Below, in pieces: positions 1 through 64,000 of a stretch of DNA of 64,000 bases. Positions within the stretch are counted from its first letter, which is position 1, and each line of letters starts with the position of its first letter. Below the pieces are notes generated by a model. It saw nothing but the letters and a program-made list of their open reading frames with translations, was not told the DNA's origin and searched no databases. This DNA comes from Mobula birostris (lineage: Eukaryota). Both the position numbers and the translations under genes were made by a program. The stretch lies in NCBI RefSeq assembly GCF_030028105.1, contig NC_092380.1, positions 65,655,717 to 65,719,716 of the forward strand. Reading direction: 5' to 3'.

Positions 1-554
1 TAATCATTTACGCTGTTTGATTCACTGGCCTTATTCCAGATTAGATTTTTTTTTTGGCTCAATTTTATTATAACTCCTAATGGTTCTGTATATTTTCCTA
101 TTTTTTAAAAAAATTCCTGTACATTATTTGCATGAAATAATTCTGTAAATAACCTTCTGAAAGGACAATTCTTCTGAGTATTTTGGACTGCTCCAAGATA
201 AGCACATTGATTCTAGGAGCCCTCAGTGAACAGGATAAGACATCTCCAGCATTGTGTAACCTGAGACATTAACTCGGCAACTGCTGTGCCAATATTTTAG
301 TGCACAAACACCACTGTCTGAATCCTAGAACAATGAGACACAGAGGTTTTGTAAAACTTTAATTTGAGTGTATTTTTAAATCCAATTATATCATTTGAAC
401 AAGGCATAATGTTATGTTTGGTTATTGAGAAACTAGATATGTCCCACGGTAAATAATACATGATGTAACTAAATTACTGCACTAAAGCAGTTTACCAATT
501 ATTCTAAAGATTTCCCTCTCTCTTTGTGTTGAAAAAAATCTGAATAAAAATATA

Positions 555-812
555 ATTTTATGATCGTATTCCAGGTGTTACTGGTTAATCTGTTCTGTAC
601 CTCACAATATTTAATATTAATGCACTTTAGTTTCTTATTTATGTGTGATTCACCTGTAGATTTTATCCTTACCTTCATATCTTATCGTGAGTGATGTGTG
701 TTACATGCTTTACACCCGGATTCCAAGACATTGTCTCGTTTTTATATACATTATATTATGCACATTATATACATATATGTAGTTAAACAACAATAAACTT
801 CACTTGCCTTGA
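555..812 (+). mobile_element. LINE 3' UTR remnant (Rex1/Babar-type)
   Basis: AT-rich 3' UTR ending AATAAACTTCACTTGCCTTGA, resembling the AATAAA plus short-repeat tails of the Rex1 copies elsewhere in the window. Confidence 0.4.
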
Positions 813-2814
813 GTTAACTGCTAATTTACAAAGCATACAGTAATACCCTGAATGTATTTTTATATTAAGTGCAGCTTCACCCTCTCTGGCAAGGGTTGTT
901 GATCAACTGAGATGCCAGATCTAGTGGAGCCAGATTAGTGGAATCAATGGTGGAAATCAGAAGGGTACTGATTCTCAATAACCAACCTGGGGCCAATGGA
1001 CCAACCAAGTGGAAGAAAAGAGAAAGGTGGGCACTCCAGAGTTATTTACAACCAATTACTTTGGAGCGCTTTTGCAGATGGTGACAGAGAAGTACCTTAT
1101 GGTACACTCTTGGAATGCAGTGAGGAAAACAGAAATAATATCTCCCCAATATTAAAAAGGGAGATATAAAAATGCAAACACCCACTGCCTAGAAATTAAA
1201 ATTATAATAAAATTATCGGTAACACACTCAAAATGCCGGAGAAACTTTGCAAGTCAGGTGGAATCTGGAGAGGAATAAACAATTTCTGTAAGACCATCAA
1301 TTTTACTTTCCCTGACTTCTCTATATTGATTTATAAATGCTGCTGTTATGCAGTCAGGGAGCTCTGACAATACTGTAACCGCAGCACTGCTCAAGATATG
1401 CTGTGTTCAGTAGCTTCAGTAGTCTTTGCAACATTGGCTCTATAGGCTACTCCGCAGGTTGGGGACCCTATTACTCAACAATGGACTATTTGATGCTTCC
1501 TAGACCCAATGCAACCCTCCTCCCCAACTTTCCTATCTATCTCTCTTTCCCTTTCCACTTCCTGCCCATTTCCCCTGCTTTTTGTTATTTTCATGCCAGT
1601 CTATGCCTCCAACACCTAAATGGCAGAAAATAGCAAAGAATTAAAGTGAAATTGTACCACTTAAAGAATGATCGTTTTTATTGATATACATCTGACGGCT
1701 TTAGGACAAACCCAAGCAGATTTGAAGCTGTCTTCAAGCAAGCAAAACTATTTTCAGTGCATGCATTAAACAATTAGGCAGGACTGAAGATCTAGAGTAG
1801 CTGACCAGACTGCTTAAGAATACACAGTAAAAAAAAAGTGCTCACAGCCTTTTGCTACCTCCATAAAAAAAATTGCTGTGACAAAGAGATACATTTAAAT
1901 TAATTATCCATTAATATCAATTACCGTACCCGAATAATAGGTGAAAAAATAAGTGATGAACAAACACTCCATTAACAAACTACATATTTTCTGTAATTTT
2001 CAACATTCAAACTTAAGACAATTAAATTTTCAGTGTTAGTTTTAAATAGCATTAATTATTTACATCTTGGACTTGACATTTTTTGTCTCTTGACTCAGAA
2101 TCCAGCATTTACTGCTGTATTAATTTTAGTTGTGGCTTTCTTGGGTACAAGTAACCTTTAATTTGAATTGAGTATTCTAAGACAGATCAAAGATAATCCT
2201 CTTTGGCATCTTAAAATATGCCAATAAATGGCAAATTGCCAATTCAAAACTCCACAGTTAAATGATAAGAGAAAAAAATAAATATTTTAGTCAGGCTCTT
2301 TGAAAACTATTTCTCAGAATATTCACTGATTTATTGTAGTTCAATCCTGTATCATGATTGATCATTTATTACTGAAAATAAGCAAGTGCAATCATGGCAT
2401 AGAGCTGCATCATTACACACTGTTTAAACTGATTGTCCAAAAGAAGCAACAGCCCAGAGAAAATTAATGACTGCAAATAAATCAGCAAGCCCTCTGTTAA
2501 TGGAAAACTGCAATAACTTTGATGCTGGTGACCAATGGTCTAGGAACTCATAGGTTATTCCTCAAACTCACTCTCTGCTCTTCTGTAATATTGCCTTTAA
2601 TTATTCCTATCAAATTGTCTGCCAGGTTCAAAATTATCAACAAGTGGCATAAAGAAAAACATCGCACTTTTCAATCTGTGGCTATATTGACAACAATTTG
2701 AAACTGACAGTAAGTAGTATTTTCAACCATAGGGACTGTACATGCAGAATAAATTGACTCTAGGATGAACAACAGCAGCTCAATAAATGACTTCAACAAT
2801 ACCCAACCCACATC

Positions 2815-3119
2815 TGTCAGCAATATAAAGGAGGCTTGACCCAAAAGCAGAGCAGCAGAGACAATTTAGCAGTAAATGGAACTCTACTAATATCTGCAAA
2901 ATAATAAGACACAAGGGGCCACACAACAAGACTGAGCAGGTACTAAGCACAGCCACCAACACCACAGTGAAGGTCAGGAGCAACTGGTTGAGGCTGGCTG
3001 GTTCAATGGATGAACAAGGACTGTGGATGTGAGCTGGCTTTAAATAGGCTGCAGAGGTGAGTTGGAAATGAGTGGCAGGTGACTCCTGTTAGCTGGGTGG
3101 AGACTGGATAAGCCTGACA
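2815..3119 (-). mobile_element. Solo LTR, Gypsy-like (305 bp)
   Basis: Inverted termini TGTCAG...CTGACA; flanks ACATC/ACACC form a 5-bp TSD with one mismatch; TATTTAAA TATA-like box on the minus strand. Confidence 0.7.
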
Positions 3120-4769
3120 ACACCTCATCACAACAGTCCTCTAACCTGTAACAGGGACAAAAGGAGAAATGGTATGGAGGCACCACCACATTCAGTTTTA
3201 TCCCATGTTAGTGCATTCTATCCACTACTATTATTTGACCAGTAGCTTGTAATGTGCTAATGTTAATATAGGAACACAATTAGCATAAAAATGAAGCTTG
3301 GCACCATCATCTCCTGAGGCCACTTGAGATGCTAAAGATTAGAAATGTCCGGTATCGCCCACATTTTAAAAGACAATACTCACATCAAAGGAATCCAGTG
3401 AAATCAACTGTCAGTGGGGTTTGGTGGAGATTAAAGAAATCAGTCTTTACTGTGTTTTTAAGATCTATGATCACCTCCTGAAGCCTAGCAGCTGAAGAGC
3501 AGCAACCTCCTTTAACATATAGTGGAGGTAATTATCTGAAATCCAGCCCATGTTTTAGCCTTCACTGCACATGATAGTTCTTCTGAGAATCAACTCAAGC
3601 TTGTTCCCTGTTGAATACAAATTACTTTGTTTTGCTTATAGCTGAAGCAGAACTGCTGTTACATTCTTGTTATCTAGGTCATCCTAGTGTCCCAAACTCA
3701 ATGTATAATCTTCACATTAGTACATACAGAAAGGTCTCAGGATCATTTTGAACCAACAGTTCAACAAATCCTTATTTTTTTACACATATCAAACACCACT
3801 CCAATGCTGCTGAAAAAGATGTCCGAGATTCACTCCTAAGAAAACTATTTGGATTCAGATTCCAAGATCTTGCATGTTCAGAAGTCTGCAGCTAGTTCAG
3901 CTTCCACCTGCAGGAATTAGCCTTTAACATTTAGTTTGATTTCATCTCACCTTAAAATTCTTTAGGCAACTTTACAGATATATTTTTGCTTATCTGCTTT
4001 TTCCTTTTCTTTATTCAGCATAAAACTTGTTCACATTAAGCCCTGCATAATGAGACACCAATATCTCATTCATGATATTTAATACATGCACGTATTTTAA
4101 AATAGGCATTTTATTTAGCACAAGGGAGATGGATCCCACCAGGGAGTAAAAATACAACATTGCAGCATTGGAAGATCCAATCTATTTATCCCTTCTCTTT
4201 TGTAAATGAATCTTATTTATGTGGAAGATTACAAGTCCAAATGCTTTAGATTTTGAAAAACTGTGGAACGAAGGTGTGGTATTATGTCGTATTAAGATTT
4301 TGGCTAAAATGTATAGAACAGTAGAAATTTATTCAAACAGATGAACAATTATAGCATGGGAGGGTTCACTATTTTTGGAGAACCATCTGTTCTGCTTGGG
4401 ATAGAAAAATTCGATCTGACTCTTTTCTTTAATTGGATACTATTCCTATTATTCCGAAGTATTTCCATGTTAACATCTTAAGTGCTGTTTTCATTAAAAC
4501 ATAATCAAAAATTATACAGTGTGCTAAGGAAGAGAGGAAATGCTATGGGGACAACCTGGTCAATAATATGTGTTGTCAAGGAAGCAAATGAAGGACCTGT
4601 AAGAATGGAGTCTGTACTGGCCATGATAAATTTGCACTCACATCCCAACTTTGATCTAAAAATAGCAAGGTATATTCATGGAAAATGACTGGTGATGGCA
4701 AGGTTGAGTGGAAGAGTTTGAGGAGCTTTTCAAGAGATAAAAGGGAAATTTAGGAAAGGATTTAGAGTT

Positions 4770-6341
4770 ATCAGGTCATAGGGCACTACAATACAGAAAG
4801 GAGCCATTTGACACATCTAGTCCGTGCTGGCCTGGTCTTCTGCCTATTCCCACCTACCAGCACCTGGAGCATAGCCCTCCATACCTCTTTCATCCATGTA
4901 CCTATCCAAACTTCTCTTAAGTGTTCCAACTGAACCCGCATGTACCACTTTTTCTAGCAACTCATTCCCTACTATTTCTGAACTTAACCCTCAGATTCAC
5001 TTTAAATATTTCACCTTTCATCCTTAATCTATGACCTCTAATTCTACTCTCACCCAACCTGAAAGGGAAAGGACTGCAAGCATTCACTCTATCTATACCC
5101 CTCATAATTTTATATATCTTGAAAGATTACCCCTCAAATGCTTCAAATGGCTTAAATGGTTCAATTTAATATCGGAGAATGTATACAGTATATAACCTGA
5201 AATTCTTACTCTTCACAGACATCCACAAAACAAGACCCTCATAGAATGAATGTTAAAAACCTCAGAACTCCAAAGCCTCCCTCCCATGCACAAGCTATTC
5301 AACCTTTCCCTATAACTCATGTCCTTAAGTCCGAGCAACGTCCTTGCAATTTTCATTGGTTACAACTTCACTAATGTCTTATACAACTTTGACAAACATT
5401 CCAACTGCTGTAAAATGCTGTTGAAACGCAGCAGGTCAGGCAGCATCTAGGAAAAGAGTACAGTTGAGGTTTTGGCCCGAAACGTCGACTGTGCTCTTTT
5501 CCTAGATGATACCTGGCCTGATAAGTTTCTTCAGCATTTTGTGTGTGTTGCTCGGATTTCCAGCATCTGCAGATTTTATCTTGTTTATGATTGGATCCCA
5601 ACCGCAGTACTCAATGCCCTGATTTATCAGGTCCAATGAGCTAAAAGCTCTCTTTACAACCCTAACTACCAATGATGCTACTTTCAAGGAGTTATGGAAT
5701 TTACCAAGTATTTCTGGGTCCCTTTTTTCTACTGCATACCTCAGTGCCCTACCATTCACAGTGTAAGTCTTATCTTGCTTTGTCCTCACAAGGTGCAGCA
5801 TCTCACACCTATGTTCATTAAATTCTATCTACTCGTTTTACACCCCAACTTCTCAGCTGGCCCAGATCATGTCGCAAGCTTTGATGGTCTTCCTCGCTGT
5901 CCACTGTGCCCCCAACCTTGGTGTCATCTGCAAATTTGCTGATCCAGTTCACCAGATTATCGTCTAAATCATGAATCTATATAATAAGCAACAATGAACC
6001 CAGCATTGACCTCTGCAGCACAGCACTAGTCACTGACGTCTAATCAGTGAGACAAATATCTACTACCACTCTCTGTCTTCTCCTGCTGAGCCAATGTTGA
6101 ATCCAATTGACTACTTCATCCTGAATGCCAAGCAACTTAACCTTCTGGACCAGCCTCCAAGCAGAACATTGCCAAAGACTTTGCTAAAGTCCATGTAGAC
6201 AATATCCATCACTTTTTCTTTCATCAACCTTCATGGTAACCTCTATAAGATTAAAAAAAACTCTATAAGATTAGTTAGACATGATGTGCAACACATTAAG
6301 CTGTACTGACTATTCCAAACTAGTCACTGTCTATCCAGATA
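4770..6341 (-). mobile_element. CR1 LINE, 3' half of ORF2 (RT) plus 3' UTR, degenerate
   Basis: Minus-strand translation gives YLDRQ*LVWNSQYS (SQHGF region), KFADDTK and HNSLKVAS.V.RVVKRAF (ORF 5502..5801), homologous to the CR1 at 18970-20956. Interrupted by small insertions near 5130-5290 and 5412-5585. Confidence 0.9.
5412..5585. mobile_element. Palindromic Penelope-derived terminal-repeat remnant
   Basis: Inverted arms CAGGCAGCATCTAGGAAAAGAGTACAGTTGA / TCGACTGTGCTCTTTTCCTAGATGATACCTG match the 3' ends of the Penelope copies near 12400 and 60850; inserted in CR1. Confidence 0.75.
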
Positions 6342-7410
6342 GAACACATATGCAGGCAGATTAAGGAAAGGTGCAAAAACAATAGGGTTGTTGCCATGGG
6401 GGACTTTGGTTTCCCTAATATAAACTGGGACTTCCTGAGTGCAAGAGATTTAGATGGAGCAGAATTTGTTATATGCATCCAGGAGTGTTTCTTAAATCAA
6501 TATAGATAGTCCAACAAGAAAAGGGGCTATACTGGACCTCATGTTGGGTAATGAGCCTGGCCCGGTAACTGACTTTCCATTGGGTGAGGAGTTAGGGAAC
6601 AGTGACCACAATTTCTGAAGTTTTAGGTAGCTATAGATATGGTTAAGTATGGACCTTGAGGGAGAGTTTTAAATTGGAGCAGGGCAAATTATGAGTGCGT
6701 TAGGCAGGAACTAGGTAAAGTTAATTGGGAACCCTCCACATGCCAAATATAAAGACCAGCTGCACAGGATACAGAACACGTATGTTCCAGTAAGAAGGAA
6801 GGACAGGGATGGCAAAGTAAGAGAACTTTGGATATCAACAGAGGTGATGAATTTAGTCAAGAAAAAAAAGGAAAGTATGTAAAGTTCAGGAATCCAGAAT
6901 CAAACAGAGAGGCTGAAGATTATAAAGCTGCCAAGAAAGAACTCAAGAAGGGAATTAGAAAAGACTGGAGGGGCTGTGAAAAGTCTTTGGCAAGTAGGAT
7001 TAAAGAGAATCCTAAGGCATTCTACACGTACATCAAGAACAAGAAAATAACTAGGGAAAGGGTAGGACCACTCAAGAATAAAGGGGAGAATACTTGCTTG
7101 AATGTAGAGGATGTGAGTGAGGTTCTTAATGAGTACTTTACATCAGTATTTGCCTTGGAGAAGGATGTGGAGGACGAGGAGATCAGTGCTGAGTGAACTG
7201 ATATGCTAGAGCATTTTGAGGTAAAGGAAGAGGTAGAGTTGGGTTTCTTAAAGAGCATTAAGGTGGATAAGTCCCTAGGACCTGATGAGATATACCTCAG
7301 GTAATTGAGAGAGGCAAGGGAACAGATTGCTAGAGCCTAGACCAATATCTTTATGTCCTCTCTAGCCACAGGTGGTCCTGGAGGAATGGTGAGTAGCTAA
7401 TGTTGTTCGA
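6342..7410 (+). mobile_element. CR1 LINE ORF2 fragment (endonuclease end and linker)
   Basis: Translates VVAMGDFGFPNINWD, then IKENPKAFYTYIKNK and VLNEYFTSVF (ORF 6828..7196), ending at PEEW*VANVV. Confidence 0.9.
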
Positions 7411-7839
7411 TTAGTTTAGTTCAGTTTAGCTTAGAGTTTTATTGTCATTGCTGAGGAAGAAGAGTTTGCAGTGCTGCTCCGTTCAGTGCAAAACTGTATA
7501 CTGGCAATTCAATTACTGTAAGTGCAATAACTGCATTAAAAATAAAATCTGAGTTATTTAGAATGACATCAAAGTTACAATTGAATTAAAAACAAACAAC
7601 TTTGAAACAGTGGCTGTCCCATTCAAGTATTGCACATGCCCATGCTATACAATACAATGGTTAAAATATAAATACAAAATAGCAACAAGAATTAAAGCTG
7701 CAATTTAAAAAGAGCAAAGAGATTTGAAATCAAAGGAAGGTAACTGTTCCATTTAAATCCAAATGTTGCTCATGCCCAAGTATTGCACTTAGAGATTACC
7801 CATAGTGCTTGTGTACTGTGGGGGTTGGGGGGCATACAA

Positions 7840-8340
7840 AATTAAAAGAGGTTGTAATTGAACTTTACAAGTTGCTGGTTAGACCTTAGATGGAGCATTG
7901 TGGATAAATCAGTGTATTATATTTCAGAAGATTTAGAAGTCTCAAAACGGTGCAGAGGTTATTTACTGTGTTAAAATGGGAGAAATCATGTAAGTATGCT
8001 GGAAAATATACAGCTCTTTCATTATAAGGGGAGACTTAATGGACTGAGTGGCTTTAATGGACAAAATAAGCCTCTGCTGAATCATTTAAAATAAAAGATA
8101 AGACATATAAAAGCAATGTTAAAGAGGAAAGATGTAAGATGTTTCCATTATCCCTCGGGGAGCTGCTGGGATATAAAATAATCCCTCTAAGCAGACAGTG
8201 AAAGCTGATTCCATAATTAATTTTAAGAAGATAGACAGGTACTTGAAGATGAGGAATTTGGTGCAGACCAAAGTGAGCACTTCGGACTAAACACAAATGT
8301 TTCTTCAAAGATTCAGTTCAGACAGCAACTCAAACAGGTT
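7840..8340 (+). mobile_element. Old CR1 3' fragment
   Basis: LYKLLVRP*MEHC-like motif (CR1 LY..LVRPHLEYC) followed by decayed 3' sequence. Confidence 0.5.
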
Positions 8341-9049
8341 CCTTCTGCTAAAATACCATCACAAATTGTTTAAAGATAATTAATATTGGCCTATTTCAGT
8401 GGATACATTTTTATTAGCTCAATATAAAACTTCTGGTATTTAAGTCTAGAGAGGAAATGAAGGTAATTTCTGAAGGTAACATATTTCTTGCTGGAGTAAA
8501 GTAGACCTAGTAATTAGTTCACCTTTTAGGTTGGGGTAAAATGCATATGAGGTAAATGGGTGCAAGAAAGTGAAAAAGGAGAAATTTGTCTTTATAAGTA
8601 AGGTCTCAAGAAATGTGAATAAGAATATGTTCTACCATTCTATCAGAAAATAGGTGTTCTGCACTCTTTCAGTTTAAAATTTTAATTGACAAGCTACGAT
8701 GGCATTTTTTTTAATGGAAAGGGGATCATTATGCAAGTCATAGAATCATAGAACTTTACATCATATAAGTGAACCCTATCGGCCACTGAGTTCATGCAAA
8801 AACATTCAACAATCAACAGTACACTACTCTCTGCACATTCCAGTCAGCTCCTCCAGATTCCAACACCCAGCCACACCTAGTGACCAGTTAACCTACCAAC
8901 CAACAGTTTGAGGAAACTTGAGGAAACTTGAGCAACTAGAGGAAACTTTGTGATCATGGGGAGAACATGCAAACATCATACAAACAGTACAAGAGCCCAG
9001 GAGGAAGAAGCTGGAGGTCCATAAGTTAGACTTCATGAGGGGATTGGAT

Positions 9050-9786
9050 GAGGAGAAGGTTAGCTTTATCCTCAGCTTTATTATATCAGCAGCACACGAG
9101 TGCCATCATAAAGAAGGCATGACAGTGCTTTCGTTTTCCTGGAAACTTGCATAAACTTGGTATGTCATCTAAAACATTGACCAACTTCTATAGATGCACA
9201 GTGGAGAGTTTCCTAAGTGTTGTATCACAGTCTTCCTTGGAAACACCAGTGCTCAGAAATGGAAAAGTCTACAGGAAGCAATGGATAGAGCCCAGTCCAT
9301 CACAGGTAAAATCCTCCCTATCATTTAGCACATTTACAACAAGCACTGCCACAAGAAAGAAACATCCATCATCATGGACTGCCCCCTCCCCCCCCCAAAC
9401 ACAGTATTCAGGCCATGCTCTCTCCTCACTACTGCCATCATGCAGGAGGTACAGGAGCCTTGGACCCCACACCACCTCATTCTAGAACAGCTATTATCCT
9501 ACAACATCAGGCACATGAACTGGCTTCACTCAGCTCAAATCTGAACTGATTCTCAACCTATATACTCATTTTCAAGGACTCTGCAACTCATATTCCCAAT
9601 CTTATTTATTCTGATGTGCTCAATTTGTCTTTTTCTGCACATTAGCTGTTTATCAGTCTTTGTTTACTGTTTTCATAAATCCTATTGTATTTCTTTATTT
9701 TCCTGTAAATGCCTGCAAGGGAATGAATCTCAATGTAGTATATGATGACAACATGTACTTTGATAATAAATTTACTTTGACTTTGA
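9050..9786 (+). mobile_element. Rex1/Babar LINE 3' fragment
   Basis: ORF 9147..9485 has KLGMSSKTLTNFYRCTVES and HALSSLLPSCRRYRS; tail AATAAATTTACTTTGACTTTGA. Confidence 0.85.
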
Positions 9787-11672
9787 TCTGGGTAACTGGT
9801 GCCGTAGTGCAAAAAGAGAGCAAAAAAAGAAGAGAAAGAAATAGTGAAGTAGTGTACATGGTTCGCTGTCCATTCAGAAAACTGATTGTGGTGGGTACTT
9901 GCTTGCTGTTGCTATTAAAATCGGATGACTGAAAGTGGTGGATTCGATTCTCAAGATTGCAGATACTAGGCTATGATGACACAAAGATGCTGTTTTCTTC
10001 AGCTGATAATCCATGTTCACAGACAACTGGATGAAACTGGCCAGATCAGAAAATAAACCTGTCTTTGCCATATCTGTTTCACAAGTGGCCATAACAGAGC
10101 TTTACCATCTGCTACAAACAGATCTGCAGATAATGCCTTGAATGTGATTCTTTTTGTAAAAAGCGAAAGTAATCTCAGAATTAAGTTTCAAAGACTTTGC
10201 AAAGGTCAGCTCGTGTTTATCAGGCTGATCACAAGCTTACTCAGAGAAACTTGCAACGTTGGGCACCAGTACCAATAATATGTGATCTACCTGATGTAGT
10301 CAGCTTTGGCACATTTGGTTACTTTTAGTTTAATGGCTGATACTTGAAGTTATTATTTGTCACAAAACACGTATCTTAACCATTTGTTTACAGGGCATTT
10401 TCCTGGCAGAAACATCAGTTCAATCATGCTTTAATCAAATCACAACTCGAGACCAGGGCATCTCACATGATGTCTAAAGTGGAATTAGCTCCTGCAATAG
10501 CTCTGGATTTTATGACCAAATGCAGAATTAACAATCTTTTAGTGTTGTTGGACTTCAGGAAGATCATTACAGATATGGGTCATCACTCTCTAAAATAAAT
10601 CATTATATCCTTCTTATATGTTGGCTGGGTAATCTTATGGAATGCAACATATTATTCTCAATGTTTGCATTTCCATCTCAAATTCTTGTACAAATCTACA
10701 AGTTTTGCTGATGGCAATGCTGACTTTCTTCTCTGCACTTCCATTATCACATTGAAAATAACTCAATTGGCTCATAGAAAATGGATTCTGAAGAATATAA
10801 CTGAAAGTATAGGTTAAGGCTAATGTTACTTTCCAATATTGCATGACTGCTTACTTCTTAGATTAGCCTATTTAATTTTTATTTTCTTTGCAGTTTAACA
10901 ATTAATTATCTGCTTGTATTGTAAGTAGTTCATATATATATTTCACAATTTAATATGCCTCTCGAGGTTATATAAAGTATAATTTTGGATAGCTCTAGAA
11001 GCTTTTTTTGTACTGCATTATTTGAATAAAGACTTTTTAATTGGTTAACTCTTAACTATAAATTTGAATGGGATTTTCCTTATCTGTATGTATAAAAATA
11101 GTTCTTCCACGCTAGGCACCATCTTGGTTCCTTTGTCTCTCTCTTTTCTCAGTAGACCTCTATCACTGTCTGTTCATCTTTCCTTTGTTTTATCAAATCT
11201 TAACAAAACACCATGAAGTTTTTGCTGTCCTGAGTCCTGGAAGAACCTTGGATAGAAAACATCAGTATCAATACCATACTGACTCTAAGTTGCTTGTTAC
11301 TTTAGCTTTGCCGTGATATGGTACTCGACTTGCTAACTAATTTTTGAGAAGTTCCCTATCCTGAGGGGCACATTGTGTTACATGCATACATCCACTCTGT
11401 GTGCTACATTCATGCAAACAACTTAAACTCTTGTTTTCAAAGGAGGGGCTAATCCTAACTACTGTGGCAAGTGTATCTATAACATGAGTGAATACATCCC
11501 TAGCTTTACTGGGCATGCAGTTTTATTTACAAGTTTATATCTGATTTAATGTATACAGTATCAAAAAAATAAATTGGACTACGTTTAACTTAAAAACAAA
11601 CACATGCTGGGAGGGCTGCAAGCAATACTCAAGTTACCAGCTGGCATGACTTTTCAGTATTTAAAACATGCG

Positions 11673-12452
11673 GAACAAGTGCTACACATGCCCTTACACT
11701 TCCTCCCTTACCACCATTCAGGGCCCCAAACAGTCCTTCCAGGTGAGGCGACACTTCGCCTGTGAGTCGGCTGGGGTGATATACTGCGTCCGGTGCTCCC
11801 GATGTGGTCTTCTATATATTGGCGAGACCTGACGCAGACTGGGAGACCGCTTTGCTGAACACCTACGCTCTGTCCGCCAGAGAAAGCAGGATCTCCCAGT
11901 GGCCACACATTTTAATTCCACATCCCATTCCCATTCTGACATGTCTATCCACGGCCTCCTCTACTGTAAAGGTGAAGCCACACTCAGGTTGGAGGAACAA
12001 CACCTTATATTCCGTCTGGGTAGCCTCCAACCTGATGGCATGAACATTGACTTCTCTAACTTCCGCTAATGCTTCACCTCCCCCTCGTATCCCATCTGTT
12101 AATTATTTTTATACACACATTCTTTCTCTCACTCTCCTTTTTCTCCCTCTGTCCCTCTGACTATACCCCTTGCCCATCCTCTGGGTTCCCCCCCCCTTGT
12201 CTTTCTCCCCAGATCTCCTGTCCCATGATCCTCTCGTATACTCTTTGCCAATCACCTGTCCAGCTCTTGGCTCCATCCCTCCCCCTCCTGTCTTCTCCTA
12301 TCATTTTGGATCTCCCCCTCCCCCTCCCACTTTCAAATCTCTTACTAACTCTTCCTTCAGTTAGTCCTGACGAAGGGTCTCGGCCTGAAATGTCGACTGT
12401 ACCTCTTCCTAGAGATGCTGCCTGGCCTGCTGCATTCACCAGCAACTTTGAT
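11673..12452 (+). mobile_element. Penelope-like element, GIY-YIG endonuclease and 3' terminal repeat
   Basis: Translates KCYTCPY...GVIYCVRCSRCGLLYIGET*RRLGDRFAEH...HFN...LRLEEQHLIFRLGSLQPDGMN, then a pyrimidine-rich 3' UTR and a hammerhead-containing end. Confidence 0.9.
12363..12398 (+). ncRNA. Minimal type I hammerhead ribozyme (Penelope terminal repeat), two CpG-decay changes
   Basis: AGTC-CTGACGA-AGGGTCTCGGCCT-GAAA-TG-TC-GACT; core boxes intact and stem I AGTC/GACT. Confidence 0.6.
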
Positions 12453-12769
12453 GGATGTCGTTTTACATTTTCATTAACAAAATCTTTCCACAGCGTTAGT
12501 GCTGTTAGCTACTGACTGACTAAATGAATGCAGAATCATTTACTAACATGCCAACAACCCCACTGACCATCAATTTTCATTCATATTATTTTTGTTGCAC
12601 TAATGATACTGTTCATAAAACAGTGTCTTTGCCTGAAAATAATTTATTAACTATCAATGACAAGGACCTCGCATCAGCATTGACTGGCTGATAAGGAACA
12701 GAATGGATTTTCTTAACTGTATATCTGCTGAACTATAACTTGGGTTTGTTGCTTTTATGGAATTAGTCT

Positions 12770-13120
12770 TCGAACAGTTATTACCCTTCAACCATCAGGC
12801 TCATGAACCAAAGGGGATAACTTCACTCATTCCAGCAATGAACCCACGGACTCACTTCCAAGAACTCTTCATGTCATGTCTCGATATTTATTGCTTATTT
12901 ATTTATTTTATTTATTTATTATTAATTTTTTTCTCTTTTTGTATTTGTAAAATGTGTTGTCTTTTGCACATTGATTGTTTGTCTGTCTCGTTGGGTGCAT
13001 TTTTTAATGATTCTATTGTATTCTTTGTATTTACTGCAAATGCCTGTAAGAAAATGAATCTCAAGGTAGTATATGGTGACATATATGTTCTTTGATAATA
13101 AATTTAATATAAACTTTGAT
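12770..13120 (+). mobile_element. Rex1-type LINE 3' UTR
   Basis: Homologous to the 9480-9786 tail (AAATGCCTG.AAG.AAATGAATCTCAA.GTAGTATATG...TTTGATAATAAATTT). Confidence 0.65.
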
Positions 13121-14859
13121 GAGCATAACTTAAAAATAATGGCCGCCTGCCCATTACTTTGCCCAATGATTATAGCTTTTTCATTATTTCTAATGAATAA
13201 TTGTGGAAACAGTTATACATCACAGTTTAAACACCTTCACTTAATTGAGGCACAAATTATATCTTCAGACAATCCACTGCACTTCACATAGCAAATTATA
13301 TGTTTCAGAAGGACAGCTGGCAGAATGCTCAGCAGGCCAACTGTTCACTACAAGATGCCACAACAGCAGAAATGCAGGGTGAACAGTTATTATTTTTAAC
13401 ATTTGATGGAAATCACTTTATACATCTCAGATGATCTTTCTAATCTCCATGAATTTTCAGATTTGAACAACCTTCTTTTGTGCCTTTATCAACCCCTGGT
13501 TCATTTCATGATGGATATAGTCTCAGCCTAAAAGCAACTGATGCCAGTGGAGCAGCAAAATAGGAATGGTGTTTGCATTTGCAGTTATATGACATAACAG
13601 GCCAAAGAGTACTGACTTTTCCTAATGAATTGCTGGTGTTCAGATATTCATAGTGTGTTAAGTCCCAGACCTTATTTTTCATGCCACATTAGCACACAGT
13701 AGAGGGAGCAAAACTTTAGAGGAATTACAAATTCGATCATGAGCCAATGACTTCAATTGGCTCTGAAGAGGTCAAGAAGAAAAAGAGAAGTTTTGGTTTT
13801 TCAAATCACTTTGCTTTAGTCCATTGCTTAATCTTTAATAATTAATTTTGTTTTTTTTACAGTATTTATTTAGTATTTTTAAATGAATATCATGAATTAG
13901 TGACAGCTTTCACAAATGGCCAAGCCTTGGCCCTAGATTTGTCAGCTGTAAGGGGTTGGTATGGTGATCTGGGTGAGGCCTTTGGAATTAACCCCAAGGT
14001 CAGGTTGAAGTCCAGGTAATGCCTCCAGGTTACCAAGCTGTGGAATGTGGCTGAGTGTGACCTTTGCCTCTCAACCACATTTCTATGCAGAAGGCATGGG
14101 GTAGTAAAGTTTTGGCTCCACGTACCTCTTATATGCTTTATATTCATGAAGAGAAAAAAGGAGATATTTGCCAGAATTTAAATGAAATGTGATTAAGTAG
14201 CAGATTTTAAGTATGTGAAGCATTGTTTGCAATTACAGATACAACATATGGATACTAAGCACAGTCACAATGAGTTATTGATGTGCCCGTGTGCCTGCGC
14301 ATGCACCTAAAATATTGTTGCAAGGTCACAGCTAGGTTGGTGTCTGTGAAGGGAACCTTTTAAGCATCCTTAGTAACACAGAAGAAATCCCTTTTTTTAT
14401 ATTTCCACAGATAAATACTCAGCTTCTGGCCTTCACTTGTTAGAATTCTGATGTGACCAAGAACAAAAGTATCATAATTTAGGTCACATTGTAAATTGAA
14501 AACATTCACAGAATGTTCCTGTCATGTTCATGGGTAATCCTAATCAGAAAAATATTTCAGAAAGGAAAAACTGATGGTGCATAGGTATTTTCCAATAGAA
14601 AACATCCACATGAGGAATGACGTTAATGCATTTATCTTTAAGGGATTTAAATGTGACACCTAATCTAGCTTCTGCATATAACTATGATGTCATGACATCT
14701 CACCAAAGGAGGGGCTATTAACTGAGGGTTACAGAGGTTAGAATGGCTGCTAGAAATCAACTCACATTGAAAACAATAGCATCCCTGGAGCTTATACATC
14801 ACCATATCAGGTTCCTAGACACAACTGGCTAGATCATGCAAGTGGCAGCCAAGGCTCCT

Positions 14860-15385
14860 CACATGGAGTCTGCATGCTGTCTCTGCGAATGCTCCTGGGT
14901 GCTTGGGTTTCCTTCCACATCCAAAATATACAAGGCACAGTAGGTTAACTGCCAATTGTAAGTTATCCCTTGTCTGCAGGTGTGGTGCATGGCCATTTGA
15001 TTAAGGCATCGGTCTAGTGATCTGAAGGTCACTAGTTCGAGCCTCAGCAGAGGCAGCGTGTTGTGTCCTTGAGGAAGGCACTTAACCACACATTGCTCTG
15101 TGACGACACTGGTGCCAAGCTGAATTGGTCCTAGTGCCCTTCCCTTGGACAACATCGGTGGCGTGGAGAGGGGAGACTTGCAGCAGGGCAACTGCCAGTC
15201 TTCAATACAACCTTGCTCAGGCCTCAGACATCATCGAAAATCGATGGACAGCCGAAGAAGAAGCAGGTGAGTGGTAAAATCTGGGGGAGTTGATGATAAT
15301 GTGGAGAAATTGAAAATGGGATTAATGTAGGATTCGTGTTGATAGTTGAGATAGACTCAGTGCTCTGAAGGCCTATATCTCTTTA
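14860..15385 (+). mobile_element. V-SINE-like element (HE1-type), interrupted by a younger SINE
   Basis: V-domain-like GGAGTCTGCATG...CCTGGGTGCTTGGGTTTCCTTCCACATCCAAA, continuing after the nested insertion into a CR1-like tail. Confidence 0.6.
14983..15262 (+). mobile_element. tRNA-derived SINE with CORE-like body and (GAA)n tail
   Basis: A-box-like TGGCCATTTGATT, B-box AGTTCGAGCC, CORE-like GTGTCCTTGAGGAAGGCACTTAAC, GAAGAAGAA tail; TSD GCAGGTG at 14976-14982 and 15263-15269. Confidence 0.8.
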
Positions 15386-16769
15386 TGTATCTAACAACCA
15401 CAAAGACTACACTAATCTTACCATTTTAAAGGTTTCTGATATATTTCAAAATTATGAAGAAAATAATTAAACTAAAAATTACTAAGAATTATGTACTTTA
15501 ATCAACATTAACTTTTGTATTTCTGAAGATCATCAATGTGAAATACTAACTCTCTGTTCGTGGTTGCTGCTTGATCTGTGGAGTATTTGCACATATTTCA
15601 ATGTTTATTTCTATCAACTTTGCTTCACATTTTCTTGCTGAACCCTTTCTCTACAAAATCCACTGAAATCAGCGATCACAGATTATATGCTAGATCATAC
15701 CTGCAGCAGAATGCGTGAGGCAAATGCGGAGTGTAATACTGGGGAATTAAACTCCACTGACCTCTGCTCCTTGACCCCACTGGAAGCCTGGCAACAGAGC
15801 CAATTGCACATTCACACTCCAGTTACGGTTGAACTTTTGCAGTTATCAAAATTCAAGGTTAACTTTAGCTTCAAAAGCTAAATGCTAGCATTTCTGATCT
15901 GAAAAACTGACATAATCTGGTCCAATGAAAAAGGTTAATAGGTAGCTTAACTGCAAAGTGTGTACTTATACAGTACACTGCCTTTAAAAGGAGCATTAAT
16001 GCCTTTTCGACTTAAAATTTTCTCTGCTAAAGATAAATCTAATAGGCTTTGTGCTTCTTCTGAGGTGTTAGCCTTGCAAAATGATTTCTGTTTCATAGAG
16101 ACAGTGCCTCCAAGACAGATGTACTGTCAAAATAATTCTGAGGTTGAAGGTATTTGCCATTATGTATGTGTACATGATACACTGACTTTTGACAAGTTAA
16201 ATGCCAACATTCATAAATTGCTGTCTTTGCTGCAACGTTTGCAGTTAGCTTCACATAATGGTACCTTTCTAACTTCCCCAACATTGAAATCTACGGATTG
16301 ACATGAAGCTGCTCAATTGCTCAGAGATATGAAGGAAAAGTGTTACCACTGAAAGAATGCTTTTGCTCAAATTGACAAGATAATCATCAAGTAACACCAA
16401 CCATGTTCTCCAACACAGAAAGTAAAGTATTTCAAGAGCAGAAACACATTCCTTTGAAATTAATCGTAATTGAAAACTTTACTGTGACAAAAGAATCTTT
16501 ATCTCTTTTACCTCACATGCTCAATTTATTCTTGGTTTCTTCCAATGTTTTTCTGAACATTTGATATCAAATCACCCACTCAAATTTACTCCAATTTTCT
16601 GCATTTCACGATCGGTAACTCTGCTTGGCTATATGGCTATAAGGAGCTTATGGTTTTGTTTACTTGATTCTTCATTGCCCTTCATCCCTCACTGAAATTT
16701 GAATTTTTAGCAACTTGTAACACGTACATTAAAAATCTACCATTGTGTGAATAATTCTAAGAGCAGACT

Positions 16770-17500
16770 TTGATTTCAAGAAGGGAAAGGAGGGCTAACA
16801 TGCCCCAGTCTGAATTGAGGGGTTGGCGGTGCAGAGAGTCAGCAACCTTAAATTATTAGGTGATAACATAACAGGTGACCCATTCTCGGTCCGCACATAA
16901 ATATAATCATTAAGAAAATATGCACTGTGATTTGTCCTTGCAAATTTTAATAAACTTCTGATGATGAAAGTATTGAAAATAACCTTACTAGTTGCATCAT
17001 GGTCTGGAATGGCAATTCAAATGCACAGGAACCTTATAAGCTTCAGGGTGTGGTGGACTCTTCCCAATATATTAGTGGCATATCCCTCCCCACCATTAGT
17101 AATATCTATAGGAGGCGTTCTCTGACGAAAGTAACATCCCTTGTTATGGAACCTCACCATTTGGGCCATGCCATGTTTTCGTAGTTACCACTAGGCAGGA
17201 GGTTTTGATGCCTGAAGTCTCATATCACCAGGTTCTAGAACAGCTACTTTATTTCAACCATTCAGTTCTTGAACCAACTAGCAAAACCCTAAACAATTTA
17301 GCAATACCATGGACACGTTGACCATTTTGCACTAAGATGGCCTTTGTTTTATTGTATTCTAATCGTGTTTACTTATAAAAATGTGTATATTTTACTTCAC
17401 ATTTATGTAATTTATGTTTCTCTTGTGCATGATACTACTGCAACAAAGCTTTTCATTGCACATGTACTTGTGCAGATGGCAGCCAACTCAACTTTGACTA
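16770..17500 (+). mobile_element. Rex1/Babar LINE 3' fragment, degenerate
   Basis: ORF 16999..17184 (MVWNGNSNAQEPYKLQGVVDSSQYISG...EPHHLGH) matches the Rex1 C-terminal region. Confidence 0.75.
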
Positions 17501-18969
17501 ACAGCAGATACAATTGCAGCAGAATTTTGGCAATAGTATTGTAAACTTATCTTTGATTTCTGATCCTCTCTTGTAGCTGGTAAATTCACAAATCTTGTAG
17601 CACCAGAAGGGTGGTAGCCAGGTATAGTATATCAAAGTATTGACTCAAGACCAGATTCCTTAGAGCAGGACCTTCAGCGACAAGCATTACACTAACATCC
17701 ATTTAGTTGGTGAAGCACTTTTTAAGTGCAATCACTATTGCAAAGTAGGCAATTAGATAGAAAATGTATCCATAAAAGTTCTAAAAGGCATTAAAATGAT
17801 CAGACTGTGGCCCAGAATAGTGAGAATGGAAAACGAAACTGCAGATACTACATATCTAAAATAAAACAGAAATAACCCCAATGGCCAAACAGGTCAGACA
17901 GCACTTATGGGAAGTGAAGAGTTAATGTTTTAGATTGAAGATCTTTCATCAGAATTGCAACTTTCAAGTCTGCAACATGAAAAGATAGATCTGTTCCTCT
18001 TCACATTGACCTACTTAGTATTTTCGGCCCTTTCTGTTTTTATATTGTTGCAGCCCAGGGCGTGGTCCGCTGTAAGCTGCCATGCTTATTGCTGATGCAC
18101 AGAATAGCTTCCATTCAGCTTATACACTTCCTTTCTTCCCAAGCATGAACAATTTGAAAGAGGCTGGCATGAACCTCATGCATGACTGGGTATTTGGCAA
18201 TGTAAATGACTGAAGTTTTGGCATGTGGATGTGTAATGAACAAGAGCCACTCACAAAACAGATGGAAAGTCTTAACCAAGCAGCTAATCAATGATCCTGG
18301 TTTAGCTGGATGACTTTCAAACCTACTTAAAAGTTAAAACTTGCTTCAAAACTTCCAACTATTAAAATAGTAGAAATCAAGTTAAAGCTATAACGCTTGA
18401 TTTTAAAATGGTTAAAACACGAACGTGAATAAATATTTGAAATGCTCAGATAGGGAATAAAGATCTCTTGCAACTGTTCATTTTCATTGCAATGAAGTGA
18501 ACATTGAATACCTGAGCTAAGTCTAACTGATGAAAGTAGCTCCAGCTGATTCCCACCGTAAGTGGATGTGACTCTCTCAATTTTTACACTTGCATACTGG
18601 ATATTATCAGCACAGTGGAAGAAATGCCAGAAAATAGCCAGAATTCAAATTTGGGACCTTTGCGTTCCAGGACATATTCACAGGAATGCAGAACTTGCTG
18701 GTACTTGTGGGAAATGTGGATTGAACTTTTCTCCACAGACAAATGGTCAACATGTGTTTTCTTCTTGTGTTTTAAGTCTTGTTTGAAGCAGTGACACCTG
18801 AGATGACCAAAGTTCAAAGTACATTTTATTATTGAAGTACATACATGTCACCATATACAACCCTGAGATTCATTTTCCCATGGGCATTCTCAGCAAATCT
18901 ATAAAATTGTAACTATATCAGGATCAATGAATGATCAATCGGAGTTCAGAAGACAGCCAACTGTGCAAA

Positions 18970-20956
18970 TACCTCAGCATAGGGAACCTTGGTTTACAAG
19001 GGATCTTGACAATCTGGTTAAGAAAAAGAGAGAGGTGTATAGCAGGTATAGGCAACAAGGAAAACATGAGGTACTTGAAGAGTATAGAAAATGTAAGAAA
19101 ATACTAAAGAAGGAAATCAGGAAGGCAAAAAGAAGACATGAGGTTGCTTTGGCAGATAATGTGAAGGTAAACTCGTAGGGTTTCTACAAGTATATTAAGA
19201 GTAAAAGGATAGTAAGGGACAAAATTGGTCCCCTAGAAGATCAAAGCCGTCATCTCTGTGTGGAGCCTCACGAGATCGGGGAGATCTTAACACAATATTT
19301 TTGCATCAGTATTTACTCAGGAAACTAGCATATTGTATATGGAAGGAAGGGAAACAAGCAGCAGTGTCATGGAACATATAGGGATTAAAAAGGAGGAGGT
19401 GCTTGCTGCCTTACAGCGAATAATGGTAGATAAATCCCCCGCGCCTGACATGATATTTCCTCGGATCTTGAGAGAGACTAGTGTAGAAATTGTGGGGGCC
19501 CTGGCAGAAATATTTAAAATGTCCTTAGCCACGGGTATGGTGCCGGATGATTGGAGGGTAGCTCATGTTGATCCGTTGTTTAAAAAAGGCTCCAAAAGTA
19601 AACCGAGTAATTACAGGCTGGTGAGTCTGACATCAGTAGTAGGCAAATCATTGGAAGGTGTTCTGAGCGATTGGATATACAAGTATTTGAATAGCCAAGG
19701 TCTGACTAAGGATAGTCAGCATGGCTTTGTGCATGGTAGATCATGTTTAACGAATCTTGTAGAGTTTTTTGAGGAGGTTACCACGAAAGTAGATGAAGGA
19801 AAGGCTGTGGATGTTGTCTACACGGACTTTAGTAAGGTCTTTGACAAGGTCCCACATGGGAGGTTAGTTCAGAAGGTTCAGACACTAGGTATCCATGGAG
19901 AGGTTGTAAACTGGATTCCAGAAGTCAGAGAGTGGTAGTGGATGATCGCTTCTCAGACTGGAGGCCTGTGACTAGTGGTGTGCCTCAAGGATCTGTGCTG
20001 GGACCATTGTTGTTTGTTGTCTATATCAATGATCTAGATAATAATGTGGTAAATTGGATCAGCAATTTTGCTGATGACACTAAGATTGGAGGCATTGTGA
20101 ACAGTGAGGAAGGCTTTCAAAGCTTGCAGAGGGATCTGGATCAACTGGAAAAATGGGCCAGAAAATGGCAGATGGAATTTAATGCAGACGAGTGTGAGGT
20201 GTTGCATTTTGGAAGGACAAATCAAGGTAGGACATACACAGTAAATGGTGGGGCACTAAGGAGTGTGGAGGAACAAAGAGATCTGGGAGTTCAGATACGT
20301 AATTCCCTGAAAGTGGCATCACAGGTAGACAGGGTTGTAAAGAAGGTTTTTGGCATCCTGGCATTCATAAATCAAAGTATTGAGTATAGGAGTTAAGATG
20401 TTATGGGGAGGTTGTATAAGACATTGGTGAGGCCAAATTTGGAGTATTGTGTATAGTTCTGGTCACCTAACTATAGGAAGGATATCAGTAAGATTGAAAG
20501 AGTGCAGAGAAAATTTACTAGGATGTTGCCGGGTCTTTAGGAGTTGAGTTACGGAGAAAGATTGAACAGGTTAGGACTTTATCCCTTGGAGTGCAGAAGA
20601 ATGAGGGGAGATTTGACAGAGGTTTACAAAATTATGAGGGGTATAGACAGAGTAAATGTGAATAGGCTCTTTCCACTTAGATGAGGAGAGATAAATACAA
20701 GAGGACATGGCTTTAGGGTGAAAGGGGAAAGGTTTAGGGGAAACTTTTTCAATCAGAGAGTGGTGGGAGTGTGGAAGAAGCTGCCATCTGACATGGTAAA
20801 TGCGGGCTCATTCTTAAGAATAAATTGGATAGGTACATGGATGGGAGAGGACTGGATGCAGGTCAATGGGACCAACGGAATAATGTTTCGGCACAGACTA
20901 GAAGGACCAAATGGCCTGTTTGCTGTGCTGTAGTGTTCTATGGTTCTATGGTTCTA
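18970..20956 (+). mobile_element. CR1 LINE, 5'-truncated, relatively young
   Basis: ORFs 19333..19938 and 19932..20396 have NYRLVSLTSVVGK, SQHGF, DFSKVFDKV, SGVPQGSVLGPLLF and FADDTK; the 3' end is a (TTCTATGG)n tail. Confidence 0.95.
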
Positions 20957-21349
20957 ATTGAGTCCCCTTTCCCTATAATATCTCCTTCCTAATACAATAA
21001 TGATAACGTACATTGAGTTTCAATAGCTTAAGCATTTCTCTGATAAACATATACAATGGCACTGTAGGAATAGATAATAAGGAAAATATTGTTTAGTTAT
21101 GCTTTGAAAATAATGCAAACTAATTCAAAGGTTTTTAATATTTTCTTGTTCCTACATATTAGGATGATCCTTGCCTCAGTATAATTTGTCTAATTCAGTT
21201 AAACATTAATAACCTGAATCAACACATAGGAACAAATAATGTCTGAATAAATTTACTAGGGCTGCAAATTACACTCAAGGTACAGACTGGTCAAGTTTAT
21301 GTAATAGTCTTACAATATAAACTCAATTTCTGACAGTACTATTGTCCCT

Positions 21350-22140
21350 CAGACCTTGGTGAACAAACTCCTACCCCTTGGTCAAAATACACCACTGTGC
21401 AACTGGGTGTTGGACTTCCTAACCCACAGACCTCAAATAGACAGGATGCACAACTGCTCCTCCTTCTCCATCATCCTCAACAAAGGTGCTCCATAGAGCT
21501 CTGTGCTAGCCCATAGCTGTACACATTATACACAGTCAGGAAGGCTCACTAGTACATCTACTTTCTGAGGAGGTTGAAGAGATCTGGACTATGCACATCT
21601 ATACTACAGACTTCCAGTAGAGAGCAACCTAACAAGCTGCATCACTGCTTGGTACAGAAACTGCACTGCAGCAGACAGGAGGGGTCTACAACAGGTAGTA
21701 AAAACATCACTGGCACCAGCTTACCTGCCATCAAGGATATATATACAGACAGGTGCTAGAAAAGGGCCAGTAACATCATGAAGGATTCCACTCACTCTAT
21801 CTGTCCACTCCCATCAGGAGGGAGGCTACATTGCAACCACGCCAGAACCACCAAACTTTAAAACAGTTACCTTACCAAGCAGTAAGGTTGATCAATATCT
21901 CCTCCCACTAACTACCAGTACGTTACCATATCCTGTCTGTCCACCTTATGTACAGGCACTCCTGTGCCTAGTGTTACTTTATGGGCATGCAATCAATCTA
22001 TGCATATAAGCTATCTTATGTATTAATATTTATTAAACATTTTACTTATTATTGTTCTTTATCTTATTATGTTTTTTTTGTGCTGCATCAGATCTGGAGT
22101 ACCAATTATTTCGTTCTCCTTTACACCTAACATTTACACT
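21350..22140 (+). mobile_element. Rex1/Babar LINE fragment with internal deletions
   Basis: LCNWVLDFLTHRPQ, HLYFLRRLKR and ITGTSLPAIKDIYT motifs; 3' UTR homologous to 56760-57428. Confidence 0.8.
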
Positions 22141-25100
22141 TCTCCTTGACATGAAACAATCAACTTTGGAGCAGTTTGAGAACTGAACCTTGCACATAGA
22201 ACCTAGAACATTACAGCACCGTAAACTGGCGCACCTGGAGGAAACCCATAAAGGGAGAAAGTACAAACTCCTTACAGACAGTGGTGGCACTGTAATAGTT
22301 TATATTAACTGCTGCGCTACTGTGCCACACCAAAGTCTCCAATACCTTCAAGGATTGAACTTTGGCCTTCTGCTCCCATCTATTTGCTGCTCTTTGGAAA
22401 CCCCAATAGTCAATATGACGTTGGCCATATGGTACTCAAGCTTGGAGCTACCACTGCTTCAGTATTATTGGGCTACTTGATTAACTGCATCAAATAATGG
22501 AAACCTGAGGGATTTTCTGAACATTCCACAAAACGATTGCTATTCACCTTGAGCCCTGCTTCATCATGAACCACACTGTTTGCTACCTCAGCATTCTGCT
22601 TGATTTGGATCAAGGTCCCAATCCCCCTTCCTCACTTTCAAAAAATCTACTGACTTCTCCAAAACAATAAGTTGTGTTCATTCCAATCCTTTTCATTCTG
22701 AAATACTCAATTAAGTCATTGTAATTTTCTGATGCATAATCCAATCCCCTCCTGCCGGATGACCATATCTTACCTTCATCTATCATCATCACCTCAAAAT
22801 CTTTACTGCCCAGTTGAGTATTATTTTTCTCCCTCTGTGCATTGGATGCTTTTTTTAAATGGGTTCTTTTGAGTTTATTGTTTTGTGGCTGCCTGTAGGT
22901 CATCGAATCCCAAGGTTGTATAATTTATACATACTTTCATAATAAATGTACTTTGAATTTTGAACTATCATGCAGTAAATTTTACTTTCATCACAATTGA
23001 ACTTTCTCTTCCATTCTCCTCAAAATCTGAGATTGTCATCATGGTTCAATGACTTCTTGGCTTTACCCTTTCCCTTCCTTACTCCTACTTTGCAATTTTC
23101 CAGCCCTGAGCATACAATCATCAGAATGGGATGTCTTCTGTGCCATTCCACTAATCTTGAGCCTTCAGATTCTCAATATCAATTCTCTATTTGCCTTCAT
23201 TCTTCCCCTCATATTCACTGATCTTTTCCCAATCTTCTGAATTCCCTCACCTTGTTAACGCTCACGTTCTCACTCCCAGCTTCAGTCCTCCTCTTCCTCC
23301 CTAGCTTTTCAACATTTGTCTGATCTTCCCTTTCCAGTCTCAATTTATTTGCCTTAGTACCTGCTAGTGCATTTGATCTGAATACACAGACAAGTGGGTC
23401 TAGAAATGTAAACTGAATACTCTGCCCAAATATCTTCCAGCTTGTAACCCTACTTTTCTGTTAGTGATATTTTATCTCACTTCTGTGCAATCACAGGAAA
23501 TCAATATTTAGCTATGTGCTAGAGTAGTTAAAATACAATGGTAGCAGAAATCAGTCTCATTTTCACCAGCATATCACAGGTTGTTATGTTGTTATATCTA
23601 TCTTGGGAGCATCCTGATCCCATGTCTAACAGACGATATGTTTAGATGAATATTTTCACACCAGAAATAAGTATGTACAGTTCTGACAGTGGCAGCTGAC
23701 CTGGATCACAGAGTAAAGTCATTTATTTACAAATTGCTGGTGCTGAGATTTGTGTTCCAAATGCTTTACTTAAGTGGTTTGGAAAGAAATATATAGCAAC
23801 CATGTCATAAATAAACCAATCTCTATCTGGTCCAAGGTCCAGAATGCTTTCTCAAGGTCAGCTTAGTTGACGAATCTATGATTATGGTCAAGTTACAATT
23901 AGCCTCAGTGTACCTGAATTCAAGAATAAGAGATGTGGATTTGAGATGATAAAAAGCTTTGAGTGCTTGGCAAAGATTCTTATGCCGTAAATTTGTAACA
24001 TTTTATGATTTCATTGCACATTCTGTGTCAGCTTATGCATGAAGAAATGCTACCTATGGAACTGTACTCCAGGAGTAACTAAGTGGGAAAAGAAATAAAA
24101 AATGAAGTCACATTGTGTAATTCAAATTTCCTATCTTTAGATTGCTTCTTGTGAGATGAAGCATTGCAAACACCCCAAACATCCAGCACCATTCACAATC
24201 CTCTGTGGAAAATCAGTTATTTAGCCACTTAAAATTTTAACAGATATAATGCTTATAATTACTGAACATGCTGATAAATCAGCAGCAGGGTCACATCAAC
24301 AGAGATAAGCAGGTAGTTTTTCTTTTGCATTAATCAATTGTGGATTTTCAAATAATTTACAGAGGGTTTACAACAAAAATTAAAGTAGATATGATCAGAG
24401 TACCAATTCGAAAACACCATTTTCTCAATTATTCTACTAAATCTCATCTTGCTTCTCCATATTTAACGTTTCCCTGGGAAATCGGCCACTCATGAAAACA
24501 CTGCAAATACTGTAAATCTGTGCTCACTAAAGTGCAAAAACATTAATCAGTATATTTATGGATCCTCTTCTGTGAAGTAATTTTGCTACTGAGACCCTGC
24601 TGTTGATTGTTGCTCTTTGTAAAAGTACCCTGTGAGGAACTGCATATTTACAACATTGGCTTTCTAAATGAGAGATCACATTCATTATGTTTTGAGAGTT
24701 TTCCATTTTATTTTCAAGGTTACTTCTCATTGCCTCCTACTCACCATCTGGGCACAGACAAGGGCAATATTCAGAAAAGCAGCACAAAATGCTTAGAACA
24801 CCTAAGATGTTAGTGTCAGTTTAATTTGACTAAGATAACAGTGGGGATGGTTAGAAAAACAGCAGACTCTGCTCATAATAGCTTCTGCTTAAAAAAAACC
24901 TCAGGGGAAACAGCAATCACAGAATTATGCACAGCTGGTGCAGAGCATCCAGGAACATAACCAGATCTTCCCTCAACCCTGCATAGGGCAGCCCTGATCA
25001 GCTAGTTATAACATTGTACCAGACGTACCAATGTTGCCACTAAAAGAACTTAGTTTTGCCCGAGGTTGTCAGAGATGTTGATCAGAGACTGACCAGAAAT

Positions 25101-26004
25101 AGCTGATGACCATCCAGAGTTTGCCACGCACAGACTGAAATTTCCTTACTCTTTTCATGTACTTCCACTAGGCAATAGTAAAGGCAAACTTTGCTCTGCA
25201 TTCTAATCACCTTTACTTACATATTCTCCACAAGTGCCATGGTAAAAGCATCAAATTACTGTGCTTGCTGGAAATAAAGAGAATCCGAAAAGCACATGAC
25301 ATCATTGGACTGGCAATAGTATTTTACCCCAGGTTTTGCCCCTCATCTAACACCAGTTGCACCAACTATATGCCTTGGTGATGTAGAGGAGAGCCAAGTG
25401 GTCACATTGAGAACTTGTAAATGCCACACAAACATGTCCACTGATGTTTCAGTCCAAACCTCGTGTTTAGTATTGTGGAAAAATGCATAATTTTTTGACT
25501 TTCAGACCAACTGGCCACAGAATGCACTGTCCTTTGTTGTGGTCACATTTATATTCACATCACTATTTCTAGCTTCTTACATTTGTTTGTTTGTTTTCTA
25601 AGATAGTTTGCAACTTTTTATGAAGCCAACCTTCTATCTGGGTAGGAAATAGGAATGTCCAGTGGGAATCTGAGTACGGTTTGAATTGAAGGAATCAAAG
25701 GAGGGAATGGAGGGAAACTACTTGGACTCTGTAGAGGGTAGAGAGAGGTTAATTTGAAAAATGGAGTTCCCTTCAATCTACAAACTCATAAACAAGACCA
25801 TAGCGTGAGTGGGAGAGGCTTAGGCAAAAAGAGGCAAAAGCTCTAGGTAAGTTTCTTTTCTCGATGTCTATTATTATATAGCTAATTTGGTGAGAATAGG
25901 CCCAGGATTGGTAGTATGTTCTTCGTGTGAGATCTGGGAACTCTGGGAGACCTCCAGTCTTCCTGACAACTATATCTGCACATGGTGCATCCAGCTGCAG
26001 TTCC

Positions 26005-26724
26005 CAGACATCCCACCTCTCCCGGAAGTTCCGGGGGTCTCCTGCATATCCATAGTGGCTCCCTGATGCCCAGAAATTATTTACAATATCCCGGATGTAG
26101 ATTTTTTTGAGAGGGAGAGGGAGAGCGAGCATCCTGATTGGCCTCTCTTCGTGCTAAGAGTGGTCCTCAACCACTGGGCCGCGAGGAAACAATATGATTT
26201 GGCGATATGAGTCAGCTGAACCTTTCCTCATTCCCTGTCATGCACTTTTTTGGCTTTTTTCTTAAAGATGTGCTGGGTGTGTTCTGGCTACCGCTGTATT
26301 CTTCACGGCCTGGAGGTTTGGGACCACTGTTACAATTGACTTATCACTACATTCATGCGAGGAAAATATGTGCTGTGTGTTTAATATTAAATTCTTCAGA
26401 TAAACCCCTTTAGAAATGAAATTGAGTGTATTAGCCACTTACAAGTGACACCACCTATATTCCAGTCGCGTTTAACACCCAAACCCACCCCCCCCCCCGC
26501 CACCAGGTTAGCCGGTCCGCAAGAATATTGTCAATATATAGTATAAGTACGTATTTTAATGTCACATTTGCTGCATATACCCAACTTGGTTTACAGATTG
26601 GACAAAATCACTAAACAAAGTATTACATACACCCTTGGAGGTTGACGGGCGGGGCATGGAATATGGGGTTGGGGGGCAGGGGTGCTACCTCCCTGAAATG
26701 AATTTTTGCAGGGTGGGATGTCTG
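26005..26724. mobile_element. Non-autonomous hAT-like DNA transposon inserted in CR1 ORF1
   Basis: 13-bp TIRs CAGACATCCCACC / GGTGGGATGTCTG; flanks AGTTCC / AGTTCT; removing it restores the CR1 ORF1 frame (QLQFLTNRIRKL). Confidence 0.75.
26158..26329. mobile_element. hAT-Charlie-type MITE nested in the previous element
   Basis: TIR-like GAGTGGTCCTCAACC / GGTTTGGGACCACTG (Charlie-like CAGTGGTCCCCAACC); no clear TSD. Confidence 0.6.
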
Positions 26725-29700
26725 AGTTCTTGACAAATCGTATTAGGAAACTGGTGCTCAGCTTATAGATAGGAGCTACAGGGAGGTAGTTACTCCTAAT
26801 TTCCAGGACCTCAAGGGTAGTAATCTCTGGATGGCTGCTTGTGCCACATGCCAGTGAGGGTAAGAATAGGGTCATTTGGCAGGTGAATGTGTGGCTGAGA
26901 AATTGGTGTGTTGGGGGGTGAGGGACAGGGTTCCAGATTTCAGGATCATTGGCATCTCTTCAGGGGAAGGTATAAACTCTACAAAAAGAACTGACTTACA
27001 CCTGAACTTGAGGGGGACCAACATCCTCACCAGCAGATTTCTAGAGTTGTTGGGGAGGCCTTAAACTAATTTGGCAGGGGGAAGGGAATTGGAGTGTTAG
27101 GTCTGAGAATGGAGCAGTTGGAATGCAAGCAGATGCTGTGGGTAGTGAGACTGTGAGGCAAGATAGGCAGATGACAGGGCAAATTTGCAATCAGTGGGAT
27201 GGGCTGAAGTGTAACAGGGAGAAAAACTGATAAAGGCAATGAAAGTGTTATACTTGAATGCATGCAATATATGGAGTAAGGTAGATGATCATGTAGCGCA
27301 GTTAGAAACTGGCAGGTATGACATTGTGGGTGTCAATGAGTCGTGCATGAACGAAGATCATATTTGGGAGCTTAAAATCTAAGGTACAAATTACAATGGG
27401 AGATACAAATGGGTTGTAAAAAGGGCAAAGTTACAATAATCATGTGGGATTTCAGTTTTAGTTTGGAAAATCAGGTTGGTGCTGAATCACAAGAGATGTT
27501 TTTAGAATGCCAACAAGATGGTTTTTTGGAAGAGCTTGTGATTGAGCCCAACAGGGAAAAAGCAATTCAAGATAGGGTGTTGTGTAATAAACCAGATTTG
27601 ATTAGAGAGCTTAAGGTAAAAGAATTCTTAGGAGACAGTTATCATAATATGATAGAATTCACCCTGCAGTTTGAGAGGAAGAAGCTAAAATCAGATGTAT
27701 CATTACTACAGTGGAGTAAAGGGAATTACAGAGGCATGAGAGAGGAGCTGGCCAGAGTTGATTAGAAGGGGACACTAGCAAGGAACACAGCAGAACAGCA
27801 ATGGCTGGAGTTTCTGGAATTGACTCATAAGGCTCAAGATAGATACTGTACATGCCAAAGAAGTTTTTCTAAAGGGAGAATGAGACAACCGTGGCTGACA
27901 AGGGAAGGCAAAGACAACAGAAGGCAAATAAAAACGCAAGGAGAGTAAAGGTGAAATATGAAAGGAAGCTAGTCAATAATATCAAAGAAGATACCAAAAG
28001 TTTTTGTTTTGGATATATAAAGACTAAAAGAGAGGCAAGAGTGGATATCAGACTGCTGGAAAATGACCCTGGAGAGGTAGTAATGGGGGAACAAAGAAAC
28101 GGCAGATTTTGGCCTAAGATTTTGAATAAGTATTTTACGCCAGTCTTTACTTTGGAAGACACCAGCAGTATTCTGAATTCAAGGGTGGCAGGAGGCAGAA
28201 GTAAGTGTTGTTGCTATTACTAAGGTGAAGGTGCTTGGAAAGCTGAAAGGTCTTAAGATAGACAGGGCACTTGGACCAGTTGGACTACACCAAAGAGGTA
28301 GCTGAAGAGACTGTGAAGGAACTAGTAATTATCTTTTAAGAATCACGAGATTCTGGAATGGTTCTGGAGGACTTTAAATTACAAATGTCACACCACTCTT
28401 TAAGAAAGGAGGGAGGCAAAAGAAAGGAAATTATTGTCTAGCCTGACTTCAGTGTTTGGAAAGATATTGGAGTCCATTTTTAAGGATGAGATTTTGAGGT
28501 ACTTAGATGCACATGACAAAATAGGCCAAAATCAGCATTGTTTCTATAAGGGGAAATCTTGCCTGACAAATCTGTTGGATTTCTTTGAGGAAATAACAAG
28601 CAAAGTAGACAAAAGTAGAGTGAGTGGATGCTGTTTACTTGTACTTTCAGAAGGCATTTAATAAGGTCATGCACACGAGGCTACTAAACAAACTAATACC
28701 CATGGTATTTCAGGTATTGAGGATTGGCTGATTGGCGCGAAGAAAGGAGTGAGGCTAAAGGGGATCAATTGTCCCCTACCACTAGTGGCTAGTGGTGTTC
28801 CACTGGGGTTAGTGTTGTGACCGGTTTTTTGCCTGTTTTGTGGATGATACAAAGATAGGTAGAGGGTCACGTAATGCTGAGGAAGCACGGAGTCTGCCGA
28901 CAGACTTAAACAAATGAGGGGAATGGGCAAAGATGTGGCAGCTGGAATATAGTGTAGGGAAGTGTATTGTCATACACTATGGTAGAAGGAATAAAGATGT
29001 AGACTGTTTTTATAAATGGGGAGAAAATTCATTAATCAGTGGTGCAAAGGTACTTGCGAGTCCTTGAGCAGGATTCCCTAAGGGTTAACTTGCAGGTTGA
29101 GTCAGTGGTAAGGAAGACAAATGCAATCTTGGCATTCATTTTGAGTAGGCTAGACTATAAAAGCAAGTAGGTAATGCTGAGGTTTTATAAGGTATTGGTC
29201 AAACTGTACTTGGGGTATTGTGAGCCCCTTATCTAAGAAAGGATGTGTGCTGGCTTTGGAGGGAGACTAGAGGAGGTTCACGAATGATTCAGGTAATGAA
29301 AGGGTTAACATATGAGAAGCAATTGATGGTTCTCGGTCTGTACTTGCTGGAGGTTAGAAGAATGCGAAGGGAATCTCATTGAATTCTATCAAATATTCAA
29401 AGATCTAGAAAGGATGAATGTGGAGAAGAGGTAGGGAAGTCTGGACCAGAGGGCACAGCCTCAGAATATAAGGATGTCCCTTTAGAACAGAGAGGAAGAG
29501 GTATTTCTTTAGTCAGAGGGTGTTGAATCTGTGGAATTCACTGCCACAGGCAGCAGTGGAGGAAAAGTCACTGAGTATATTTAAAGTGGAGGTTGACAGG
29601 TTCTTGATTAGTAAAGGCATCAAAGGTCACAGGGAGAAGGCAGGAGAATGGGGATGAGAGGGACAGAAAATCAACCTTGATGAAATGGCAGAACAGACTC

Positions 29701-30943
29701 CATGGGCTGAATGGCATAATTCTTCTCCCTTGTCTCCCTTCTCCCATAGTCTGTTAATAAGATAGTAACAGAGTTCTAGTTTGGTAGACTGAAATCTGTG
29801 TTTGCTCTCTCCGTTGTCCAGGAATCACGGTGTGTACAAGCCATACAGCATAAAAGCTAAAGCGAGTTCAAATAAGTCACTCATTGGGTTTGGGGTCTGA
29901 GATGGTTGGAGCAAAAAAGTTGAAAGGCCACAGTTCTATCCCCCAATACTGAGGATATTAAAACAAATGTAATGTGTGAATTTGCTTGAATTGATTAAAT
30001 CCACAGCATAACTATGGGCATTTCATCTTTTGCCATGTTAAATTTCCCCGATTTGCACCCTTACCTTGGCCTTCACTAATTTTGCAATGAAATCAACAGA
30101 AGCTTGAAGAAAACACAATTTTTGTAACAGACTATAATCTTACAGAATCTACCATGAATTCAACACATCCTCCCATAACCTCTGTTCCTCTTTCTCTGCA
30201 GGCAGCAGATTTTGGTCAATGGACCTGGTGTATTGAGTTACTGCTCCATGAGACTCAGAGTTTTACTTTCTACTACTAACCATTTTTAGTCCACGTCATC
30301 ATTTCCTTCATCATCTATCCTTCTATTTTTCTCTCACTTAGGATCTCCCCCATTGTTCTATCTTTTTAGCGACCCTGCTAGCTACAGCCCAGATAACACT
30401 CCAAACTTTCCAGCCCCACCACTTCACTGCACTTACATCACTTACTTAGCAAATGTTTCTTTTTACCTATTGCAGGTTATTGACTACAACTCTTTCTTTA
30501 AAACTGCTTTCTTTATTCTTCCTTTTGTCTTTATTTCTTGACTTCAACATTTACTATATCTATTATTTCTGTTAACATCTTTGTTGGATTGGCAGGTATA
30601 ATTACTATTTTGTGATGTTAAAAGACCATGTTTTTATATATTACAACTATCAAGTAAATGTATGTTGTCTTTAATAAAAACAGAAAATGCTGGAAACACC
30701 CAGCAAACCAGGGAGCATCCAAGAAAAGAAAAGTCGAGTTAATTTTCAGGTCTGATCCTTCATCTGAACTATATTTCAGATTTCCTGCACCTGCATTTGG
30801 ATTTTTGCTTTGCTAGCTTTTTTTTATTGTACCTCTGGCAGAGGATGTAACATCTAAAAAATTAAAGTTAAATAAACAGACCAGTACGTTTGTTAATCCC
30901 ATCAAATAAAATCTCTTTTACCACCCATACTATTGCACACCTG

Positions 30944-31365
30944 TGTGATGGATATTCGCTTCCTAAGGTAGTGGGCCTCTTTTCTTGCCAGGCTTAGCTT
31001 TCTGCACACAGCTGCTGCCACTTGTAAAGATCAAACAGTGTAAGTTAAACTTCTAACTAATATCCTTTGTTCAGCTTCTGGACACATATGGTAGCCAGTT
31101 GTTCTTAAATTGTAAATGGCAAGCAGTAATCAGCTTGGAGTTAAAACAAGCAATATCTATAGAGCAGCTTTGCAAACAAGCTCTGTATATAGCAGACACA
31201 TTGTCTATAGAAAGCAGTATGTCGGTCACTGATTCTGCCTTATTGCTGTTCAAGAAGTGCAGTATAAGACTATGGGTTATTTAATTTGGCTTGTTTCTAA
31301 ACATACAAAGTTGTTTCAGTTCAAGGAAGCTTGCAGACCTGATGGCTAGCATATCAATAACTGAT
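30944..31365 (+). mobile_element. Truncated LTR (copy A) of the putative foamy-like ERV family
   Basis: Starts TGTGATGGATATTC and aligns by eye for ~420 bp with the 5' parts of 46700-48722 and 59163-60274. Confidence 0.8.
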
Positions 31366-31389
31366 TTGCACAATACTTCCTACCAAAAG

Positions 31390-32160
31390 CTATCTTCTCT
31401 CATCTTTCAACATTAAATTTCTGCTGTCATCTGTCCTCATGTAGATTATTACTATCTTTCTCACCAGTTATTCCAGTTTCCATGCTGTGGTTTATCTGCA
31501 GATTCTAGAATTGTATTCTGTAACCTCTAGTCCAAATCATTAATGTAGCAGGTCGTCCTGTTACTAAACCCTCCAGGAAAAGACCTCTGCTGTCTGAAGA
31601 AAATGTAACTCCCCCCTTACCTCTGGGCTGTGGAGAGCTGTGCAAACAAACAAAGAGAGAGGGAGTCAGCTGCTTTCAACAGCAAGTGATGAGAGAAACC
31701 ATGGAATTCGGGTAGTTTAGTAACACATGGAGCAGGTGCCGCCCACTGCAATGGCCCATATTAACTCTGCCACCCACGGTGTAGACCTGAGCCCACGTCT
31801 CAACAGTAGGTTGATTGTACCGTTTTCTGCCTTTGGAGGTAGCGTCTCAACACCAAGTCATAGGCCTCAGGCCTTCCAAAAACTTCAAATAAGGGAGTCA
31901 AGTGTGACTTTCCCTTTATAAATGCTGTTGTCACTCCTTTGGTAATTTATTATCATCCAAATAACTGTTCAATTTTGTCTCAAACATTACTTCAGCAATT
32001 AAACCCCTTGCTGTTAATTTGCCTGATTTATTCTTTTCTCCCTCCTTGAATAAGAGTGTAACATTTGCAATCCTTCAGTCTATTGTCACTATCTTCATAC
32101 GTACTGAGACCTGAAATATGATGGCGAGGACAATTTCTGCTCTTATTTCCTCACCAGTTG
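31390..32160 (-). mobile_element. Old CR1 RT remnant, interrupted by a ~270-bp insertion (31604-~31870)
   Basis: Reverse-strand remnants of YINDLD (~31530), a PQGSV-like motif (~31570) and KGKS.LT (~31910). Confidence 0.5.
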
Positions 32161-34829
32161 GATCAATCAAATGTAGATACATTTATTTCTATTATGTCTC
32201 ATAATGTGTTTGGTTTCTCCAATGTAGAGGAGACAACCAGAAGCGCTATACTAGTGAAGAAATGCAAGCAAATTTCTGTTTTACATTTCGTGTCTTCTTT
32301 ACCTGTTATAAATAGCTACTGGTCATAAATTACTCTGTGATTTTAGGAGGAAAAGTTTTCTCCTCTTTTATGTGGAAAGAAAAAAAAAAAAGTGCTTAAC
32401 AACTTTGCCAATTTTCTGCAGCTTGCCGATGAAAGAGGGATAAATCATCTGCCTGGATTGATTGGCAGTTACATTTAATGTGAATATCCGTCATTGAGCC
32501 GGAGGCTTGGAGTTCAACGTGCAGTAAACTGGTCTCTCCCACAAGGCTGACTACAAATACTCATGAACAATGCTGACTCAGCAGTTGTTCCTACTCTGTA
32601 AAATTCATTAAATGCAACGGCAAATGGGAACAGGGAAAGGAGAATTTCTGATCGCGTTTACTTTCAAAAGATTTATATTTTTATTAACAGAGACATTGTT
32701 GGTCTAAATAAGGAAGTAAAAAAAATGTCTCATGCTTTTACATAAAACAAATCAGTTTTAATGATTAGGTTAGGTTTACTAAGTATCAAGGACAGTGAGT
32801 AATGGACACCAGAGATGGAGCTACAAGGAATTTGTTGGAGGTCATTCACTTGAGCTCAAATGGTTTATAATCACCAGACCAGAATTGCAAAGATGATCCA
32901 CCATTCTGAAAATCTGTTGTTTTATATTTGACGACGAAGTCAAAATGTCACATAGACTGAGTTCACTTAATCACTGAGTGACTCATGTGAGACACCACCA
33001 TTTATCAAGCTCAAGTTCAAATTTAATTGTCATTCAACCCATGAATACAGCTAAATGAAACAGTAACACAGTAAAACACAGTAACAACTGTCATACACAG
33101 CTCAAGTCAAATATAGCAAGCTCATCAAAGATATCAGTAAAATACAGTCATACAAAAATATACTCCAAGACCGAGTCCAGGAACGTTGCAGCAGTCTGCT
33201 GTTGAACACAATATGGTTTGTCTTCTGCTGAGAGAACAATGGAGAGCAGCACTGACTCCAGCATGGGCTCTGTAACACGCGGCCCTTGGCATGCTGGTGG
33301 AGTGCACCGACTCCAGCACCTCTTGCCAGGGCAGCTGCAAACAGGCGACACCATGGCTTGCGGCTATGGCCGAGGCCACGCAGCTCCCCCATCGTCTCAC
33401 CAATAAATCAGTGAACTGGACTTGCAGCATTCCACATTAACAATGTCCAACAGGGTTTTGTGATCACAAGAAAAGTGACGAGGATGATCACTCGCTGTCA
33501 GACTGCACACCATCTTTGTGCACCGACGCCTCTCTGAAGCAGGCAGCAGCGCAATCCACACCAAGTCCAGCTCCTTTAAGTTCTCCTCCAACGAGCAACT
33601 CCCTGATAAGGTCGATCTGCAGTGTTTTAACTTCTTAATGCACAGCAGGGTCTTGCGATGGTTAAAAATACATTAAAAAAAGACAATAGCACCTTTGCTT
33701 GGCCCTATAGAAGGTGCTGTGTCTGAGTGCACCGCCATTTTACCGGCACTCATGTATGTCTCATGTAATTGAATAATGTGGAGTGGGGAGCAGATACCCA
33801 TGGTCACAGACACTAATATTCTGACAATTTTATTCCTTTCAAATGAAATTACTAAATGGCTGAATGCACCAGACAAAGATAAGGCCCAACAACCTCTCCA
33901 TTTTGAGGTTGAGAACTTATGCACAAAGTATGGCTGTGCTTTTCAGATTGCTGAACCATTGAAACTTTAACGATATGGAAAGAGCCCTATTACAGAGTGA
34001 TCATCACTAATACTCTGAACCTCAAGAGCCTGATTTGAACTTCACCTTGGTAAAACCTCATATTATTATGACATGAATTCTAGAATTGAGGTCAAATGAT
34101 TTTTCTGGGTATTAATCCAGCCTTTGATAAGATATTGAGAATCAATTGGAAAACTGAAGTAAATGGAGACTGGAAGATAAATTCTCCCATGTCATACCCT
34201 GAGTAAAACTTGGTTACAATTGTAGAAGGCCAATATTCCTAATTTCAGAACTTTACTGAAAGAATCTGTCAGGAATACATTGCAATAATCCTTCTGATAC
34301 TTCAGTAGCTTTTCCTGATCACAAGGAAAGAAATGATTGCTGTATTCTGCTTCATTCACTGTTTCTTATAACAAAGGTTACATACATTTGAACAGACGAA
34401 AGCCAAGTAATATTCAATAATTAATGCATATCACTACTTAAAGACAGAGTTAAACTACTTTCTTCTTCATTCAATAGCATTATCATCATTGAATTCACTA
34501 TCATCAATAGCCTAGTGTTTTCTATTGACTAGAAACTTAACCAGACCAGCATCATAAATACCTTGGCTACTAAAACTGTTAGAGACTAGAAATGTTGCAA
34601 TGTTTGCTCTCATCTCCAAAGTCTCTCTGATCCCTGAAAAGCATATCATGATTATTACAAAATAATTTATGGCAGAACTGTGTTAAGGTAGGGTTTATTT
34701 TGAATAATTTGTCATCTAAATCACTAACCAGTATTATTATGGAATCATTCCTGGAAAAGAGTGATTGCGAGCAGTTTGACACTGTCCAAGATCAAGCAGA
34801 CCTTATGCTCTGGATGTAATGCACCATAT

Positions 34830-35125
34830 AAGGTAAAACTTCATATATCCCAAAGGAAATTGTTGTTGCGATGTTGCTCAGTCAAAAATATATACTTTAA
34901 AATACAAATTGTAAGCATTGAAGTATGAAAAAATACAAAATGTGCATCAAAAAGTAATAATGCAAAATACAGATCTGCAATGAAACCATATACTTATACA
35001 CTTAAGAAGGAGGAGCTGTAGAGTCTTATAGCCACAGGGAGAAAGGATCTCCTGTGGCGTTCAGTGATGCACCTTGGTGAAATCAGTCTGTTACTAAATG
35101 TGCTCCTTTGTCTGTCCAGTATGTA
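34830..35125 (-). mobile_element. Rex1-type LINE 3' end
   Basis: Minus strand reads HRRSFLPVAIRLYS, matching RSFLPLAIRIYN of the 47552-48423 copy. Confidence 0.6.
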
Positions 35126-35727
35126 AGTATGTTATTCAGTGACAGTGCATGTGAGATTTAACAGCATACCTCAAATCCATGATGTGTGAAAAATGTACAT
35201 CAGAATAACATCACATCTACATCTCACACTATCTGGTCTGGAACTAATTCTTGCGCCTTTATCACTGCTGTTCAAATTCGAGATCTTCATAACTAAGACC
35301 GGATTTGGAAAATTGACACCTTGTTAACTACAATAGTTCAGTAAAGCACACACAAGCACTTTCTCTGTCTTGGTGATAAATATTGGCTTTGTTCAAAGCC
35401 AAAGAATGTAAGGATTCAGGTGCAATATTAATGTAGTGAGCCACATGATGAATGGTAGAATACTATAGCATCGATATTTGTGTGATGTAGCATCTCTGAG
35501 AGAACCGATATCACATAACATCATCACTGTCTTGAAATTGGTAGAATTTGTCCTATTTGAAATCCTGGTAGAGAAGGAGAAATAATGTTCAGGTGATTAA
35601 TGCAAAATTACACTTAATTTGGTTTTCCATGGAATTATTATTCAGGAATACATTTAGAGAAGTATCAGAATTTGATTCCAGGAACTACCATTATTTTTGC
35701 ATTTTGCATATAGGATCTGCTCTCATT

Positions 35728-37372
35728 TTCAAGTCCAGTCAAGTCAAGTCACTTTTTATTGTCATTTCAACCATAACTGCTGGTACAGTACACTAAAATC
35801 GAGACAATGTTTTTCAGGACCATGGAGCTACATGAAACAATACAAAAACTACACTGAACTATGTAAAACAACACAGAAACTACACTAGACTACAGACCTA
35901 CCCAGGACTGCATAAAGTACACAAAACAGTGCAGGCATTACAATAAACAATAAACAAGACAATAGGCACAGTAGAGGGCAGTAGGTTGGTGTCAGTCCAG
36001 GCTCTGGGTATTGAGGAGTCTGATAGCTCGGGGGAAGAAACTGTTACATAGTCTGGACATGAAAGCCTGAATGCTTCGGTGCCTTTTGCCAGATGGCAGG
36101 AGGGAGAAGAGTTTATATGAGGGGTGCGGGGGGGGGGGGTCCTTTATAATGCTGTTTGCTTTATGGATGCAGCATGTGATGTAAATGTCTGTAATGACGG
36201 GAAGAGAAACCCTGATGATCTTCTCAGTTGACCTCACTATACGCTGCAGGGTCTTGTGATCCAAGATGGTGCAATTTCTGAAACAGGCAGTGACGCAGCT
36301 GCTCAGGATGCTCTCAAAAAAACCTCCATAGAATGTGGTGAGGATGGGGGTGGGAGATGGACTTTTCTCCGCCTTCGCAGAAAGTATAGATGCTGCTGGG
36401 CTTTCTTTGCTATGGAGCTGGTGTTGAGGGACCAGGTGAGATTCTCTGCCAGGTGAACACCAAGAAATTTGGTGCTGTTAACGATCTCTACGGAGGAGTC
36501 ATCGATGTTCAGCGGAGAGTGGTTGCTCCGTGTCCTCCTGAAGTCAACAACCATCTCTTTTGTTTTGTTCACATTCAGAGACAGGTTGTTGGCTCTGCAC
36601 CAGTCTGTTAGCCGCTGCACCTCCTCTCTGTATGCTGACTCATCGTTCTTGCTGATGAGACCCACCATGGTCGTGTCATCAGTGACCTTGATGATGTGGT
36701 TCGAGCTGTGTGTTGCAGCACAGTCGTGGGTCAGCACTGTTCACGCTGGGGTGCCCCGTGCTCAGTGTGATGGTGTTGGAGATGCTGCTTCCAATCTGGA
36801 CTGACTGAGGTCTCCCAGTCAGGAAGTCTAGGATCCAGTTGCAGTGGGAGGTGTTTAGGCCCAGTAGGCTCAACTTTCCAATCAGTTTCTGAGGAATGGT
36901 TGTGTTGAATGCTGAACTGAAGTCTATGAACAGCATTTGAACGTACGTGTCTTTTTTTTGCACAGGTGGGTTTGGGCCAAGTGGAAGGTGATGGCAATGG
37001 CGTCATCTGTTGAACGGTTGGGACGGTACACGAACTGCGGGGGGCTCAGTGAGGGGGGCAGCAGGGTCTTGATGCGCCTCATGACGAGCCTCTCGAAACA
37101 CTTCATGATGATGGATGTGAGTGCAATGGGACAGTAGTCGTTGAGGCAGGACACTGAAGACTTCTTCAGCATGGGGACGATGGTGGCGGCCTTGAAGCAC
37201 ATAGGAACGACGGCACTGCTCAGGGAGATGTTGAAGATGTCAGTGAGAATCTCAGCTAGCTGGTCTGCACATCCAAGCACTCTGCCAGGAATATTGTCTG
37301 GTCCAGCAGCCTTCCGTGGGTTGACCCTGCTCTGGGTTCTCCTCACATCGGCATCGGTAAGACACAGCACCT
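35728..37372 (-). mobile_element. Rex1/Babar LINE, 5'-truncated, young
   Basis: ORFs 36924..37370, 36679..36963 and 36303..36737 have [53 protein letters not shown] and IIKVTDDTT; (TTGAC)n tail near 35730. Confidence 0.95.
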
Positions 37373-37375
37373 AAC

Positions 37376-37856
37376 AACAGGTTTGCTTTTGGGCGATCTC
37401 TGTATCTCGCACCATCAACTGGGCATATTAAAGTGTCCTGTAGCCGACCGTTATCCTGATAATCTGGCAAACGACCGAGCTGTTGCTTTACACCAGCCTC
37501 AGTTGATAGGGCTGGATAATTGGATTGTGCCATTCTGCTACAGCCAGAGGGGTGTTCTCTGGAGCTGCTTCATTTATGCCATATCTTTTTAAGGACAGGA
37601 ATGTTTTCTCTCCCCTGCAATTTACTATGGACTGGCCAGTATCGAATATAAACCTGCAGTCAGGAGATGAGTGGTGTCTCTTGGTTTGAGGAGTATTTAC
37701 TATGCTGTTGTAACTAAGGTCTGTTCTGTTTAGCTGATTCAAGTTTGGACTCTAGAACAGTTCTGCTGAGTTTGTAAACATTTTGGGTAAATAAAACCCC
37801 TATGTTTTTCACCCTTACCTGCTCTCCCAGTTTTATGCTTACCCTGATCCTTCACA
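37376..37856 (+). mobile_element. LTR-like fragment
   Basis: TATAAA-like site near 37647, AATAAA near 37790 and a terminal ...CCTTCACA; the 5' end abuts the Rex1 truncation point; no TSD found. Confidence 0.3.
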
Positions 37857-38599
37857 GATGGTAGATAGTCGCTCTGTTATCCATTTGCCCTAATCAAAAA
37901 TTGTGCCTTAAAATTAAATTTTAAAAATTAAATTAAAGTAACACCAGATCTGAAAGGCCGCTGCTGCCGTGCTGCACTGCCTGCCTGCTCCTGGACCCTC
38001 AAAAAAAGAACCGAAAAGAAGTGGAAAGCCTCAAGGTGTTGCCATATAGCCATGATCTGTGGGATCTTTAGAATAGCAGGACTTAACAGATTTCATTGTT
38101 GGTATTACATAGATTCTGTTCCATTACTTTTGAATACTAAAACAGCCAGTCCAAGCATGAATATCATCATGCCTTACTCTGAATATTAGGGAACAATCAT
38201 ACCACTGAATAGGCACCCACATTAAGGGAAAGGAAAGTATCTCAGAGGAAACCTCAAAATGATGATAATATGCAAAGCCGCTTGCTTCCATTTTCTCCAC
38301 TGTTCTTTCGTCCCTGACGAATTATTTTGTCATGTCACTGATCTGATACCCAGTAGTGGATGAAGAAAAAATTCATCTAAATAAGTTGCTTCAGTCCTTG
38401 TCACAAAATAAATTCACCAATCACTATTTCCATTATACTACCAACCGCTTGAGATGGAACTAGATCCCTCATATAATCAGTATGGAGTGTGATGAGACGA
38501 ATATCTGATCACAAGATCACTTCATTGCTAAGGTTGCATCCTGCCTTGCTGTACTTGCCTCAGTTTTTCTGCTGACACAACTTTATTCATGCCATGTTT

Positions 38600-39100
38600 A
38601 TTCCCCTAGTTGATCTCTTTTCTACCCTGCATAAAAGTCTCATCCAAAACTCTGTTGCCAATGACCTACCTTGCATCACATCTTGTTTACTCACTTTACC
38701 CACAACCACTGACCTACCCTGATTTCCAGTCTGGCATCATCTCAATTTTAAAGCTTTCAGACTTGGCTTCAAATCCTTTCATGGCCTTGTCCCAACCATC
38801 CCTGCAAACAATTCTATCCCAACAGCAAGATCTCCAGTTCTTATTTCACATACATCCTCAGCTCCACCATTAGTGGTTGCACCTTCACCTGTGCAGACCT
38901 ATTCAGGAATTCCTGCACAAAGCCCTGTCACTTCTCTACCTCCCTTCAGATCCTCCTGAAAATTTACCTCTGCAACTAAGCCTTTGGTCATCTGTTTTAA
39001 TATCTCCTTTCATCGCTTACTTTCAACTTTTGTTTGAAATGTTTTGTGAATTTTTTTGGAACATTTTATTACATTAAAACTGCTATATTAATGCATGTAT
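38600..39100 (+). mobile_element. L2 LINE 3' remnant
   Basis: IQNSVA-like motif and an L2-like 3' end (ACATTAAAACTGCTATATTAATGCA). Confidence 0.55.
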
Positions 39101-39675
39101 TGATAATCCACATAATTAGCCCATGATTTTATATTTTTCCTTTGGCAAAACTAGCTTCATTATTCATAGTTAAATAACATACTGTTGGCAGAGAAATAAT
39201 TGCTTTCATGTTACATCACTAATGTCTATTTTTTCCCGCATAGTAAATTAACCTACTTTCAATCTAGTCTGTGATTATTTCAAAGAGTGATAATTATTCA
39301 ACTTGATGTACTACCTGTAGGAAGTTGAAGACAGATTTTGTTCTAATCCTTTCATTTACTTGCAGTTAGTGTTCCATGTGCCTCCAACTATTCATCATCA
39401 TGATGTAACAATGGGTTTATAAATCTGCTAAAGTAGGCTCTGCATGTGATAACGTATTTGTATCTCTCTATATCTTTCTATGTAAAGTTAGATAAATCAA
39501 AGTGAAAATATATTCAGAAGGAGAAAATAAGCACATCTGTAAAATTCACCAAAACAGTTGAATCACTATAAATAAAATCAGAAAATACTGGAACTACTCA
39601 GCAGGCCACACAAGGTTTGTGGAGGGAGAAAGTGGGTTAACGCTTCAATGATCTTTCATTAGAACTTGGAAAAGT

Positions 39676-40035
39676 GGGCCGGCTGGCAGCGCTGGACCCG
39701 GGAGCGGAGGTTCCCGGGTTCAAAACCAGTCGGGTCCGCTCCCGAGTACGATTTCCATCCGTGCCAGGTTGAGTGTCGAGATTGCAACTCGACCTCGTAA
39801 AATAAAGGGAAAAATACTGCAAAAATGTCTGTGTGAGGAGTGGTGCGCCACACCGTCTCTCTCTCTCTCTCTCTGGCTCTGCGCCTTGTAAAAAGCCATG
39901 AAAAAGACATCATCATGGATGCACGCATGCATGCACATGCAGGTGCACAGTCACGCATGCACGCAGAGACGCGCATGCACGCAGAGACGCTCATGCACGC
40001 ACACGCACAGACGCACATGCACACGCCAAAAAAAA
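39676..40035 (+). mobile_element. Young tRNA-derived SINE with poly(A) tail
   Basis: GGGCCGGCTGG start, B-box GGTTCAAAACC, CpG-rich body, (CT)n and GCACGCAT-type repeats, A tail; 15-bp TSD AGAACTTG(G/A)AAAAGT at 39661-39675 and 40036-40050. Confidence 0.85.
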
Positions 40036-40429
40036 AGAACTTGAAAAAGTTAGAAAATAAGCACATTTTAATTGGCATGGGGGAAGAGGGAGGTGTGAAA
40101 AGAACAAAAGGGAAGATTTATGAAAGGATGGAGACCAAGGGAAAGAAATGACACAACATGGTTGGTGTTTGTATGAACTGAGAAAGAACGTTGAAGACTT
40201 GTTACAGTTTAGAGAAGATGGAGGAGGAAGAGATGGATATGAAAAGAGGAAAGGGAAACAAAAGAATGCTCTAACTGTGTGATGCTGCAGCTGTTTGAAA
40301 TCAGAACAAGAGCAAGCAGGTCAGACAGCATCTGTGGAGAGAATAATATAGATTTACTGTCACAGGTTTATGACCTTACATCAGATGTGGTCAGATCTGA
40401 TAAAAACTACAAAGGCTGGCTATCTGCAA

Positions 40430-40700
40430 TTGTTGAATCCCTCATTTAGTCCCTCGGGCTGTTAAGTGCTTAAATGGAAGACGAGATTCTATTCCACAAC
40501 AGAGCATCGGGTTTCACTGGAACATTGCAAGAAGCCCAGGTTAGAAGGTCAAGGTGGATGGAGAATGAAGGTGTCAAGCATCTGTAATTTCAGGGTCACT
40601 TGCAGACTGAAAGAAGGTTTTTCAGATTAGTTATCCAGTTTGTGTTGGATTGACCAGTGCAGTGGTGATCAAATCATGAGCACCAAATGTTGTAAACTAA
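40430..40700 (-). mobile_element. Old Penelope-like endonuclease remnant
   Basis: Minus strand reads LGFLQCSSETR and NLVFHLST.QPEGLN, equivalent to HLIFRLGSLQPDGMN. Confidence 0.5.
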
Positions 40701-42118
40701 ATCTTGTTGGAACCATCAGACAATTAAACAAAGAAGCATAATAGGCTTCTAAGTGCCATGTTAATGATCCCCCTCTATCAGATATTCCCACTGTTTTATC
40801 CATTCTATCCTTCCCTACCTTTACTTCACTTCTTTCCATCCTGCCCCGTCTCTGTAACTTAATGCTTACTTGCTTTCACTCTGACGTTTGGAATTAGATT
40901 TCTTCTGTTTTATGATTAAAGTTGAAACAAAAACCTCCTTCTTATTCAATAGTTTTTCCCCAAGTCATTTTATAGCAGAGAAAAGTAATTTAGAACTAAA
41001 ACAATGAGGTTAAAACTGGGGACTTTATTTTGCTTTTGTAACTATTATTTGTTTAGTTAAATGTGTAGCAAATAAAGGAAAGTACATCAGCATCTCTAAT
41101 GCTGCCCTGTACTGTTAGAATATTAATATTAAGCTACTTTTATTTGTTCACTTATAGTCACAATATTGTAGTTTAATGGATTACCTGCAGATCTCTGGGG
41201 AATGAGCAGTGATATGGAAAGCAGATATTCCATTCAATGAACTGGCAGTCACAATGGACTGAATGGCCACATATTGCTGATTATGATCCTCTGGTTTTGT
41301 GCTCTGAAACACAGGAGAAAGCCAAGGCTGAAATCATTGAACAGGGCTGGGAAACTAATGGGACGCCTGCCCAAGATGGTGTGTGCAAAAATACTGTTAC
41401 TAGCAACATGCAGTGCCGCCTCTTGATTCTTTAAAGCCCACCATGAATAAAAGAAATGTGATGATTACCTTTACAGCCAAATGAACCAGTGACGAATATT
41501 TTATAACCTCACAGCAGTGAGATATTTTCACAGGAAATGTTTCACGCTGGCTTGCCACCAGCAATATGGGGGCTAGAAAATGGGATATGGGACGATATGT
41601 TTTGAAATCTTCAGATACCTGGGGTACACATCAGTATTTAGATAGTAAATGGTTTCAATAACGTTATTATTTAGAAATGTTGTTATTTTTCAATTGTCTT
41701 TTTAAAAGATTAATAGTAGTAATTTTTGAACAGGTTTTTGAAAAGGCTTCATTTATTTCGATCAGTCACTTCTATATTTCTATTAATAGTAAAACAATGA
41801 ATACACATAAAAATGTACAGGACTCATTCATTTTCCTTAAAAGGTCCATAATTATTGTTACTAATTAGTAATCAATGATAATATCTGTGCAAAATTACCA
41901 TGGCACAAGAGAGAATTTTTTAAGAAGATTATCAGCAATTAGGGCACCTGTTCTGAAAAGGTTCACCAGCCCTGGGACCTGGAATTTCAGAAGTCATCAG
42001 TGAAACTATTTGGTCTGGTCTTGCACGTCTCAGGTGACCAACTTCAAGGAGCATTAATGCAAAGACTACTGGTTGTAGGAGGACTGAGAAGAAAGAATGA
42101 CAGAGATAAAGATGTTTA

Positions 42119-42262
42119 GCAACACACACAAAATGCTGGAGGAACTCAACAGGCCGGGAAACATTTATGGAAACGAGTACAGTCAACGTTTCGGGCCAAA
42201 ATCCTCCAACATTTTGTGAGTGTTGCTTGGAGTTCTAGCATCTGCAGATTTTCTCTCGTTTG
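42119..42262. mobile_element. Collapsed inverted Penelope terminal-repeat remnant
   Basis: CAACACACACAAAATGCTGGAGG...GTCAACGTTTCGGGCC followed by its inverse CCTCCAACATTTTGTGAGTGTTG. Confidence 0.7.
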
Positions 42263-43179
42263 AGATAAAAATGTCTAATTGTCTTTTGAATTTTTGATAG
42301 TTCTATTATCTGCTGCATCATAAATGTGCAACTTTATTTAATCTCTCATATTAATCTGACTAAATACAAAAACAAAATATTAACTGAAGTTTTTGTAAGA
42401 ATTGGCATATTCCCTCCTTAAAAAGTGAACCAAGCATACCTCCACAGTATTGTAATGAATGACATCAAAAGCACATAAGACTGATAAGAAAGAACAATTA
42501 CTAAAAAAATGGAGAGAAAGGAAACTAACTCTGCCACTGATAGGGATGAATGTATATATGTACATTGGAACTTTAAATTAAAGGCTATGTAGAGGTGTCC
42601 ATAAGTTAGGCATTCGTAACTTGGATATGGCCTGTAAATCTGGAGTAATTTTCTCAATGCATCTTTTCTATGGGCAAATATTGAATCTGTACAGCATAGG
42701 AGGTCAGTTGATCTATTTCTACTATGGCAGCTCTATAAAACAATACAGTTTAATCCCTTCTTCAGCTCTTATTCCACAGTAAGTTATTGATCCATAAGAT
42801 CATTTTAAGTCATTTCTGAATCAGTATCCACAATTTCAGACTGCATTCAAGGCTTGGCTATCACTCAGTTTTTTGCCATTATCTTTAAATTTGTCTCCTT
42901 AAAAACATTGTTTTCAATGTAATTGAACAAAAGAAGTCCTGATAGATCTAAGTGCTGTCACATACCCCAATGATAGAGAATTTCTGCATCAAGCGAAGTG
43001 AAGAACATCCAATGAAGAGAAATATTAGACAGGCTGTTCAGAAGTTTGATGAATACACACCAATGAATTATGTTGCCTTGAGTCATGTGTGTACGTGTAT
43101 GCACATATGTCTATATGTATGTTTATGTATATAAGTTTGTAGGAACTGGTGGAAATTTGCTGAAACTAGGTTTAAACTG

Positions 43180-45296
43180 CTTTGGACAACAAAGATTTTG
43201 CTTTCTAAATACTTTTGAGTGTATCTTAAGGATTTTAGGCTGTTGATCATGAAAATCACCATGAAATTTCCCCATCCACACCAGTTTTTTTGAAGTGTCT
43301 ATATTTGTTATTTCACTTCACAATTCAGGTCAATTAAAATGTTGCCCACAATGTAAGCTGAAAAATTTTCTATCTTGTCCAGGCATGCTGGGATATACTT
43401 AAGCAGGGTAGGTGCTGCATGGAAGGACAAGTTTTAGAAAGACTCTAAAAGCATCACGCACACATCATTCTATGCATTACGTTTGTGATCATGTTGATGC
43501 ACATAGAATATTGTGTGTACTTATAATAATGTAATTGTATTTTCAGGAGTGTTTCTGATAGGAAAATGTCTCGCCAATGTTGCAATATTCTCGATATTTT
43601 CTGCTATATTTGTGGTGAGCATGACTCCTCTAATTAAGAAAGCCTATGAGCTCCACTTTGGATGTAAAACTGGTAACTAAAACAAAGCCTGGGCTCCTCA
43701 CATTTGTTGTGCAATATGCGCTGTTGATCTTAGAGCTTGGCTCTAAGGTACTTGAAAGTCATTGTCGTTCACTGTCCTGCTGCTAATTCTGTCTGACCAG
43801 TGTGTCTGGTTTCTCCGCTAAAAACAAGAAATCTAATGAATACCTCAATCTCCCTTCAGCCATGAGACCTGTGCTGTATGATTGTATGATGCTAGTCTTT
43901 CAGTTCTGAAGCCACCAGAGACATGGAGTCTAGAGGAGGTGGATGAAGATGCCATTTTGCATGAGCCAGGAATGGAAAACAACACTGATATTAATACAGA
44001 TTTTGAACTCTTTATGTTGAGTAAGCATTATCTGATAACTCATTCTGAGTAAAATGACCTGGTCAGAGACTTCAGTTTGTCAAAGGCAAGAGCAGAATTA
44101 CTGGATTCAGGATTGCAAGGATGGAATCTGCTGAAATCAGGCACAAAAAATTCTGTGAAGGAATTCGATATTTGAGGCAAATGGTTCACAGAATAACTGA
44201 TGTCAAGATTAAAGAAGGCATTTTTGTTGATCCACAAATCGAACATTTCATCAATGACAGGCAATTCAAAGAACCTTTAGTAAGACCAAAGAAAATTGCA
44301 TAGATATTTACAAGGATATTGCCTGGCAGATTGGAAAGCATGCTTTATAAGAGTAGGTTGCATGAACTTGGCCTTTTCTCCTTAGAGCGACGGAGGATGA
44401 GAGATGACCTGATAGATGTTGTAAGATGATGAGAGACATTGATCATGTGGATAGCCAGAGGCTATTCCCATGACTGAAATGGCTAACATGAGGGGGCATA
44501 GTTTTAAGGTGCTTGGAAGGAGGTACAGGGGGATGTCATAGGTAAGTTTTTCACACAGAGAATGGTGGGTGTTTGGAACGCACTGCCAGTAATGGTGGTA
44601 GAGGTGAATGCAACAGGGTCTTTTAAGAGACTCTTAGATAGGTACATGGAGCTGAGGAAAAAAGAGGGTTATGCGGTAGGGAAATTCTAGACAGTTTTTA
44701 GTGTGAGTTACGTAGTCGGCATAACTTTGCGGGCCAAAGGGCCTGTAATGTGCTGTAGATTTCTATATTCCATGAAGGCATTCAAGGATGTTGTTGAAAA
44801 TTTTCTTGGCAACTACAGAGCATCTAACTACGTGCAGCTGGTTGACAACATGCTTCAAGCATACAAAACCATGAAGTGCAACATGCCACCAAAGATTCAT
44901 TTTCTGCATTCCCATTTAGACTTCTTCCCTGCAAATCTTGGTACTGTCAGTGACTATTATGGTGAAAGGTTTCACCAGGACATTGTGGTCATGAGCAACT
45001 GGAATCCATCAATGTTGGCTGATCTTTGTTGGACATTGTTAAGCGAGAAACCTCAGACACTGAGTACAAATGAAAATCATCAATAAGACATCTTTAGCTT
45101 AGTTGTACCACTGGAAATGTCAGCCCTATTATGCAATTAAACACAATATATTCAATAAAAGTTAATTTCTTGTTTCTCCGAATTCCTACTGATACAAGTA
45201 ATCTGAAATTATTTTTGTGTTCTGCTTCAAGTGGTCTATCATAACCGAAAAAAATTCTGAGGAAGCAACATTTTCAAAGAAATTTTCTGTCCAGTA
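43180..45296 (+). mobile_element. Chapaev3-like (CMC) DNA transposon, internally deleted transposase pseudogene
   Basis: From ATG 43566: MSRQCCNILDIFCYICGE..KKAYELHFGCKTGN*NKAWAPHICC; later KIKEGIFVDPQI and AFKDVVENFLGN..KIHFLHSHLDFFPANLGTVSDYYGERFHQDI; degenerate TIRs TGGACAACAAA / TTTTCTGTCCAGT. Family assignment is from remembered motifs. Confidence 0.7.
44305..44772 (+). mobile_element. CR1 3' fragment inserted in the transposase
   Basis: LGLFSLERRRMRDDLI and FFTQRMVGVWNALP motifs plus CR1 3' UTR; splits transposase KIA/KAFKDVV. Confidence 0.85.
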
Positions 45297-46874
45297 TTAT
45301 CAGCTTTTGACATCAGTTTTCAGCAACTAAATGGGATGAAGCTTTATATAGTGTCAAAAACTGACTCCTTCAACCTTTTAGGTCATTTCATAGTGTGGGA
45401 TTTAGGAATACAGAAATGTTTTATGGCATTACTTAAATAAACATTACTTCAGTTTCAAAAATGTCAACAGACTTAAAGATGGCATTTCAGTCTGAATGCC
45501 TGGAGCATCCCCATTTTTCTAATGCTTTGGCAGGATTGATGTGCAACAGGGCTATGCTGTCTATGATTGAATCACCTTCAACCTGCAAGATGCCCTTGGG
45601 AGATTCACAAAGAATAACTGCAATCATTCTTGCTACTTCTTGGAACCGGCAGGTGGTTTACCACTCACTGCTTATTTGTTTAATGATTTTTTTATAAATG
45701 CATTGGTTTCTGACAAAAATCTTCAGCAGTTTTTCATCTCTCTACATCTTCAAAAGCATATTCAGAACCGACTGCTTGGCTTCACCTTCAGACACTTCTC
45801 TAATCCTTCTCCAGAACACTGTGGATTGTTGTATTTATCGCTTTGTGAATGTTATAGGGTTACTTTGCTGCATTAACATCAGTAGGTACTTGCAATTTAT
45901 GTGTATTCTTGACCATAACCCACAATATGCGTGTGCCAATTTCAGAATTATTAAATTTCAGTAGAAACTTGGTGCCAAATTAGCATCACCATTGATGCAT
46001 TAACCTAAATAATGCAGCATCGTTTTTCTTGATTTATATGCTGCCTTCAGCTACTTGTGAATACATAATTAAGAAAGCTTTGAACAATGTGCCAAGTGTA
46101 ATGGTGATAGACTACATCCAATTCTGCAATTTTAATCTAAACAATGCAATGAATGAAACTATGCTCTTAGCAATAATTAATTAAGTAATTATTACCTCTC
46201 CCCTTTTACAATTAGCTGGTACCCTTTGGTAAAGCCTGTTTGGTATTGATGCCACAGCTTGAAATAAAATCTACTCTAGATTTGTGAGCAACACATACAA
46301 AATGCTGGAGGAACTCAGCAGGTCAGGCAGCATCTATGGAGTGGAATAAATAACAAACAATTCAGTGAGACCTGATACACATCAGGGGACTGCTTTGTCA
46401 AGTACCTTTGTTCTGTCAACGTCAAAAGGCAGATCTCCCAGCGGCTACCAATTTCAATTCAATCTCCCATTCATTTTATTTAATTAACACATGTACATTG
46501 AAACATACAGCGAAATGCATTGTTTGCGTTATAAGCCAACAACCTAAAAATGTGCTGTGCCACCTCGAAGTGTCACCACACGTTTCAGCACCAACATAGC
46601 ATGCCCACAATGTTCAGCAGAACAACGCAAGCAACAGCAACAACAAAAACAACAAAATAAGATAATTTCCCACCCACCCTTGCACACAGCCACAGCTTCT
46701 GTGATGGGCATTCACTTCCTCGCCTCCTTCTCATGTTTTGCAAGGCTCACATTCTAATCACAGCAGCTGCCACTTGTAAGATCACAAATAATTGTAAGTA
46801 TACTTCCATCTAACAGTTGGTTGATTCTTGTCGTAAATGGAGTCAGCCTTCAGTTCTTAAGCTGTAAACGGTAA

Positions 46875-47126
46875 GCAGTAATCAGTGTGAAGTTAAAACA
46901 AGTACCATCTATAGAACAGCTTTGTAAACAAAGTCTATACAGAGCAGTCACTCTATCAGTAAGAAGTAGCTCACTGCACTTGGTTAATTGCTGCTTGAGA
47001 GTGCAGTATAAGACAGTGGATTGTATAATTTGCTTGTTTCAAATAGACAAGCTGACCCCAAGTTGCTTAGTTCAAGGAAGTTTGCGGATCAAATGGATAA
47101 TATCATTTACCATATCAAATAACTGA
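46875..47126 (+). pseudogene. Decayed U3-embedded ORF (candidate retroviral accessory gene)
   Basis: The same frame is open in copies A (31099..31284) and B (46887..47126); in a 32-codon alignment 10 of 19 differing codons are synonymous. Confidence 0.5.
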
Positions 47127-47551
47127 TGCATTTTTATTTGGTAGGTTTATGTACTCAAGGAAAATAGCTTTACAGCAGTAATTGTGACTTGTGAACTATG
47201 TCTCCAAGATGCTTTTAGTCTGTTTATGTAAAAAGGGCATCTGAAGAAATATCATATACAGATGAAGTCACCAAAGTGGTAGAAAAAGTGCATAAAATAT
47301 AGAGAGTAGTTCAGGCTTATTAGGAGTGGTTGAAGAACATCAGGAAGAATGACAGGAAGATGGGCTGATTAGAGTCCATTCCTTTGGCTTCGATCTCTGT
47401 GATGGGTAATTTGTTTGTCTGCATCTTTGGTATGCCTTTTTGGTTTATAAGAATTGTACATGTTTTGGAAATCCTTTGTAGTTTACAAATGGTTAGTAAT
47501 TTAGAAATGTTTTGAAAGAAAGAAATCCTCTGTGAGTTTCAAATATGTTTT

Positions 47552-48423
47552 AGATAGATAGATACTTCATTGATCCCAAAGGAAATTACAGTGGTCACAG
47601 CAGCATTACAAGTGCACAGATATACAAATATTAGAAGAGGAGTAAGAAAGAATAAAAGATAAGTTACCTCAAACAGTCTTAACAGCAGGGGTTCATTACT
47701 TCCCCAGCTATAGATTGACTCATTATAGATCCTAATGGCCAAGGGTAAGAATGACCTCATATAGCGCTCTTCGGAGCAATGCAGTTATCTTTGTCTATTA
47801 CTAAAAGTGCTCCTCTGTTCAGCCAAGTTGGCATGCAGAGAGTGAGAAACATTGTCCAGAATTGCCAGGATTTTCCATTATAGGAGTCAAACTGGACACA
47901 TTGGAGGCTGTGGTAAATCAAAGCCTCCACTGTGTCCAGTTTGACTCCTATAACAGAACCAGTTTTTCTAATCAGTTTATAGAACCTGTTGGCATCACCC
48001 GTGTTGATGCCATTGCTCCAGCACACCACTGCATAGAAGATTGTACTGGTGACAACAGAGTGGTAGGACATTTGAAGGAAAGGCCTGCATACTCCAAAGG
48101 AACTCAGTCTCCTCAGGAAGTAAAGGAGACTCTGGCCCTTGTACACAGCCTCTGTGTTGAAGCTCCATTCAAGCCTGTCATCCAGCTGAACCCCCAGGTA
48201 TTTGTAGGTCTTCACCACATCGATATCCTCACCATAAACAGTAACAGGGAGCAGTGTAGGCTTAGAGTGAGCTGCAGATGATTCAGCTTGCACCATTTGA
48301 CAAAGTCCTCCACTCGGGCACGGTATTCATCCTCCTGAACTTCCTTTATACACTCACCTATTGCTAAGTCGTCAGAGAATTTCTGCAGATGACATGACTC
48401 AGTGTTGTATCTAAAGTTGGAGG
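47552..48423 (-). mobile_element. Rex1/Babar LINE 3' fragment inserted in LTR copy B
   Basis: LQKFSDD, YKYLGVQLDDRLEW and LYFLRRLSSF (ORF 47757..48296); (CTAT)n tail; absent from LTR copy C. Confidence 0.9.
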
Positions 48424-48724
48424 TAAGAAAGTTGTTTGGATTTAAATGTGCATCACTGAAAATAAATGAACTGTAGTTTAAACTACCTTGTTAGCTAGAA
48501 GCATCTTCTCTTTGGTAGGGAGCACACTGCTCAAATAGTGGGTACTGACGGCCAAAACCCACAGTGGAGAATAAACATGGAAGTGAACTAGTTTTTGAAG
48601 ACTAGGTAGTCACAGTACAACCTACCTTAAGTCAGGCTACTTGTGGCTATTCATATCCGATAGGGCTTAAGGCATTTACTTCCGTTTAGAACTTTGTGGT
48701 CAGGAAACCCAATACCATCACATT

Positions 48725-48742
48725 TGGTGCCCAGCGTGGTTA
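48725..48742 (+). promoter_or_regulatory. Primer-binding site, tRNA-Lys(CUU; Lys1,2) type
   Basis: TGGTGCCCAGCGTGG lies 2 nt after the LTR-terminal CA; 13 of the first 15 nt match TGGCGCCCAACGTGG and both mismatches would be G-U wobbles. Confidence 0.8.
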
Positions 48743-48885
48743 TGTTATACAAGAAGTATTACTTTAGAACCAATTATTCTTTAGCAGTAGTCCAATTCAG
48801 AGTGTGTTTGACAAGTGCTATGCCCACCCCCCACCTAGTACTATAAAATGGCCAACATCTTGGTTTCTAGTAGCTGTGCAGGCAA

Positions 48886-49398
48886 ATGAGTGTGTTAATA
48901 GTACATCAGAATTATGAGGTAATACCCCAGCTGCTTCTCAGAATGAACATTGATGAATACTTTAGAGATATTAATGAAGCCTGGAGAACAAATTCTTGGG
49001 AACATGCACTAGAATTACTAAAAAGATTGACTATAGCCAGTAAAAAAAAAGACGGGGACAGGTTCCTATACTGGGAGCCACTGCAGCTTCCCCAGTACAA
49101 ACTTCTCATCAGGCTTTTGGATCTTTTGACTATTCAGAGCTTGCAGGCAGTATACACTACACCTCCAGCTTATGCTGAAGGAATCTTGAAGAGGCTACTT
49201 CAGACTACTGGGAGCTTAAAGGCCTTCTGGCCCAGGCATACTCCTCAACATATTCAGCAATTCTTATTAATCTTAGTTACCACTTCCACTAAAGTATGGA
49301 AATTCATATCAGATGCAGTATATGTGTGGATTTATAAACAAATTAATGGTGGAGAGGTATGTGGAGGACTTGGTATTGCGTTAAGTAAAATAGTCTAA
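48886..49398 (+). pseudogene. ORF in the gag position of the truncated provirus
   Basis: 170-codon ATG-initiated ORF starting 164 nt after the LTR; no recognisable motif, so the call is positional only. Confidence 0.45.
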
Positions 49399-49707
49399 AG
49401 CCAGGGCTTAATAACAACTTGTAAGATCAGAGAACAAATGGTGAGGGTGGACTGAGACCAAACTCATTCTAACTCTTTCTTTTTATCCCAGGAAAAGTCT
49501 CTGTACTACGTGCAGAATAGCCATTAAACAAGACACCCAGTACATGAATGATTTCAAGTTTTTGAAGAGATCCTGCACACCCACATAGTGGTAGAAGGAT
49601 TACTGCTTGTTCCCACACAAAGACAACAAGGTTTCAGCACAGGGCCCTCCCCTTTTCCCGCATATATTTCCTGTTAGATTTTATTACAAATTAGATTCCT
49701 TATTCTT

Positions 49708-50040
49708 CAACACACAGAAAATGCTGAAAGAACCCAGCAGGCCAGGCAGCATCTATGCAAAAAAGTACAGTTGACGTTTTTGGGCTGAGACCCTTCAGCA
49801 GGACAGAACCCTTTTCTTCTTCTACTTATCATCTCCCAGTTTCTTACTTCATGCCCCTTTCCCACTCACTTGATAACACCTAGCATCTGCCAGCTTGTAT
49901 TCCTTCCTCTCTCTCACCTTCTTGTTCTAGCTTCTGTCCCCTTCCTTTCCAGTCCTGATGAAGGGTCTTGTCCCAAAATGTCAACAGTTTATTTTCCTCC
50001 TTAGATGCTGCCTTTCTCCAGCATTGTCTATATTACTCTA
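49708..50040. mobile_element. Non-autonomous Penelope derivative with inverted terminal repeats
   Basis: Antisense hammerhead-like segment at ~49768-49806 and sense copy AGTCCTGATGAAGGGTCTTGTCCCAAAATGTC at 49951, flanking a pyrimidine-rich core. Confidence 0.7.
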
Positions 50041-51039
50041 GATGACTGCATTGCTTGTGGAAACTATGCACACCTCAACCAGCTGAAATAAAATTCAGAC
50101 ATCTTGAAGTAGATCAGTGTTTATATATATTTTTTTCTTTCCTTAATCTCTTCCTTCCTTCCATGAGTGTGCTTTCCCCAGTTCAATTATGGCTTCACAG
50201 GTGCTGGCACTAATTTGTCACAGCATCTCTCTGATGAGTCCTTGAGAAGGTTGGACAACCTTCTAGTACAGATGATATCTCTAATGACCTTAATCCTGTC
50301 AATTCGAGGGTATGTTCCTCCAGAGTTTAAAGAGTTTAAACTTGAGAATTACAGAGACCCAGACCAGCATTTCTTCTCCCTAACTTTTGTAAAATGCTTT
50401 CGCAGCAAATTTCTTGGAAACACCATATACTGTACTGGAAACAATTATTAAAATCTTTCCATTTATTCACAAGTGGGAACTTCTCACAATGGTACATTTA
50501 AGGAAATTCCTTTGCATTATCAAGGCAAAGTAGTTTTGTGTTGTGCACAGAGATAAAACTATAGTTAAAATTCAGTCTGCGCAATGCAGCAGATAATTAT
50601 CTTTGTCCTCAGTAACAGTTAGTTTACTATACTATTTTTAAATGAATCTTCTTCACATTAATGTCATACTTGTTTTATAAATACAGCTGAATGGTAAATG
50701 ATCATTGACATATAGAAGAGATATATTCTACTAGCTTGTACAGATAGGAATAATCCACTGAAAAATAAGAACAAACTGCTGGAGAACTCAACAGAGCAAT
50801 TCAGCTTTACCTTATCAAAATTCGAGCTGCAGCTTGATTTCTGGTGAAATTTCACACAGCTATTATGAGCATAGGAAATACATAAATGTACATAAAACTA
50901 ATCCTTTCACTGTCAAACGGTTAAGCACATAAAATAAGCATATAATCACGTTACCCCAAGAATTCCACATAATCACATAGTTCTGTATTTTATATATTTC
51001 ATATGAAATGAATGTTACTGTAAATATATAAAAGGGTCC

Positions 51040-51600
51040 TGTAAAGTGCCGACTGCTTCCCATACATCAAGGAACATTCCCCAGTGAAGATGGACATTGG
51101 TGACGAAAGTCATGGTGAGCTATTGCGTTCTTAAGCATTTAGACACACATCTCAAACCTGCACAAAACTCACCAATACCAGGTTGCAGAGATCTCTGCCT
51201 TTCTGCATAGTTCTGAAACTCCACTATCAGTGTTGTCTCCACAAAATCCTCCAAATCTACTGGCAGGATAGGCAAATCATTGCACAGCCATGCCAACATC
51301 CTCGGCATTAAGGCTGGAATTACATTCAGCAGAGTTAAGTCCGAATGTCATTCACATGCCCAAAATCACTTTCCTGAGACAGTCTGCTCTGAGCTCTTTC
51401 ACAGCAAAGGATTACCAGGTGGACGGATGAAAAGATTTCAGGTATTCTCAAAGCCCTGCTTAAATAATTCTAGCATTCTCATCACTTAAAATACAGGCTG
51501 AACTTAAAAGGTTCCAAAACTTTGCAGTCAGACAAAGAAAGTTGCACATACCACTGACCTGTATGAAACCTACACCTTTCGTGACATTGTTTAGCATCAC
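51040..51600 (+). mobile_element. RTE-clade LINE 3' remnant
   Basis: LHKILQIYWQDR, ANILGIKA and SELFHSKGLPGGRMKRFQ correspond to RTE C-terminal motifs (LRKIL.I.WQDR; GKR..GGQ.KRFKD). Confidence 0.7.
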
Positions 51601-52694
51601 TTCTAAGGAATATCTCTGCTTAGAAATCCACCAGGGTCTCTTAAAATCTGATAATTAATTAAATGTGGCATTGAATGACAATTGTGGCCGTGGGCTTAGA
51701 GTGGAAATCTTATAACATTGCAGGCTCAAGGCTGTGGTACAACTGAATTAGGCTCTGGAAAACTTTCAAATCAAATCAAATTCATGTTTAACATCGCCTT
51801 GTGCATTGCACCAGTACTGAGGGTTGGGAACAGAACCATGGTAGATATGGCTGGGAAGAGTTATGGATCGGAATTGGAAAAGCAAGCGGGTATTTGGGAC
51901 AAGGATTAGGTGATAGTGCTTTTGATCATTGGTCAGGGTAGAGGGCTGTGAAACAAATCGGATTTTCATTTATTGCACCAATCCAATCTAATTTTAGTTG
52001 TGGTAGAAATGTATTTTTGCTCACTTACAGAACTTCCTCTTTTTGTTGTGTGTTTGGCAATAAAGAATCAAATCAAATAACATGTAAAAACAGTAAATTC
52101 ATTACTCTGGACATACTCTGTTCTGTTCAGATAGATATTACTGATTTTTGCAGAAAACACTGGAGAAGGCTGCAAAATAGCATCACCCATGTAAGAACAC
52201 TCTGATTTCTTCCTTCATAATGTCGAAAATTGTCATCATCAAAGTCAAAGTTTAATTTATTCTCCAAGTACGTTTATATTACTATACACTACCTTGAGAT
52301 TAATTTTCTTACAGTTACAGAAAAGTAAAGAAATACAAAAAAATTTATGAAGAACTATACATAAACAAAAACTGACAAATAACTGCACCAATATTCTTGC
52401 TGCAAATTCTGCACCTAAATGCACTACTGCTACTTTAGTCTAAAGATGCAATTTGTAAATTAAAAATATGGTTCAAGCACCCAGATCTAACACAGGCCAT
52501 CACTTTTACAAAGAGGAAAAAATCAAATCCTACAAATTGAAGTAACTAAATGAATAGAACAGAATATTTCCATTGTAAAGAACATATGTATTTAAATGTT
52601 TTTATTTTATGACTTTAGTATATAACCCAAAATGTGGACAAGAATTTTTGACATTGAGCAAGAGATATAAAGCTAAGACAATTGAAATTAAATT

Positions 52695-52990
52695 TGATTG
52701 GGTGTCAATGCAGTGCTAAGGGACAGCTACATTGTTAGAGATGCTAACTGTCCATTGAAACATAAAATCACGGTTCTATTTATCCCTGCAATGGAGATGA
52801 ACATTTCAAATCTATGGCCTCAGTCAAGTTTTCCAGGTACCCCTGCTAAAATCCCACCTAAATAACTCTGCTACTTGTGTTTGTGCGACATCACTTTCAT
52901 ATAAAGGATGACAATTATGTGACAAATCACTGATTGAAAAATAGTTCATTGGCAGTTGCCATTGTCACGCTAATATTTTTCCTCAGCACT
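52695..52990 (+). mobile_element. Ancient DeuSINE-like remnant
   Basis: ATGCAGTGCTAAGGGACAGCTACATTGTTAGAGATGC...TGAAACATAAAATCACGG resembles the Deu domain. Confidence 0.45.
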
Positions 52991-53550
52991 GCCGACTTTG
53001 CTTAACGGATACCTTAACTTAAGATTTTGTGCCATTAATTTCAGTAACAAAATTGTATGTGAATCCTACCTTGTAACAGCAGCTCTACAGCAAGTTCAGG
53101 ACTGGGACTGCATCCTTTCCTGCATATGTCTGAGATTGTTGCTCTCCTGCTCCTTTATTATACAAGCTTTTGAGAAAGTCACGGGATTTAACACTCTAAA
53201 ACTTGTGCCACATATCAAAATAAAACAAGAGAAATACACTAGGTTTCTATTTTAACAGGTGCAAAACTGAAACTGCAAGGCAATAAACCAAAAAAAGAAC
53301 AATCAGACTGAAGGAGTTAGTATGACATTAAGATTTTGCACTTCACTGAGTACAGATGAGATGGTTGTTTCATTGTGTTAATAGGGAACACACAAAATGA
53401 TGTAAAAGAGATGATGCCTGTTTAAGAAAAAAGAAATCAATCAGGATGGACTGTGATTTGCTCAGAGATCACTATTGAACCTGGGAACAGGAAAACCAAA
53501 TAAACTGGCCTTGTTGGCCATGGAAAAGAGAAATAATCGGCCGGGGTTAC

Positions 53551-53587
53551 CCTTCCGTTTCTGTATTGAGCTAACAGTGCAGCCCAT
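53551..53587 (-). CDS. Candidate first coding exon, MGCTVSSIQKRK (N-myristoylation/palmitoylation-type N-terminus)
   Basis: Kozak-like AGCAAAATGG, G2/C3/S6 plus basic residues, phase-1 donor AGG|GTAACC; lies in apparently non-repetitive sequence. Gene not identified. Confidence 0.3.
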
Positions 53588-53739
53588 TTTGCTGATCTGT
53601 CTCTGGTCCACAAATAATCTTGCCATATAAATAAAGTCAGGGTACTCTGACAATGTAATAGAAGGTTACTATTTCTCAGTTTTTTCCAGTATCTTCCTTT
53701 TAAGACCTGCAGTTGTTCAAAGCAGTGCTGAATTCGGAT

Positions 53740-55180
53740 TAACTTCATTAACTTTGCCTCCAACTTTCACCCTGCCCTCAAATTTACCTGGTTCATTTCT
53801 GACACCTCCCTCCCCTTTCTTGATCTTTCTGTCTCTATCTCTGGAGACAGCTTATCTACTGATGTCTACTATAAGCCTATGGACTCTCACAGCTACCTGG
53901 ATGATTCATTTTCCCACCCTGTCGCTTGCAAAAATGCCTCCCCTTCTTGCAATTCCTCTGCCTCCACCGCATCTGCTCTCAGGATGAGGTTGTCATTCCA
54001 GGACGAAGGAGCTGTCTTCCTTTTTTAAAGAAAGGGGCTTCCCTTCCTCCACCATCAACTCTGCTCTCAAATGCATCTCTCCTATTTCACACACATCTGC
54101 TCTCACCCCATCCTCCCACCACCCCATTAGGGATAGGGTTCCCCTTGTCCTCACCTACCTCCTCACCAGCCTTTGGGTCCAACATATAATTCTCCATAAC
54201 TTCCGCCACCTCCAACGGGATCCCACCACCAAGCACATCTTTCCCTCCCCCCCTTTTTGCTTTCCGCAAGGATCGCTCCCTACGTGACTCCCTTGTCCAT
54301 TCGTCCACCCCACCCCTTCCCACCGATCTCCCTCCCGGCACTTATCCTTGTAAGCAGAACAAGTGCTACACATGCCCTTACACTTCCTCCCTCAAAACCA
54401 TTCAGGGTCCCAGGCAGTCCTTCCAGGTGAGGCGACATTTCACCTGTGAGTCGGCTGGGGTGATCTACTGCGTCCGGTGCTCCCAGTGCGGCCTTCTATA
54501 TATTGGTGAGACCCGACGCAGACTGGGAGACCGTTTCACTGAGCACCTACGCTCTGTCTGCTAGAGAAAGCAGGATATCCCAGTGGCCACACATTTTAAT
54601 TTCATGTCCCACTGCCATTCTGATATGTCAATCCATGGCCTCCTCTACAGTCAAGATGAAGCCACACTCAGGTTGGAGGAACAACACCTTATCTTCCATC
54701 TGGGTAACCTCCAACCTGCTGGCATGAACATTGATTTCTCTAACTTCCATTAATGCCCCTCATCCCCTTCTTACCCCATCCCTTATTTATCTATCCATTC
54801 ATTCATTTATTTATTTATTCCCTTTTTTTCTTCTCTTTCTTTTTTTCTCTCTCTGTCCCTCTCACAATAACTCCTTCCCTGCTCTCCATCTTCCGCTGGG
54901 CTCCCCTCCCCCTTTCTTTCTCCCTAGGCCTCCCGTCCTATGATCCTCTCCCTTCTCCAGCCTTGTATCCCTTTTGTCAATCAACTTTCCAGCTCTTAGC
55001 CTCATCCCTCCCCCTACTGTCTTCTCCTATCATTTCGGCTCTCCCCCTCCCCCTCACACTTTCAAATCTCTTACCACCACTTCTTTTAGTCAGTCCTGAC
55101 GAAGGGTCGACTGTACTTCTTCCTATAGATGCTGCCTGGCCTGCTGTGTTCCACCAGCATTTAGTGTGCGTTGCCTGAAT
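53740..55180 (+). mobile_element. Penelope-like element (RT thumb, GIY-YIG, 3' end)
   Basis: NFHPALKFTW..LPFLDL..TDVYYKP, GVIYCVRCSQCGLLYIGETRRRLGDRF and LEEQHLIFHLG motifs; closely similar to 11673-12452. Confidence 0.95.
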
Positions 55181-56759
55181 TAGGATTGATTTTTTTCCCC
55201 CACTAAAAAGTTTACCCATTTGACAAACAGTCACTATGAACTAGATAGGGTTTTCTATAAGGTATCACAGTCTGTGCCCAAGATACTCCTACAACACCAC
55301 ACAATTTCGATGAAGAAGAGCAAGAGGTACATGTGTATCAGCTGCCTTTTCCCCTCCAACGGGCATACCATCATGACTTGGAAATGTATCACAGCTTCAT
55401 TACAGTCACTGTGTAATCCTGAAAGTCGGCACCCAGAGGAGCTTCTTCATTAAAATGACTGCAGTGGTTCAAGATTTCTGTTCAGCTTCTCAAGAGCAAG
55501 CAAGAAGCAAGCAGTATGGGTTAGCCTTGCCAGATATGACCATATTTTGAACAATGAATGAATTAAAAATAAATACATTTTGATAGTTTTATGGCCATAG
55601 TTGTTAATGTGAGCCCTAACTTCTTTAATTCAAATTGTATTTAAATAGAATTTTAACGTTCCTTCAGATAACTTTTCTAGATTTCCAGACCACTTAAATG
55701 CATTATACTAATATATCCTTAATTCTTCATCCAGTCTATGAACAATCTTTAAATAATGGCCACTGCACAATCATACGTCTTTTCAAAATGTCATGTGTTT
55801 CAGTATTCTCACAACCATCTGTTTAATGTGAACAATACATCTCAGTCCTTAAAGTGCTATCATATAAACAGAAGCCTAGTCAGGAAGCAAAAGATGGGTT
55901 TGAAACAAAGCTGACACACAAATATATTTATATACCAGCATAATGAAAACTAAAATATTGGAATTAGCTAATTAGCCAAGCAGCATCTGTGGAAAAAGAA
56001 ACAATTAACGTATCAGGTACAGGGTCCTTCATCAGAACTGGTTTCTCAGTGTACCTGGCTTTGGATACCTCAGTATTGATTAAAGTACTGTTCATTACTC
56101 TGAAATTAAATTATTAAAATTCAGAAGTGAAAGGTATGTTTTCCTCTTAAAGTTAGTCCCAGAAATTGCCTAAAGTGGTTGGTTTGACTGTGATGCTAAA
56201 CTGAAATAATATGTAAAGTGATTTTGCAATTACATGATGATCAATACAACAGGCTGAACTGCAGGCTGATTAATAATTTAACCTGATTCATTTTGAATTA
56301 TACACAACATTTAACTCTCCTATTTCACTCAGTATTTGAACAAGCCGCTTTATTTTTAAACTTGTAAAATAAAATCAGTACTGGTAAATACTCTTAGCAT
56401 TGAATCCTAAAATTAAAAATAAAAAAAAGCAATGGAAGAAAGAATGGGGATATATTTAAGACATGTTTTAACATCCAGAGAAAAGGGGGGAAAGGTAAGA
56501 GCAAAAGCCATGGTCTGTGATAGCGTGGAAGACAGGAAGGATTAAATGACAAGATTATCCTCCTACCAGGAGAAGTGTGTGACAGCAAATAGCAGGCAAT
56601 GTGAGGAGAATGACTGACCTTTAGCAACTACTGACCTTGGGAACGGGAAAACAATGTAGAATTGTGAAGACTAACTGGCTTGCTACTTTCCTGTCTCCAA
56701 GGCAGCTTGTACAACACAGCTGCAATGTGGCCATACACCAATGTGCATTGTGCCTTCAC

Positions 56760-57428
56760 AAAACAAACCCTACACAAATAAGAAAGCTCGCCAGCACCAC
56801 TATTTTCTGTTGAAGAGAGCTGGACTACATGCATTGATACACATGACTTTCGACAGATACACAGTAGGGAGCATCCTAATGTGGCGCCTCACTGGATGGT
56901 ACGGAAACCACTCTGTAGCGGGCAAGGAAGCTTTACAACGGGTAGTCAAAGCTGCTCAATGCATCACCAGCACCAGCTTACCCACCATCAAAGATATATA
57001 TACAGAAAAATGCCAGAACAAAGGCCAGATATCATGAAAGATCCCATTGACCCAGTTCATGGACTGGTTGTTCACTCCAAACAGGGAGGAGGCTATGTAG
57101 CATCCATGCAGGGACCACCAGATTCAAAAACAGTTAGTTTCCCCAAGCAATAAGTTGATCAACACCTTGAGCCATTAACCAACCTTACCACACCCCTCCC
57201 CACCATCTTACTTTTTCATTTTCTGTCAGTCCCCTTACATACAGACACTCTTGTGCCTAGCATTTTTTATGTACTTATCACTGTATATAAGCTATCTTAC
57301 ATATTTATATTTATAGTGCACTTTATTATTGTGTTCTTTGTGCTGCATTAGATCCAGAGTAACGATTCTTTCATTCTCCTTTACACTTTTGTATTGGAAA
57401 TGACATTAAACAATCTTGAATCTTGAAA
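56760..57428 (+). mobile_element. Rex1/Babar LINE 3' fragment
   Basis: ORF 56741..57037 has KKARQHHYFL, WYGN and LQRVVKAAQCIT; tail ATTAAACAATCTTGAATCTTGA. Confidence 0.85.
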
Positions 57429-59162
57429 TATTATCAATCGTTTCCAATTGTTGCAAACTGAAGTGGTGATACTGCATTACAATGGGACTAGTCCCATCGG
57501 GTCTTTCACACGTTGCAACGAGACTATATTGCTTTCTTCCAATTTTGCAGACATTTCAGGTGATCTGTTTTGAAGTTATTATGACATGCCATGAATCACA
57601 AAGGGTACAATCTGAGTTCTTTATAATAGTTCTGAGATAACACAAATTGTGTTGTTTTGGAACTGACCCAATGCACCTTCCTTGGTATTTTTCACTTAGC
57701 TTTTCATTTTCCTTTACAGTATTAATAATCACCATTTATTCCTCAACAGAAAGATTTTTTTAATTTCAACTATTCTCCTGTGGTCTATCTCATTGTGAGT
57801 CAGAGCAATTGGACTTTATGTCATTTTTAAAACTTGGAATGTTTACACAAACAAGGATAACACAAAGGAAGTGAACTGCTTTGACCCAATGAGCAAATTC
57901 AGTTCTTATTAAATTATAATGTGGGACTTCTCTGGCATTTTGGGAAATAAATTTCACAAGTCTATTAATCTGTCAAGACTGTAAGTGAATGGATTTAACC
58001 TCCAACTTGATGGAATGAATGGCCTCCTTTTATGTCCCTGGGAAATATTAAAATAAATAATCACAACTAGAGTTACATGTTCTATGGTTTAGCAGCTGCA
58101 ACTAATGGCTGCCTGGACTGGAGGCATTTCTGTGTTTTGGCAATTTTGGGAATAGTTCTAGACTTTGGCAGCACCAGGAATCACCTTGATATTTCAGCAT
58201 AATGTTTCCAAGGGGTTGGATGACTAACTGCAGAGTTACTTCAACCTTACTATAAATGAAATTTGAATTTGGCTGTGCTATCAAGTAGAAATTTAGGTTT
58301 GCCAAATGTGGGGTGGAACTATGAGAAGATCTGGATCACTGGTGAAATTCCTGATATAAGCCAGCAATGAATGGAGATGCAGGGCATAATGTCATTGGGG
58401 AGGGGTAGTGAGAATGGCTTCAGGGATTGTAATAGTGATTTAAAAGTTTCTGACACTTCTCTCCCTCATATGGCACCAAAAATAGCTTTAATTTCTGATC
58501 AGCAAAATGTAACAGCCAGAAAAGTAGAAATTAAAATAACTGTAATTAGATTAAAGGAGAGGAATAGGAACTCAAATTAAAATGAGAAAGTGCTTTATTC
58601 CTTTGTGCAACCTTCCAATTGCTTTGTGTTTAACTTTTTATTTGAAAATTTAAAACTTTGCAACTCTTTGGATGGAGGTGTGAAGTGAGTTGGTGGAGGT
58701 GTTGAGGAGGCGGTGAGCTGACAGGAAGGCTTTCAAGAACACTGTTTTGGCACCCCTAACATCTTCACAAATTCCTAGCACACTAGGTTCTGGTGGTATT
58801 CTGACAGAAAAGAATTTGGATATTCATTTTTTAATATACATTTTCTGGGCAACAGGAGGGTGACCTGTTAGCAGCAGTTAGCAAAAATAGACCAATACAG
58901 CTCCAGGTCCTCCACAGGTTACAATAGGGTTCCTTTCCTGAGAACTGCTTGTAACCTAAGCAATCACAGGTGAAAAATACTTAACAACAACATAGGCCAA
59001 CCATGTACTGTTAACTCAACCAGATATTGCGGTGAACTGAGTTCCCACTCAACAAAAAAATGACTACAACCTATAGCAGCCGACGAATTCATCTTGCCAG
59101 TTTTCTGAACACTTGTACGTATGTATGGGCTGTACATTAGTCATAAGCTGAAAAGGAGCTGT

Positions 59163-60274
59163 TGTGATGGATATTCACTGTCCAGGACAGGGTGGGTGGG
59201 GGGGGGGGTAGGTGGTGGCTTTCTTTTTTTTGCCAAGCTCCACTTTCTAACACAACAGCTGAAACTTCCAGAGATCAAAGTGTTGGTTTTGAGTAAGATA
59301 GAGTTCCAATCAATATAGCAACGATAATCAGCCTGAAACTAAAAGGAGAGCTTTGCAAACAAACTGTCTATAGAACATAGGACGCGAGCCCACTGCATCT
59401 GAGCTGATTTCTGGAGAGCTGCAGTGTAAGCCAATAGGTTTTTTAATTAGGCTTGTTTCAAACCAGACAACATAGCTAATTTATTTAGTTTAAGTAAGCC
59501 TACAGACCAGATTGATACTATCACTTAGCACATCAAATAGCTGATTTATTAACAGTTGTAAGGATGTGTGCTCAGAGAGTCAGCTTCACAGCATTAATTG
59601 TGGTAATGGGGAACTCTGTCACCAGAAATTTTTAGACCGTTTGTGCAAAAAAGGTTTCTGAAAACATATCATATACATCTGAAGTCATCCAAGTAGCAGG
59701 AGAACAATAGAGGAGTAGAGGGAAGTCAGACTTATTAGGAACGGTTAAGAAACAGCAAGAAGAATGACTGAAAGCCTGGGTGATTAGAATGCTTTCTTAT
59801 GCTTTCAATTTCTGTGATGGATGATTCACTCATCTGCAACTCATTGGTATGTTGATTTGGTTTATAGGAATTGTACTTGTGTTCTGGAAAATCCTTTATG
59901 TTTTAGAAAACATTCGTAATTTGGAAATATTTTTGAAGATAGAAATCCTCTGTGAGTTTTAAATGTATTTTTAAGAATTTTGTTTGGATTTAAATGTGTA
60001 TCACTAAAATTAAATTAACTGTATTTAAAGTACATTGTTAGATGGAAGTATCTCCTCCTTGGTAGATAGTGAGGACCCATTGCTCAAATAGTGGGTATTG
60101 GCAGCTAAACTCACTATGGAGGTTAAACAGGCAAGTGAACTAGTTTTTGAAGTGTAGGTGGTTACAGTATAACCTCCCTTTACTGAGGGTACCCATAGCT
60201 ATCTATATCAGATAGGACATAAGGTCTTCACTTGAGTTTAGAACTTCACAGTCAGCAAACCCAAAGCCATCACA
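59163..60274 (+). mobile_element. Solo LTR (copy C, 1112 bp) of the putative foamy-like ERV
   Basis: Perfect 8-bp inverted termini TGTGATGG/CCATCACA; perfect 4-bp TSD CTGT at 59159-59162 and 60275-60278; homologous to copies A and B. Confidence 0.92.
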
Positions 60275-60319
60275 CTGTAATGCCAAATAGTGACAATAAG
60301 TCTTGTCCACATTTCACAG

Positions 60320-60960
60320 TCTAGAATGATGAAGGGTTTCAGCCCAAAATGCTGACTGTTTATTCCCTTCCATAGATGTTGCCTGACCTGCTGAGTTCCT
60401 CCAGCACTTTATGTGTGTTGCTCAAGGTTTCCAGCATCTGCAGAATCTCTTGTGTTTATATGAATTATACCCTTCCCTCAGTGGATGTTCAGGATGTCTG
60501 GGTAACCAACTTATTCTGGCCTCGTACCCCATCCATTATTTATTTATATACCTCGTACCCCATCCGTTATTTATTTATATACACACATTCTTTTTCTCTC
60601 TCTCCTTTTTCTCCCTCTGTCCCTCTCACTATACCCCTTGCCCATCTTTTGGGTTTTTCCTTCTCCCTGGGCCTCCTGTCCCATGGTCCTCTCATATCCC
60701 TTTTGCCAATCAACTGTCCAGCTCTTGGCTCCATCCCTCCCCCTCCTGTCCTCTCCTATCATTTTGGATCTCTCCCTCCCCTCCCACTTTCAAATCTCTT
60801 ACCAGCTCTCCTTTCAGTTAGTCCTGACGAAGGGTCTCAGCCCGAAACGTCGACTGTAGCTCTTCCTAGATATGCTGCCTGGCCTGTTGCGCTCACCAGC
60901 AACTTTTATGTGTGTTGCTTGAAATTCCAGCATCTGCAGATTTCCTTGTTACCTAGCTTT
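60320..60960 (+). mobile_element. Two successive Penelope 3' terminal-repeat units
   Basis: A degenerate unit at 60320-60460 and a younger unit at 60520-60950 homologous to 12080-12450; ~31-bp tandem duplication at 60520-60581. Confidence 0.8.
60820..60855 (+). ncRNA. Minimal type I hammerhead ribozyme with intact core
   Basis: Stem I AGUC/GACU; CUGACGA; extra A; stem II GGGU-CUCA-GCCC; GAAA; palindromic ACGU stem III; predicted cleavage at GUC after 60851. Confidence 0.75.
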
Positions 60961-62539
60961 GGTTTATTACTTGTTTAAAGTTGTTCTGAATTCAATTTCC
61001 ACTCATCTCTATTTGTGCTAAGAGATTCATTAGCCATTAGTTTGAAAGAATGTAGATGATGGGGCAATGCTGACGGATTTTCTTCAATAACTGTTATCAT
61101 GGCTGAACTGATTAGTTGATTAATTCCTCACTGAATACTAAATAGGAAATGCTTTGGTCTTTATGCCGGCTAACTTTCAATTACTAATAGATATCATGAA
61201 TGTTGATATTCCCCAAACACATGATGCAAGTGGTTCACCACTCATCACAAAATGTGGCTCAGTATCCCAGATATCAGAAACCTGCAGCCTAAATGTCTGC
61301 AGGCCTCACAGCAAAGAACAGAACTTGGTCACCTTCAGAATGGATTGGTTGCAGTATTTATGGAAAGGTAATGAAATAGTCCCTCTGTCTAGCCTGGCAA
61401 GATCACAGCAAGGCATTCTGCCTACTAAATGAGTGATTAATTTTGATTTTATGATATTATTTCTAAAGAAACAACAATAACTGATATATATACTCACTTC
61501 CCAATATTGTCTATAATCATGTCTAAAATGTTGCTTTGTTTTTTTCTACCGTTAGGACAAGAAAGCCACCATAACAAACCAAGTTCTATCTAGCAGTCCT
61601 TACTGCAAACACCAGCTTAAACTCCAGAATATTTAAAGACTTTAAGCACACTGCTCATGTTACACAATAGCTGGACAAACATATCTGATGCACAGAGAAA
61701 TACATAAACTCATATCCAAGGAGATCAACATGCAATTCAAAGCTACAATCTTTTTCCAGAATATATACCCTAGATATGAAGCTTTCTAAGGCAACAATAT
61801 TCAGTTAAGTGTAATATCCACACCTTTACTTCAATAACTTATTGAAGATCAACAAATATCTTCTCCACTTATCCCTCAAGTCTGTTCCCAGAACAGCCTC
61901 TTTTCTACTTTTGGAAAAACCTTTCTTTCCAGCAGCTTAGCATCACATCTCCAAGGTGAGACATCTTGCTAATTCCAGACTAGACAGTATCAAAAACTTG
62001 CAGCTTTTAAGAGCAGGAGCTGTCAGAAGCTGTCATGCGTGTGTGCTGGATTGCTGAATATTACAATGAGTGCTTCACTAGATTTCAAATTGGAGTAGAA
62101 ATTCAGGTAGTGCAAGACAGCAGCAAGGAGGAGAGAAGCACTAGGAAACTTTAGGGTACCTCGGTAAAAATAAAATCATGCCCAAAGATCAATCTAGAGG
62201 CCTTATTTTAGAGGAAAAAAATGCACTGGCAGAAACTGGCACTGGAGTCAGCCGGAGACGTCAAGAGGATATTTCAATGTAAAGATTACCTTTACCTTAA
62301 AAGCATATGTATATTTACCTTACCTACAACAAGGAGAAAGTAAGCCTCCATCCTTCTCTTCTGTAGACAGCAGAGACAGTAGTTAGACCTGTGTCTGCTT
62401 AGCGAGCTAAAATTATGTCATCAAAATAAACATGGGCATGAAACTAGGCATTGGTCAATGCTGGCATATTAATTTTAAAAGTTCATAAAAGAAATGGATT
62501 ATTTTTTTCATTTCAGAGCATATTTCAATGATCAGGAAT

Positions 62540-63225
62540 TAATAATAGAACCAGTGTGATACAGCATTGAATCAGACACTTCAGCCCATCCCACCTATGC
62601 TGACCAAAACACCAATATAAGATAGTCCCATCTGGCTGAATGTCATCCACCTCCTTCTCAATCTTTTCTATCTTTCTGCTCAAATGTATCTTAAATATTC
62701 TGATTGTGAAAGTGCCTCTATCACTTCCTCTGGCAGCTCTTTCCATATACCCACATCACCTGTGTGAAAACAATGCATCTTAGGTCTGCTTTAAATCTTT
62801 CCTCTCACCATAAACCAATGTCATCTAATCATAGACTCCCCTACTCTGGGGAAAAGTTTGTGACTATCTACCCTATTGATTTTACAAATCTCTATCATGT
62901 CACCTTTCATTTGCTCTAGGGAAAACAGTCCCAAACTATCCAATCTATGTTTTGAATCATAACCCCCGTCCAAAGTCCTTATGAATCTGTTCTGTATCCT
63001 GTCTAGCATAATCATGTTCTTCCTATAAGCATAGTAATCAGAACAGCACACAATACTCCAACTATGGTTTAACCAACCTTTTGTCTAACTGCAACATGGC
63101 ATCCCAAACCCTGCCTTTCTCAATGCCTTGGCTGATGAAGACAAGTATGCCATGTGGCTTCTTCACCACCCTGTCTACCCATATCACCATATCCAAGGAA
63201 CTACGTATTTGTACTATAGACTCTA
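62540..63225 (-). mobile_element. CR1 3' fragment
   Basis: ORF 62821..63051 has LDRIQNRFIR and LDSLGLFSLEQ; CR1 3' UTR near 62560. Confidence 0.8.
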
Positions 63226-63431
63226 GGAGAACCAATCTAGCTCAACACTCTCTTTATGGTCCCTTTCTTCAAGTTCTTACAAATTCTTTGAAGTACTTAT
63301 CCAACTCACTTTTGAATACCTCAATTTGATCTGCCATTACCCTTGCAATACATACAAATTCTCAACCATACTCTATAAGAACAAGTTTTTCTTCATGTTA
63401 CTTTTAATTGTGTTGCTGATTTCCTTCATTA

Positions 63432-63808
63432 TACACAAAGCGGCACTTTATTAAGTACACCTGCACCCTGCAAATATCTAATCAGCTAATCATTTGGCAG
63501 CAACTCAATGTATAAAAGCATGCAGACATGGTCAAGAGGTTCAGTTGTTCAGACCATATATCAGAATTGGGAAGAAATGTGATCTATTTGACTTTCACCG
63601 TGAAATGATTGTTGGTACCTGATGGGGTTGAGTATCTCAGAGACTGCTGACTGCTCACGCACAACAGTCTCTAGGGTTTACAGAGAATGGTGCAAAAAAA
63701 AGCGCGTCCAGTGAGTGGTGGTTCTGTAGGCAAAAACACCTTGTTGATGAGAGAGGTCAGAAGAGTATGGCCAGACTGGTTCAAGCTGACAGGAAGGTGA
63801 CAGTAACC
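63432..63808 (+). mobile_element. Tc1-like transposon 5' end
   Basis: TA followed by TIR-like CACAAAGCGGCACTTTATTAAGTACACC; transposase N-terminus GKKCDLFDFHREMIVG..SISETAD..RTTVSRVYREWC. Confidence 0.8.
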
Positions 63809-63809
63809 C

Positions 63810-64000
63810 TCCTCCTCTGCTTTCCTCTAAGGTCCACTCTACTCTCCTATCAGATTCCTTATTCTTCAGTCCTTTACCTCTTCTACCTATCTCCTCGCAG
63901 CTTCTTATATCATACCTCTCTCCCACCCACTCACCTTCCACCTCACCTGCTCTCATCCAGCATCTGCTAGCTTGTACTCCTTCCCCTCCCCCACCTTCTT
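63810..64000 (+). mobile_element. Penelope-associated pyrimidine-rich 3' UTR, running off the window
   Basis: Similar to the core of 49810-49950 (CATCTGC.AGCTTGTA.TCCTTCC). Confidence 0.5.

Follow-up and report, generated by a model that had tools for sequence, protein, structure and literature searches.

Separate expression of Pol is among the features by which foamy viruses differ from all other retroviruses; late reverse transcription and budding that depends on Env are others that mark the group. The foamy protease is of the A9 type and carries a DSG motif. Foamy Gag lacks a Cys-His box and has a Gly/Arg-rich tail, with a chromatin-binding motif and the p3 site. In mammalian foamy viruses (PFV/SFV, FFV) the gag and pol frames overlap and pol has its own AUG. 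A passage of PMC8278194 states that all known foamy viruses splice pol. Another layout, with an in-frame stop between gag and pol that is read through, is that of gamma- and epsilonretroviruses and of XtERV-S, an ERV-L/S-like element with a TGA stop and a class I env (PMC8278194). Foamy-like endogenous retroviruses (ERVs) of chondrichthyans have already been published, namely CmiFLERV (PMC5512871) and ERV-Spuma.0-Sca (PMC10699275). They were placed outside the clade of tetrapods and coelacanth or together with teleost elements (PMC5512871, PMC10699275), and in the 2023 set no Gag domain was detected (PMC10699275). The family reported here is set apart from these two by their descriptions, not by their sequences.

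The window, that is, the whole 64-kb stretch of DNA analysed, contains a truncated provirus, a solo LTR and a third LTR fragment of the same family (Table 1). The provirus is an old, dead and decayed, 3'-truncated fragment of an endogenous foamy-type retrovirus family. Its LTR starts with TGTGATGG and ends with CCATCACA, and is followed directly by TT and the PBS TGGTGCCCAGCGTGG. The long LTR (once its insert is removed), the TT spacer with a Lys1,2-type PBS and the solo LTR with a 4-bp target site duplication (TSD) had all been claimed in the original prediction and were recovered, the duplication being CTGT on both sides. Compared by eye, the PBS matches that of foamy viruses at 13 of the first 15 positions and at 13 of 18 overall; the two longer LTRs of the window share 72 to 78% identity. 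The prototype foamy virus ends given in the original prediction, each one base off those of the window, agree with primate foamy contigs, which start with TGTGGTGG and end with CCATGACA-AT-PBS (the window shares 7 of 8 bases at either end). Near-identical LTR ends, a Lys1,2 PBS, a 4-bp TSD and a long LTR are common to this family and the mammalian foamy viruses. The provirus had been given as 46700..49690: its start stands, while its viral part already stops at about 49658. No pol or env had been recognised in this copy, and none of the family was found elsewhere in the window.

Table 1. Features of the foamy-type family in the window (positions counted from its first letter)
Feature	Position	Strand	Remarks
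5' LTR of truncated provirus	46700..48722	+	about 1.15 kb without the insert
Secondary insertion inside the LTR, 872 bp	47552..48423	-	alignment gap; 3' fragment of a high-copy LINE
PBS, tRNA-Lys1,2 type	48725..48739	+	13/15 match to foamy PBS
Family gag ATG	48848..48850	+	the 170-codon frame starts elsewhere
Open frame, 170 codons plus stop, decayed gag	48886..49398	+	spans a deletion of about 300 bp; two out-of-frame stretches
Internal fragment, leader and 5' half of gag	48723..49658	+	provirus cut off at its end
Solo LTR of the same family	59163..60274	+	4-bp TSD at 59159-59162 / 60275-60278
Third LTR fragment of the family, 5' part only	30945..31356	+	start approximate

Fuller copies were sought in the same 4-Gb genome. 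The LTR search returned 4967 candidates; with gag there were 1926 (40 were scored in each), so that the finding is not due to chance. Remnants of the family in the host genome number in the hundreds to thousands. As had been anticipated, searching with the LTR and the internal region did yield fuller copies, and these display a foamy-type provirus layout: LTR-PBS-gag-pro-RT-RH-IN-env-(about 1.5-2 kb)-PPT-LTR. The segment of about 1.5 to 2 kb between env and the 3' LTR takes the place where foamy viruses have the tas/bel2 accessory genes and an internal promoter; mapping of accessory ORFs resolved none there. Among 30 LTR loci, 8 had an exact 4-bp TSD and 7 more a 4-bp TSD with one mismatch, and none had an exact 5- or 6-bp TSD. 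LTR pairs differed by K2P distances of 0.18 to 0.29, and the tree of family copies was star-like. Most copies appear to have collapsed to solo LTRs and then decayed neutrally.

RT, integrase, Gag and Env of the fuller copies were each of foamy type. For the RT (330 aa in one natural frame), the best PDB matches were foamy Pol (E 8e-44 and 4e-36), followed by CaMV (4e-11) and Ty3 (8e-7); for the RT thumb, the values were 1e-13 for foamy, 5e-3 for MLV and 0.66 for Ty3. The integrase matched that of PFV (5e-11). The Pfam family Gag_FV_central was found in 10 of 14 Gag pieces (best E 6e-8), and with hhalign the family Gag matched salamander foamy Gag (probability 95.6, E 1e-8) as well as mammalian foamy Gag (E 1e-7). 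Three Env pieces were collinear with foamy Env residues 138-206, 353-402 and 910-944; taken singly, these matches are weak (E 6e-4 to 5e-3), and each piece outscored 60 of 60 column shuffles and the foamy Gag and Pol controls. One alignment of 7 rows, including 1 row in the wrong frame, entered part of these Env and Gag profile comparisons; three other alignments with misaligned or wrong-frame rows were left aside. PF03408 matched 1 of 9 Env pieces (E 0.003); it gave no match in three further searches, one of them a search of the genome under a strict filter and without a positive control. An HMM built from six mammalian Env sequences gave sub-significant matches only, pieces or profiles of Env and Gag did not retrieve the foamy structures from PDB, and a word-based protein search with the RT thumb found nothing. 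AlphaFold modelled a Gag piece poorly (pLDDT 50), and the fold search with that model was uninformative; one decayed protease piece matched no Pfam family. Taken with the RT, integrase, Gag and Env matches, the family is almost certainly a foamy-type ERV, as had been proposed.

With mammalian foamy viruses it shares the central Gag domain, a YVDD-type RT motif, the integrase and Env homology; a putative LRPR-type motif and a putative p3-like VN/VI site were read by eye in decayed Gag translations. It differs from them by a DTG protease motif, read in family sequence, by a shorter Env (about 750 codons, an estimate), by a Pol identity of about 30 to 40%, and by gag and pol lying in one frame with a TAG between them. 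The foamy ERVs of salamanders (NviFLERV; Pleurodeles waltl proteins) have an alignable central Gag domain and belong to the same Pol clade; they differ by an annotated Pol with its own Met, a DSA-type site and a long separate branch. Homology of Gag and Env with those of foamy viruses would also argue against membership of the lokiretroviruses.

RT/IN trees had been suggested as a check; the Pol trees placed the family within the foamy clade, outside Gypsy. The nearest relatives in the Pol tree are the Scyliorhinus torazame protein GCB66461 and a Gag-Pol protein, P0003 (92/90, 84/88; 96/93, 98/96), which form a group with the family (96/93, 98/96). This group lies inside the FFV/SFV/Pleurodeles clade, with supports of 97/94 (LG+G4) and 94/98 (mixture). 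For the mixture tree, two rows of simian Pol were added and 10 rows dropped (five outgroups, Stegastes, one Pleurodeles, one unnamed and two of our own pieces). A Callorhinchus (elephant-shark) protein, one Scyliorhinus protein and the teleost foamy-like proteins stood apart from the family, and a single shark clade was rejected (p-AU 2.6e-6). Placement outside the tetrapod foamy clade was not rejected (p-AU 0.056), and the Pol trees held no coelacanth, reptile, bird, frog, lokiretrovirus or orthoretrovirus rows. The lineage is probably nearer to the tetrapod foamy viruses than to the known fish foamy-like ERVs. The host appears to be a cartilaginous fish, likely a shark or ray, the nearest named relative of the family being the S. 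torazame protein. GCB66461 is annotated as a PR-domain protein, and neither it nor P0003 is described as a virus in its record; P0003 shows about 30 to 40% identity to the family, has a DTG protease as well, and is a fused Gag-Pol.

We then come to the boundary between gag and protease. From leader to protease, only 4 triplets in one frame were stops at a frequency of at least 40%, compared to 40 in one and 49 in the other of the two remaining frames. Of the four triplets, two have a CGA/TGA/CAA decay pattern, one is upstream of gag, and the fourth is a TAG. Of 21 copies, 14 read TAG at this boundary triplet, while the second-highest share of TAG over 572 triplets is 0.24; the triplet separates gag and protease within a single frame. 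No in-frame ATG was found within 30 codons on either side of it, nor before the catalytic Asp, which lies exactly 78 nt from the TAG in 9 of 16 copies. The VN/VI motif, resembling the p3 cleavage site, is located 21 residues before the TAG, compared to 27 before the end of Gag in a primate foamy virus. The TAG is very probably the natural stop of gag. Since gag and the enzyme gene follow one another in one frame behind a single stop, the enzymes would likely be obtained by reading through it, and amber read-through is the likeliest mechanism for making Pol. We thus favour, with some reserve, a foamy-type ERV in which gag and protease share one frame split by a TAG, and whose enzymes were likely made as a read-through Gag-Pol fusion. 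An in-frame stop between gag and pol is likewise found in gamma- and epsilonretroviruses and in XtERV-S, which differ from the family by their RT clades and their Gag and Env types. Because it has no separate AUG-started Pol in a frame other than that of gag, the family was filed as a foamy-like ERV and not as a canonical foamy member.

Pol could also come from a spliced mRNA, as in all known foamy viruses, if an exon that supplies an AUG from further upstream were joined to the AG within the TAG, or to one nearby; Pol would then still be made independently of Gag, though in a novel way. TAG|G is a possible acceptor that matches the 3' splice-site core, and the stop sits close to the starting point of foamy Pol (Asp at +26 in the family, compared to residue 22-25 after the foamy Met). 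Moreover, no stable structure of the kind that could assist read-through was detected 3' of the TAG (z -1.6 to +0.9 in 11 copies, about 13% decayed). However, purines predominate ahead of the AG, without a clear pyrimidine tract, and of the deletion junctions that were listed in 76 stretches, none ends at this AG. P0003, for its part, is one continuous Gag-Pol with a Gln where the family has the TAG. This Gln is known from the protein only: the codon may really encode it, or the gene caller may have put Gln for a stop. DNA of relatives of P0003 was not found in metagenomes. On balance we consider splicing unlikely.

The continuity of P0003 can be taken differently: the ancestral Gag-Pol frame would have been uninterrupted, the TAG being a founder nonsense mutation amplified in trans, and Gag alone would have come from a spliced RNA. 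Two deletion classes with shared breakpoints, gag-less and RT-less, were identified, and the RT-less class could then be a retro-copy of that spliced Gag RNA. At the first RT-less junction, a GT...AG segment of about 650 nt with a branch-like motif is indeed lost, and the frame would end soon after the start of protease. This junction also has a 3-nt microhomology, however, and the other two of the three shared junctions have microhomologies of 8-9 nt and no GT-AG, which rules out a splicing origin for them. RT-less copies have the TAG just as do those in which both gag and the RT core are retained, and the p3-like site suits a Gag ending there. An uninterrupted ancestral frame is, in our opinion, improbable.

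Neither deletion class forms a clade (8 and 11 changes on the copy tree), and only 5 of 1859 columns separate the two. Complementation between Gag-only and Pol-only partners was considered, and was downgraded because the classes are not clades, because the gag-less junction deletes the protease N-terminus, and because an extra base just 3' of the gag ATG occurs in 18 of 39 copies, 5 of the 10 RT-less ones among them.

Returning to read-through, the following history may be proposed. An enveloped virus would have become established in the germ line of an elasmobranch ancestor, its enzymes being made as a Gag-Pol fusion through the TAG, with no spliced pol mRNA of their own. RNAs without gag or without RT, which probably arose when the template was switched at microhomologies, would have been copied in trans by complete proviruses, and the family, both deletion classes included, would have amplified in one star-like burst. 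A broader proposal, which we make tentatively, is that elasmobranchs carry a second foamy lineage, sister of the tetrapod foamy viruses, with recognisable foamy Gag and Env and an orthoretrovirus-like Gag-amber-Pol read-through. If so, Gag-independent Pol would not be universal in the foamy clade, having been gained after the split or lost in this lineage. A one-frame amber gag-pol inside the foamy clade would offer a comparison for a joint change of Pol expression, packaging and protease type, and a branch from cartilaginous fish beside the tetrapod foamy viruses would bear on co-divergence from the jawed-vertebrate root versus crossing between classes.

The 170-codon ORF reported at the gag position of the window copy does exist and derives from gag, and extends over part of the capsid-like central domain of foamy type, but it is not a gene and does not start at the family gag ATG. 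It is a stretch of gag that is joined across the deletion (reference 254 to 557; window 48964/48978) and lies partly out of frame; it had no match in Pfam, PDB or the ESM Atlas (best Atlas value 0.87, a lead only). That it might be a co-opted gene under selection is very improbable. Its stop-free run is the longest of 14 gag copies (174 codons), and the insertion is common to several organisms, the host-LTR junction at 46700 being also bridged by contigs from three others. Yet the length shows no selection, since the 13 other decayed gag copies run over 72-163 codons, and contigs of other organisms (candidate orthologues) have indels in the same region. The window copy is ordinary decayed DNA, whose value lies in giving entry to the family and in a species-shared insertion useful for dating.

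The last alternative, an Osvaldo/Gmr1-like Gypsy (Metaviridae) LTR retrotransposon with a Lys PBS, could draw on the DTG protease in place of DSG and on Gypsy proteins with several RT copies that rank high in the profile search, but these ranks are sums over 2-3 domains, with foamy far ahead per domain, and Gypsy identity is refuted by the RT matches, Gag_FV_central, the match with mammalian Gag, the foamy Env homology, the RT-RH-IN order and a Pol tree in which the family nests in the foamy clade, split from the outgroups at 100/99. The outcome named in the original prediction as fatal to it, a Gypsy RT without env, thus did not arise.

The 872-bp insert within the LTR was absent from the original prediction. 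It gave a weak Pfam match to ALKBH8_N (E 3.5e-4) and very high depth in the contig search, and we take it to be a Rex1/Babar-like LINE.

A search of the 4.0-Gb genome for fuller relatives of the truncated provirus retrieved 75 other copies, in which gag, pro, RT, RH, IN and env modules could be mapped. First-look candidates, of which 40 were scored per search, numbered 4967 for the LTR, 1926 for LTR plus gag, 1258 for IN/env, 195 for pro-RT and 319 for RH-IN. The module maps give the layout LTR-PBS-gag-pro-RT-RH-IN-env-(~1.5-2 kb)-LTR, with a purine tract preceding the 3' LTR; the copies inspected as translations carry stops and frameshifts.

The element is a foamy-like endogenous retrovirus lying within the foamy clade, as the original prediction held on LTR and PBS features, and RT, thumb, integrase, Gag and Env of the fuller copies are all foamy-type. 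Read in one natural frame, the RT matched foamy Pol at E 8e-44 and PFV at 4e-36, compared to 4e-11 for CaMV and 8e-7 for Ty3; the RT thumb and the integrase likewise match foamy viruses best. The Pfam Gag_FV_central domain was matched in 10 of 14 rows of Gag pieces (best E 6e-8, slightly below the curated cut-off), and the family Gag could be aligned with salamander (prob 95.6) and mammalian (E 1e-7) foamy Gag. Searches of Env pieces against Pfam and PDB missed foamy Env, save for one piece of nine at E 0.003. Three Env pieces are collinear with foamy Env at 138-206, 353-402 and 910-944, and each of these alignments outscored 60/60 shuffles as well as Gag/Pol controls. A Gypsy element, initially kept as a caveat, is excluded by the far closer RT match to foamy Pol than to Ty3 and by the foamy Gag and Env homology. 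According to the accessible text of PMC5512871, fish Gag and Env are not alignable to their mammalian counterparts; that of PMC5210030 describes teleost gag and env without detectable homology, together with 4-nt TSDs, Lys PBSs and independent transcription of gag and pol.

The features predicted in the window, namely the LTR, the Lys PBS, the 170-codon frame and the solo LTR with its 4-bp TSD, were all found.

Features of the foamy-type family in the window
Feature	Position	Remark
LTR of truncated provirus	46700-48722	followed by TT, then the PBS
LINE fragment, 872 bp, inside this LTR	47552-48423	
PBS	48725-48739	
170-codon frame	48886-49398	
Solo LTR	59163-60274	4-bp TSD
Third LTR piece, 5'-only	near 30945-31356	

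The foamy ends and PBS given in the prediction agree with six natural foamy-virus contigs, at 7/8 bases for each LTR end and 13/15 in the PBS. At PBS positions 16-18 the family copies have TCA-like bases instead of the GGC of the mammalian Lys1,2 PBS, so that the match spans 15 nt; the difference may reflect a host tRNA variant. The gag-position frame exists but is not an intact gene: it leaves out the family ATG at 48848, spans a ~300-bp deletion and includes two out-of-frame stretches. Viral sequence ends at ~49658 and comparison with the family found no further internal sequence elsewhere in the 64 kb. Three insertions of this one family lie within 30 kb of each other in the window. The inserted LINE fragment contains an inverted repeat (40 nt, 90%, 6-nt loop, 47873-47958), and 18867-20396, 36000-37600 and 44691-45086 hold decayed frames, which we read as CR1-like and Rex/Babar-like LINEs and as transposase-like.

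Among 30 LTR loci, exact 4-bp TSDs were seen at 8, 4-bp TSDs with one mismatch at 7, and exact 5- or 6-bp TSDs at none. Thirteen LTR pairs diverged by K2P 0.18-0.29 (median 0.23), which corresponds to about 50 My at a rate of 2.2e-9 and to >200 My at 0.5e-9, the rate given in the accessible text of PMC10699275; the age is set entirely by the rate assumed, and both values are inflated by CpG decay. The host-LTR junction of the window insertion is bridged in contigs from three other organisms, with 4/504, 8/183 and 14/196 differences (4 of the 24 listed runs were compared), and the insertion is therefore older than their splits.

The Pol trees drew their references from a profile search run against 1.8 billion proteins; 30 of these references were looked up by name. 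In these trees (RT plus connection, 439-442 columns, LG+G4 and a mixture model), which had no coelacanth, reptile, bird, frog, lokiretrovirus or orthoretrovirus rows, the sister of the family is a Scyliorhinus torazame protein (92/90; 84/88), and the next branch is P0003, a 1687-aa Gag-Pol (96/93; 98/96). All three nest with feline and simian foamy viruses and Pleurodeles (97/94 with LG+G4; 94/98 with the mixture model), while a Callorhinchus protein, a second Scyliorhinus protein and the teleost proteins fall outside. A single clade of all shark rows was rejected (p-AU 2.6e-6); placement of the family outside the tetrapod foamy clade was not (p-AU 0.056). Published shark elements lie outside the tetrapod plus lobe-fin clade (PMC5512871, accessible text), and a catshark element clusters with teleost ones, in a set where no Gag domain was detected (PMC10699275, likewise). 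The S. torazame protein (GCB66461), the nearest named relative, is annotated as a PR-domain protein; foamy RT makes up its first 400 residues. The host of the family is probably a cartilaginous fish. P0003, a Logan record on an 11-kb contig, is an apparently intact, undescribed Gag-Pro-Pol of the foamy clade in one frame, and could be a very young endogenous retrovirus or an exogenous virus.

In its LTR ends, priming and integration, as well as in capsid and envelope, the family resembles foamy viruses; it differs in not showing a pol with its own start in a separate frame. In foamy viruses, pol has its own Met and overlaps gag in a different frame (6/6 contigs; the accessible text of PMC8278194 also gives a separate start in another frame), whereas here gag and protease share one frame. 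Stops were counted per column over 91 aligned pieces: from leader through gag to protease, triplets with at least 40% stops numbered 4 in the open frame, compared to 40 and 49 in the others. Of these four, one is situated 5' of gag and two have the decay pattern CGA/TGA/CAA. The remaining one reads TAG in 14 of 21 copies (CAG 2, GAG 2, TAT 2, TTG 1), the highest TAG share of 572 triplets (runner-up 0.24). It precedes the catalytic Asp of the protease by 26 codons, a distance of precisely 78 nt in 9 of 16 copies. One single copy has gag tail, stop and protease in the same frame. A p3-like VN/VI site lies 21 residues before the TAG, compared to 27 before the Gag end in one primate foamy virus.

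Judged from these alignments, Pol may well be made by amber read-through of the TAG, a reading we moderately favour, as in gamma- and epsilonretroviruses and XtERV-S; for XtERV-S the accessible text of PMC8278194 reports an in-frame stop. No in-frame ATG was found within 30 codons on either side of the TAG, and no RNA structure 3' of it was better than shuffles. Pol could instead be expressed via a splice onto TAG|G. The TAG could also be a nonsense change in the founder; P0003 is continuous and, in its protein record, has Gln at this place. In the main texts consulted, mostly of non-subscription papers, we found no report of a foamy-clade element with in-frame-stop gag-pol, nor of an elasmobranch element clustering with tetrapod foamy viruses; the supplements of PMC5512871 and PMC10699275 contain annotated genomes that could bear on novelty.

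Deletions were mapped in 76 stretches, the window included. RT-removing deletions, from the protease active site to RT plus one across the catalytic motif, define class A (18/76), and a common gag-removing deletion class B (20/76); gag and RT core are both retained in 5, and the remainder are otherwise truncated. Two deletion junctions lie on 8-9-nt microhomologies, and a third has 3 nt and GT-AG ends. Among 40 copies chosen by a shared RH-IN region, 11 belong to class A and 7 to class B, 3 keep both gag and RT core, and 19 are of other kinds. A tree of 40 copies was star-like; class A was clustered (8 changes compared to 13 when shuffled, 2/500), and neither class forms a clade. This fits a single burst, with trans copying of defective RNAs. 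An extra base directly after the gag ATG occurs in 18 of 39 copies, across classes, and in 1 of 6 in a group mostly of gag-plus-protease copies. One copy, L069 (G000 C7:30042280-30052279), has the second class-A junction and not the first, which hints at an order of deletions or at recombination.
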